DNA of 32,000 bases, taken from positions 236,811 to 268,810 of the forward strand of contig JBFWRY010000002.1 in the NCBI GenBank assembly GCA_050248655.1. The letters run 5' to 3'. Both the position numbers and the translations under genes were made by a program. Source of the DNA: Dehalococcoidia bacterium. Its GTDB lineage: Bacteria > Chloroflexota > Dehalococcoidia > Tepidiformales > Tepidiformaceae. This document shows, one piece after another, positions 1 to 32,000 of the stretch. Under the pieces are notes generated by a model. It made no database searches and was not told where the DNA came from. It saw only the letters and a program-made list of their open reading frames with translations. How positions within the stretch are numbered: the first letter of the stretch is position 1; every line of letters starts with the position of its first letter.

Positions 1-864
1 CATCCTTGCGATTGCTTCATCGAGCGCCGCTTCAATTTCAGGGTCCAGGTCGTCGAAGAAGAACGAATCCGGTACCCCCACCCGCAATCCTGCCGCTCCC
101 TGGAGCAGGTCTGCGCTGAAATCTGGGACCGTCCGCGCGGCGGCCGTTGCATCCCGGCGGTCCGGCCCGGCCATCACTTCGAGCATGAGCGCCGCGTCGG
201 CCACGCTGCGAGCCATCGGACCGATGCTGTCCTGGCTCCAGCTCAATGGGATGCATCCGTGCCGGCTCACGCGTCCGTAAGTGGCCCGCATTCCAGCAAG
301 CCCGCAGAAACAGGCCGGATTGCGCACTGACCCGCCGGTGTCCGTCCCGGTCGCTATCGTCACAAGCCCGGACGCCAGCGCCGTCCCCGACCCGGAACTC
401 GACCCGCCGGGATATGCAGCGAGGTCCCACGGGTTCCGCGCGAAGCCGTACACGCCCATGCTTCCGGACGCGAACTCGATCAGGTTCAGCTTCCCGAGAC
501 AGATCGCCCCGGCCGCCCGCAGGCGCGCCTGCACGGTGGCGTCTTCGGTCGCAATCCTTGGCGCAATTACCCGCGATGCGCCCGTCGTCGGCATTCCCCG
601 CACATCGATGATGTCCTTGTGGGCGACTGTGATGCCATGGAGCGGTCCGCGGTAGCTGCCGCTGGCAATCTCGGCCTCGGCCGCCCGCGCCTGTTTCAGC
701 GCCCCCTCGCGGTCTACGTGGATGAAGGCGCGAAGCACTTCGTCCTGCTCGGCAATCCGGTCCAGTTGGGCTTCCACGAGCTCGACAGGGGAAACCTCGC
801 GCGCCTCGATCATCGGGGCTAACTCGGCCGCAGAAAGGAAGCAGAGATCTGTCGCTGAGGGCAC
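1..864 (-). CDS. Amidase-signature (AS) family amidase, N-terminal ~288 codons; the 3' end runs off the left edge
   Basis: Absent from the ORF track because there is no stop in the window. Minus-strand translation from GTG 864 (AGGAG 8 nt upstream) gives ..SAAELAPMIEAREVSPVELVEAQLDRI.. and the AS signature YPGGSSSGSGTALASGLVTIATGTDTGGSVRNPA (codons around 330-414), continuing open to position 1. Confidence 0.85.
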   Translation of the reverse strand, partial: MPSATDLCFLSAAELAPMIEAREVSPVELVEAQLDRIAEQDEVLRAFIHVDREGALKQARAAEAEIASGSYRGPLHGITVAHKDIIDVRGMPTTGASRVIAPRIATEDATVQARLRAAGAICLGKLNLIEFASGSMGVYGFARNPWDLAAYPGGSSSGSGTALASGLVTIATGTDTGGSVRNPACFCGLAGMRATYGRVSRHGCIPLSWSQDSIGPMARSVADAALMLEVMAGPDRRDATAAARTVPDFSADLLQGAAGLRVGVPDSFFFDDLDPEIEAALDEAIARM

Positions 865-976
865 GGCGTTCGCTCCTGCAATTGCGTCTGGACCACGATT
901 TGGCCCCGGTGCAACCGGCGTCAAGGCCTTGGCGGCCGCCTCGCCCACTCTGTCGTAGGAACGTAATCCGCCGGAA

Positions 977-2350
977 TCAAATGCTTGTCTTGTCTGCCTC
1001 GGCGCTGCCTTCTGCTCCCGTCTCCGCCGTGCCAGGCCCTCGTATCGCCCTCAGCGTGGCGCCCCCCGGTAGTCTTTCGTTTCCGGCCTTTGGAATGCCG
1101 ATCCGTTGCGACAAGTAGATGCCTCGGTGTCCGCTCACTATGTACGCCACGAAACAGGCGACGGCGAGATATGGCGCCGCCGCGCCTCCGAACAATTCGA
1201 TTCCCATCACAGTACAGGCGAGTGGGGTGTTCGCCGCCGCGCCAAACACGGCCACAAAGCCCATCCCCGCGAACAGGTCGGCGGGCGCATCCATCAGCGC
1301 CGCCAGCCGGTTTCCGAGCGTCGCGCCAATGAAGAACAGCGGAGTCACCTCGCCTCCCTTGAACCCGCTCCCCAGCGCCAGCGCAGTGAATGCGATCTTC
1401 CACCACCACGAAAATGGGTCCGCGCCGCCGGGCTCGAAGCTCGACACGATCGTCGTCGCCCCTGCGTCCGGCGACGTCACCCCGAGCCCCAGGTAGTCTC
1501 GGGTCCCCAACAGGTACACAAGGGCGATGGTCAACGCTCCGCCAACGGCCGGACGGAAGAGCGCGCTCCCGATCGCGCGGCGAAACACCCGGCCCAGACC
1601 GTGGGTCAGCTCCGTGAAGAACAGCGCCGCCAGGCCAAAGGCGACACCTCCGAGTGCCGCCTTGGCCATGAGCAGCGCATCGAACGGCAGTCGGCCGTCG
1701 CGGGCAACGATCGATACCTGGTACACCGTGTGATGCGCGTCCCACGCTGCGGCCGTGTAATCCGCGACCAGTGCCGCATACAGCACGGGGATCAGCGCCC
1801 CGTACTCCATTCGTCCGATCGCGAGCACTTCCATCGCGAACACGGCGCCGGCCAGCGGAGTCCCGAACACCGCCCCGAACCCGGCAGCAACCCCTGCCAT
1901 CAGCAACGTACGCAGCTCCGGCGGCCCGAGGCGCAAGACACGGTTTGACGCGCTCGCAATCCCGCCCCCCATCTGCACCGCTGTCCCTTCTCGGCCCACC
2001 GATGCTCCGAAAAGGTGCGCGAGCACCGTCGTGCCGAAGATGAGCGGCGTGATCCGTGCCGGAATACCGCCGCCCGGCTGATGGATTTCATCCACGATCA
2101 GGTTGTTGCCGCCCTCTACCGCCCGGCCATATCGCTGGTACGCCGCAGCGCTCACGACCCCGGCGACAGGCAGCATGAAGAGGAGCCAGCCGTGCTCCCA
2201 CCGCGTCTCCGTCGCCCATTCGAGTGACCAGAGAAACGCTGCCGACGCCGTACCGATGGCTGCCGCGACGGGCGTCAGGATGAACAGCCAGCGCACCATG
2301 TAACGGGCCACGGCCGCCTGCTCCCAGAGACTCGTCCGTAGTGCCGTCAT
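977..2350 (-). CDS. eriC: CLC-F type fluoride/proton antiporter (CLC family, fluoride-specific clade)
   Basis: 457-aa polytopic membrane ORF. It has GGNNLI in place of the canonical GSGIP and GREGT in place of GKEGP, the Asn/Thr pair I recall for the CLC-F clade. A fluoride riboswitch lies directly upstream. ATG at 2350. Confidence 0.9.
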   Translation of the reverse strand: MTALRTSLWEQAAVARYMVRWLFILTPVAAAIGTASAAFLWSLEWATETRWEHGWLLFMLPVAGVVSAAAYQRYGRAVEGGNNLIVDEIHQPGGGIPARITPLIFGTTVLAHLFGASVGREGTAVQMGGGIASASNRVLRLGPPELRTLLMAGVAAGFGAVFGTPLAGAVFAMEVLAIGRMEYGALIPVLYAALVADYTAAAWDAHHTVYQVSIVARDGRLPFDALLMAKAALGGVAFGLAALFFTELTHGLGRVFRRAIGSALFRPAVGGALTIALVYLLGTRDYLGLGVTSPDAGATTIVSSFEPGGADPFSWWWKIAFTALALGSGFKGGEVTPLFFIGATLGNRLAALMDAPADLFAGMGFVAVFGAAANTPLACTVMGIELFGGAAAPYLAVACFVAYIVSGHRGIYLSQRIGIPKAGNERLPGGATLRAIRGPGTAETGAEGSAEADKTSI

Positions 2351-2417
2351 GCCGGCCGCCTCGGCCGCGGTTCGTTCATCGGGAAGGTGGCAAGGTCCAG
2401 GGCGCGGCCTCCCACGA

Positions 2418-2492
2418 TTTCGTAGGAGTCATCAGCTCGCCGCGCACTCGTTTGCGCAGAGAGCGGTTCACGGCAGGACCCCATCGCCGGAC
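2418..2492 (-). promoter_or_regulatory. Fluoride riboswitch (crcB RNA motif) in the 5' leader of the CLC-F gene
   Basis: Minus strand reads CCGGCGAUGGGGUCCUGCCGUGAACCGCUC..(insert hairpin GCGCA/UGCGC)..GAGCUGAUGACUCCUACGAAA. This matches the remembered consensus GGCGAUGGnGUUCGCC-AAAC-GCUC..GAGC-URAUGAnnCCUAC. P1 is CGGC/GCCG, P3 is GCUC/GAGC, and the pseudoknot GGGGU/ACUCC covaries relative to GGUGU/ACACC of the Thermotoga example. Confidence 0.88.
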
Positions 2493-2517
2493 ACGGACGG
2501 TAAGTCTAATCCGGGGT

Positions 2518-2973
2518 TCAGGAAAGGGACGACTGGACGGCGCCGGCCCCGGTAACGGACCCCGCCAGCGGCACGTCGCTGCACACATCCCGCGCCAGTC
2601 TCGTCGCGACGATGTTCTTGAGTTCCGCCACATGCGGTGCGAACCGGGCGTCCCATTCAGCCTGGATCTGCGCATCGCCAGCGAAGCCGCGATCGTACGG
2701 CGGACTTGGCCGCTTCGACGCCAGAGAGAGAAAGAGCTCGCGCCAGAGTCGGAGTACTCCCGCATCCGGGTTCGCCCCGCTCCACCGAAGCGTCCGCTCC
2801 TGCATGAACCACGATGCCCACTGGTGGTCCCATGACTTCTCCATGAGCTGCGCCCGGGCTTCTTCATGCCAGAACGGCTGCAGCAGCTCCTCGCGGTCGA
2901 TGCCCTGGTGGCTCGCCCACAGGTACCCGTCGATCCGCAGGGCGCAGAGGCGAAGGACCTCGATCTCCGTCAT
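2518..2973 (-). CDS. Hypothetical protein (151 aa, Trp-rich, no recognised domain)
   Basis: Internal ATG 2973 of ORF 2518..3234 is preceded by GAGGA with 7-nt spacing. Third-position GC is high throughout. The upstream part of the listed ORF looks non-coding. Confidence 0.55.
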   Translation of the reverse strand: MTEIEVLRLCALRIDGYLWASHQGIDREELLQPFWHEEARAQLMEKSWDHQWASWFMQERTLRWSGANPDAGVLRLWRELFLSLASKRPSPPYDRGFAGDAQIQAEWDARFAPHVAELKNIVATRLARDVCSDVPLAGSVTGAGAVQSSLS

Positions 2974-3172
2974 TGCGGCGTCCTCGGCGACTGGCGCTGG
3001 TCCCGACGCATCACGGCGTGGCTGCTGGCCGTCCACGCCGCCAACTCTAGCCCAATGAGCATCGCCCTTGGAACCCGGCCCCGTGATTCTTCGGTCACGC
3101 CCTCGCCCGGCGGGATATACTTGGGGCCAGTCCGTCAGACCTCGCGGTCGTTTGGTGGGCAGGGGGTGGAAC

Positions 3173-3961
3173 GTGGAGCAGTTCAATTCCACCCGCGATC
3201 CCATTTCGGATCCGTTCTTCGGGGACCACACCATCCAGCCCGCTGCAACGGCGATCGCGGACGAAATTCGCTATTCCGGCGATTGGATCTTCCTCCGAAT
3301 GTCGCCCGTCTTCTACGGAATGGGGGTCCCACGGGGCCATCGCGAGCCCGTGGTCCTCGTCCCCGGCTTCTTCGGTGTCGATCTCTCGCTGGCACAGATG
3401 TACTGGTGGCTCTGGCGCATCGGCTACTCGCCCTATTACTCAGGGCTCGGGCTCAACGTCGACTGCCCGGATGCCTCTGCCGACGCCCTCATGGGCGTCG
3501 TCCGCCGCGCAGTACGCGAATCCGGTGGTCAGCGCGTCCGCATCATCGGGCACAGTCTCGGTGGACTGCTCGCCCGCAGCGTTGCAATCGACCACCCGCA
3601 TCTCGTCGAGATGCTGATCTCACTCGCATCCCCGTTTAACGATGTCGCCCGCGTGCATCCGCTGCTGATCGAAGCGATGTCTGCCGTTCGCAGCCGTGCC
3701 GGCCAGCACCCTGTGCGCCGTATTCAGCCCACCTGTTACAGCGGCCACTGCAGCTGCGCATTTACCAGGAACCTGCTCCAGGGTAGCCACCATGGATTCC
3801 GCAAGTACGCCCTCTACGCAAAACACGACGGCCTCGTCGATTGGACGAGCTGCATCGAGACTGACGCCACCCTCAACTACGGGATCTCGACTTCCCACAA
3901 CGGCGTCATCGCAAACGCAGAGGCGTTCAGCCGGATAGCTGAACGCCTCGCAAATGGGTAA
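3173..3961 (+). CDS. Alpha/beta-fold hydrolase, lipase/esterase-like
   Basis: Nucleophile elbow GHSLGG and the motif VVLVPGFFG.D.SL typical of lipase-family alpha/beta hydrolases. The start is uncertain: GTG 3173 follows GGGGGTGG, and the listed ORF begins at TTG 3068. Confidence 0.75.
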   Translation: MEQFNSTRDPISDPFFGDHTIQPAATAIADEIRYSGDWIFLRMSPVFYGMGVPRGHREPVVLVPGFFGVDLSLAQMYWWLWRIGYSPYYSGLGLNVDCPDASADALMGVVRRAVRESGGQRVRIIGHSLGGLLARSVAIDHPHLVEMLISLASPFNDVARVHPLLIEAMSAVRSRAGQHPVRRIQPTCYSGHCSCAFTRNLLQGSHHGFRKYALYAKHDGLVDWTSCIETDATLNYGISTSHNGVIANAEAFSRIAERLANG

Positions 3962-3982
3962 CCGGGAACTCGTCCGGGAGGA

Positions 3983-4432
3983 CTAGGACTTCGAGCCTGC
4001 CCCCGCGAACATATTCACGCTGCTCTGGATGAATTCAGCGAACGGGTTCGCCGCAAGCCATTCTCGCGAAAGCGCTGCTGCCGCTTCGCCGGCCGTCTTG
4101 CTTGCTGCCATCAGCGTGTCCAGCGTCTCGCGCGCTTCGGTGCCCGCCGCTACCGACTCCTTGTATGCCATCTGCGCGAATTCCAACGCCTGGCTCTGCG
4201 CCGCGGCTGTCGCTTCCATCACCGACGTGTAGGCGAGGCTCACGTTGCCGGGCTCGGCCGCCACCTTCTTCGCAAGCTCGATCGTCGCGCGTTGGCGCTT
4301 CACGACTTCGGCCATGTACTGCTGCGAGATCTTCAGCCCTCGTTCGCCGGCGTGTTCGGCCGCCTTGGTCATCGCGTCGTAGCTCGTGAGCAGTGCGTCG
4401 AAGTATTCGCGAGTGCGGGTTTCCGTGGTCAT
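3983..4432 (-). CDS. phaP: Phasin-like PHA granule-associated protein
   Basis: 149-aa Ala/Glu/Lys-rich protein predicted to be all amphipathic helix, divergent from phaQ-phaR-phaC. The second ATG (4432) has GGAGG 8 nt upstream; the listed ATG 4447 is itself part of that SD. Confidence 0.6.
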   Translation of the reverse strand: MTTETRTREYFDALLTSYDAMTKAAEHAGERGLKISQQYMAEVVKRQRATIELAKKVAAEPGNVSLAYTSVMEATAAAQSQALEFAQMAYKESVAAGTEARETLDTLMAASKTAGEAAAALSREWLAANPFAEFIQSSVNMFAGAGSKS

Positions 4433-4476
4433 TTCTGGAGCCTCCATCAGCTATCTGATCGAAACGTATCCGTTGC

Positions 4477-4505
4477 TGCACGTAAGTGCAATGTGCACAT
4501 TGCAC
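4477..4505. promoter_or_regulatory. Candidate operator: 20-bp perfect palindrome GTGCAATGTGCACATTGCAC (4486-4505) plus a flanking TGCAC half-site (4477-4481)
   Basis: Read directly from the sequence; the 20-mer equals its own reverse complement. It lies in the phaP/phaQ divergent intergenic region. It overlaps a minus-strand promoter-like TTGCAC-17nt-TACGTT and a plus-strand TTGCTG-17nt-CACATT. Confidence 0.55.
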
Positions 4506-4508
4506 CAA

Positions 4509-4940
4509 ATGGCAGATAGAGGCACACTGATCATCATGACCCCAACCGGAAAGCGCTCGTCCGCTGAAAAGGCTCCACCCGTCGCCGAGCCCCGTCTCAA
4601 TGGTGACCTGCTCGCGACCAGCCTCCTCGCATTTCTCAAGAGCTATAACGCCTATGGCTATCAGCTTTCCCAGCAACTGAGCGGCGCCGGCCTCCCCCAG
4701 TTCGACTCTGGCACCGTCTACCGCACGCTTCGCCAGCTTGAGAAGTCGGGCATGGTCTCGTCGTTCTGGGACACGTCGGCCAACGGCCCCGCCCGCCGCA
4801 TGTACAGCCTCACAAAGGCCGGGGACCTGTTCCTCGGGAGCTGGATCGAGACCATGCAGCGCTACCAGGCCGTGCTCGCCACAGCCCTGACCGGGTTCGC
4901 TCCGGCGGACCAAACGCCAGCGAAACCGGAGGAATCATGA
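4509..4940 (+). CDS. phaQ: PadR-family transcriptional regulator, PhaQ-like (PHB-responsive repressor type)
   Basis: Winged-helix core LLAFLKSYNAYGYQLSQQL..DSGTVYRTLRQLEKSGMV..RRMYSLTKAG is typical of PadR. It sits next to phaP and is coupled to phaR by an ATGA overlap at 4937-4940. The start is uncertain (ATG 4509 or ATG 4536). Confidence 0.75.
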   Translation: MADRGTLIIMTPTGKRSSAEKAPPVAEPRLNGDLLATSLLAFLKSYNAYGYQLSQQLSGAGLPQFDSGTVYRTLRQLEKSGMVSSFWDTSANGPARRMYSLTKAGDLFLGSWIETMQRYQAVLATALTGFAPADQTPAKPEES

Positions 4941-5314
4941 CCAGCCAGCAGCAATCCCCCAACCCCGATTTCGCCGCCGCCTGGCGCGATTGGCTCAGCA
5001 AGTCCGAGGGCCAGTGGAACAGCTACCTCAACCAGGTCATGGGTACGCCAGAGTTCAGCCAGAGCGCAGGCCGCTCGATGGACCTCTACCTCCACTTCCA
5101 GCGCACCATGAACGAAGCGATGGGTGCCTGGTTCACCGCCATCAACGTCCCCACCCGAAACGACGTGCTTGAACTCGGTGAGCGCCTCCTTGAGATCGAG
5201 GGCCGCCTCGCCGCCATCGAAGCCGCCCTTTCACGCGTCACCGGCCCCGCCAACGACGCGCATCCCTCCCGTCCCCCCCGGACGAAGCGCCCGCCCTCCC
5301 CTTCCAATTCCTAA
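4937..5314 (+). CDS. phaR: PHA synthase small subunit PhaR (class IV type; PhaE-like)
   Basis: DFAAAWRDWLSKSEGQWNSYL..EFSQSAGRSMDLYLHFQRTMNE..INVPTRNDVLELGERLLEIEGRLAAIEAAL parallels my recollection of Bacillus megaterium PhaR (DPFQAWKDVYDKTESYW..EFSEWMG..NVPTKEDIARV..LENKVDNIEE). GGAGGA lies upstream and the gene directly precedes phaC. Confidence 0.7.
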   Translation: MTSQQQSPNPDFAAAWRDWLSKSEGQWNSYLNQVMGTPEFSQSAGRSMDLYLHFQRTMNEAMGAWFTAINVPTRNDVLELGERLLEIEGRLAAIEAALSRVTGPANDAHPSRPPRTKRPPSPSNS

Positions 5315-5374
5315 ACGCCTCGTAATGCGCTGTTCATGCTTGTCTGCGATGCTGCATACGCGAGTGGAGGGACC

Positions 5375-6565
5375 ATGCCTGCCGGTACACGAAGTTTCGG
5401 TGGGCGCCAGGGGTCTCACCCCTCTCAGCGGCAGTCCGGGAAGCGGCGAAAGGACCAGTCCGTGGCGACTCAGACGCAGTCCGCCCCACGCGAAGCAGAC
5501 GATCCGGAACTCCGGGAACGCATCCGCACGACCGTTGAGCGGAGCATGCGTCGCGGCCTGGTCGGTCTCGAATACATCACGATCGAGGACACCGATGTCG
5601 GCAAGACGCCGAAGGAAACCGTCCTTGTCAGTGCAAACGGCGCCCACAAGCTCTACCACTACCGGGCCCAGACCGACGAGATCTACCGCGTCCCGCTCCT
5701 CTTCGTGACGTCTCTCGTCAGCAAGCCGTATATCCTCGACCTCACCCCCGGCCAGAGCCTGATCGAGTACCTCGTCCGCCAGGGATACGACGTTTACCTG
5801 ATCGACTGGGGCATCCCCCGCGCGCGCGACTCCAGTCTCCGGCTCGAGGACTACGCGCTCGATTTCCTTCCGAAGTGTGTCGATAGGGTCTTGGAGCGCT
5901 CTGGCGAGGAAGAAGTCACCATCGCCGGCTATTGCCTCGGTGGCACGCTCGCCCTCTGCTATGCCGCCGCGCACCCTGAAGCGCCGATCAAGAACCTGGC
6001 CTGCATCACGACGCCGGTGAACTTCCACGGCATGGGCCTCTTCTCAAAGTGGACCGACCGCCGCTACTTCGATGTCGATCGCGTTGTCGATACCCTTGGT
6101 AACGTCCCCGGTGAACTCCTCCTGTCTGCTTTCGATGGCCTCCGGCCGGCTGGCCGCATGACCAGCACGCTTCAGGCCTGGGATCGCCTTCAGGAGAGCG
6201 AGTACGTCCGCACCTTCCTCCTCTTCGACCGCTGGGCTGCCGACCAGATCCCCTTCGCCGGCGAAGCCTTCCGCCAGCTGACGAAAGAACTCATGTGGGA
6301 TAACAAGCTGCTCGACGGCACCCTTGAGTTGGCCGGACACACCATCGACATTCGCGGACTCGATATGCCCGTGTTCCACGCCATGGCCGAACACGACCAT
6401 ATCGTCCCCTACGAAGCCGCCAAACACCTCACCGGTATGCTCGCGTCGGAGGACAAAGAAGAAATCGTCTTGCGTGGTGGACACGTCAGTCTGGTCGCAG
6501 GGGGCAACGCCCTCTATCGTCTGTGGCCGAAGTTGGATCAATGGCTATCGACGCGCTCCGTCTAA
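5375..6565 (+). CDS. phaC: Poly(3-hydroxyalkanoate) synthase catalytic subunit PhaC (class III/IV)
   Basis: Lipase-box with Cys nucleophile GYCLGG, plus YLIDWG and a conserved C-terminal His region. Length of ~396 aa fits the class III/IV size. ATG 5375 follows GGAGGG; the listed ORF starts at 5336. Confidence 0.9.
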   Translation: MPAGTRSFGGRQGSHPSQRQSGKRRKDQSVATQTQSAPREADDPELRERIRTTVERSMRRGLVGLEYITIEDTDVGKTPKETVLVSANGAHKLYHYRAQTDEIYRVPLLFVTSLVSKPYILDLTPGQSLIEYLVRQGYDVYLIDWGIPRARDSSLRLEDYALDFLPKCVDRVLERSGEEEVTIAGYCLGGTLALCYAAAHPEAPIKNLACITTPVNFHGMGLFSKWTDRRYFDVDRVVDTLGNVPGELLLSAFDGLRPAGRMTSTLQAWDRLQESEYVRTFLLFDRWAADQIPFAGEAFRQLTKELMWDNKLLDGTLELAGHTIDIRGLDMPVFHAMAEHDHIVPYEAAKHLTGMLASEDKEEIVLRGGHVSLVAGGNALYRLWPKLDQWLSTRSV

Positions 6566-7167
6566 CGCACGCATCGCCGGATGCACGCTACCCCGCCAAT
6601 ACCACCATTGGCGGCCGCCCCTACACGCTCCGCCTCATGACGCAGGATGACGCTCCACTCGTCATAACGTTCGGGCGTAGCCTGAGCGACGACGATCAGC
6701 TCTACCTCCGCCGCGACATCACCCGTGTCGGCGAAGTGAACGCCTGGGTCCGCCGCCTCTCGCCTCAGTCGTTCCAGACGCTGCTCCTGGTCGATGCGAA
6801 CGGTGAAGTTGGCGCCTATGCCAACATCGATCGCAGCCCAATCCCCTGGATGCACCACGTCGCCGAGCTTCGTGTCCTCGTGGGCCAGCCTCTCCGGGGC
6901 CTCGGCACCGCGCGCCTTCTGACCGAAGAAGCGTTCCGCGTCGCCCTTGAAATGGGCGTAGAGAAGATCATCGGCCAGCTTATGGTCGAACAGGTCGATC
7001 CGATCGCCATCTTCCGCTCCCTCGGCTTCCAGCCTGAAGCCCTGCTCCGCGATCACGTCAAAGATCGACAGGGCGGGCTTCACGACCTCGTCATCCTTAG
7101 CTGCCAGGTCGGCTCACTCGGTTCGAAGCTCGAGATGTACGGCGTCACGGCCGCCCTCGCTGATTAG
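6541..7167 (+). CDS. GNAT-family N-acetyltransferase
   Basis: GNAT core motif LRVLVGQPLRGLGTARLLTEEAFRVALEMGVEKI (the Q/RxxGxG/A acetyl-CoA loop). It overlaps the phaC 3' end by ~25 nt. Start is ATG 6541 or GTG 6523. Confidence 0.75.
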   Translation: MAIDALRLTHASPDARYPANTTIGGRPYTLRLMTQDDAPLVITFGRSLSDDDQLYLRRDITRVGEVNAWVRRLSPQSFQTLLLVDANGEVGAYANIDRSPIPWMHHVAELRVLVGQPLRGLGTARLLTEEAFRVALEMGVEKIIGQLMVEQVDPIAIFRSLGFQPEALLRDHVKDRQGGLHDLVILSCQVGSLGSKLEMYGVTAALAD

Positions 7168-7236
7168 CAGCGACCTTCCCCCGCCCGACACCGCCGCCTG
7201 CTACCATCCTCCGACTCTGAGCCACGGAGCCCGACG

Positions 7237-8163
7237 ATGCTGTTTGTGACCGGCGCCACTGGATACCTCGGATCTGCCCTCGTCGAGTTGCTTGTCAACG
7301 AGGGCCACGCCGTTCGCGCGATGGTGCGGACGCCCGCGAAGGCCAGCGTCCTCCCTCCCGGCGTCGACCACTTCGCCGGCGATATCTCCGATGAGGATGC
7401 GCTCGCGGACGGCATGAATGGCTGCGCCGGCGTCTTTCATTTCGCTGCCGCCATGGGCGTTTCGTGGGAAGAATCGCGCGAGGGCAACCCGGGCGGCACG
7501 GGTCGCGTCCTCCGCGCCGCGCGTCGTGCCGGCGTCAAACGCGTCGTCTACACCAGCAGCAGCGCCGCGATCATTCAGCCGGATGGCCTCGTCAGCGAAC
7601 GGAACGAAAACGCCACCGGACTTGTCGACCAGTACTCGGTCACGAAAAAAGAGGCCGAGACCGTCGTCTTCGATGCCGTCCGCGACGGTCAGGACGCCAA
7701 CATCGTCAACGTAGTCAACGCATACGGCCCCAGCCCCGCCGGTCCTCTGAGCTACAACCGGCTCTTCCTCGCGGCCGCGGCCGGCCAGGTCCCGGTCGTG
7801 GTCGATGCGCAGGTCGCGTGGGTGCTGGCCTCGGACGTGGCACGGGCACACCTCCTCGCCTATGAGAAGGGAGAACCTGGAAAGCGGTACGTCGCCAGCG
7901 GCGAAGTTGCCACCTTTCCCCGCGTCCTGGATGTGTTCAACCGGCTCTGGGGTGTCGCACCCAATATCGACGTACTGCCTCGCGGTTCGGACATCCCCCG
8001 CGACCGTCTCTGGGGTCACGCCATCCGTTCGGAGGTCTACGGCAAGCTCGGCCCCATGACCATCGATGACACGAACGCTCGTGCGCTCGGGTTCGCCCCC
8101 ACGGGGATCGACCAGGGTCTTCAGGTCACCGTCGACTGGCTAAGGGGCATCGGCGCCTCCTGA
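7237..8163 (+). CDS. NAD(P)-dependent epimerase/dehydratase-family oxidoreductase (extended SDR)
   Basis: N-terminal Rossmann motif MLFVTGATGYLGSALV, an SDR-like body and GGAG 8 nt upstream of the ATG. Confidence 0.8.
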   Translation: MLFVTGATGYLGSALVELLVNEGHAVRAMVRTPAKASVLPPGVDHFAGDISDEDALADGMNGCAGVFHFAAAMGVSWEESREGNPGGTGRVLRAARRAGVKRVVYTSSSAAIIQPDGLVSERNENATGLVDQYSVTKKEAETVVFDAVRDGQDANIVNVVNAYGPSPAGPLSYNRLFLAAAAGQVPVVVDAQVAWVLASDVARAHLLAYEKGEPGKRYVASGEVATFPRVLDVFNRLWGVAPNIDVLPRGSDIPRDRLWGHAIRSEVYGKLGPMTIDDTNARALGFAPTGIDQGLQVTVDWLRGIGAS

Positions 8164-8184
8164 TGGGGCGCCGCTCGATCGGGA

Positions 8185-8634
8185 CTAGCGCCCGCCGCCT
8201 CGGAAGCGGTCGAAGAACGAGGAGCGCTTTCCGCCCCCGCGCAGCCCACTCAGAAACGAACCCCATGCAGCTTCCGCACCTGCTGCCCGTTCCAGTCCCC
8301 GAATCCGGTCCTCGATGATGTCCCGGACTCGGCCTTCTTCACCTGCATCCAGCCAGTACCCGTGCTCCTCGCGGCACGTGTCCAGCTCGAGGTCGTATGC
8401 CCGGTAGTTGAAAGCCGTCATCTGTTTGCTACAGACCGGGCAGTTGAGGTCGCTGTCACGGTTCGAATACTGGACCATCGCCCGCCGCTGGCCCTCGGTT
8501 GATTCGACCGTCGATTCCAACGCGTCCAGTTCGTGATGGTCGAGCCATCTCCCATTGCAGGCCGGACAATGGTCGACCTCGATGCCGTAGTGGTGCTCAA
8601 CTGCGAGTTCGGCTCCGTCGCGGGGACATTGCAA
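8185..8634 (-). CDS. Tandem zinc-ribbon (zf-TFIIB-like) protein with Gly/Arg-rich tail
   Basis: Two copies of CP.(D/V)..-x-..CP.C.G.WLD..EL pattern (CPRDG..CPACNGRWLDHHELD and CPVCSKQM..). TTG start 8634 follows AAGGAGG with 6-nt spacing. Confidence 0.65.
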   Translation of the reverse strand: MQCPRDGAELAVEHHYGIEVDHCPACNGRWLDHHELDALESTVESTEGQRRAMVQYSNRDSDLNCPVCSKQMTAFNYRAYDLELDTCREEHGYWLDAGEEGRVRDIIEDRIRGLERAAGAEAAWGSFLSGLRGGGKRSSFFDRFRGGGR

Positions 8635-8849
8635 CGCCTGCCTCCTTGGGTTCTTGGCTCGGACCGATGGAGCACGTCCCGTAGCTCGGAGGAGCGGTTA
8701 CACGGAAGCCTGGTCACCATTCCGGCCCTCTACTTTCTAGCACATTGGCCCTCTTCGTTTGGTCAGGAACGTTTCGCTGGTACGCTCGCTCTGGCGATTG
8801 GGCAGAATGGCCGAGCGCCGTTTCGGCGCCAGAAGGGGACTGACCAGCT

Positions 8850-9788
8850 TTGCGAGGAATTGGCGTGTTCGAGTTCGGAGGGCCGGAAGTCCTCAAGGTC
8901 GTCGACCTGCCGGAAGCGCACCCCGGTGCCGGCGAAGTCCGTATCCGCGTCTATGGCGCCGCAGTCAATCCGACCGACACGGGCATCCGCGACGGCTCCC
9001 GCGCAGCCATGCTCGCGACCATCGCGCCGCCTTATGTCCCCGGCATGGATGCTGCGGGAGTCATCGATGAAGTCGGCCCGGGCGCTGGACATCGCTTCAA
9101 GGTCGGCGACGCCGTCATGGCAATGGTCATCCCCACCGGCGCCCACGGTGCCTACCGCGAGAGCGTCGTCCTCGCCGCTGACGCCGTTGCCCTCGCTCCG
9201 CATGGAGCCAGCCACTTCGAAGCTGCAACCCTGCCTATGAACGGCCTCACCGCGCGCCTTTCGCTTGATCAGCTTGCCCTCCAGCCCGGCGACACATTGG
9301 CTGTCACCGGCGCCGCTGGCTGCTATGGCGGCTACGTCGTGCAGCTTGCGAAGGCGACTGGACTCCGCGTGATAGCCGATGCCTCCAGCGCCGACGAACA
9401 GCTCGTCCGCGACCTTGGGGCCGACATCGTCGTGCAGCGAGGAGACAACATCGCCGCAACCATCCGTGGAGTAGCTCCCGATGGTGTCGATGGCCTCGCC
9501 GACGGCGCGGTGCAAAACGAACTCGCCGTCGGCGCCGTTCGCGATGGCGGAGGCTTCGCCTCCGTTCGCGGCTACAAAGGCACCGGCGAACGCGGCATTC
9601 GCTTCCACTTAACGATGGTCCGCGAGTATGACCACCGAGCCGACCTGCTCGACCAGCTCCGCCAGCAGGTCGAAGCCGGCCTCGTCACCCTGCGTGTCGC
9701 CGGGACGTATCCGCCCGAAGAGGCGGCAGCAGCGCATGCCCGGCTCGAAGCCGGGGGCACCCGCGGGCGCTGCGTCATCAGCTTCTAG
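8850..9788 (+). CDS. Zinc-type alcohol dehydrogenase / NADPH:quinone oxidoreductase-like (MDR superfamily)
   Basis: FGGPEVLKVVDLPEAHPGAGEVRIRVYGAAVNPTD and the nucleotide-binding AVTGAAGCYGGYVVQLAK are typical of the QOR subfamily. TTG start. Confidence 0.8.
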   Translation: MRGIGVFEFGGPEVLKVVDLPEAHPGAGEVRIRVYGAAVNPTDTGIRDGSRAAMLATIAPPYVPGMDAAGVIDEVGPGAGHRFKVGDAVMAMVIPTGAHGAYRESVVLAADAVALAPHGASHFEAATLPMNGLTARLSLDQLALQPGDTLAVTGAAGCYGGYVVQLAKATGLRVIADASSADEQLVRDLGADIVVQRGDNIAATIRGVAPDGVDGLADGAVQNELAVGAVRDGGGFASVRGYKGTGERGIRFHLTMVREYDHRADLLDQLRQQVEAGLVTLRVAGTYPPEEAAAAHARLEAGGTRGRCVISF

Positions 9789-9805
9789 CGTCCGGGCCCG
9801 GAGGC

Positions 9806-10462
9806 CTACTCCGGGGGACAGAGCCGCGTGGCAATCGGAAATGCACTCAGCGTCAGCTCAGCCCTCCGCCGGAAATTGTCCCGCGCTTCCGGTGCCGGTG
9901 TCCGCGATATCTCCCACGAAGCGAACCCGTCGTACCACGTCAACAGAAGCATCGTGCTCCGGTCGATCGCTGGTTCGCGCTCCCTGAACAGCGCCTGCGG
10001 CTTGGCCTGGTACGCGGCGGTGTCCTCGAACGTTGTCCACGCCTCGTCCGAGAGCGCGGCAACCTGCCCAATATCAGGCGTGCGGACATCGAAGAATCGG
10101 AAGACATAAAGTCCGTCGCGCGTCAGCGGAGCGTCCGTCTCAGGCCGCACGGTTGGCACGAACGCGTACTGTTGCGTGATCTCCGCCTCGCCCGGGAGCG
10201 TGCCCGCGAGCACCCCAACAGCGTCCGTCGCTGCATCCCACGACGTGACCACGATCAGTTCGTTGCTCCGCAGTCCGAACTGGCCGAACCATGTCCCCCA
10301 AATGCCGCCACCGGCTCGCCCGATCGCCGGATAGGTGGTGCTGCGAAGCGCCGCAAGCAGCGGCTGGTACCCCGCTGCCCGGTACTGGCCCCCGGCGGCG
10401 ATGGGCGCCGGTTCCGCAGTGCTACGGATGCGTGCCCAGTGGAAGGTTCGTTCAGAAGGCAT
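9806..10462 (-). CDS. NIPSNAP-like tandem dimeric alpha/beta-barrel protein
   Basis: Two ~100-aa halves with NIPSNAP-like patterns (GTWFGQFGLRSNELIVVTSWD and STMLLLTWYDGFASWE). It starts 3 nt after the upstream crotonase stop, so it is probably co-transcribed. Confidence 0.5.
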   Translation of the reverse strand: MPSERTFHWARIRSTAEPAPIAAGGQYRAAGYQPLLAALRSTTYPAIGRAGGGIWGTWFGQFGLRSNELIVVTSWDAATDAVGVLAGTLPGEAEITQQYAFVPTVRPETDAPLTRDGLYVFRFFDVRTPDIGQVAALSDEAWTTFEDTAAYQAKPQALFREREPAIDRSTMLLLTWYDGFASWEISRTPAPEARDNFRRRAELTLSAFPIATRLCPPE

Positions 10463-10465
10463 CTG

Positions 10466-11302
10466 CTACACCTTCGGCGCCAGGCCCGTCCGCTGCCCGC
10501 GCAGGCCCCGCAGCGCAAGGTCGACAGGGCCCAGCCGACGTACACCCTCGGGCCCGCGCGGCCCACCCTGGTTGCGCATCATTATGACATAATCGCCGAA
10601 GCCGGCTTCCATCCCGCTCGCATAGCCCATCAGGTCCTGCGCCTTGTTGATGGAAAGCTTGGTCATCCGGACGATCATCCGGTCGTTTTCGGCGACCCGC
10701 AGCGCGTAGTTGACGGTTTCCCGCTCCAGGTCCTCCGGCGCGCAGACGCGGTTGACGAACCCCGCTTCAACGGCCTCCGCGGCGGTCAGGAACCGGCTCT
10801 CGAAACACAGCTCCTTCGCTTTCTTCGGGGTGATGTCCCACGGCACCGAGGGGTACTCCAGCAGTGCCGGCAGGAACACTGCGCGGTCGCTGGCGAACAC
10901 GAGGTCCATCGACGCCGCGATCATCCAGCCTCCAAAGATGCAGAACCCATCCACCATCGCGATCGTTGGTTTTGGCATGTTCCGCCACTTCAGGGTGATG
11001 TCGAGGTTGTAGTGCTTGAATGCGTCATAGAACTCGATACCCGACTCCGGGAGTCCACGCGCTTCGCGGTCTGCAACGCTCTCCGGCGTGCCCAGGTCGT
11101 GCCCGGACGAAAAGTTGCCCCCGGCGCCTTCGAGGATCACCACCGCCACCTCGCGGTCGGCCATTGCCCGCTCAAGCGCCGCATCCAATTCGTCCAGCAG
11201 GTGGTAGCTCTGTGCGTTGCGATACTTCGGGCGGTTCAGCGTGATCCGCGCGATCGCGCCTTCAGTCCGGTACAGGACGACATCCTTCTCTCGTTCAACC
11301 AT
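10466..11302 (-). CDS. Enoyl-CoA hydratase/isomerase (crotonase) family protein
   Basis: ARITLNRPKYRNAQS..VVILEGAGGNFSSGHDL..KPTIAMVDGFCIFGG. ATG 11302 follows GGGAG. The listed ORF extends further upstream. Confidence 0.88.
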   Translation of the reverse strand: MVEREKDVVLYRTEGAIARITLNRPKYRNAQSYHLLDELDAALERAMADREVAVVILEGAGGNFSSGHDLGTPESVADREARGLPESGIEFYDAFKHYNLDITLKWRNMPKPTIAMVDGFCIFGGWMIAASMDLVFASDRAVFLPALLEYPSVPWDITPKKAKELCFESRFLTAAEAVEAGFVNRVCAPEDLERETVNYALRVAENDRMIVRMTKLSINKAQDLMGYASGMEAGFGDYVIMMRNQGGPRGPEGVRRLGPVDLALRGLRGQRTGLAPKV

Positions 11303-11413
11303 CGGTGCTGCATCTCCCTTCGGTTCCCCCACTCTACGGAGGGCAGCTCCCCGGAGCACGTCTGCGCAGCGTCGGCACGCGAACGGTCGTCGTCCCTCGC
11401 GTTCTCCTCTACG

Positions 11414-12247
11414 ATGCCGCAACACCGCACCAGGGAGCTTCCACCAGTGGATTTCGAGGACATCATCTACGAGGTCGATTCCGACGGGGTCGCCACGCTC
11501 ACCATCAACCGCCCCGAGCGCATGAACGCGCTTCGCCCCCAGACGACCGCCGAAATCCGCCAGGCGATTGCCCTCGCCCGCGATGACGATGCTGTCCGCT
11601 GCCTCCTCGTGACGGGCGCCGGCCGCGCCTTCTGTGCCGGCGACGACTTCCAGGCCATCTTCCTCGCCGACAACCGGTCCAACAGCCAGTTCAACCGGCA
11701 GGTACGCCGCATCAAGGAGGGGGAGGTCTCCCTCGACGACCTCTTCGCCCTCGAGAAGCCCACCGTCGCGGCGGTCAATGGCGCCGCCGTCGGCTACGGC
11801 ATGGACCTCGCCCTCTATTGTGACATCCGCTTCGCCTCGGAAAGCGCCCGCATGGGCTGGTTCTTCGTCCGTCGCGGCGTCCTCGGCACCGTTGGCGGCA
11901 CGTTCATCCTCCGCCAGCTGGTCGGCCTTTCAAAGGCCCTCGAACTGACGATGACCGGCGACATGGTGCCCGCCGAGGAGGCGCTCAAGATCGGCCTCGT
12001 CTCCAAAGTCGTGCCCGATGACCAGCTCCTCGCCGAGGCCCGCGCCATGGCCCGCAAGCTCGCCGGCGGCCCGCCCCTCGCCCAGCGCGCCGTCAAGCGC
12101 GCCATGCACAAGGGATTCCAGATGGATTGGAAGACCCTCGGCGAATACCAGCAGGCCCTCGGCGATGTCCTCTGGCAAACAGAAGACCACCGCGAAGGCG
12201 TCGATTCGTTCGTCGAAAAACGCGAGCCGTCGTACAAGGGGCGCTAG
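11414..12247 (+). CDS. Enoyl-CoA hydratase/isomerase (crotonase) family protein
   Basis: This is the C-terminal 278 codons of the artefactual 691-aa ORF 10172..12247. Motifs: ATLTINRPERMNAL..LLVTGAGRAFCAGDD..KPTVAAVNGAAVGYGMDLAL..EGVDSFVEKREPSYKG. An alternative start, GTG 11447, has GGGAG 9 nt upstream. Confidence 0.88.
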   Translation: MPQHRTRELPPVDFEDIIYEVDSDGVATLTINRPERMNALRPQTTAEIRQAIALARDDDAVRCLLVTGAGRAFCAGDDFQAIFLADNRSNSQFNRQVRRIKEGEVSLDDLFALEKPTVAAVNGAAVGYGMDLALYCDIRFASESARMGWFFVRRGVLGTVGGTFILRQLVGLSKALELTMTGDMVPAEEALKIGLVSKVVPDDQLLAEARAMARKLAGGPPLAQRAVKRAMHKGFQMDWKTLGEYQQALGDVLWQTEDHREGVDSFVEKREPSYKGR

Positions 12248-12255
12248 CTGCGGCC

Positions 12256-12274
12256 CCCGCCCGGTTGGGGCGGG
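12256..12274 (+). terminator. GC-rich hairpin downstream of the crotonase gene (possible intrinsic terminator)
   Basis: CCCGCCC-GGTTG-GGGCGGG (7-bp stem) begins 9 nt after the stop at 12245-12247. There is no U-tract. Confidence 0.3.
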
Positions 12275-12397
12275 CCCGGCGCAGTTGCCGGAGTATTGCG
12301 CCGCGGACCGCATCGCATCCGCCCGTCGTACACAGTCCTCGCGAAAACGGGCCCGTTCCGGCAGGGCCGTCTGCATGATCGTCAATCCAGAGATTCA

Positions 12398-12450
12398 AAG
12401 AGGGTGGTGGAGCTGGAGGGATTCGAACCCTCTACCTCAACACTGCCAGT
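12398..12450. repeat. Direct repeat copy 1: orphan 3' half of tRNA-Ala (nt 31-76 plus 7 nt downstream); putative distal att site
   Basis: AAGAGGGTGGTGGAGCTGGAGGGATTCGAACCCTCTACCTCAACACTGCCAGT is identical over 53/53 nt to 19866-19918. The adjacent sequence (12451 onward) does not encode a tRNA 5' half. Confidence 0.9.
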
Positions 12451-12622
12451 CTTACGCATGGCGTTCGCGGTCGTCCGCTCAGGTTCGCCAAGTTGACAGT
12501 AAGTCCTTCGCCGGTTGCCGCTGGCTGATGTCATCCGTGACAATTAATGTCAGCATTGATGTCGGATTCGAATGACCTCTGGGAACCAAGGCGGCAGCCA
12601 GTCGTGATCAGGCGAAATCGAT

Positions 12623-13372
12623 TTAGATCGTCTGGTTGCAGAGTGCAACCTGATGCCGTGTGTATCGCTCGAGGTTCGCAACCTGGGCCGTTGTGAGTCG
12701 GTCGCAGGCCCAGCCCCAGTGGATTGACACCCACTGCCCTGGCGACACATCGTCGACGAACCCTTTGCCGTCGATCCACCGCTGGACTGTCTCCGACTGT
12801 GGGGCGGCCAACTCCAGCGTTCCTTCGCGCAGCACGAGCGGCTGGACGCTCACCACCAGGTTCGCGCCGTCCACTGCGGTGACCTGGCCCCAACGAATGC
12901 GGCACTGCTCCATGGTGTGGAACAGGTGACTCGTGACCGCGCCAGACTTCATGAACCCGGCCCGAGGGTAGATCTCGAAGACATGAAAGCTGTGATGGGG
13001 CCGCGCCCCGGCCGGGATCTTGGTGACCAGCCAGTTCCAGTCGCCCGGCTTCGTTCGCGCCTTGAAACGTGTCTTCATCGAATCGAACAGCAGCCCCATG
13101 TCCACGTTGTCCAGGAGGCTGTTTCCGACCCAGTAGGCATCCACCACTCGCGCATCGAGCGGGTCCGCGATGTTGTTTGCTCGCGCGATCAACTGAAGGT
13201 ACGGGTACGCACCCTCGAACTGTCTCTCCAGTTGCAGCAGTCCCCCATCGACCACGCCGCTGGTCGTGTACTGGAAGAGAGCAAGGTCGTCGTCTCCTCC
13301 GCAGAAGCCGAGTTCGTTCGGACGGAACGCGTAGCGCGCGAAAAGGAGGGGGCCGGGGACCGTCCCGTTCAC
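12623..13372 (-). CDS. Conserved hypothetical protein, last gene of the hydrogenase operon (possibly the DUF6390-type family; C-terminal part HypC/HupF-like)
   Basis: GTG 13372 overlaps the EamA stop (GTGA). The C-terminal segment GQVTAVDGANLVVSVQPL..GQWVSIHWGWACDRLT resembles the HypC-type beta-barrel pattern (..V.VHVGFA..). The family name is from memory and unverified. Confidence 0.6.
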   Translation of the reverse strand: MNGTVPGPLLFARYAFRPNELGFCGGDDDLALFQYTTSGVVDGGLLQLERQFEGAYPYLQLIARANNIADPLDARVVDAYWVGNSLLDNVDMGLLFDSMKTRFKARTKPGDWNWLVTKIPAGARPHHSFHVFEIYPRAGFMKSGAVTSHLFHTMEQCRIRWGQVTAVDGANLVVSVQPLVLREGTLELAAPQSETVQRWIDGKGFVDDVSPGQWVSIHWGWACDRLTTAQVANLERYTRHQVALCNQTI

Positions 13373-14322
13373 GCCCCGCCTCCCGCCGCTTCGAGGGCGC
13401 CGGCTTGGCCGCGGTCCCTCCCTGCCCGCCAGGCAAGCACCGCCGTCAGCGCCACACCGACCATCAGGAGTGAATAACCGGCCAGGCGTTCGGCGTCCGG
13501 CATCGGACGCCCGTCCCAAATCTGCAGGGCTGCTGTTAGGGGTGCGGCCACGGTCAGCACGCATGTCACAGCGGTTGCTGGCGCAAGCTTGAGCGCCCCG
13601 TACCAGGTGCTTACGTACGCGACGAGAAACGCTGCGGTGAGTAGCAGCCACCGCCATTGCTCGGCATCGAACCCAAAGAGATCGCTTGCCTTGCCGGTCA
13701 CGGCGAGGTAGCAGAAAAGGACCAGGGCGCCGCCACCCATCCGCGCTGCCACCCCAATCGAAGCCGAAACGCCCCGCAGCACCTGCCGCGCAATGACCGT
13801 CTCGACTGCCCAGAGGAGCGTCGCGGCCAGGATCATGAGTTCGCCACTCCCGAACGATGCCTCCGCCGGCCGTCCGATGAGCACCTGTGCCAGCAGCAGA
13901 ACGCCGATCGCCAGCAGATGGCCCGGGCCGAGGCGTTCACCCAACAGGGGGACTGCCAGCAGCGCCACCCAGATGAACAGCGTCTTTTGGATAAACGCAG
14001 CGTTCGCCGCCGTCGCCTGGCTGAGCCCTTCGAAGAACAGGATGAACGGGATACTGCCGCCGACGACGGCGATCGTTCCCAGCTTCAACAGTGTGGCGCG
14101 CGGTAGTGCCCGCGCCTCCTGCATCGTCGCCGGTCGCAGCAGCGCTGCCACGATCACGACGCCGACCAGACTGTTCTTTGCTGCGGTGAACACAGCGCTG
14201 TCGTCGAAGTGGCGAACAGCATGGCCGTTCAGGAAGATCGAGACACCGCTGATGAGCGCTGCCGTGAGGGCGAGGCTGATACCCAGGCGAGGCGTCGCGG
14301 CCACGGGGCCCGATCGGTTCAT
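13369..14322 (-). CDS. EamA/DMT-superfamily permease
   Basis: 317 aa with ~10 predicted TM helices in two EamA-like halves. ATG 14322 follows GGAGGG and overlaps the hypC stop (ATGA). Confidence 0.8.
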   Translation of the reverse strand: MNRSGPVAATPRLGISLALTAALISGVSIFLNGHAVRHFDDSAVFTAAKNSLVGVVIVAALLRPATMQEARALPRATLLKLGTIAVVGGSIPFILFFEGLSQATAANAAFIQKTLFIWVALLAVPLLGERLGPGHLLAIGVLLLAQVLIGRPAEASFGSGELMILAATLLWAVETVIARQVLRGVSASIGVAARMGGGALVLFCYLAVTGKASDLFGFDAEQWRWLLLTAAFLVAYVSTWYGALKLAPATAVTCVLTVAAPLTAALQIWDGRPMPDAERLAGYSLLMVGVALTAVLAWRAGRDRGQAGALEAAGGGA

Positions 14323-14597
14323 TTGAGTCCCTCCGTTGGTTGGTTCGTCGGTTCGTTCGTCAGGTCTTCCCAGGCCCCGAGCAGCATCGCCCCGAACGTG
14401 TTCCGCTCGGTCGCTTCCTCCTCGGTAACCCGCTCGATGACGGCCCCGCCCGCTACCAGCACGCGGTCTCCGCAGGCAAGGTCTTCGACATAAGAAAGGC
14501 ACTGCATCGTCGGTGCGTATGGAAAATCGACGGTCGCCATCACCAGTCCGGCGCTCTCGTGCAGCGCTACGACCGTCCCGGCAGTCCCAAGGCACAT
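14319..14597 (-). CDS. hypC: Hydrogenase maturation chaperone HypC/HupF family
   Basis: Starts MCLGTAG.. (the essential N-terminal Cys2). It is 92 aa and sits between hypA and the rest of the operon. Its ATG shares one nt with the hypA stop (TGATG). Confidence 0.85.
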   Translation of the reverse strand: MCLGTAGTVVALHESAGLVMATVDFPYAPTMQCLSYVEDLACGDRVLVAGGAVIERVTEEEATERNTFGAMLLGAWEDLTNEPTNQPTEGLK

Positions 14598-14923
14598 CAG
14601 GACACCTTCCCGTCGACCACTTCCAGTTCGACCGATTCCTCCCGCGCGGGCAGCGGCGCCCCACCGCAACCTGGGCATTCCACGTCGCCGGTGTCGGCTG
14701 TGTATCCGGCCGCGCAGACCGAGCAGGCGAGCTCCATCGGCATGTGCACGATCTGCAGGTCCAGGGCCATGCCAGCTCCGCCGAGGTGCGCTAGCAGCGC
14801 TGCGTCGAACTCCTCCGGCCGGGCATGGTGACCTCCCGAGACGAGTAGCCGAAGCTGCCGCCCGGCGAGGCCCTGCTCCGCCACCGTCGCGGCGATCGCC
14901 GCAGCGAGGCCCGCTTCATGCAT
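14597..14923 (-). CDS. hypA: Hydrogenase nickel-insertion protein HypA
   Basis: N-terminal MHE nickel motif (MHEAGLAAAI..) and a zinc site CSVC-x12-CPGC; 108 aa. Confidence 0.88.
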   Translation of the reverse strand: MHEAGLAAAIAATVAEQGLAGRQLRLLVSGGHHARPEEFDAALLAHLGGAGMALDLQIVHMPMELACSVCAAGYTADTGDVECPGCGGAPLPAREESVELEVVDGKVS

Positions 14924-15428
14924 GCAGCATCGCCTCCCGTAATGCCCAGGCTTCGTCTCGTGCCGCCGCAAGCGCCCCCGGCATGGCCGCGCTGACGACC
15001 GCGCTCAGGTCGAGGCAATAGTCGATGGTCTGCGGCTGTATTCCCACCAGTGCCACCGCTTGCGGCAGTGCGCCCGTCAGTCGTGCGACGGCTAGCAGGT
15101 CGCCCGCGCCCACCTGGTGCGGCGACATCCGCGTCCCGAACGCCGCCGTCAGATCATCGCCGCGGAAGATCCTGACGGTCCCGGGTTTGGCTCCCACGTT
15201 GAGCGCATCGAGTAAGAGCAGCGCACCGGCGTCGGCCACCAGTGGCAGCAACTCGATCCCCAGCGTCCCGCCGTCCACCACCATTGCGCCCCCAGGGAGC
15301 AGCGCAGGTTCCAACTCCAGCGCCTCTGCGAGGTGGATTCCGACACCCTCGTCCTGCAGAAGAACGTTACCAACCCCGAGGATGAGCAGCGGTCGCTCAA
15401 GGGCGATGGGGACAGGCGCGACTGACAC
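14916..15428 (-). CDS. hupD: [NiFe]-hydrogenase maturation endopeptidase (HyaD/HupD family)
   Basis: LLILGVGNVLLQDEGVGIH..DGGT.G..LL....LLLLDA..G..PG matches the HyaD family pattern. GTG 15428 lies 2 nt after the large-subunit stop. Confidence 0.85.
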   Translation of the reverse strand: MSVAPVPIALERPLLILGVGNVLLQDEGVGIHLAEALELEPALLPGGAMVVDGGTLGIELLPLVADAGALLLLDALNVGAKPGTVRIFRGDDLTAAFGTRMSPHQVGAGDLLAVARLTGALPQAVALVGIQPQTIDYCLDLSAVVSAAMPGALAAARDEAWALREAMLHA

Positions 15429-15430
15429 CG

Positions 15431-17131
15431 TTACAGCACCCGTACCTGGACACCAGACCCTCTGGCCGGGTCGTACACGTGCACCGCGCACGCCATGCAT
15501 GGGTCGAATGAGTGCACCGTCCGCAGGATCTCAACAGGTTGTTCCGGGTCAGCGACCGGGGTCCCGACGAGGGCCTCCTCCCATGCCCCTCGGCGGCCCC
15601 TTTCGTCCCGGGGAGATCCGTTCCACGTGCTGGGCACTACCAATTGGTAGTTCGCCACCTTCTGGTCCTTGATGACAACCCAATGACCCAGTGCTCCCCG
15701 CGGCGCCTCCTCGAATCCCCAGCCCTGGGCATCCGTCGGCCACGACGCAGGCTCCCACTTCTCCGTCGCCGCCACCTCCAGCACCCCGGTGTCCATGTTG
15801 CTTGCGAGCTGATCGACCCATCCGCCCAGACGGTTGGCCAGCACTTGTGTCTCCAGCGCACGCGCTGCAATGCGTCCCAGTGTGCTGAAGAGGGCGTCTT
15901 TGGTGACGCCCAGCTTGGAAATCAGGCCGTCGACCGCCGATACGAACTCCTGCCGTCCCGACGCGTACGCCACCAGCACTCGTGCGAGGGGGCCGACCTC
16001 GTAGGGCTCATCCTCGTATCGTGGTGCCTTCAGCCAGCTGTATTTCTCGTACCCCTCGAGCGTCTCATAGGGTGGGGGTGGCCCGGCGTACGTCGGCTTC
16101 GTTTCTCCTTCCCACGGATGCAATGCACGGTCCGAGGCGTACTCGTACCACGAATGCGCGACCGTCTCGGCAATCTGCGCCTGATCCACCGGGAGCACCT
16201 TCGAAAGGTCCCGCCCTACGATCCGGCCGGCCGGGAACACATAGCTGCTCTCCGCGCCGGTGGCGTCGGGGAAGTCGCCGTACACCAGGTAGTTGCCAAT
16301 ACCCTTCCCGATGCTCGCCCAGTCCTTGTACTTTCCGGCGATGTACGTGACGTCCGGAATGTACACCTGGTCGACGAACTCCTTCGCGCCAGTGATCTGC
16401 TGCCGGATGGTAGCCAGGCTTGCCCGGTTCAACCCGGTCGGCGAATCGTTTGCCATGCGCAGCGCCATCCCCCCCACAACATACGTCTGAGGGTGTGGGT
16501 TCTTGCCTCCAAGGATGGCGTGCACCTTCACGATACCCCGTTGCCACTCCAGCGCCTCGAGGTAGTGCGCCACGAACAGCAGGTTCTCTTCCGGGGTCAG
16601 GGTGTACGCCGGGTGGCCCCAGTAGCCGTTGGCAAACGGCCCGAGCTGCCCTGAACTCACGAACGTCTTGAGTCGCTCAAGGACGGTTGTGAAGTAGCTC
16701 GCGGAGTTGTTCTTCCATGGGCTGATCGATTGTTGGAGCGTCGCGACCCTGGCCGGGTCGGCCGTCGTCGCCGAGACCACATCCACCCAGTCCAACGCGT
16801 GCAGGTGATAGAAGTGCACCACGTGGTCATGGACGAACTGGGTCGCCCCGATCACGTTTCGCACCAGCCGCGCGTTTGCCGGGATGGTGATCCCGAGCGC
16901 GTCCTCGACTGCTCGCACTGAGGCGAGCGCATGCACAGTGGTGCACACGCCGCAGGCCCGCTGTGCGAACATCCACGCATCCCGCGGGTCCCGTCCCTGG
17001 ATGATGTTCTCCAGCCCCCGGAACATGGTGCCCGTGCTCCACGCATCCTTCACCGTGCCGTCGGACACTTCGACTTCGATGCGGAGGTGGCCCTCAATGC
17101 GCGTGATCGGGTCAATCGCGATGCGAGTCAA
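15431..17131 (-). CDS. hupL: [NiFe]-hydrogenase large (catalytic) subunit, group 1-like uptake type
   Basis: IDPITRIEGH; N-terminal Ni-Fe ligands RACGVCTTVH; C-terminal DPCMACAVH followed by a 15-aa cleavable extension. TTG start overlaps the hupS stop (TTGA), with GGAGGA upstream. Confidence 0.95.
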   Translation of the reverse strand: MTRIAIDPITRIEGHLRIEVEVSDGTVKDAWSTGTMFRGLENIIQGRDPRDAWMFAQRACGVCTTVHALASVRAVEDALGITIPANARLVRNVIGATQFVHDHVVHFYHLHALDWVDVVSATTADPARVATLQQSISPWKNNSASYFTTVLERLKTFVSSGQLGPFANGYWGHPAYTLTPEENLLFVAHYLEALEWQRGIVKVHAILGGKNPHPQTYVVGGMALRMANDSPTGLNRASLATIRQQITGAKEFVDQVYIPDVTYIAGKYKDWASIGKGIGNYLVYGDFPDATGAESSYVFPAGRIVGRDLSKVLPVDQAQIAETVAHSWYEYASDRALHPWEGETKPTYAGPPPPYETLEGYEKYSWLKAPRYEDEPYEVGPLARVLVAYASGRQEFVSAVDGLISKLGVTKDALFSTLGRIAARALETQVLANRLGGWVDQLASNMDTGVLEVAATEKWEPASWPTDAQGWGFEEAPRGALGHWVVIKDQKVANYQLVVPSTWNGSPRDERGRRGAWEEALVGTPVADPEQPVEILRTVHSFDPCMACAVHVYDPARGSGVQVRVL

Positions 17132-18354
17132 CGTTCCTCCTCCGTCCCTTCATCCGGGCTTGCGTCATCGGCGTTCTGCCCTGCGTCATGGCCCCGTCGC
17201 GACCGTACTGCGATGAACGCACCCGCCCCGCCCGCGGCCGCCACGGCGACCGCCCCGAGCCCTATAAGCAGGGCGCCGTTGTCGTCGTCGCCGCTCGAAG
17301 GACCGGAACCTGGCGTGGCGGTGCTGCCTGGCGGCGCTGGCGTACGCGTTTCGGGAACGGGTGTGCGGTAGTCCACCGGCGTCGGCGTTGGCACCACCTG
17401 CGGTCGCCCGCTGGCGTAGAAAGGCGACATCGCATCCCAGAACTGCGGCATCGTGCAGCCTACACACCCGTGCCCCGAGGAAACCGGCCAGCTCGTCCCG
17501 CCGTTGAACTTCAGGGTCGAACAGTTCGCGTCCGTTGATGGCCCCTTGCAGCCCATTTCGTACAGGCACCAGCCCTTGCGGTGGCCTTCGTCCCCCCACG
17601 CCTTCACGAATTCCTTGGCTCGATAGTGGGGCAGGCTCTCGCAGGTCGCATGTACCTGGTCGCCATAGGCGAACAGCGGTCGATTGAGACTGTCTACCTC
17701 GGGCCACTTCTGCAGCGCCAGGTACTGGATCACCAGGGCCGTCAGGTTGTCCGGGTTCATCGGGCAACCCGGGAGGTTGATCAGCCGGATCGTCGGGTCG
17801 TTCAGCCACGTGCTCACGCCCACCGCGCCCGTCAGTCCACCACGAGCCGCGGGGAGGCCCCCGTCAAGGGCGCAGGTCCCGACCGCGACCGTGGCCAGCG
17901 CCCCCTTCACGATCTCCCTTGCAACCTCAGCAAACGCACGGCCGCCGATCGTGCAATACACCCCGCCGTCCGCCAGTGGGATGGCCCCCTCGATCACTGC
18001 AACATATCCGTTCGGAAACTCGCGCAGGATGTCTTCAATCGACTTCTCAGTGCGCTTTCCAGAGGGAGCCATCAACAGGTGATGGTGGTCCAACGAGAGC
18101 GTCTGCAGGATAAGTTCCGAGATCGTCGGCTGCTCCGCTCTCAGCAGCGCCTCCGAGTTTCCCGCGCAGTCCTGCCCTTCCAGCCAGATAACCGGGATGC
18201 GGGGTGAAGACTGGAGACCTCTTGCAATCTCGAAGGCGAACCGTGGCGGAAGGGCCAGGGCGGCGGCCATCGTCGCGCAGTACTTCAAGAAGCGCCGTCG
18301 CGAAACGCCGCGCTGGGCGAGTACCTCTGCGAGGTCGATCCGGCCGGCATCCAT
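17128..18354 (-). CDS. hupS: [NiFe]-hydrogenase small subunit, Tat-exported, with C-terminal membrane anchor
   Basis: Twin-arginine signal SRRRFLKYC. FeS ligands GTCA, GCP, HATC, GWCLYEMGCKGP, NCS and GHGCVGC align with Desulfovibrio-type small subunits. Pro/Thr linker followed by TM helix GALLIGLGAVAVAAAGGAGAFIAV. ATG 18354 follows GGAGGAG; the listed ORF starts at 18441. Confidence 0.93.
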   Translation of the reverse strand: MDAGRIDLAEVLAQRGVSRRRFLKYCATMAAALALPPRFAFEIARGLQSSPRIPVIWLEGQDCAGNSEALLRAEQPTISELILQTLSLDHHHLLMAPSGKRTEKSIEDILREFPNGYVAVIEGAIPLADGGVYCTIGGRAFAEVAREIVKGALATVAVGTCALDGGLPAARGGLTGAVGVSTWLNDPTIRLINLPGCPMNPDNLTALVIQYLALQKWPEVDSLNRPLFAYGDQVHATCESLPHYRAKEFVKAWGDEGHRKGWCLYEMGCKGPSTDANCSTLKFNGGTSWPVSSGHGCVGCTMPQFWDAMSPFYASGRPQVVPTPTPVDYRTPVPETRTPAPPGSTATPGSGPSSGDDDNGALLIGLGAVAVAAAGGAGAFIAVRSRRGHDAGQNADDASPDEGTEEER

Positions 18355-19013
18355 AGCGTCGACTCCTCCGCTGTCAGCTGTGGCGTTTGCAAGCACGGCG
18401 CGCCTTTCGCTGACTCTGGTCGACACTACGCCGTCAGACACGGGCCTGCACCGTCAGCTAGGCGGAAGCGTTTGGTCCGAACGGGCCAAAGTCCACGCGA
18501 TGTCCCGATCGTGGCGATCCGTTCCTGGGGTCGGCCGTCCGCAGCTGGTCTATCTGGACGCCGTGCTCCATGCCGTGCTGGGTTACGTTCTGCAGGACGC
18601 TGAGTGGCCGCCACCGGTCGCGGGGACCGGCTCGATCTCCGCATCTGTGGCCGCCAGCTGGATCGACATCGCCGCCTGCTTCTCGACCCGGGCGTGGGGT
18701 GGGCGGTCAGCGAGACGGTTGCCGGGAACAAGGTCGCCACCTGCTCCGCGTGAGCTGTTGCCAGTCGTTCCTATGAGCGTCAGCGGTCCCAAGGAAACAT
18801 GAGGGGGAATGAAAAACAAAGGCCAAGAATGAAACAACTGCTACTCAGCGATCCCGTCATCTCCTCTCATGGTCGGGCCACACCTTGGAGAGCACACGGA
18901 ATTCGTCCTGACCGCGCCCCGGCCCGTTTGGCAGGGTTGCAGCCGTTTCCAGCATCCTCGAGAGTGTCGGTGGGTTCACTCGCGCGTGCGCCAGCCGGCG
19001 CTCTGGAGTCGGA

Positions 19014-19712
19014 ATGCTGTCACGAATCTCGCCGCGGCAACTGCGCCGGCTTGCAGTTACCCTCCTCGTGCTGACGCTCGCCTACAACGTGGCAGAGGGC
19101 GCCATCGCCATCGTCGCCGGACTCCGGGCGGACAGCATCGTCCTCCTGACATTCGGCGCCGACAGCTACCTCGAAGTCCTTGCCGCCTCCGCCGTCCTCT
19201 GGCGCCTCTCTTTTCGCGACGAAGAGAGCGGGGAACGGGCCGAACGGAAGGCCATGCGCCTGATTGGCGCCAGCTTCCTGCTGCTCGCCGCAGCGGTCGC
19301 CGTCCAGGCCGCCCTTGCCTTCGCGGGGGACGGTCAGGCCGAGTCGTCCCCGCTCGGCATCGGGTTGCTTGTCGCGTCGCTCGTCCTGATGCCCCTGCTC
19401 TCCTTCGCCAAGCTCTGGACAGCTGCCCGGCTGCGCCTCCCGGTCATCGCAGCAGAAGCCCGCGAGACGATCGCCTGTTCCTACCTCAGCCTCACGGCAC
19501 TTGCTGGCCTCGCTGCCACGGCCGCGATCGGAGCGGCCTGGGTCGACCCATTCGCGGCGCTGCTGCTCATCCCGTGGCTCGTCCGCGAAGGCCTGGAGGG
19601 CGTCCGCGGTGACGCCTGCTTCGACGGGCTTGGCGTGTGCTTCTGCCGGCAGTGCCTCTGGGGCGTTCGAAACTGCCCGCCGAACGATGCTTGCGTCCCG
19701 CGTTGCTGCTGA
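19014..19712 (+). CDS. Cation-diffusion-facilitator-like membrane protein (TM domain only) with Cys-rich C-terminal tail
   Basis: N-terminal pattern LAYNVAEGAIAIVAGLRADSIVLLTFGADSYLEVLAA..LWRL is typical of short 'cation transporter' CDF-type proteins. 5-6 TM helices and no His residue. The tail CFDGLGVCFCRQCLWGVRNCPPNDACVPRCC has 8 Cys in 31 aa. GGAG lies 5 nt before the ATG. Confidence 0.6.
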   Translation: MLSRISPRQLRRLAVTLLVLTLAYNVAEGAIAIVAGLRADSIVLLTFGADSYLEVLAASAVLWRLSFRDEESGERAERKAMRLIGASFLLLAAAVAVQAALAFAGDGQAESSPLGIGLLVASLVLMPLLSFAKLWTAARLRLPVIAAEARETIACSYLSLTALAGLAATAAIGAAWVDPFAALLLIPWLVREGLEGVRGDACFDGLGVCFCRQCLWGVRNCPPNDACVPRCC

Positions 19713-19865
19713 TCCCCGGGCGGCCGCGGCACCTTGCATGGCCCCGCGGCCACAGGCACTGAACATCCGATTGCATCCGCGCCGCGCACAGAACAGTCCC
19801 GCGTCCGCCCCGGTTCGTGGCTGACTATCCCGGAAGTACGGCGCGGTTTTCGAAGATATCGAGAG

Positions 19866-19918
19866 AAGAGGGTGGTGGAGCTGGAGGGATTCGAACCCTC
19901 TACCTCAACACTGCCAGT
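19866..19918. repeat. Direct repeat copy 2 (tRNA-proximal att site); overlaps the 3' part of the intact tRNA-Ala
   Basis: Identical 53-mer to 12398-12450. Positions 19873-19918 are nt 31-76 of the tRNA. Confidence 0.9.
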
Positions 19919-19948
19919 GTTGCGCTCTCCCAAGTGAGCTACAGCCCC
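19873..19948 (-). tRNA. tRNA-Ala (anticodon GGC), CCA encoded
   Basis: Minus strand is GGGGCTGTAGCTCACTTGGGAGAGCGCAACACTGGCAGTGTTGAGGTAGAGGGTTCGAATCCCTCCAGCTCCACCA, which folds as a 76-nt cloverleaf. Anticodon loop is CTGGCAG, the G3:U70 Ala identity pair is present, and the T-loop is GGTTCGAATCC. Confidence 0.95.
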
Positions 19949-20007
19949 TCAAACCGTTAGCGATGGTACCAGCGCCCCCTGCTCAGCGGCAATGAACGCC
20001 CCGCGCC

Positions 20008-20976
20008 CTACTTCCGCGTCCGCGGGTCCAGCGCGTCCCGCAACCCGTCCCCAAGGAACGTGAAGCACAGCATCAGGATCGCCACCATAACCGCCGGCCA
20101 GATCAACTCGATCGAGTTCGTCTGGATGTTGTCCTGGCCCGACCGGATCAGCGACCCGAGGCTTGCGTCCGGCGGCGGAACACCCAGTCCGATGAAGCTC
20201 AGTGCAGCCTCCGCGAAGATCGCCAGCGGGATGCCGAACGTCGTCGCCACGATGATCGCGCTCAGTGTGTTCGGGAGCATGTGGTACCGCACCACGCGCC
20301 ACGGGCTCGCACCGGTCGCCTGCGCCGCCAGCACATAGTCCTGCTGTTTAATCTGCAACATTTGCCCGCGCACCAGTCGCGCCACCGTTACCCACGCCAC
20401 CAGCCCGATGGCAATTACGGTCACGAGGAACACGCCGCCGAAACCCGGGATCTGCGGGTTCCCCTCACCGATGATCGGCCAGCCGCGCCCAAACAGGATC
20501 TGGCGCATGAGGATGATCGCCAGCAGGTCGGGGAACGCGTACGCCAGGTCCGTGAACCACATCAACACCCCGTCGCCACGCTTGCCGCCAAGTGCCGCGC
20601 CCATGCCTACGGAGATTCCGATCACCAGCACGAACACTTGCGTGATCAACCCGAGCTTCAGCGAAAACAGCGTGCCCTGCATCAGTCGCGACCACAGGTC
20701 CCGCCCGAGCCCATCGGTGCCAAGCCAGTAATTGCCGCTCGGCGCGGCCCGGATGTTCTGGTAGTTCTGGATCGCCGGGTCATTGTTCTGGACGAACGTC
20801 CCAAGCTCGGAAAGCACGGCAAGGGCCGCAATCAGCAGCAACAGCAGGCCGCTGGCCAGCGCCAGCCGGTTCCGCGCCAACCGCTGAAACGCCTGGCCCC
20901 AGAGGCCGCGCTCTTTCGTGTGCAGGGTTTGCTTGGTGAAGTCATAGGGCTCCGCGGTTGCCTGTTTCGCTGCCAC
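20008..20976 (-). CDS. ABC transporter permease (peptide/nickel type, OppC/DppC/NikC-like)
   Basis: WLGTDGLGRDLWSRL motif and the EAA-loop region AAQATGASPWRVVRYHMLPN. GTG start follows AGGAGAGG. Confidence 0.88.
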   Translation of the reverse strand: MAAKQATAEPYDFTKQTLHTKERGLWGQAFQRLARNRLALASGLLLLLIAALAVLSELGTFVQNNDPAIQNYQNIRAAPSGNYWLGTDGLGRDLWSRLMQGTLFSLKLGLITQVFVLVIGISVGMGAALGGKRGDGVLMWFTDLAYAFPDLLAIILMRQILFGRGWPIIGEGNPQIPGFGGVFLVTVIAIGLVAWVTVARLVRGQMLQIKQQDYVLAAQATGASPWRVVRYHMLPNTLSAIIVATTFGIPLAIFAEAALSFIGLGVPPPDASLGSLIRSGQDNIQTNSIELIWPAVMVAILMLCFTFLGDGLRDALDPRTRK

Positions 20977-20991
20977 GCTGCGCTGCCTCTC

Positions 20992-21939
20992 CTACAACCG
21001 GATCCGCGGGTCAACAACCGCGTACAGCAGGTCAACCACGAGATTCATGATCGCGATTACAACCGTGAAGAACACCGTCACGCCCATGATTACTTCGTAA
21101 TCACGGATAAGCACTGACCGGACGAACAGCTGGCCAACTCCTGGAATGCCGAACGCTGTCTCAACGATGAAAGACCCGACCACCAGCCCCGCAAAGATCG
21201 GCCCCAGGATGGTCAGGACGGGGATGAGCGCGTTCTTCGCCGCGTGCCCGATGAGGACCTGTCGCTGCCGCATACCCTTCGACCATGCGGTGCGAATGTA
21301 GTCCTGTCGCAGGACCTCCAGCATCGCCGCTCGCGTAATTCGGGCGATGAATGCCATCGACAAGAAGCCAAGCGAGAGCGTCGGCAACACCACCTGTCGC
21401 CAGTTCCCGAAGTCGCCACTGAACCACTGCGTGAAGCCGTAGTCGTTCGCCAGTACCGTGAACCAGCCGAGCTCTACCGAGAAAATGATCTGCAGAATCG
21501 GCGCGAGCACGAAGCTTGGCAGCGCTGCCCCCGCCGTCGCCACGAATACGCCCGCGTAATCGCCAGCGCCGTTCTGGTTCAGCGCAGCGAGGCTCCCCAA
21601 CGCCAGCCCCACGGTCGTCGCGAAGAGGAACGTGGCAAGCCCAAGTTGGATCGAGACTTCCATGCGCTCGCTGATGATCGTCCGCACTTCGCGATCGTTC
21701 GTCAGCGAAACGCCGAGGTCGCCCTGGGCGAGGTTTGCGATGTACTTCACGTAACGGACTGCGAACGGGTCATCAAGCCCGTATTTCTTTTCAAGGTTCT
21801 TCCGGGTTGCGTCCGAAAGCGGCCGATCACTATCGAATGGGCCACCCTCGACCGCGTTCATCAGTAGGAACGTAATCGTGGCAACTGCAAGTACGAGGGG
21901 AATAATCGCGAGGACGCGCCGGAGCGTGTAGGCGAACAT
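20992..21939 (-). CDS. ABC transporter permease (peptide/nickel type, OppB/DppB/NikB-like)
   Basis: MFAYTLRRVLAIIPLVLAVATITFLLM.. is a typical OppB-type N-terminus, with EAA region DYIRTAWSKGMRQRQVLIGHAAKNAL. Internal ATG 21939 of the listed ORF. Confidence 0.88.
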   Translation of the reverse strand: MFAYTLRRVLAIIPLVLAVATITFLLMNAVEGGPFDSDRPLSDATRKNLEKKYGLDDPFAVRYVKYIANLAQGDLGVSLTNDREVRTIISERMEVSIQLGLATFLFATTVGLALGSLAALNQNGAGDYAGVFVATAGAALPSFVLAPILQIIFSVELGWFTVLANDYGFTQWFSGDFGNWRQVVLPTLSLGFLSMAFIARITRAAMLEVLRQDYIRTAWSKGMRQRQVLIGHAAKNALIPVLTILGPIFAGLVVGSFIVETAFGIPGVGQLFVRSVLIRDYEVIMGVTVFFTVVIAIMNLVVDLLYAVVDPRIRL

Positions 21940-22024
21940 GGGCGGCTCGGGTCCTGGATCTGAAATGAGGTGAGGGGGACCCGTGAGGGCCCCCCTCGAT
22001 GCTTCGGCCATGAAGACCGGGAAC

Positions 22025-23713
22025 CTACTTCTTGAGGCCCCAGTATTCAGGATTCCAGTCGCCCGGGACGAACGTGTCGCCAGGGCGCTTCCACTCCACC
22101 ATGCCCGTGATCGTGTCCTTCACGATGAACGCGGCCAGGGTGTGGTAGATCGGGGCGATGCCGCTCGCCTGCTCCAGCAGGACCTTCTCAGCGTCGCGGT
22201 AGGCCTTCCGGCGGGCTTCGTCGTTCGTATTGAACTTGGCGCCCGCAATCAGGTCGTCCAGCGCCTTGATGCTGGTCTTGGTCTTGTTGATCGAGCCGTC
22301 GGTTTCCCAGAGGCCGATGAACCAGTTCTCCGGGTCCGGATAGTCTTCCTGCCAGCCGCCGAGTACGAGCTGGAAGTCCGTGGCGTTGAAACGCGCAGAA
22401 CGCGTCTTCGAGTCCACGAACTCGAGCTTGATCTCGATCCCCAGGTGCTTCTTCCACTCAGCTTGCAGGAACTCGCCGGCCAGCTTGTTGGTCTGCGAAT
22501 CGGTCTGCAGCAGCGTGATTGAGGGGAATCCGGCGCCGTTTTCGTAGCCGGCCTTCTTCAGGTTTTCCTTCGCCTTCGTCACGTCGAACGCGAGGTACTG
22601 GTCGTATTCGCCGCCCTTCAGCGCGTTGCGCTGCGGGGGAACCCAGCTCGTGGTGGCGGTGTTCCCGTTCTGGAAGACCACCGTCATCATCGTCGCGCGG
22701 TCCGTCGCCTGCGAAAGCGCGAGTCGCACTTCCGGCTTCGACAGCGTCGCGTCCTTCATGTTGAATTCGATGCCGATCGTGCGGGTTGCCGGGTACAGGA
22801 ACAGCTGCTTGTCTTGGCCGAATTCCGTCTTCAGCTTGTCCAGCTCAGCCTTGTTCGCCAGTGTCGCCTGCACTTCGTTGGTCCGGAACGCGTTGTTCAG
22901 GACCGAATCATCGTCGACGTACTTGAGGACGATCTTGTCGAGGTTCGGCTTCTGATCGCCGGCCCAGTTCGGGTTCGGGATCAATTCCATGCTCGACTTC
23001 TCGGTGTACGCGCTCGGCATGAACGGGCCGTTGTACACGTTCTCCATCGGGCCAGGCCACGCCGCGTTCGGCGATGCAACCTTGTGGCTCGGGATCGGGA
23101 AGGTCGGCCAGAGGGCCAGCAGGATCGGGAACGTCGGCTGTGCCGCGCTCAGCTTGATCTCGACCGTCAGGTCGTCCTTTGCGGTGACGCCAAGAGCCTT
23201 CAGAAGGGTGTCCTTCTCGGCGTCCGATGCCTCTGTGGCAGCGTAGTAATCATCGCAACCGACAATCGCGGTCAGGATGTACTGGTAGTGCCCGGCATTG
23301 TCCGGATTGCACGTGCGCTGGATGCCCAGCACGAAGTCCTTCGCGGTCAGCGGCTCACCGTCCGACCACTTCAGGTCCTTCTGCAGTTTGATCGTGTACG
23401 TCTTGCCGTCTGACGAAACCGTCGGGGCCCCGTCAGCCATCGCCGCCACTGGCTTGTTGTCCAGGTCCAGCTCGTACATGCCGCGCCACACCTTGAAGTA
23501 GTGGGCGATGTCCTGGGCGAAGTCGCTGAAGTGCGGGTCCCAGGTCTCGAACTGCTTGGCGCCGATCGTGATCGTGCCACCCTTTGCTGCGGCTGCGCCG
23601 CCCCCTCCGCCCCCGCCGTCGTCATCATCGTCATCGCCACAGGCGACGGCGACGCTGAGCACAGCGAAGAGCGAAATGAGGCCGAGCAACAGCCTCCATT
23701 TCGAACTGGTCAT
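22025..23713 (-). CDS. ABC transporter substrate-binding lipoprotein, family 5 (peptide/nickel)
   Basis: Lipoprotein signal LFAVLSVAVAC followed by a DDDDDDGGGGGGG linker. The ~560-aa body has family-5 SBP character. ATG 23713 follows AAGGAGGG. Confidence 0.85.
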   Translation of the reverse strand: MTSSKWRLLLGLISLFAVLSVAVACGDDDDDDGGGGGGGAAAAKGGTITIGAKQFETWDPHFSDFAQDIAHYFKVWRGMYELDLDNKPVAAMADGAPTVSSDGKTYTIKLQKDLKWSDGEPLTAKDFVLGIQRTCNPDNAGHYQYILTAIVGCDDYYAATEASDAEKDTLLKALGVTAKDDLTVEIKLSAAQPTFPILLALWPTFPIPSHKVASPNAAWPGPMENVYNGPFMPSAYTEKSSMELIPNPNWAGDQKPNLDKIVLKYVDDDSVLNNAFRTNEVQATLANKAELDKLKTEFGQDKQLFLYPATRTIGIEFNMKDATLSKPEVRLALSQATDRATMMTVVFQNGNTATTSWVPPQRNALKGGEYDQYLAFDVTKAKENLKKAGYENGAGFPSITLLQTDSQTNKLAGEFLQAEWKKHLGIEIKLEFVDSKTRSARFNATDFQLVLGGWQEDYPDPENWFIGLWETDGSINKTKTSIKALDDLIAGAKFNTNDEARRKAYRDAEKVLLEQASGIAPIYHTLAAFIVKDTITGMVEWKRPGDTFVPGDWNPEYWGLKK

Positions 23714-23744
23714 ACGCGTTCCCTCCTTGGTTAGACCGAACGGT

Positions 23745-23774
23745 AGGTTAGGCACAACTCACCGCCAAGGTCAA
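23745..23774 (-). promoter_or_regulatory. Candidate sigma-70-type promoter for the ABC importer operon
   Basis: Minus strand reads TTGACC-18 nt-TAACCT in a locally AT-richer patch, ~30 nt upstream of the SD and start codon. Confidence 0.3.
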
Positions 23775-24039
23775 TGCAACTTAACAGAATAATGGAGTAC
23801 AGACGTCGGGTTGTGTTTGGCCCGTCACCTCCGGCCCAGCAGCGTCTCCGCCGCGCAGCTGCGCGGCCGCAAGCGGCTATCTACGGTACGAACCCGCGCG
23901 ACCCGGAGATCGCTCCAATCCTGCTCGCTTTGGTGTTCAACTGAAGTGTCGGCAGTCGCGGCAGCGCCACTCAGGTGTCACGCCGCCCCGGCCCGGTGTA
24001 GCAATGGTGACGAACACGTGTTGCAGCAGCTCTACCGCC

Positions 24040-24483
24040 TTAGCGGCAGCTTCCGCATAGCCCATACAGCTCCACGCTGTGGCCTGCCAGGTCGAACCCG
24101 CGGCGGTCCGCGTTCGCGCGGATGATGGCGTCCAGGTCCGGGTCAACGAACTCCGACACGCGTCCACACTGGCTACAGATCAGGTGATGGTGATGGTCGC
24201 CCTGCGAAAGCTCGTAGCGGATGCCGCCGTCCTCCAGCACCATCCGGCACACGAGGTCCGACTCCTGCAGCAGCTTCACCGTCCGGTAGACCGTCGCCCG
24301 CCCGACCTCCGGCAACGCCGCGGCAAGCTCTTCAATGGTGAACGGCCCCTCGATCACGGCGATGGCCCGCAGCACCTCGCGGCGCGCTCCCGTCACTCGC
24401 ACTCCCGAGTTCGCTAGCCGGCTCGTCACGGTCTCAGTCACGTTCACTACCCGATGGTAGAAATCGCCGATCAACGCTGTCAA
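24040..24483 (-). CDS. Fur-family metalloregulator (Zur/Nur/Fur type not resolvable)
   Basis: Winged-helix part GVRVTGARREVLRAI..ATVYRTVKLL, the metal sites DHHHHLICSQCGRV and a C-terminal CGSC. The start is uncertain (listed TTG 24483 or GTG 24447). Confidence 0.85.
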   Translation of the reverse strand: MTALIGDFYHRVVNVTETVTSRLANSGVRVTGARREVLRAIAVIEGPFTIEELAAALPEVGRATVYRTVKLLQESDLVCRMVLEDGGIRYELSQGDHHHHLICSQCGRVSEFVDPDLDAIIRANADRRGFDLAGHSVELYGLCGSCR

Positions 24484-24578
24484 CGAATGTTCAGCTTGAT
24501 TCCCTCCCCGCCATGCGTAGAATCCGGGTTGAGCCCGGTTTCCCCGCCGGTCCGGTCAGCACAAGGTCGGAGATTACG

Positions 24579-24986
24579 ATGCGCGCTGACACTTCTGATG
24601 TGGCGTTCCGCCTGCTCCTCGCTCTCGGCGATATCTGGGACGGTCTCCAGCGGGCGGACATCGACCCGGCCGTACGTGGCCTCTACCTCACCCGCGACTT
24701 CCTCGGCGGCTATACGCGCTACTCGGCTGGACCGTCGTCCACGCCGCGGCTCGTCGTCGAATGGAACGAATCCTCGCGCCACCTCCGTGTCCTCCGCTGC
24801 ACCGAATGGCCTGGCTTCGACCGGCTTATCTCTACCACCATTGGCTACGTCCGGGCCGAGGCTCGGAAAGCCGGAATCAGCGAGACAGTCGAAGAGGCGC
24901 TCGTTCGTGCTTGCCAGGACCCGATGCCTGTCCGTCGCACCGTCTTTTCCAACGCGTCCGAACCTCTCGTCGCCCGCCGCGCCTGA
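24579..24986 (+). CDS. Hypothetical protein (135 aa)
   Basis: Codon third-position GC is consistent with coding. ATG 24579 lies within the listed ORF 24513..24986. No recognisable domain. Confidence 0.5.
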   Translation: MRADTSDVAFRLLLALGDIWDGLQRADIDPAVRGLYLTRDFLGGYTRYSAGPSSTPRLVVEWNESSRHLRVLRCTEWPGFDRLISTTIGYVRAEARKAGISETVEEALVRACQDPMPVRRTVFSNASEPLVARRA

Positions 24987-24989
24987 GTG

Positions 24990-25964
24990 CTACTGGCGCG
25001 CCGCCCACTCCTTCGCATGGTAGGTAATCACGATATCGGCGCCTGCTCGCCTGATAGAGGTTAGCGTCTCGTCGATCGCTCGTTCGCGGTCGATCCATCC
25101 TCGCTCGGCAGCAGCCATCAGCATGCTGTACTCGCCGCTCACGTTGTAGGCGGCGACCGGCACGTCCACCGAATCACGCACGCTCCGGAGCACGTCCAGG
25201 TACGGCATCGCCGGCTTCACCATCACCATGTCGGCGCCCTCAGCGATGTCCGTGAGCGCTTCGTCCAGCGCCATCCGTCCATTCGCCGGGTCCATCTGAT
25301 AGCCGCGCCGGTCACCAAACGCCGGAGCGCTGTCCGCCGCTTCGCGGAACGGTCCATAGAACGCGCTCGCGAACTTGGCCGAGTACGAAAGCAGCGCCGC
25401 CTCACCAAGTCCCGCACTGTCCAGCGCCGAGCGGATCACCGCGACCCGTCCGTCCATCATGTCGCTCGGCGCGATCACGTCGCATCCCGCCTCTGCCAGG
25501 CTCACACTCGTTTGCGCCAGTAACGGCAGCGTCCCGTCGTTGTCCACGCTGCCATCGGCCCGCAGCAGCCCGCAGTGCCCATGGCTTGTGTATTCGCAAA
25601 GGCAAACATCCCCGATCACCACGAGATCCGGCGACGCTTCCTTAATCCGGCGCACAGCGTCCTGGACGACCCCGTCTGCGTCCCAGGCCCCGCTGCCGAC
25701 CTCATCCTTTGTTTCCGGGAGCCCAAACAGGAGCAGGCCGCCGATCCCGAGGGCCGCTACCGTCCGCGCCTCCTCGGCAACCGCATCCAATCCCAACCGG
25801 AACTGCCCGGGCATGGCCTCGATCGGCGTCCTCCCCGAAAGCCCGGCCTGCACAAAGATCGGGTAGACGATGTGCGCTGGCGTCAGTTCGGTCTCGCGGA
25901 CGAGGCCGCGGAGCCCGGCGGTCCGCCGTAGTCGCCGGTGCCGCCGGAAGTTCAGGTTTTCCAT
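24990..25964 (-). CDS. hemB: Porphobilinogen synthase (delta-aminolevulinate dehydratase), zinc-type
   Basis: PIFV, DVCLCEYTSHGHCG (Cys-rich Zn site), the active-site region MVKPA, and VAAYNVSGEYSM. ATG 25964 follows GGAGGAG. The listed ORF over-extends to 26318. Confidence 0.93.
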   Translation of the reverse strand: MENLNFRRHRRLRRTAGLRGLVRETELTPAHIVYPIFVQAGLSGRTPIEAMPGQFRLGLDAVAEEARTVAALGIGGLLLFGLPETKDEVGSGAWDADGVVQDAVRRIKEASPDLVVIGDVCLCEYTSHGHCGLLRADGSVDNDGTLPLLAQTSVSLAEAGCDVIAPSDMMDGRVAVIRSALDSAGLGEAALLSYSAKFASAFYGPFREAADSAPAFGDRRGYQMDPANGRMALDEALTDIAEGADMVMVKPAMPYLDVLRSVRDSVDVPVAAYNVSGEYSMLMAAAERGWIDRERAIDETLTSIRRAGADIVITYHAKEWAARQ

Positions 25965-25999
25965 GAAGTCTCTCCTCCGCCGGGGCCGAAGGACCCCCT

Positions 26000-26419
26000 T
26001 CAGGCCGGCCGGAAATAAGGCATTGCCAGGTCCGCTGAGACATCGTCGTCCCAGACCACCGTCACGGGCCCGCCGATCGGGACGTTGTCCGGGTCGGCTT
26101 CCACCAGCAGCGACGACATTCTTGGACCCTCTTCCAGCGTTACTGCCGCGAGGATGTACGGGGTGTCTTGCGCGAAGTCCGGGGACTGCGCCCGCCGGCA
26201 CACGGTGTAGCTGTATAGCGTTCCCCGGCCGCTCGCTTCCACCCACGCGAGTTCCTTCGAAAGGCAGGCCGGGCAATGCGTACGTGCGTAATAGAAGACG
26301 TGCGAGCACGTGCTGCACTTCTGCAGAAGCAGTTTGTGCTGCTTCGTCCCGTCCCAGAACGGTTGCGTCACCGGCGTCGGAAACGGTACCGGCTGTGTCC
26401 CATTGCGATACCGCGGCAT
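26000..26419 (-). CDS. Zn-ribbon/OB-fold protein (DUF35 family), thiolase partner
   Basis: CSTCSHVFYYARTHCPAC rubredoxin-like ribbon followed by an OB-fold segment GTLYSYTV. It lies directly downstream of an SCP-x-type thiolase (1-nt gap). Confidence 0.85.
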   Translation of the reverse strand: MPRYRNGTQPVPFPTPVTQPFWDGTKQHKLLLQKCSTCSHVFYYARTHCPACLSKELAWVEASGRGTLYSYTVCRRAQSPDFAQDTPYILAAVTLEEGPRMSSLLVEADPDNVPIGGPVTVVWDDDVSADLAMPYFRPA

Positions 26420-26420
26420 C

Positions 26421-27617
26421 TCAGTCTCCCCTCAGGATGAGCGAAACCTGCTCGCTCATGATTCCGCCGTTTCCGTTGACGAACGCCGTGTCGCACTTCG
26501 CCAGTTGCCGGCCATCCGCTTTCCCCGCGATTTGCAGGTACGCCTCGGTGACATGCGACATTCCGCCCGCCAACCCGCTTTGGCCGAAGCTCAGCTGGCC
26601 GCCGTGGGTGTTTATCGGCCAATCGCCCAGGTAGGTCATGTTGTGCTCGTCCACGAAGCGCGGCCCTTCGCCTTTTTCGCAGAACCCCGCGTCCTCGATC
26701 GTCAGCAGCACCGTGATCGTGTAGCAGTCGTAGAGCGACGCCAGGTCGACCTCGCTGCGCTTGACGCCTGCCATCGCGAACGCCCGGTCCGCCGATGGCT
26801 TGATCGGCGAGTGCGTAAAGTCCGGCTCGTAGGTCACCGACCGGTGTGTCAGGTGCTCCCCCGCGCCAATGATCCACGCCGGGCGATTCTTGCTCTCCCG
26901 CGCCTTGTCCTTGCTGGTGATCACAAGCGCCGCCCCGCCGAAACACGGCATCACGATTTCCAGGAGCTTCAGCGGGTCACAGATCATCGGCGAGTTCATC
27001 ACGTCGTCGAGCGTGATCGGCTGGCCCCGGAATACGGCCTTCGGGTGTTGCTGGGCGTTGAAGCGTTGCTCAACGGCGATCTTCGCCAGCTGTTCTTCCT
27101 TCAGCCCAAACTCGTACCGGTACCGGTTCGCGATCATCGCGTACCCATAGGTGCCCTGCACGTGTCCAAACGGGATCTCAAACTCCGCCTGTGGCGAACC
27201 CCAGATGCCGCCACCCCAGTCTCGCGCGACCGCCGTCGGCTCAATCCGCGGGTCCGGCGGACTCATCTGCGTCTGCACCAGGCACACGACCGTCTCGCAG
27301 ATCCCGGCTTCGATCGCGGCCGCCGCCCGCCACGCCATCGCCGCCCCCGTCGCTCCGCCAAGGTCCACGACGTCGAAGAAGTTCGCCCGGATCCCGAGGT
27401 ACTCCGCGATCGCAGAAGGTACCAGCATGCGCGCTTCCATCAGGTTCGTGCCCGTGATCACGCCATCCACGTCGGAAGCCTTCAGGCCCGCGTCGTCCAG
27501 CGCCATCCGCGCCAGCTCAGCATAGGATTCGAGGCCCATCCAGAGCTTGTCCGGCTTCCGCTTCGGTGCCCATTCCGCACTTCCAACGATCGCCGCCTCG
27601 CCCCGTAACCCTGCCAT
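26421..27617 (-). CDS. Thiolase-like protein (SCP-x / DUF35-associated acetyl-CoA acyltransferase family)
   Basis: ~398 aa with a thiolase-fold pattern and C-terminal GGQLSFGQSGLAGGM. Paired with a DUF35 protein. ATG 27617 follows AAGGAGG. Confidence 0.85.
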   Translation of the reverse strand: MAGLRGEAAIVGSAEWAPKRKPDKLWMGLESYAELARMALDDAGLKASDVDGVITGTNLMEARMLVPSAIAEYLGIRANFFDVVDLGGATGAAMAWRAAAAIEAGICETVVCLVQTQMSPPDPRIEPTAVARDWGGGIWGSPQAEFEIPFGHVQGTYGYAMIANRYRYEFGLKEEQLAKIAVEQRFNAQQHPKAVFRGQPITLDDVMNSPMICDPLKLLEIVMPCFGGAALVITSKDKARESKNRPAWIIGAGEHLTHRSVTYEPDFTHSPIKPSADRAFAMAGVKRSEVDLASLYDCYTITVLLTIEDAGFCEKGEGPRFVDEHNMTYLGDWPINTHGGQLSFGQSGLAGGMSHVTEAYLQIAGKADGRQLAKCDTAFVNGNGGIMSEQVSLILRGD

Positions 27618-27692
27618 CGATAAGGCCTCCTTGCACACGCCAGGTGTCCGGCGCGGCCACGGCCTCATAGTAGGCCGGGCGGTTTGAACCTG

Positions 27693-28169
27693 CTACGCCG
27701 CCTTGGTGCTGTCGCAGCCTGTCGATACCGGCACGAGTGTCGCCAGGGCGATCAAGCACGCACTTTGCGTCAGCACGCCGGCGGCCAGTACTGGCGCCGG
27801 ACCCACTCCTTTGGTCGCCGCCTGCCACCATTGCTCGACAGTTGGCATCGAATCCCACCGCGCCGCGTATCGGAAGTCGAGGGGCCCCGCCGTGTGGTTC
27901 TCCAGTATGTGTTCGTACACGCCGAACCCTGAGACGCCGACCACCGCCACGCAAACACCCCAGACTACCCAACGGCCAGCCCTGGGAACCCAAGTGGCCA
28001 CTGGCCAAATCGCGAGCAGCGCCCCGAGCGCGAACCACGGGACCAGCTTCACGGGCGAGTTCCAATGCCGTTCCATCGCCAATTCCGCTGCCGTTCCCGC
28101 CATGCTCGCAAGGGCGAGCGCGAGGACTCCGGCCCTGAGCGTGGTCGCTCCCTTCCACCGCCGCATCAT
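27693..28169 (-). CDS. Hypothetical integral membrane protein (about 4 TM helices)
   Basis: Hydrophobic segments. Its ATG overlaps the stop of the upstream lipoprotein gene (ATGA). Confidence 0.55.
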   Translation of the reverse strand: MMRRWKGATTLRAGVLALALASMAGTAAELAMERHWNSPVKLVPWFALGALLAIWPVATWVPRAGRWVVWGVCVAVVGVSGFGVYEHILENHTAGPLDFRYAARWDSMPTVEQWWQAATKGVGPAPVLAAGVLTQSACLIALATLVPVSTGCDSTKAA

Positions 28170-28564
28170 GGCAGCGAAAGCACAGCGATGATGGCGTCCA
28201 CCACGCCCGGTCCCGGATTGTACTTGGCGAGGTTCTGGCGAAGCTTCCCCATCGTTGGGTCGGTCTCGTCATATGGGCGGTACTCATCAACTTCACGCGC
28301 CCAGCGGCTCCCGTTTGCGATGCCGGCCGCATCGAATGCTGCGGCGAGTTCGTCGATGGAAGCATTGTTCGCCGAGACCTTGGCCACCGCGCCGGGCGTG
28401 GCGTCCGTCGCTGGCGCAGACGACTGGACCGGTGCCGGCGCGCCCGGCGTTGCGACAACCGATTCAACGGCTGTCGCGCTCGAGGTTTCCGGTTTGTCAC
28501 CCGCTCCGCCGCACGCCATCAACAACAGCGGCGCCAACGCCAATCCCCACATCCAACGTATCAC
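28166..28564 (-). CDS. Putative lipoprotein with degenerate ComEA-like helix-hairpin-helix segment
   Basis: Lipobox LLLMAC. A Pro/Ala/Thr linker is followed by SANNASIDELAAAFDAAGIANGSRWAREVDEYRPY, which resembles N.N.A...EL..GIG...A..I..YR. Confidence 0.5.
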   Translation of the reverse strand: MIRWMWGLALAPLLLMACGGAGDKPETSSATAVESVVATPGAPAPVQSSAPATDATPGAVAKVSANNASIDELAAAFDAAGIANGSRWAREVDEYRPYDETDPTMGKLRQNLAKYNPGPGVVDAIIAVLSLP

Positions 28565-28722
28565 TGAGGCCCCTCCCCGGGGTTCGCGGTTGCATCTCGC
28601 ACCTTCTGCCCCGGCACATCTCAGCGCTGTTGCCTGTGAGTTCGCTGTGACTGGTGAAGTACCCTTGCCCTCGCCTCGCTGCCCCCAACGGGAACGGAGG
28701 AGACCCGCGCGCCCCTCCCTGG

Positions 28723-29385
28723 TCAGGCCCGCGTTACCACCATGAAGACCATCCAGCTGATGAGCGTGAGTCCGCTGAACGTGTATGCCGTCTGCACCCG
28801 TCCCAACTTCGATGCCGAAATGCTACTCACCACGTGCACCTGGTGAAGCACGTCCTCTTCCAGCGCGTCGAGGTCCACCGTCTTGCTCCGCGCGGCGAAC
28901 TCGATGTAGTCCATGGATTGGATATCGTCGAAGTAGAAGAGCGAATGCCCGTGGTGCTTCCTTCGGCCGCGCACCGGTGCCGTCGGGATGTACACGATCG
29001 CGACTTGCCGGAAGGCCAGGAGCGAAAGGGCGATATACGCCGCGAGCGTCCCCCATGCCGCGGCCGTCCGCCACACGGCAACGCTGTCAGCAGTCAGCAC
29101 ATCCCCCAGCCCCGCCGACTGAGACACCGTCACGGCAGCGAGCGTCGCGTGCAGCGCAAGGACCGGCGCCACCTTCGCGTCGGCCATCTGTGTCATTCGC
29201 ACTGCCCGGTCGAGCGTGCGCGTCGCGTGCTCGATCCGGTGCCACTGCGAAAGCACCTCCGGCACAGCCTCGTCGATCGTGGGTCCCTGTCGCCGTTCTG
29301 CCGTCACATCAGTCACCTGCACGCAGGCGAGCATGTTTGTGACTATGGCAACAATCAACCCATTAACAATCGCAGGTGGGCCCAT
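28723..29385 (-). CDS. Membrane protein resembling the DUF5706 / Pycsar-effector-type TM domain
   Basis: The pattern ..MADAKVAPVLALHATLAAV.. (ADxK followed by TM), a second TM, then FYFDDIQSMDYIEF..LEEDVLHQVHVVSSISASKLGRVQ and a C-terminal TM. The family assignment is from memory. The start is uncertain (29385, 29334 or a GTG). Confidence 0.45.
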   Translation of the reverse strand: MGPPAIVNGLIVAIVTNMLACVQVTDVTAERRQGPTIDEAVPEVLSQWHRIEHATRTLDRAVRMTQMADAKVAPVLALHATLAAVTVSQSAGLGDVLTADSVAVWRTAAAWGTLAAYIALSLLAFRQVAIVYIPTAPVRGRRKHHGHSLFYFDDIQSMDYIEFAARSKTVDLDALEEDVLHQVHVVSSISASKLGRVQTAYTFSGLTLISWMVFMVVTRA

Positions 29386-29432
29386 CCGTGCGAGTATGCT
29401 GGCACCAACAGCAGCATCTCCAGGAGTGTTCA

Positions 29433-30230
29433 GTGCCCTACGCCGACCTCGTCTTCGAACGCCGCGACCACGTCGCAGTCATCACCCTGAATCGCCCCGA
29501 GAAGCTCAACGCGCTCGGCAAGAACCTCCAGGACGAGATGCGGGCAGCCTGCGAAGAGGCTCGCGCCGACGACTCCATCAGGGCCGTTGTCTGGACCGGG
29601 GCTGGCCGCGGCTTCTGCTCCGGCGCTGACCTCACAGGCGTCCGCTCCGATGACGCCAGCGTCCCTCCGCAAAACGAACGCCTCGACGAGATGGGCTGGG
29701 TCGGCCGCCAGGCGATGGCCGTCTATAACCTCGACAAGCCCACGATCGCAGCCGTCAACGGTGTCGCTGCCGGCGCCGGCATGAGTCTCGCTCTCGCCTG
29801 CGACATTCGCGTCGGCTCTCGAAACGCCCGCTTCAAGACCGTCTTCATCGAACGAAGTCTCTCGCCTGACTCCGGCATGAGCTTTTTCCTTCCACGCCTG
29901 ATCGGTTACGGGCGCGCCGCCGACCTTATCTTCACCAGTCGCGCCGTCGATGCGCAGGAGGCCTACCGGCTAGGACTGCTCGACCGCCTTATCGAGGGCG
30001 ACGACCTTGTCGACCAGGCGGTTGCCCTCGCAAACGACATTACTCGCTGGCCCCCCGTCGCCATGCGCAGCGCCAAGCGCGTCCTCCAACACAATCTCCA
30101 GGTCGACCTCGAAGAGGCGCTCCGGTTCGAATACGCGGGGCTCACCTACGCTCGCCGCGCACCTCACGATGTCGCCGAGTCATTCAGGAGCTTCGTTGAA
30201 AAGCGCGCCCCCGAATACACGGGCGAATGA
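29433..30230 (+). CDS. Enoyl-CoA hydratase/isomerase (crotonase) family protein
   Basis: AVITLNRPEKLNAL..VVWTGAGRGFCSGADL..KPTIAAVNGVAAGAGMSLALACD..ESFRSFVEKRAPEYTG. GTG 29433 follows AGGAG. Confidence 0.88.
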   Translation: MPYADLVFERRDHVAVITLNRPEKLNALGKNLQDEMRAACEEARADDSIRAVVWTGAGRGFCSGADLTGVRSDDASVPPQNERLDEMGWVGRQAMAVYNLDKPTIAAVNGVAAGAGMSLALACDIRVGSRNARFKTVFIERSLSPDSGMSFFLPRLIGYGRAADLIFTSRAVDAQEAYRLGLLDRLIEGDDLVDQAVALANDITRWPPVAMRSAKRVLQHNLQVDLEEALRFEYAGLTYARRAPHDVAESFRSFVEKRAPEYTGE

Positions 30231-30244
30231 GGCCCGTCCCCGCC

Positions 30245-30979
30245 TTAGCGAGCCGCCCGCAGCCCTCCGCTCCCTCGCGGGCTCGCCGCAGCCGCTCTCG
30301 CGAACCACTCCGCCCCGTCGACTCCCGGCCAGAGGGCCCTGAGCGTCTTCTTGATCGCCAGCGCCCCCGACGGCGGATACGCCCCTAGACGCTCTGCCAG
30401 CGCCCGCGCTTCAGCGACCACATTCCCGTCATCGACAGCGACGTGCGCAACGCCCATCGCCAGCAGCTGTTCGCCATTAATTCGGTCGCCCGTGAGCGCC
30501 AGCCGCGCTGCCACTGCTTCGCTGTGCCGTAATCGCAGCCAGGCCAGGTTCATTGGCGCGCCAATCCCCTGCTGGACCTCGCCGACCTGGAGATACGCTT
30601 CCCGCCCGGCCACGAGCAGGTCGCAGGCGAGCGCCAGTGCCCCTCCGCCATTGATCGCATACCGTTCCAGCGCCCCGATAATGAGCTTCGGGCAGTCGTA
30701 GATCGCCGCGTGGGCCCCTCGCCAGTAGGTCTGGAAGTCCCCAAGCCACGCCGGCTTTGGCTCGGAGTTAAACTCCTTCAGGTCCAGGCCCGAGCTGAAC
30801 GCGCCGCCAGCACCGCGAAGGACGATCGCACTGACAGCGTCCTCCTCGGCCAACGTCCTGAATGCGTCACGCAGCCCTTCCGCCAGCGGCCCCGTCATCG
30901 CGTTCTTTCGCTCCGGCCGGTTCATCACGACTTCCGCGACGGCGCCGCGCCGTTCGATGTACACCACTTCATTTGCCAT
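30245..30979 (-). CDS. Enoyl-CoA hydratase/isomerase (crotonase) family protein
   Basis: AEVVMNRPERKNAM..IVLRGAGGAFSSGLDL..INGGGALALACDLLV. Internal ATG 30979 of the listed ORF. Confidence 0.85.
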   Translation of the reverse strand: MANEVVYIERRGAVAEVVMNRPERKNAMTGPLAEGLRDAFRTLAEEDAVSAIVLRGAGGAFSSGLDLKEFNSEPKPAWLGDFQTYWRGAHAAIYDCPKLIIGALERYAINGGGALALACDLLVAGREAYLQVGEVQQGIGAPMNLAWLRLRHSEAVAARLALTGDRINGEQLLAMGVAHVAVDDGNVVAEARALAERLGAYPPSGALAIKKTLRALWPGVDGAEWFARAAAASPRGSGGLRAAR

Positions 30980-31130
30980 GACGCGGATGCTGCGATTGAC
31001 CGCACCGCCCGTCAACCGGGGCCGCCGCAGCATGGTGAACTGCCGGCAGCGCGCGACGCAGGTTTTCTCCGGATCCCCTTCCGGCTCGTCCACGTAGAAT
31101 CTCTCACACCAACGAACCGGGAGTTTCACC

Positions 31131-31937
31131 ATGGCCTACGAAGCGATCCTCTACGAAGTCGAAGACCGCGTTGCCACGATCACCCTCAACAAGCCCGAGC
31201 GCCTCAACGCCTTCGACGACCAGATGCTCGCCGATTGGCACGATGCCATCGTTGAAGCCGACCAGGACCCTGGCGTTGGCGCGGTCATCATTACCGGCGC
31301 CGGCCGCGGCTTTTGCAGCGGTATGAACGTCCAGGCTGAAGTTGCCGGCAGCGGCGTCCTCCGCAGCGAAGCTACCGTGGCCACCCGCCGTCACAGCCTC
31401 CGCGACCGCGTGCACCCCATTCCCCGTGCCCTCATCCAGCTCGAAAAGCCCTACATCGCTGCCATCAACGGCGCGGCTGCCGGTGCTGGCATGGACATGG
31501 CTACCATGGCCGACATCCGCTTCGCTGCCTCCACTGCGCGCATGGGCATGACCTACGTCCGCATGGGCCTCATCCCCGGAGATGGCGGCACCTATACGCT
31601 CCCGCGAATCGTCGGTACCCAGCGTGCCCTCGACATGATCTGGACCGGAAAGCTCATCACCGCCCAGGAAGCGTTGGCCATTGGCTACCTGATGGACGTC
31701 TTCGAGCCCGAAGAACTGCTCCCCCGCGTGAAGGCCTATGCCCGCACCATCGCCAACGGGCCCGCCACCGCGGTTCAGCTGTCCAAGAAACTCGTCTACC
31801 GCTCCGCGAACATCCCATTCGACGAGCACCTCGACATCGCCCAAATGGCTATGTTCATCGCCCAAACGACGGAGGACGCGAAGGAGGGTCCGCGAGCGTT
31901 CGTCGAGAAGCGCGAGCCGAAGTGGCAGGGCCACTAG
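31131..31937 (+). CDS. Enoyl-CoA hydratase/isomerase (crotonase) family protein
   Basis: ATITLNKPERLNAF..VIITGAGRGFCSGMN..KPYIAAINGAAAGAGMDMA..EGPRAFVEKREPKWQG. GGGAG lies 8 nt upstream. Confidence 0.88.
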   Translation: MAYEAILYEVEDRVATITLNKPERLNAFDDQMLADWHDAIVEADQDPGVGAVIITGAGRGFCSGMNVQAEVAGSGVLRSEATVATRRHSLRDRVHPIPRALIQLEKPYIAAINGAAAGAGMDMATMADIRFAASTARMGMTYVRMGLIPGDGGTYTLPRIVGTQRALDMIWTGKLITAQEALAIGYLMDVFEPEELLPRVKAYARTIANGPATAVQLSKKLVYRSANIPFDEHLDIAQMAMFIAQTTEDAKEGPRAFVEKREPKWQGH

Positions 31938-32000
31938 CCCTGGCCGGTGCCGGGATGCCTGCTAGAGGCGCGTGTAGGCCCAGGCTTCCATCTGGACTTC

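Follow-up and report, generated by a model that had tools for sequence, protein, structure and literature searches.

In a 32,000-nucleotide stretch of DNA (hereafter the window) from a soil Chloroflexota, a Tepidiformaceae-like MAG of the class Dehalococcoidia, a block of 7,415 bp carrying a [NiFe]-hydrogenase operon separates a tRNA-Ala(GGC) gene from what used to be its downstream sequence. This block is probably a tRNA-Ala(GGC) genomic island, which would have entered in the manner of tyrosine-integrase elements and has since been remodelled into a non-autonomous form. It belongs to a known kind, that of integrase-less, CIME-like tRNA islands, of which it is a new example, either decayed or hitch-hiking.

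The duplicated tRNA-Ala segment and the empty site

The block is bounded by two exact copies of the 53-mer AAGAGGGTGGTGGAGCTGGAGGGATTCGAACCCTCTACCTCAACACTGCCAGT, located on the + strand at 12398-12450 and 19866-19918, in direct orientation and 7468 bp apart. All this had been claimed in an earlier note on the same DNA, as had the dissimilarity of the bases just outside the two copies, and exact matching agrees on each point. No third copy exists in the window at <=3 mismatches, matches appeared in 0 of 100 shuffled sequences, and the 53-mer does not recur as a dispersed repeat, whether within the window or across nine related loci. The tRNA-proximal copy (attL core, 19866..19918, read at the junction) corresponds to positions 31-76 of an intact tRNA-Ala(GGC) on the minus strand (19873..19948), the presumed integration target, followed by 7 nt beyond the CCA; ARAGORN and Rfam (64.3 bits) both call this single tRNA-Ala(GGC) at the repeat site, in keeping with the first reading. 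The distal copy (attR core, 12398..12450) is an orphan tRNA 3' fragment, which indeed has no adjoining tRNA 5' half: on its island side, likeness to the tRNA extends over 12451..12457, where 5 of 7 nt agree with tRNA positions 24-30 (GCGTAAG vs GCGCAAC), and stops there. This short extension presumably derives from attP. A tRNA 3' segment has thus been duplicated while an intact tRNA was kept, and the succession of tRNA, repeat, island, repeat and old downstream sequence is the canonical topology of an insertion driven by an integrase.

The chromosomal flanks tell a similar story. Beside the tRNA lies an OppC-type ABC permease gene (20008..20976, minus strand; Pfam BPD_transp_1 and OppC_N), and this synteny is kept in 9 related genomes (L003-L011) and seen again in L025. 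Past the distal repeat comes an enoyl-CoA hydratase gene (11447..12247, + strand; Pfam ECH_1 and NCBIfam). The repeat continues outward on that side as TGAATCTCTGG..., the very sequence that is found downstream of the tRNA in L025, L005, L006 and L008, and since the last three, which are more distant, have the TGAATCTG motif immediately after their tRNA, we can understand the distal flank of the window as the ancestral tRNA-downstream sequence. The empty site that had been predicted to exist in a relative was found in L025, which shares about 90% DNA identity with the window (88-91% nt in the flank). There, the tRNA reads ...CCACCACCCTCTT and passes at once to TGAATCTGGGATTTGACG..., the window's sequence past the distal repeat, so that it is joined straight to the intergenic sequence on the enoyl-CoA hydratase side, exactly at the repeat boundary; this precise attB is known from one 8-kb metagenome contig, with ~9x coverage, which stops 33 bp after the junction. 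The hydrogenase is likewise missing from the tRNA-Ala site of L003 (84% nt identity), and the region after tRNA-Ala is rearranged in every relative examined. The island itself is carried by three MAGs and by Logan contigs of the same species as the window, which are all the available assemblies.

The hydrogenase cassette and the island backbone

The cargo, as a Pfam scan confirmed, is a hydrogenase operon together with one metal-transporter-like gene. The hydrogenase cassette, of about 5.7 kb, comprises seven genes on the minus strand. The small subunit HupS (17128..18354; Pfam Oxidored_q6 and NiFe_hyd_SSU_C; TIGR00391, E 2e-109) displays, in a PDB alignment and a further alignment, a Tat signal (SRRRFLKYC), a Pro/Thr linker at the C-terminus and a C-terminal TM anchor of its own. 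It is followed by the large subunit HupL (15431..17131, 566 aa; Pfam NiFeSe_Hases, E 3e-229), in which the motifs RACGVC and DPCMACAVH, the latter preceding a 15-aa C-terminal extension, are the nickel-binding motifs of a group 1 large subunit, and then by a HyaD/HybD-type maturation endopeptidase (14916..15428; Pfam HycI; TIGR00072, E 2e-39), a HypA-like nickel metallochaperone with an MHE N-terminus and a CxxC...CxxC pattern (14597..14923; Pfam HypA, E 7e-7), a HypC/HupF chaperone beginning with MCLG (14319..14597; Pfam HupF_HypC; TIGR00074), an EamA/DMT-family membrane transporter (13369..14322; Pfam EamA, E 7.5e-26) and, as the last gene, a DUF6390 protein (12623..13372; Pfam DUF6390, E 3.7e-80). 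The same seven genes are found in L022 and L023, with EamA and DUF6390 in the same positions and in unrelated contexts, and a copy of the cassette in L036, 96% identical, diverges right past the DUF6390 stop codon. These contexts and this point of divergence argue that the cassette is a portable unit.

Its likely function in the host, judging from the encoded proteins, would be Tat-exported, membrane-anchored uptake of H2. The top PDB match of HupL is 3MYR_B (E 1e-213), followed by Hyd-5 and Hyd-1, and the nearest solved group 1 enzymes are accordingly the Allochromatium vinosum MBH (3MYR), Salmonella Hyd-5 and E. coli Hyd-1. With the membrane-bound uptake enzymes of that group the system shares the large-subunit motifs, the Tat signal, the anchor at the C-terminus of the small subunit, and a HyaD-type protease of its own. 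It differs from them in that no cytochrome b or Isp partner gene is present in the cassette, be it here, in L022 or in L023, in that the EamA and DUF6390 genes form a constant part of the operon, and in one of the Fe-S ligands of HupS, most of which align: the second Cys of the proximal-cluster CxGC is replaced by Asn (QDCAGN). The maturation genes inside the island are limited to those of HypA, HypC and the protease, and H2 uptake would need HypB/D/E/F from genes at other places in the genome, beyond the window.

The remainder of the island has another history. A gene of its backbone (19014..19712, + strand) codes for a short CDF-like membrane protein of 232 aa, weakly matched by Pfam Cation_efflux (E 1e-3), with 325 homologs that are located in metal-homeostasis neighbourhoods and are often annotated as divalent cation or cobalt transporters. 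This gene is 84% identical in nucleotides to copies in L035 and L038, which also lie beside a tRNA-Ala 3' end, in the order intact CoA-transferase, CDF gene, tRNA-Ala 3' end, and with no hydrogenase; L035 ends inside the tRNA, and would be linked to that organism's OppC-side tRNA-Ala(GGC) (L026). The L035 ORF codes for a CoA_transf_3 protein of 797 aa (E 5e-150), and some 70 bp of the window (..GPHLGEHTEFVL..; 18842..18911, + strand) are a remnant of the 3' end of such a family-III CoA-transferase gene, recognized both by tblastn (69.6% over 23 aa, E 6e-4) and by blastn (29 nt at 86%, collinear with the CDF homology). Since the CoA-transferase gene is intact in the hydrogenase-free L035 and L038 and reduced to a remnant here, the hydrogenase cassette would have replaced older island content, and since it abuts the very gene that has been truncated, it would be the newcomer. 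A mosaic island thus emerges from the gene order, the cassette having taken the place of most of a CoA-transferase gene in an older backbone, and this favours a remodelled, non-autonomous island. The 487-bp spacer upstream of the hydrogenase operon (18355..18841) has no family matches in six frames, conservation upstream of HupS was not found in L022, L023 or L037, and a long ORF across the spacer (18197-18802, + strand) has two marginal matches, to its N-terminal part only, among 1.8 billion representatives. The ORFs of the tRNA-proximal arm (19713..19865) and of the distal arm (12451..12622; 55% GC, outside the cassette) have no family matches either; the former arm is homologous in patches, interrupted by indels, to the corresponding 116 bp of L035.

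From this anatomy, we may picture how the island came about. The incoming element would have brought its own version of the tRNA segment that begins in the anticodon loop and extends 7 nt beyond the CCA. Through a crossover within this identity block, the proximal tRNA would have been made whole again, and the native 3' half would have been pushed, along with the sequence that used to follow it, to the distal side. The proximal backbone, made of the non-coding arm, the CDF gene and the ~70-bp end of the CoA-transferase gene, is common to the hydrogenase-free variant of a related species, and a block of ~6.2 kb (the ~5.7-kb cassette and the 487 bp upstream) would have taken over the place of most of the CoA-transferase gene and of all that was distal to it. 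The earlier proposal that ~7.4 kb were acquired as an island stands as regards the insertion topology and the empty site, but not as the simple arrival of a whole hydrogenase module.

Mobility and competing histories

Pfam and PHROG searches over the island ORFs and the six-frame translations of the spacer segments gave no signal of an integrase, excisionase or transposase, as the earlier note had maintained. The non-coding stretches (172, 659 and 153 bp) are too short for a full gene; Pfam missed the 23-aa CoA-transferase remnant, so that an equally short integrase remnant would escape as well. A cognate integrase was found neither in the window, nor beside tRNA-Ala(GGC) in eight related genomes, nor on viral contigs with this tRNA segment. 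What we have, then, is a pair of functional-looking att sites flanking a segment devoid of recombination and transfer genes, as in a CIME. An island of this sort would be movable in two ways only: an integrase from elsewhere could act on its att sites, which are still perfect, or the repeats and their surroundings could serve for homologous recombination. The intact sites make mobilisation in trans possible. One may go further and imagine an active CIME-like element, which never needed an integrase of its own and is still cycled by a tRNA-Ala-specific integrase that a different element encodes, within the genome or the surrounding community, keeping the att cores perfect. The complete absence of mobility genes would fit, as would the perfect identity of the 53 bp, non-functional distal copy included, the presence/absence polymorphism at the exact att boundaries, and the existence of two island variants with unlike cargo behind the same proximal module. 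We nevertheless regard this as unlikely, if worth keeping in mind: the integrase is missing from the places just listed, neither an excised-circle junction nor an empty site turned up in the window's own species, whose Logan contigs, broken for k-mer reasons, are uninformative on this point, and the truncated CoA-transferase gene betrays an illegitimate internal rearrangement, typical of decay. Between the decayed island and the CIME that had been offered as alternatives at the outset, the mosaic pushes toward the decayed or remodelled island.

Composition did not mark the block as foreign in the k-mer and GC comparison with the flanks that the earlier note had put forward. The GC content of the island (65.5% vs 64.8%) is within the range of same-sized flank windows, and its tetranucleotide distance is inside the flank distribution, 11% of flank windows being as far or farther, so that composition gives no sign of foreign origin. 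This similarity is what would be expected if the hydrogenase were ancestral at this place and had been deleted in relatives, the tRNA fragment being the old scar of an unrelated, vanished element; the rearrangement of every examined relative after the tRNA goes in the same direction, and so does the divergence of the CDF gene from L035 (84%), about that of the flanks (85-87%). Yet such a history would leave unexplained why the L025 empty site matches the repeat boundary to the base, why it is past the distal repeat that the ancestral downstream motif is found, why the cassette abuts a gene that is intact in the hydrogenase-free variant, and why the nearest homologs of the cassette reside in unrelated contexts; we find it very improbable. 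It is even harder to believe in an artefact, namely a MAG mis-join across the repeated tRNA segment that would mimic an island. Every sequence used stems from short-read MAGs or metagenome contigs, and this tRNA is a frequent break point of contigs, but L001, an independent NCBI contig, spans both junctions at 99.98% identity, the gene order is identical in three MAG protein sets, and 53 bp is less than a read length. Furthermore, the Logan contigs of the window's species break at the repeat for k-mer reasons: L002 comprises the island interior with precisely 30 nt from either repeat, which is the length that a genuine 53-bp repeat should leave at k=31.

Comparison with known islands

Several known systems resemble the tRNA-Ala island. 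Tyrosine-integrase insertions into tRNA genes reportedly fall into sublocation classes, set out by Williams in Nucleic Acids Res in 2002. As in those tRNA islands and prophages whose identity block begins in the anticodon loop and extends to the 3' end, the insertion sits downstream of an intact tRNA, with a repeat running from tRNA position 31 past the CCA, a displaced 3' half at the far end and an empty site in a relative; unlike them, the hydrogenase island has no integrase and no atypical composition, and is very small (7.4 kb, 8 genes). Many of the respiratory-module islands of Dehalococcoides integrate at ssrA. Within the same class Dehalococcoidia, the vinyl-chloride reductase islands of that genus are respiratory modules on genomic islands (PMC2764846), and they resemble ours in combining a single respiratory enzyme operon, a small size and a defined integration site, while they possess their own recombinase and a reductive dehalogenase as cargo, neither of which is present here. 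The CIMEs of Streptococcus, which ICEberg 2.0 lists (PMC6323972) and a review treats together with IMEs (PMC5704250), are likewise flanked by att sites, without recombination or transfer genes, and come in variants that share one end and differ in cargo; here, the host is a Chloroflexota MAG rather than a Firmicute, no cognate ICE, IME or integrase was found, and no accretion (tandem) structure is seen. Finally, the MIC island of Methanococcus maripaludis (12 kb) carries the [NiFe]-hydrogenase FohAB with Tat and maturation genes between 221-bp direct repeats, and is lost without selection (PMC12667266). Both islands are small and bounded by direct repeats, each carries chiefly a secreted [NiFe]-hydrogenase and the matching protease, their presence varies between strains, and no integrase has been reported for MIC. 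The MIC repeats, however, are derived from ycaO and were explained by microhomology-mediated insertion and homologous recombination (PMC12667266), whereas those described here consist of the 3' half of a tRNA, a hallmark of site-specific recombination, in a bacterial host and around a membrane-anchored, uptake-type hydrogenase.

A broader proposal, which we hold to be quite doubtful, is that the repeats are the sign of a whole family: cargo carriers of Tepidiformaceae-like Chloroflexota, non-autonomous, bounded by att sites and located at tRNA-Ala(GGC), whose cargo would be exchangeable and whose integrase would be supplied from elsewhere. If this were true, the same carrier would hold a CoA-transferase in one species and a complete H2-uptake module in another, and H2 oxidation would spread among soil Chloroflexota as a minimal plug-in unit.

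The tRNA-Ala target and the empty site

The window has exactly two copies of the 53-mer described in the earlier note, at 12398-12450 and 19866-19918, both on the plus strand and 7468 bp apart; no third copy was found there with up to 3 mismatches allowed, and none in 100 shuffles. The only tRNA of the window is a tRNA-Ala(GGC) at 19873-19948 on the minus strand, for which ARAGORN and Rfam agree, and these calls confirm that the right repeat is made of tRNA positions 31-76 followed by 7 nt past the encoded CCA. The left repeat is indeed devoid of an adjoining tRNA 5' half: on its island side only 5/7 further nucleotides resemble the tRNA (GCGTAAG vs GCGCAAC at positions 24-30), after which similarity stops. 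Along the tRNA strand one meets the tRNA, a repeat, 7,415 bp and the second repeat; this is the canonical topology of an element that bears a copy of a tRNA 3' end and recombines inside that copy. The distal, non-functional repeat is fully identical to the proximal one, which suggests a configuration that is fairly young, or that was kept uniform by conversion or renewed recombination. After excision of the island, the predicted junction sequences would be GCGCAACACTGGCAGTGTTGAGGTAGAGGGTTCGAATCCCTCCAGCTCCACCACCCTCTTTGAATCTCTGGATTGACG for attB, the empty site, and GCCATGCGTAAGACTGGCAGTGTTGAGGTAGAGGGTTCGAATCCCTCCAGCTCCACCACCCTCTTCTCTCGATATCTTCG for attP, the junction of the circle. No arm-type repeats beyond shuffle level were detected in the reconstructed attP. 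Between the end of the operon and the distal repeat, where the distal arm has 55% GC, there is an AT-rich imperfect palindrome, ATCCGTGACAATTAATGTCAGCATTGATGTCGGAT (12528-12562), which could act as a terminator, an operator or a recombinase arm site.

Nine related genomes (Tepidiformaceae, Thermoflexaceae and allies) were probed with the OppC permease next to the tRNA. OppC is followed by tRNA-Ala(GGC) in all nine, each with a single copy of the tRNA 3' segment. The empty site that the earlier note proposed to look for exists as attB in ENA ERZ24842531 (L025), labelled Tepidiformaceae, which is 88-91% identical to the window over the right flank and whose contig, at ~9x coverage, ends 33 bp past the junction. 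There the tRNA end CCACCACCCTCTT is directly followed by TGAATCTGGGATTTGACGATAATGCGGCGGCCC; in the window, the end of the distal repeat, CCCTCTT, is directly followed by TGAATCTCTGGATTGACGATCATGCAGACGGCCC. L025 therefore joins the tRNA to the left flank of the window exactly at the repeat boundary. Since TGAATCTG is also present a few bases after the tRNA in the more distant L005, L006 and L008, the distal flank of the window is the ancestral sequence downstream of the tRNA. The gene that comes after tRNA-Ala(GGC) differs in almost every relative (L003-L010), where it encodes an SDR, a MiaB-like radical SAM protein, a CoA-transferase, a hydrolase, a Zn-ADH or a 3-hydroxyacyl-CoA dehydrogenase; the site is therefore a rearrangement hot spot. 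L003 (84% nucleotide identity) is also without hydrogenase at the site. It carries an unrelated short-chain dehydrogenase (11273-12130) where the window has an enoyl-CoA hydratase of similar length (11447-12247), so that the hot spot shows a second replacement, this one beyond the repeats. In L008, an 800-bp gap after the tRNA precedes three ORFs without Pfam match and with odd codon-position GC, possibly another island.

An identical large subunit is encoded on contigs of MAGs labelled Dehalococcoidia bacterium, and the same-species contig JBFXFW010000047 (L001) crosses both junctions with 99.98% identity. The Logan contig L002, of 7,475 bp, comprises the island interior and exactly 30 nt of each repeat, as a k=31 assembler yields such ends at a true 53-bp repeat. 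Reading Logan contig ends within the tRNA as a sign of extra repeat copies or polymorphism was rejected, these ends being uninformative; in two species the contigs stop at tRNA position 46, most likely therefore because of k-mers shared between related tRNAs in metagenomes. When the composition check suggested earlier was run, the island could not be distinguished from its flanks (GC 65.5% vs 64.8%, tetranucleotide distance inside the flank range), and this fits a donor of similar composition.

The hydrogenase cassette and its boundaries

Seven minus-strand genes make up the cassette. The first encodes a [NiFe]-hydrogenase small subunit with a Tat signal (17128-18354), the next a large subunit of 566 aa (15431-17131), which contains the motifs RACGVC and DPCMACAVH and is extended by 15 residues at its C-terminus; a HyaD/HybD-type protease, HypA, HypC, an EamA/DMT transporter and a DUF6390 protein (12623-13372) follow in that order. 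A short CDF-like membrane protein of 232 aa (19014-19712, plus strand) adjoins the tRNA; many of its homologs carry the annotation of a cobalt or divalent-cation transporter. A mobile-element link of this gene was rejected, as the homologs sit in metal-homeostasis neighbourhoods and not in mobile elements. The enzyme is placed among the group 1 uptake hydrogenases because, among solved large subunits, that of the membrane-bound Allochromatium vinosum enzyme is the closest, and those of Salmonella Hyd-5 and E. coli Hyd-1 come next. Neither a cytochrome b nor an Isp gene is present in the island, and the small subunit bears its own C-terminal transmembrane helix. The motif of the proximal Fe-S cluster, at small-subunit residues ~61-68, is QDCAGN, against ECTGC in standard group 1 enzymes, the second proximal-cluster cysteine ligand being Asn; kept in the homologs at L022 and L023, the loci of the closest large-subunit homologs, it is therefore a clade feature and not an error. 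The EamA/DMT and DUF6390 genes (12623-14322, minus strand) are fixed, translationally coupled members of the operon in three distant loci, the window, L022 and L023; no literature on DUF6390 was found. A promoter and terminator scan gave nothing above chance.

The same seven genes stand in unrelated contexts at L022 and L023 (large subunits of 80% and 77% amino acid identity), with no flanking integrase or repeat of note at either. An enoyl-CoA hydratase follows DUF6390 in L022, the locus of the closest large-subunit homolog, and ancestral linkage across the distal repeat was considered for it and rejected; as the hydratases are only 36% identical, the neighbourhood is a coincidence. In L036, from run SRR28748390, EamA and DUF6390 are 96% identical to those of the window, and the sequence (1220-1270) diverges from the window (12560-12622) right after the DUF6390 stop. 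The cassette thus ends at ~12622, and the 172-bp distal arm belongs to the island backbone; a near-identical cassette exists in another context. L037 (JGI 3300044998) encodes at 378-1643 a small subunit at least 90% identical in protein and ~79% in DNA; its positions 1-45, ~335 bp upstream of the hydrogenase, resemble a tRNA T-arm, acceptor and CCA 3' end (..GCAGGTTCGATTCCTGCCGGGGGTACCA), for which Rfam made no call. In L037 a further copy of the cassette may thus follow closely on a tRNA.

A CoA-transferase remnant beside the cassette

A variant of the CDF-like protein, at least 90% identical in amino acids, is encoded on Logan contigs L035 and L038 (runs SRR13871840/42), and an OppC contig from the same runs shares 87% identity with the window. 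In L035 and L038 homology to the CDF gene of the window (84% nucleotide identity) begins 79 bp before the start codon; after the gene come, here too, a spacer of patchy homology and the tRNA-Ala 3' end. The CDF gene is preceded there by an intact family-III CoA-transferase gene with two domains and at least 797 codons, whose ORF starts at the contig edge; no hydrogenase was found on these contigs. Within the 659-bp spacer of the window, CoA-transferase residues 754-776 align to 18842-18910 with 69.6% identity (..GPHLGEHTEFVL.., E 6e-4), and an additional 29 nt at 86% are collinear with them, 24 bp before continuous CDF homology. We can therefore understand the cassette, with the 487 bp of unrelated DNA upstream of it, as the substitute for most of the CoA-transferase gene and for whatever lay past that gene.

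An ORF at 18197-18802 was tried as a conserved gene and rejected, having only two marginal matches among 1.8 billion representatives, both confined to residues 47-107, in an N-terminal part that begins inside HupS on the opposite strand and enters the start of the spacer. A three-base GC periodicity (0.50/0.70-0.78/0.76) at 18460-18670 suggests recent or current coding, as judged from nucleotide composition; its best-fitting frame has no family match, and no homolog among the 1.8 billion representatives.

Origin and significance of the island

The claim that the island carries no integrase was borne out by Pfam and PHROGs: integrase, excisionase, transposase and transfer families had no match in any island ORF or six-frame spacer segment, and none of the three non-coding stretches (172, 659 and 153 bp) is long enough to hold a recombinase gene. 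The window flanks encode housekeeping functions only. Further off, a fluoride riboswitch (Rfam RF01734, 47 bits; 2416-2497, minus strand) immediately precedes a CLC-type channel gene (977-2350, minus strand), the usual arrangement for a fluoride-exporting CLC.

The att-like repeats are exact, the empty site is precise and the ancestral downstream sequence has been relocated; the recombinase gene is missing, a truncated backbone gene stands beside the cassette, and a hydrogenase-free variant shares the proximal module. A tyrosine integrase would have made the original insertion, crossing over within or close to the anticodon loop; the cassette would have come later, through illegitimate replacement inside the island, and this replacement, or an earlier event, would have removed the recombinase. 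The island may also be moved by an integrase supplied in trans: both att cores are intact, and variants of the island carry other cargo. Yet no integrase is the first gene after tRNA-Ala(GGC) in eight relatives (whose loci hold no second tRNA fragment), and the tRNA segment, as a 50-mer or a 46-mer, has no match on viral contigs, which yielded no cognate integrase. Its one metagenome match was discarded as merely an L003-like tRNA end.

Hydrogenases are known to spread horizontally, and in Cupriavidus mobile elements carry hydrogenase genes, but it is rare to catch the vehicle. Compared with tRNA-integrated islands, the present one agrees in every tested feature except the integrase and an atypical composition, and, as a candidate, it fits the descriptive definition of a cis-mobilisable element, or CIME (PMC6323972, PMC5704250), a class whose defining behaviour is mobilisation by the integrase of a related element. 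Among published cases with a hydrogenase, the nearest is the MIC island of Methanococcus maripaludis, which spans 12 kb between 221-bp ycaO repeats and is lost without selection (PMC12667266); the origin of its repeats and the mechanism proposed for it differ from those considered here. Islands of respiratory enzymes have been described in Dehalococcoides (PMC2764846). This type of island is already known; the case is well resolved and useful as a model. In these uncultured Chloroflexota one can see where the transferred unit begins and ends, the site without it, and a variant with alternative cargo. The case also indicates that an integrase-less island can stem from internal replacement of its cargo and not from simple decay. 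A conserved seven-gene hydrogenase cassette is defined, whose two uncharacterised fixed members, EamA and DUF6390, and unusual proximal-cluster motif merit biochemistry, and the island offers a concrete, testable case of the gain of a single respiratory trait.

Follow-up and report, generated by a model that had tools for sequence, protein, structure and literature searches.

A predicted Tat-exported, membrane-tethered [NiFe]-hydrogenase of group 1f type with asparagine at the proximal cluster and no cytochrome b gene at its locus

Closest described systems

The [NiFe]-hydrogenases of Roseiflexus and Acidobacterium have been called group 1f (PMC6776052, PMC5900883), and in the group 1f enzymes of Frankia the large subunit, HupL, has about 573 aa and the small subunit, HupS, 410–420 aa (PMC11879354). 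An Anaerolineae "1f variant" without cytochrome b has been linked to an NrfD-like subunit (10.1101/2021.08.23.457424).

An asparagine in the motif of the proximal iron–sulfur cluster has been described for group 2a. Huc of Mycobacterium smegmatis (PDB 7UTD and 7UUS), a high-affinity enzyme of this group, is cytosolic, has no Tat signal, and reduces menaquinone via the HucM stalk. A cryo-EM map at 1.52 Å together with EPR assigns three [3Fe-4S] clusters to it, including the proximal one (PMC10017518). Cyanobacterial HupS proteins have the identical CxGN[T/S] motif (PMC4070099, Table 1), and the same Asn has been described there, citing EPR work, as a ligand of a [4Fe-4S] cluster held by three Cys and one Asn (PMC6616624). 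An Alteromonas enzyme with an Asn engineered at this position kept measurable activity (PMC4070099). In groups 1h (actinobacterial-type, Cupriavidus AH, PDB 5AA5) and 1l, the proximal ligand position is also non-Cys and has been discussed in connection with O2 insensitivity, but the residue is Asp and a Tat signal is lacking. In group 1l, moreover, five small transmembrane genes separate those of the two subunits (10.1101/2020.08.06.239558).

Among the better-known exported enzymes, E. coli Hyd-1 (HyaABC) and the Cupriavidus MBH (group 1d) are Tat-exported respiratory enzymes, biased towards oxidation and anchored by a C-terminal helix of the small subunit. The periplasmic group 1b hydrogenase of Desulfovibrio vulgaris Miyazaki F (DvMF) uses cytochrome c3. 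Its structures (PDB 1H2A, 4U9H) have the same fold, ligand spacing and three-Cys medial site as the HupS described here; DvMF differs in its CxxC motif and in having no membrane helix.

The hupSL operon and its group

The window analysed is a 32,000-nucleotide stretch of a contig from a Dehalococcoidia bacterium (JBFWRY010000002.1, positions 236,811 to 268,810). On its reverse strand, hupS (17128..18354, stop included) encodes a small subunit of 408 aa, which matches PF01058 (Oxidored_q6), PF14720 (NiFe_hyd_SSU_C; E 9e-30) and TIGR00391 hydA (366 bits), and whose best solved relative in a phmmer search of the PDB is the DvMF subunit 1h2a_S (E 2e-93, 47% identity). Both features of group 1 small subunits, a twin-arginine signal and the three-cluster C-terminal domain, are present. 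The motif SRRRFLKY of the Tat signal peptide (residues 18–25; 18280..18303, reverse strand) and a match to TIGR01409 over residues 17–35 uphold the Tat export proposed in an earlier note on this DNA.

At its start, hupL (15431..17131, reverse strand) shares 4 nt (TTGA) with the stop of hupS. Its product of 566 aa matches PF00374 (E 3e-229), aligns over residues 3–551 with 3myr_B (E 1e-213), and carries the group 1 Ni/Fe-binding motifs RxCGxCxxxH and DPCxxCxxH as RACGVCTTVH and DPCMACAVH; the 15 residues after the final His form a C-terminal extension of the cleavable kind. The next gene after hupL, without an intervening cytochrome b gene, is hupD for the maturation endopeptidase (14916..15428, reverse strand; TIGR00072, 134 bits), followed by a gene for a HypA-like nickel metallochaperone of 108 aa (14597..14923, reverse strand). 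Scanning for an operon promoter or terminator gave counts no higher than in shuffled sequence. A tRNA-Ala(GGC) gene (19873–19948), the 3' part of which is a copy of a 60-nt direct repeat (19866–19925; whole feature 19866..19948, reverse strand), and a second, 97% copy of this tRNA fragment (12398..12457) bracket a 7.4-kb hydrogenase segment.

In a neighbour-joining tree of HupS without bootstrap, the window falls into a clade of Asn- and Asp-bearing proteins with Roseiflexus, Acidobacterium and Desulfuromonadales, apart from the proxies for groups 1b (DvMF), 1c (P0132, closest to Hyd-2) and 1d/1e (P0136, closest to 3myr_A). The nearest tree neighbours come from taxa with group 1f enzymes (Roseiflexus, Acidobacterium capsulatum and A. 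ailaaui, Frankia synton-3; PMC6776052, PMC5900883, PMC11879354), with which the window shares a Tat-exported HupS of ~410 aa, a HupL of ~570 aa and hupD after the structural genes; relatives recovered from those taxa have CxxN or CxxD, and they differ from the window in the order hupS-hupL-cytochrome b-hupD and in a conserved linker with a His-bearing helix. The subunit lengths in the window match those of Frankia 1f. Judged indirectly, by these tree neighbours and the names used in the literature, HupSL would belong to a group-1f-type lineage. Hya of Geobacter sulfurreducens is also a group 1f enzyme. The closest solved structure of HupL, 3myr_B, is a 1e enzyme, which is a point against 1f, and the three-gene core of group 1f (hupS, hupL and cytochrome b) is incomplete at the window locus.

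Other groups fit less well. Membership of 1h or 1l was rejected, as the best PDB matches are standard group 1 enzymes, 5aa5_A is very distant (E 2e-23), the proximal residue is Asn instead of Asp, a Tat signal is present, and no transmembrane genes are interposed. The gene content of groups 1c (Hyb) and 1e (Isp) is missing, with hupS and hupL overlapping and no Fer4 or NrfD ORFs, and so are the two supernumerary Cys of group 1d. Group 2a shares the CxGN[T/S] motif, but the window enzyme has a Tat signal, is remote from HucS and HucL (E 1e-26 and 1e-58), and keeps His235 at the first distal position, where group 2a has a non-His residue (Gln in Nostoc; the distal cluster of Huc is 3Fe).

Asn66 and the type of the proximal cluster

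The N-terminal stretch of HupS aligns without gaps to 1h2a_S ("qdcagnsea" against "aectgcses", phmmer), and Asn66 therefore takes the place of the second Cys of the proximal CxxC, with no shift, as the earlier note had read it. The motif, C63-A-G-N66-S-E, is encoded at 18151..18168 (reverse strand), with the Asn codon AAC at 18157–18159. A MAFFT alignment made with fast settings gives the ligand pattern C63 N66 C161 C197 / H235 C238 C263 C269 / C278 G296 C297 C300, that is, three Cys and Asn at the proximal site, His and three Cys at the distal site, and three Cys at the medial site with Gly at the Pro position. The standard residue stands at 11 of the 12 positions, in agreement with the claim that all other ligands remain. 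No Cys that could compensate for Asn66, and no extra conserved Cys, was found among 172 sequences of the CxxN type. Cys134 of HupS is common to CxxC and CxxD relatives. The supernumerary Cys19 and Cys120 of group 1d (CxCC and GxxxxC; [4Fe-3S] cluster), and hence of Hyd-1 and MBH, are replaced by Gly65 and Gly166.

HucS (7utd_B) reads ACSGNTMSF at this site and thus has the same CxGN[T/S] motif as the CAGNSE of HupS. Judged by this shared motif, the proximal cluster of HupS is probably a [3Fe-4S] cluster, which the three remaining Cys would bind, with Asn66 only hydrogen-bonding to it. Because HucS holds [3Fe-4S] with the same motif, a [3Fe-4S]-[3Fe-4S]-[4Fe-4S](His) relay is inferred for HupS; such a relay would have a raised potential and would bias the enzyme towards oxidising H2 with an (aerobic) acceptor of high potential. 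Unlike Huc, the enzyme is exported, and its distal site retains the His ligand. Given the distance between HucS and HupS, the motif is probably independent in origin and its structural context may differ; convergence most simply explains its presence in both.

It is rather unlikely, though still a serious prospect, that the proximal cluster is instead a [4Fe-4S] cubane, its fourth iron bound by the amide O or N of Asn66 or by a water or hydroxide that Asn66 holds, so that ligation tunes the potential and no iron is removed. This arrangement is the one given in reviews of cyanobacterial HupS (PMC6616624), it agrees with the activity retained by the engineered Alteromonas enzyme (PMC4070099), and Asp or Glu stands at the same site in related lineages, Asp being recognised as a ligand of the cluster in group 1h. 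However, the cyanobacterial assignment is older than the Huc structure and based on a homology model, whereas Huc, the sole high-resolution structure of the CxGN type, is [3Fe-4S] and shows no reduced [4Fe-4S] signal (PMC10017518). Of the "atypically ligated" cluster in the earlier note, the non-Cys ligand position therefore stands, while ligation of a [4Fe-4S] cluster by Asn is probably wrong. The Asp of group 1h that it cited as a precedent gives way to a closer one, the identical motif of group 2a.

Loss of cytochrome b, the tether and the electron acceptor

In most relatives, the gene order is hupS-hupL-cytochrome b-hupD. A cytochrome b gene was present in 60 of 86 loci compared, almost always between hupL and hupD. 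The subclade of the window, about 22 protein clusters, is represented by six independent loci; all six read hupS-hupL-hupD, and none has a cytochrome b within about 10 kb. Neither the operon nor the 32-kb window encodes a cytochrome b, a HybA/HybB or Isp protein, or a cytochrome c: Pfam searches of all flanking ORFs revealed none, and a tblastn search of the window with the cytochrome b of a relative reached only E 0.73. The window further contains no Fer4 motif, no NrfD ORF, no isp1/isp2 or HybA/HybB genes between or beside the subunit genes, and just two single CxxCH motifs, both in unsupported ORFs. The missing partner reported in the earlier note is thus real for the operon and the window, but it is not a property of the whole lineage: CxxN sister lineages keep cytochrome b, and its absence is the derived state of this subclade. 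The subclade, a small branch of Chloroflexota, has lost the cytochrome b of the operon, and this loss is the new part of the finding. A 170-aa ORF 5' of hupS at another locus (L088), considered as a conserved upstream partner, encodes a DUF2202 ferritin-like lipoprotein that occurs at some loci only and not in the window.

The C-terminus of HupS differs as well. Most relatives have a conserved tail, RLPxxPxF..TADxIG, and a transmembrane helix with His. In the subclade, a disordered tether of 42–62 aa rich in P/T/S/G and a His-less helix replace this conserved 18-aa linker and the His-bearing helix, and the two tail types split cleanly across 120 homologues. In the window, the Pro/Thr/Ser/Gly-rich tether (residues 314–360; 17275..17415, reverse strand) includes the subclade-conserved PTPVxYxTPVP, consists of P/T/S/G to 58% over the 50 aa counted, and has a pLDDT below 50 in the AF2 model of HupS by which its disorder was judged. 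The transmembrane helix (residues 361–383; 17206..17274, reverse strand) has no His, unlike that of cytochrome-b-linked relatives; its mean KD is 2.0, and AF2 places a helix at 367–389. The cytoplasmic tail (17131..17205, reverse strand) consists of RSRRG followed by an acidic stretch. The tail anchor proposed earlier (tether, one helix, acidic tail) thus holds. Sorting signals at the C-terminus (PEP-CTERM, LPXTG and similar) were considered and rejected; because there is no NCBIfam match and the basic cluster is followed by ~20 acidic residues, the C-terminus is regarded as a plain anchor. Through this single helix, HupSL would be held at the cytoplasmic membrane, on its outer side. The loss of cytochrome b coincides with the replacement of the conserved tail.

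On balance, we favour a functional, Tat-exported and membrane-tethered group-1f-type respiratory uptake hydrogenase with a [3Fe-4S] proximal cluster and a partner other than cytochrome b. Electrons would leave the His-ligated distal cluster for a partner other than the canonical cytochrome b. This partner would be an extracytoplasmic carrier that diffuses freely or a membrane protein, encoded separately, to which the flexible tether gives access.

That HupSL still uses a cytochrome b of the HupC/HyaC type or a HybA/NrfD module encoded elsewhere, so that only the linkage has been lost, is unlikely. The retained distal His, needed for intermolecular transfer, would suit such a partner, as would the use of cytochrome b by the CxxN sister lineages; the gene search covered the window, so the rest of the genome may encode it. 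A module of this kind does serve Anaerolineae relatives among the Chloroflexota. Their loci L066, L075 and L078 also lack cytochrome b; they differ from the window, which has no substitute module, in a Tat-ferredoxin and NrfD pair between hupS and hupL (as in L078) and in their CxxC or CxxD motifs. Against a partner encoded elsewhere, all ~22 clusters of the subclade lack the linker and the helix His seen in every other homologue, none of the six loci has a cytochrome b gene nearby, and a tether of 45–60 aa, disordered in the model, would be ill-suited to a fixed docking geometry.

A bolder version of the favoured reading, which we consider quite doubtful, makes the subclade enzyme a cytochrome-b- and quinone-independent ectoenzyme with two [3Fe-4S] clusters, a proximal 3Fe cluster being the norm in the widespread exported lineage. 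On its disordered stalk of 45–60 aa, the catalytic HupSL head would swing from the membrane to the surface layer of the cell and back. The His-ligated distal cluster would pass electrons to a diffusible carrier of high potential, such as a cupredoxin or a cytochrome c, or hand them straight to a different complex at the surface.

The downstream maturation cassette

Downstream of the hypA-like gene, and also on the reverse strand, follow hypC (92 aa; 14319..14597), a gene for an EamA/DMT-family membrane transporter (317 aa; 13369..14322), and one for a DUF6390 protein (249 aa; 12623..13372) with a helical N-domain and a HypC-like C-domain (Foldseek match to 2z1c_B with probability 1.00; Pfam HypC E 0.016). 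DUF6390 is probably a maturation factor; the literature library searched yielded nothing on it. It is highly improbable that EamA and DUF6390 replace cytochrome b as anchor and electron acceptor, even though EamA is an integral membrane protein and five of the six subclade loci show translational coupling of the pair to the operon. Three loci (L010, L016 and L021) have the cassette in addition to cytochrome b, L090 has it without a structural hydrogenase, L091 has it next to a 3b-like, cytosolic hydrogenase, and the pair is missing from the subclade locus L087; moreover, EamA has no redox motif, and DUF6390 lacks a signal peptide and ends in a domain of HypC fold. The distribution of the cassette and the model match to HypC rule the pair out as redox partner, and these genes are a maturation cassette.

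Distribution of the asparagine

Asn occupies the position of Asn66 in all 120 closest database homologues of HupS, in 56 of the 86 hydrogenase loci (80 of which came from a genome scan whose patterns left out the proximal motif), and in 23 of the best 150 representatives of a 50%-identity library. Throughout the 172 CxxN-type sequences, Asn and all nine other Cys ligands are invariant, and the distal His is found in 171, with Gln in the remaining one. The Asn-bearing relatives belong to Chloroflexota, Acidobacteriota, Nitrospirota and Proteobacteria; related lineages have Asp or Glu, the Desulfuromonadales Asp. The Asn noted earlier as atypical is therefore real but not peculiar to this gene: it is a conserved hallmark of a large, multi-phylum lineage with named members assigned to group 1f, in which it replaces the second proximal Cys, and its novelty is lowered accordingly. 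Substitution by Asn at this site has been catalogued before, and the surprise is moderate. The literature library searched yielded no report on Asn in group 1f. A sequencing or assembly error, or a decaying hupS, has a practically negligible chance, its only point being the departure from the textbook motif: AAC is two substitutions away from TGY, the identical protein is encoded on five contigs of different assemblies, the Asn is invariant in relatives with intact ligands, and the operon genes are intact and overlapping.

Implications for aerobic hydrogen oxidation

When Huc was described, its all-[3Fe-4S] relay was said to be without parallel among characterised hydrogenases and to play a central part in oxidising atmospheric H2. 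To our knowledge, a proximal [3Fe-4S] cluster has so far been seen only in this cytosolic enzyme. The motif at this site is also fixed in a large group 1 lineage of exported enzymes, which spans several phyla of bacteria from soils and mats (Acidobacteriota, Chloroflexota, Nitrospirota and others). If the proximal cluster is 3Fe here too, high-potential relays would be a common and convergent way of oxidising H2 aerobically, group 1f would offer a tractable second test system, and the cluster would help to explain the aerobic and sub-atmospheric H2 oxidation of this lineage. The subclade without cytochrome b is a natural experiment in the rewiring of a membrane-bound hydrogenase after the loss of its quinone-reducing partner, and it points to a further electron acceptor in aerobic Dehalococcoidia-like Chloroflexota.

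The hydrogenase operon and its genomic setting

The hydrogenase operon lies on the minus strand. The hupS gene (17128–18354, minus) encodes a small subunit of 408 aa with the Pfam domains Oxidored_q6 and NiFe_hyd_SSU_C; the protein scores 366 bits against TIGR00391, the NCBIfam model of hydrogenase small subunits, and also matches a Tat-signal model. It overlaps by 4 nt (TTGA) with hupL (15431–17131, minus), which encodes a large subunit of 566 aa (PF00374, E 3e-229) in which the motifs RACGVCTTVH and DPCMACAVH are both intact. The nearest solved structure to HupL is the group 1e enzyme of Allochromatium (3myr_B, E 1e-213). On the 3' side of hupL follow, mostly overlapping each other, hupD, a hypA-like gene, hypC, and the genes of an EamA transporter and a DUF6390 protein.

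A 60-nt direct repeat (12398–12457 and 19866–19925, 97% identical), which represents the 3' part of tRNA-Ala(GGC) (19873–19948, minus), brackets a 7.4-kb segment. This segment comprises the entire operon and one membrane-protein gene, and the bracketing by the repeat is the signature of a tRNA-integrated island; no integrase is encoded within it. At the related locus L004, a tRNA-Arg gene and a phage-type integrase gene follow the DUF6390 gene. The membrane-protein gene (19014–19712, plus) is divergent from hupS, and its predicted product, 232 aa long and very rich in Cys at the C-terminus (..CFDGLGVCFCRQCLWGVRNCPPNDACVPRCC), has only a weak match to cation-efflux proteins (E 0.0012). The gene is not conserved at the other loci of the window's subclade. 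Just past tRNA-Ala lie a peptide/nickel-type ABC importer (SBP_bac_5 binding protein and two permeases; 20008–23755, minus), which could serve nickel supply, and a Fur-family regulator (24040–24483, minus). SBP_bac_5 genes are also found upstream of hupS at locus L087.

Asparagine at the proximal cluster

HupS is 47% identical to the CxxC small subunit of Desulfovibrio vulgaris Miyazaki F (DvMF; 1h2a_S; phmmer, E 2e-93). The N-terminal regions align without gaps ('qdcagnsea' in HupS, 'aectgcses' in 1h2a_S), and therefore Asn66 (codon AAC, 18157–18159) occupies the second cysteine position of the proximal CxxC, as the earlier note had read it. Its statement that the remaining expected ligands are present also holds. 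The ligand string derived from the alignment is CNCC / HCCC / C-G-C-C: three cysteines plus asparagine at the proximal site, the standard histidine plus three cysteines at the distal site, and three cysteines at the medial site, with glycine in place of the proline of many enzymes. Sequencing error or gene decay is excluded by a protein identical to HupS on five contigs from separate assemblies and by the conservation of the asparagine and the ligands in relatives.

The motif QDC[AC]GN[ST]E occurs in 120 of the 120 best database homologues (51–76% identity), which come from Dehalococcoidia, Limnocylindrales and other Chloroflexota MAGs. The best 150 clusters of a 1.8-billion-protein representative library contain CxxC (78), CxxN (23), CxxD (9) and CxxE (1). 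A genome scan using one genome per species and three peptide patterns, none of which spans the CxxN motif, returned 80 loci; among the 86 loci compared, the position of Asn66 holds Asn in 56, Asp in 20 and Cys in 10. Asparagine is found in Chloroflexota, Acidobacteriota, Nitrospirota, Myxococcota, several Proteobacteria, Acidimicrobiia, Gemmatimonadota and Campylobacterota, and aspartate in Desulfuromonadales. In the 172 CxxN sequences compared, the other nine cysteine ligands are all invariant, the distal histidine is present in 171, and no additional conserved cysteine offers a substitute ligand.

On these comparisons, CxxN is a lineage hallmark of a large exported hydrogenase type and a catalogued natural substitution. 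A 2014 survey lists Cys-to-Asn at 'proximal position 2', with Nostoc punctiforme HupS as the example, and Cys-to-Asp at the same position for Geobacter metallireducens (PMC4070099). The earlier note had said that its novelty would be lowered if CxxN marked a named type, and this is the case; its description was correct and its caution justified.

Two further deviations were seen in HupS. At residues 90–92 (about 18079–18087), the window has LDHHH where 165–167 of the 172 relatives have LDYHE, that is, Tyr-to-His and Glu-to-His inside an otherwise near-invariant motif. In the loop past the third proximal ligand (CALDGGLPAARGGLTGA), 'GG' at residues 172–173 replaces the near-universal 'PN' of AAKPNPTGA. 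In a sample biased toward close homologues, GG is nearly confined to Asn66 sequences (130 of 132), and PN is kept in 45 Asn sequences. The GG loop may reflect remodelling near the proximal cluster or mere shared ancestry.

Group assignment

In a neighbour-joining tree built from the catalytic core, without bootstrap support and thus indicative only, the window's clade unites nearly all sequences with Asn or Asp, and a few Cys forms fall inside it. This clade stands apart from DvMF (1b), from the protein cluster P0132, for which E. coli Hyd-2 (1c) is the closest solved structure, and from a cluster containing P0136 (best match, the Allochromatium 1e enzyme) and the CTCC-type 1d sequences. Among its members are a Roseiflexus (L013) and an Acidobacterium (L025) enzyme, and published surveys place the enzymes of both taxa in group 1f (PMC6776052, PMC5900883). 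The subunits of Frankia group 1f enzymes, of about 573 aa and 410–420 aa (PMC11879354), match HupL and HupS in size. Because of these neighbours and sizes, the window enzyme is filed, indirectly, as group-1f-type, with a 1e enzyme as the nearest solved structure of HupL.

Loss of cytochrome b from the operon and replacement of the tail

In the tail of HupS, a linker of ~47 aa rich in Pro/Thr/Ser/Gly leads to a hydrophobic helix of 23 aa, which is followed by RSRRG and then an acidic end. The tether, membrane anchor and acidic tail described from the sequence are borne out; the AlphaFold2 model shows disorder along the linker (pLDDT below 50) and a helix at residues 367–389. The claim that the operon lacks an electron-transfer partner likewise stood: a Pfam search of all sizeable flanking ORFs in the window detected no cytochrome b, HybA, NrfD, Isp or c-type cytochrome, and the cytochrome b of a relative, used as a tblastn query, gave a best E of 0.73 in the window. 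The flanking ORFs encode a ClC channel, a hydrolase, an epimerase, enoyl-CoA hydratases, a thiolase and ALAD, besides the Fur-family regulator and the peptide/nickel-type ABC transporter.

A cytochrome b gene is present in 60 of the 86 loci compared, almost always in the order hupS-hupL-cytb-hupD, and it is kept in the sister CxxN lineages within Limnocylindrales and Chloroflexia. Judged from this distribution, its absence from the window is therefore a derived state. The tails of 120 close homologues split cleanly into two types. The first (about 98 of 120) joins an 18-aa linker, RRLPxPPPFxxxVTADQ[IV]G, to a helix in which a histidine is conserved (..AAHG..). The second (clusters P0001–P0021 and P0027) has a linker of 42–62 aa containing 51–63% P/T/S/G, with its own conserved element (PTPVxYxTPVP or PxPDPRPRP), and a helix without the conserved histidine. 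The truncated clusters P0016 and P0024 lack the helix and fall outside both patterns. All six independent loci with the second tail type (window/L001, L004/L007, L006, L087, L088 and L089) have hupS-hupL-hupD without cytochrome b, and they form one clade in the neighbour-joining tree. Gene loss and the exchange of the conserved tail thus go together, and their coincidence at the loci read argues against a simple relocation of the cytochrome b gene. The new element is this long-tethered subclade without cytochrome b, the window included. A putative DUF2202 (ferritin-like) lipoprotein is encoded directly upstream of hupS at L088 (9489–10001) and L004 (8391–8927); a remnant of the gene is found at L089 (9910–9996), and the gene is absent from the window.

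Other partner architectures occur among the relatives. In Bellilinea (L078, 11161–13219), a Tat-ferredoxin and an NrfD protein are encoded between hupS and hupL, which matches a '1f variant' noted previously (10.1101/2021.08.23.457424). An Acidobacteriaceae locus (L032, 11269–11913) has a cytochrome-b-like gene in the same place, and three Chloroflexota CxxD enzymes (L038, L048 and L077) have no membrane helix or anchor at all.

The hypC-EamA-DUF6390 cassette

The EamA and DUF6390 proteins were rejected as redox partners. Their genes also occur in operons with cytochrome b (L010, L016 and L021) and are missing at the subclade locus L087. Together with hypC they form a conserved three-gene cassette (window 12623–14597, minus), which at L090 (7779–9741) has no structural hydrogenase nearby and at L091 (7785–9738) adjoins a cytosolic 3b-like hydrogenase. 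The confident AlphaFold2 model of DUF6390 (pLDDT 90) has a new helical N-domain fused to a C-terminal beta-barrel of the HypC fold (best structural match 2z1c_B, probability 1.00); the match to Pfam HypC is weak (E 0.016). Cys24, Cys157, His127, His130, His218 and Cys223 are invariant, and Cys157 lies at the barrel start, in the place of HypC's essential cysteine. Some sources label homologues 'hydrogenase maturation factor', and a literature search found no mention of the family. By gene context and model, the cassette serves maturation or metal supply.

Nature of the proximal cluster

A HupS-like peptide, serving as a probe only, retrieved from the PDB the sequence of HucS (7utd_B, SVLWFQGGACSGNTMSF), the small subunit of Mycobacterium smegmatis Huc (group 2a), which has a C-x-G-N-T motif of the same type as HupS. 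HucS is a far more distant relative of HupS (E 1e-26) than the CxxC enzyme DvMF (E 2e-93), so convergence is the simplest explanation of the common motif. All three HucS clusters have been assigned as [3Fe-4S] from a 1.52 Å cryo-EM map and EPR, 'indicated by density and the fourth coordinating residue' (PMC10017518).

The chances are somewhat better than even that the proximal cluster of HupS is likewise [3Fe-4S], held by the three remaining cysteines. The main rival, an Asn-ligated [4Fe-4S] cluster as proposed earlier for cyanobacterial HupS (PMC6616624), is less likely. Of the 'atypically ligated proximal cluster' in the earlier note, the non-Cys position thus stands; the odd ligand probably does not, as Huc, the closest structural precedent, points to a 3Fe cluster. 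The couple of a 3Fe cluster lies roughly 250 mV above that of [4Fe-4S]2+/+ (PMC10017518). Given a proximal [3Fe-4S] cluster, the relay would be 3Fe-3Fe-4Fe(His), which would tilt the enzyme toward oxidising H2 and go well with acceptors of high potential. Such a bias would fit the aerobic, even sub-atmospheric, H2 uptake reported for group 1f, as summarised in PMC6776052.
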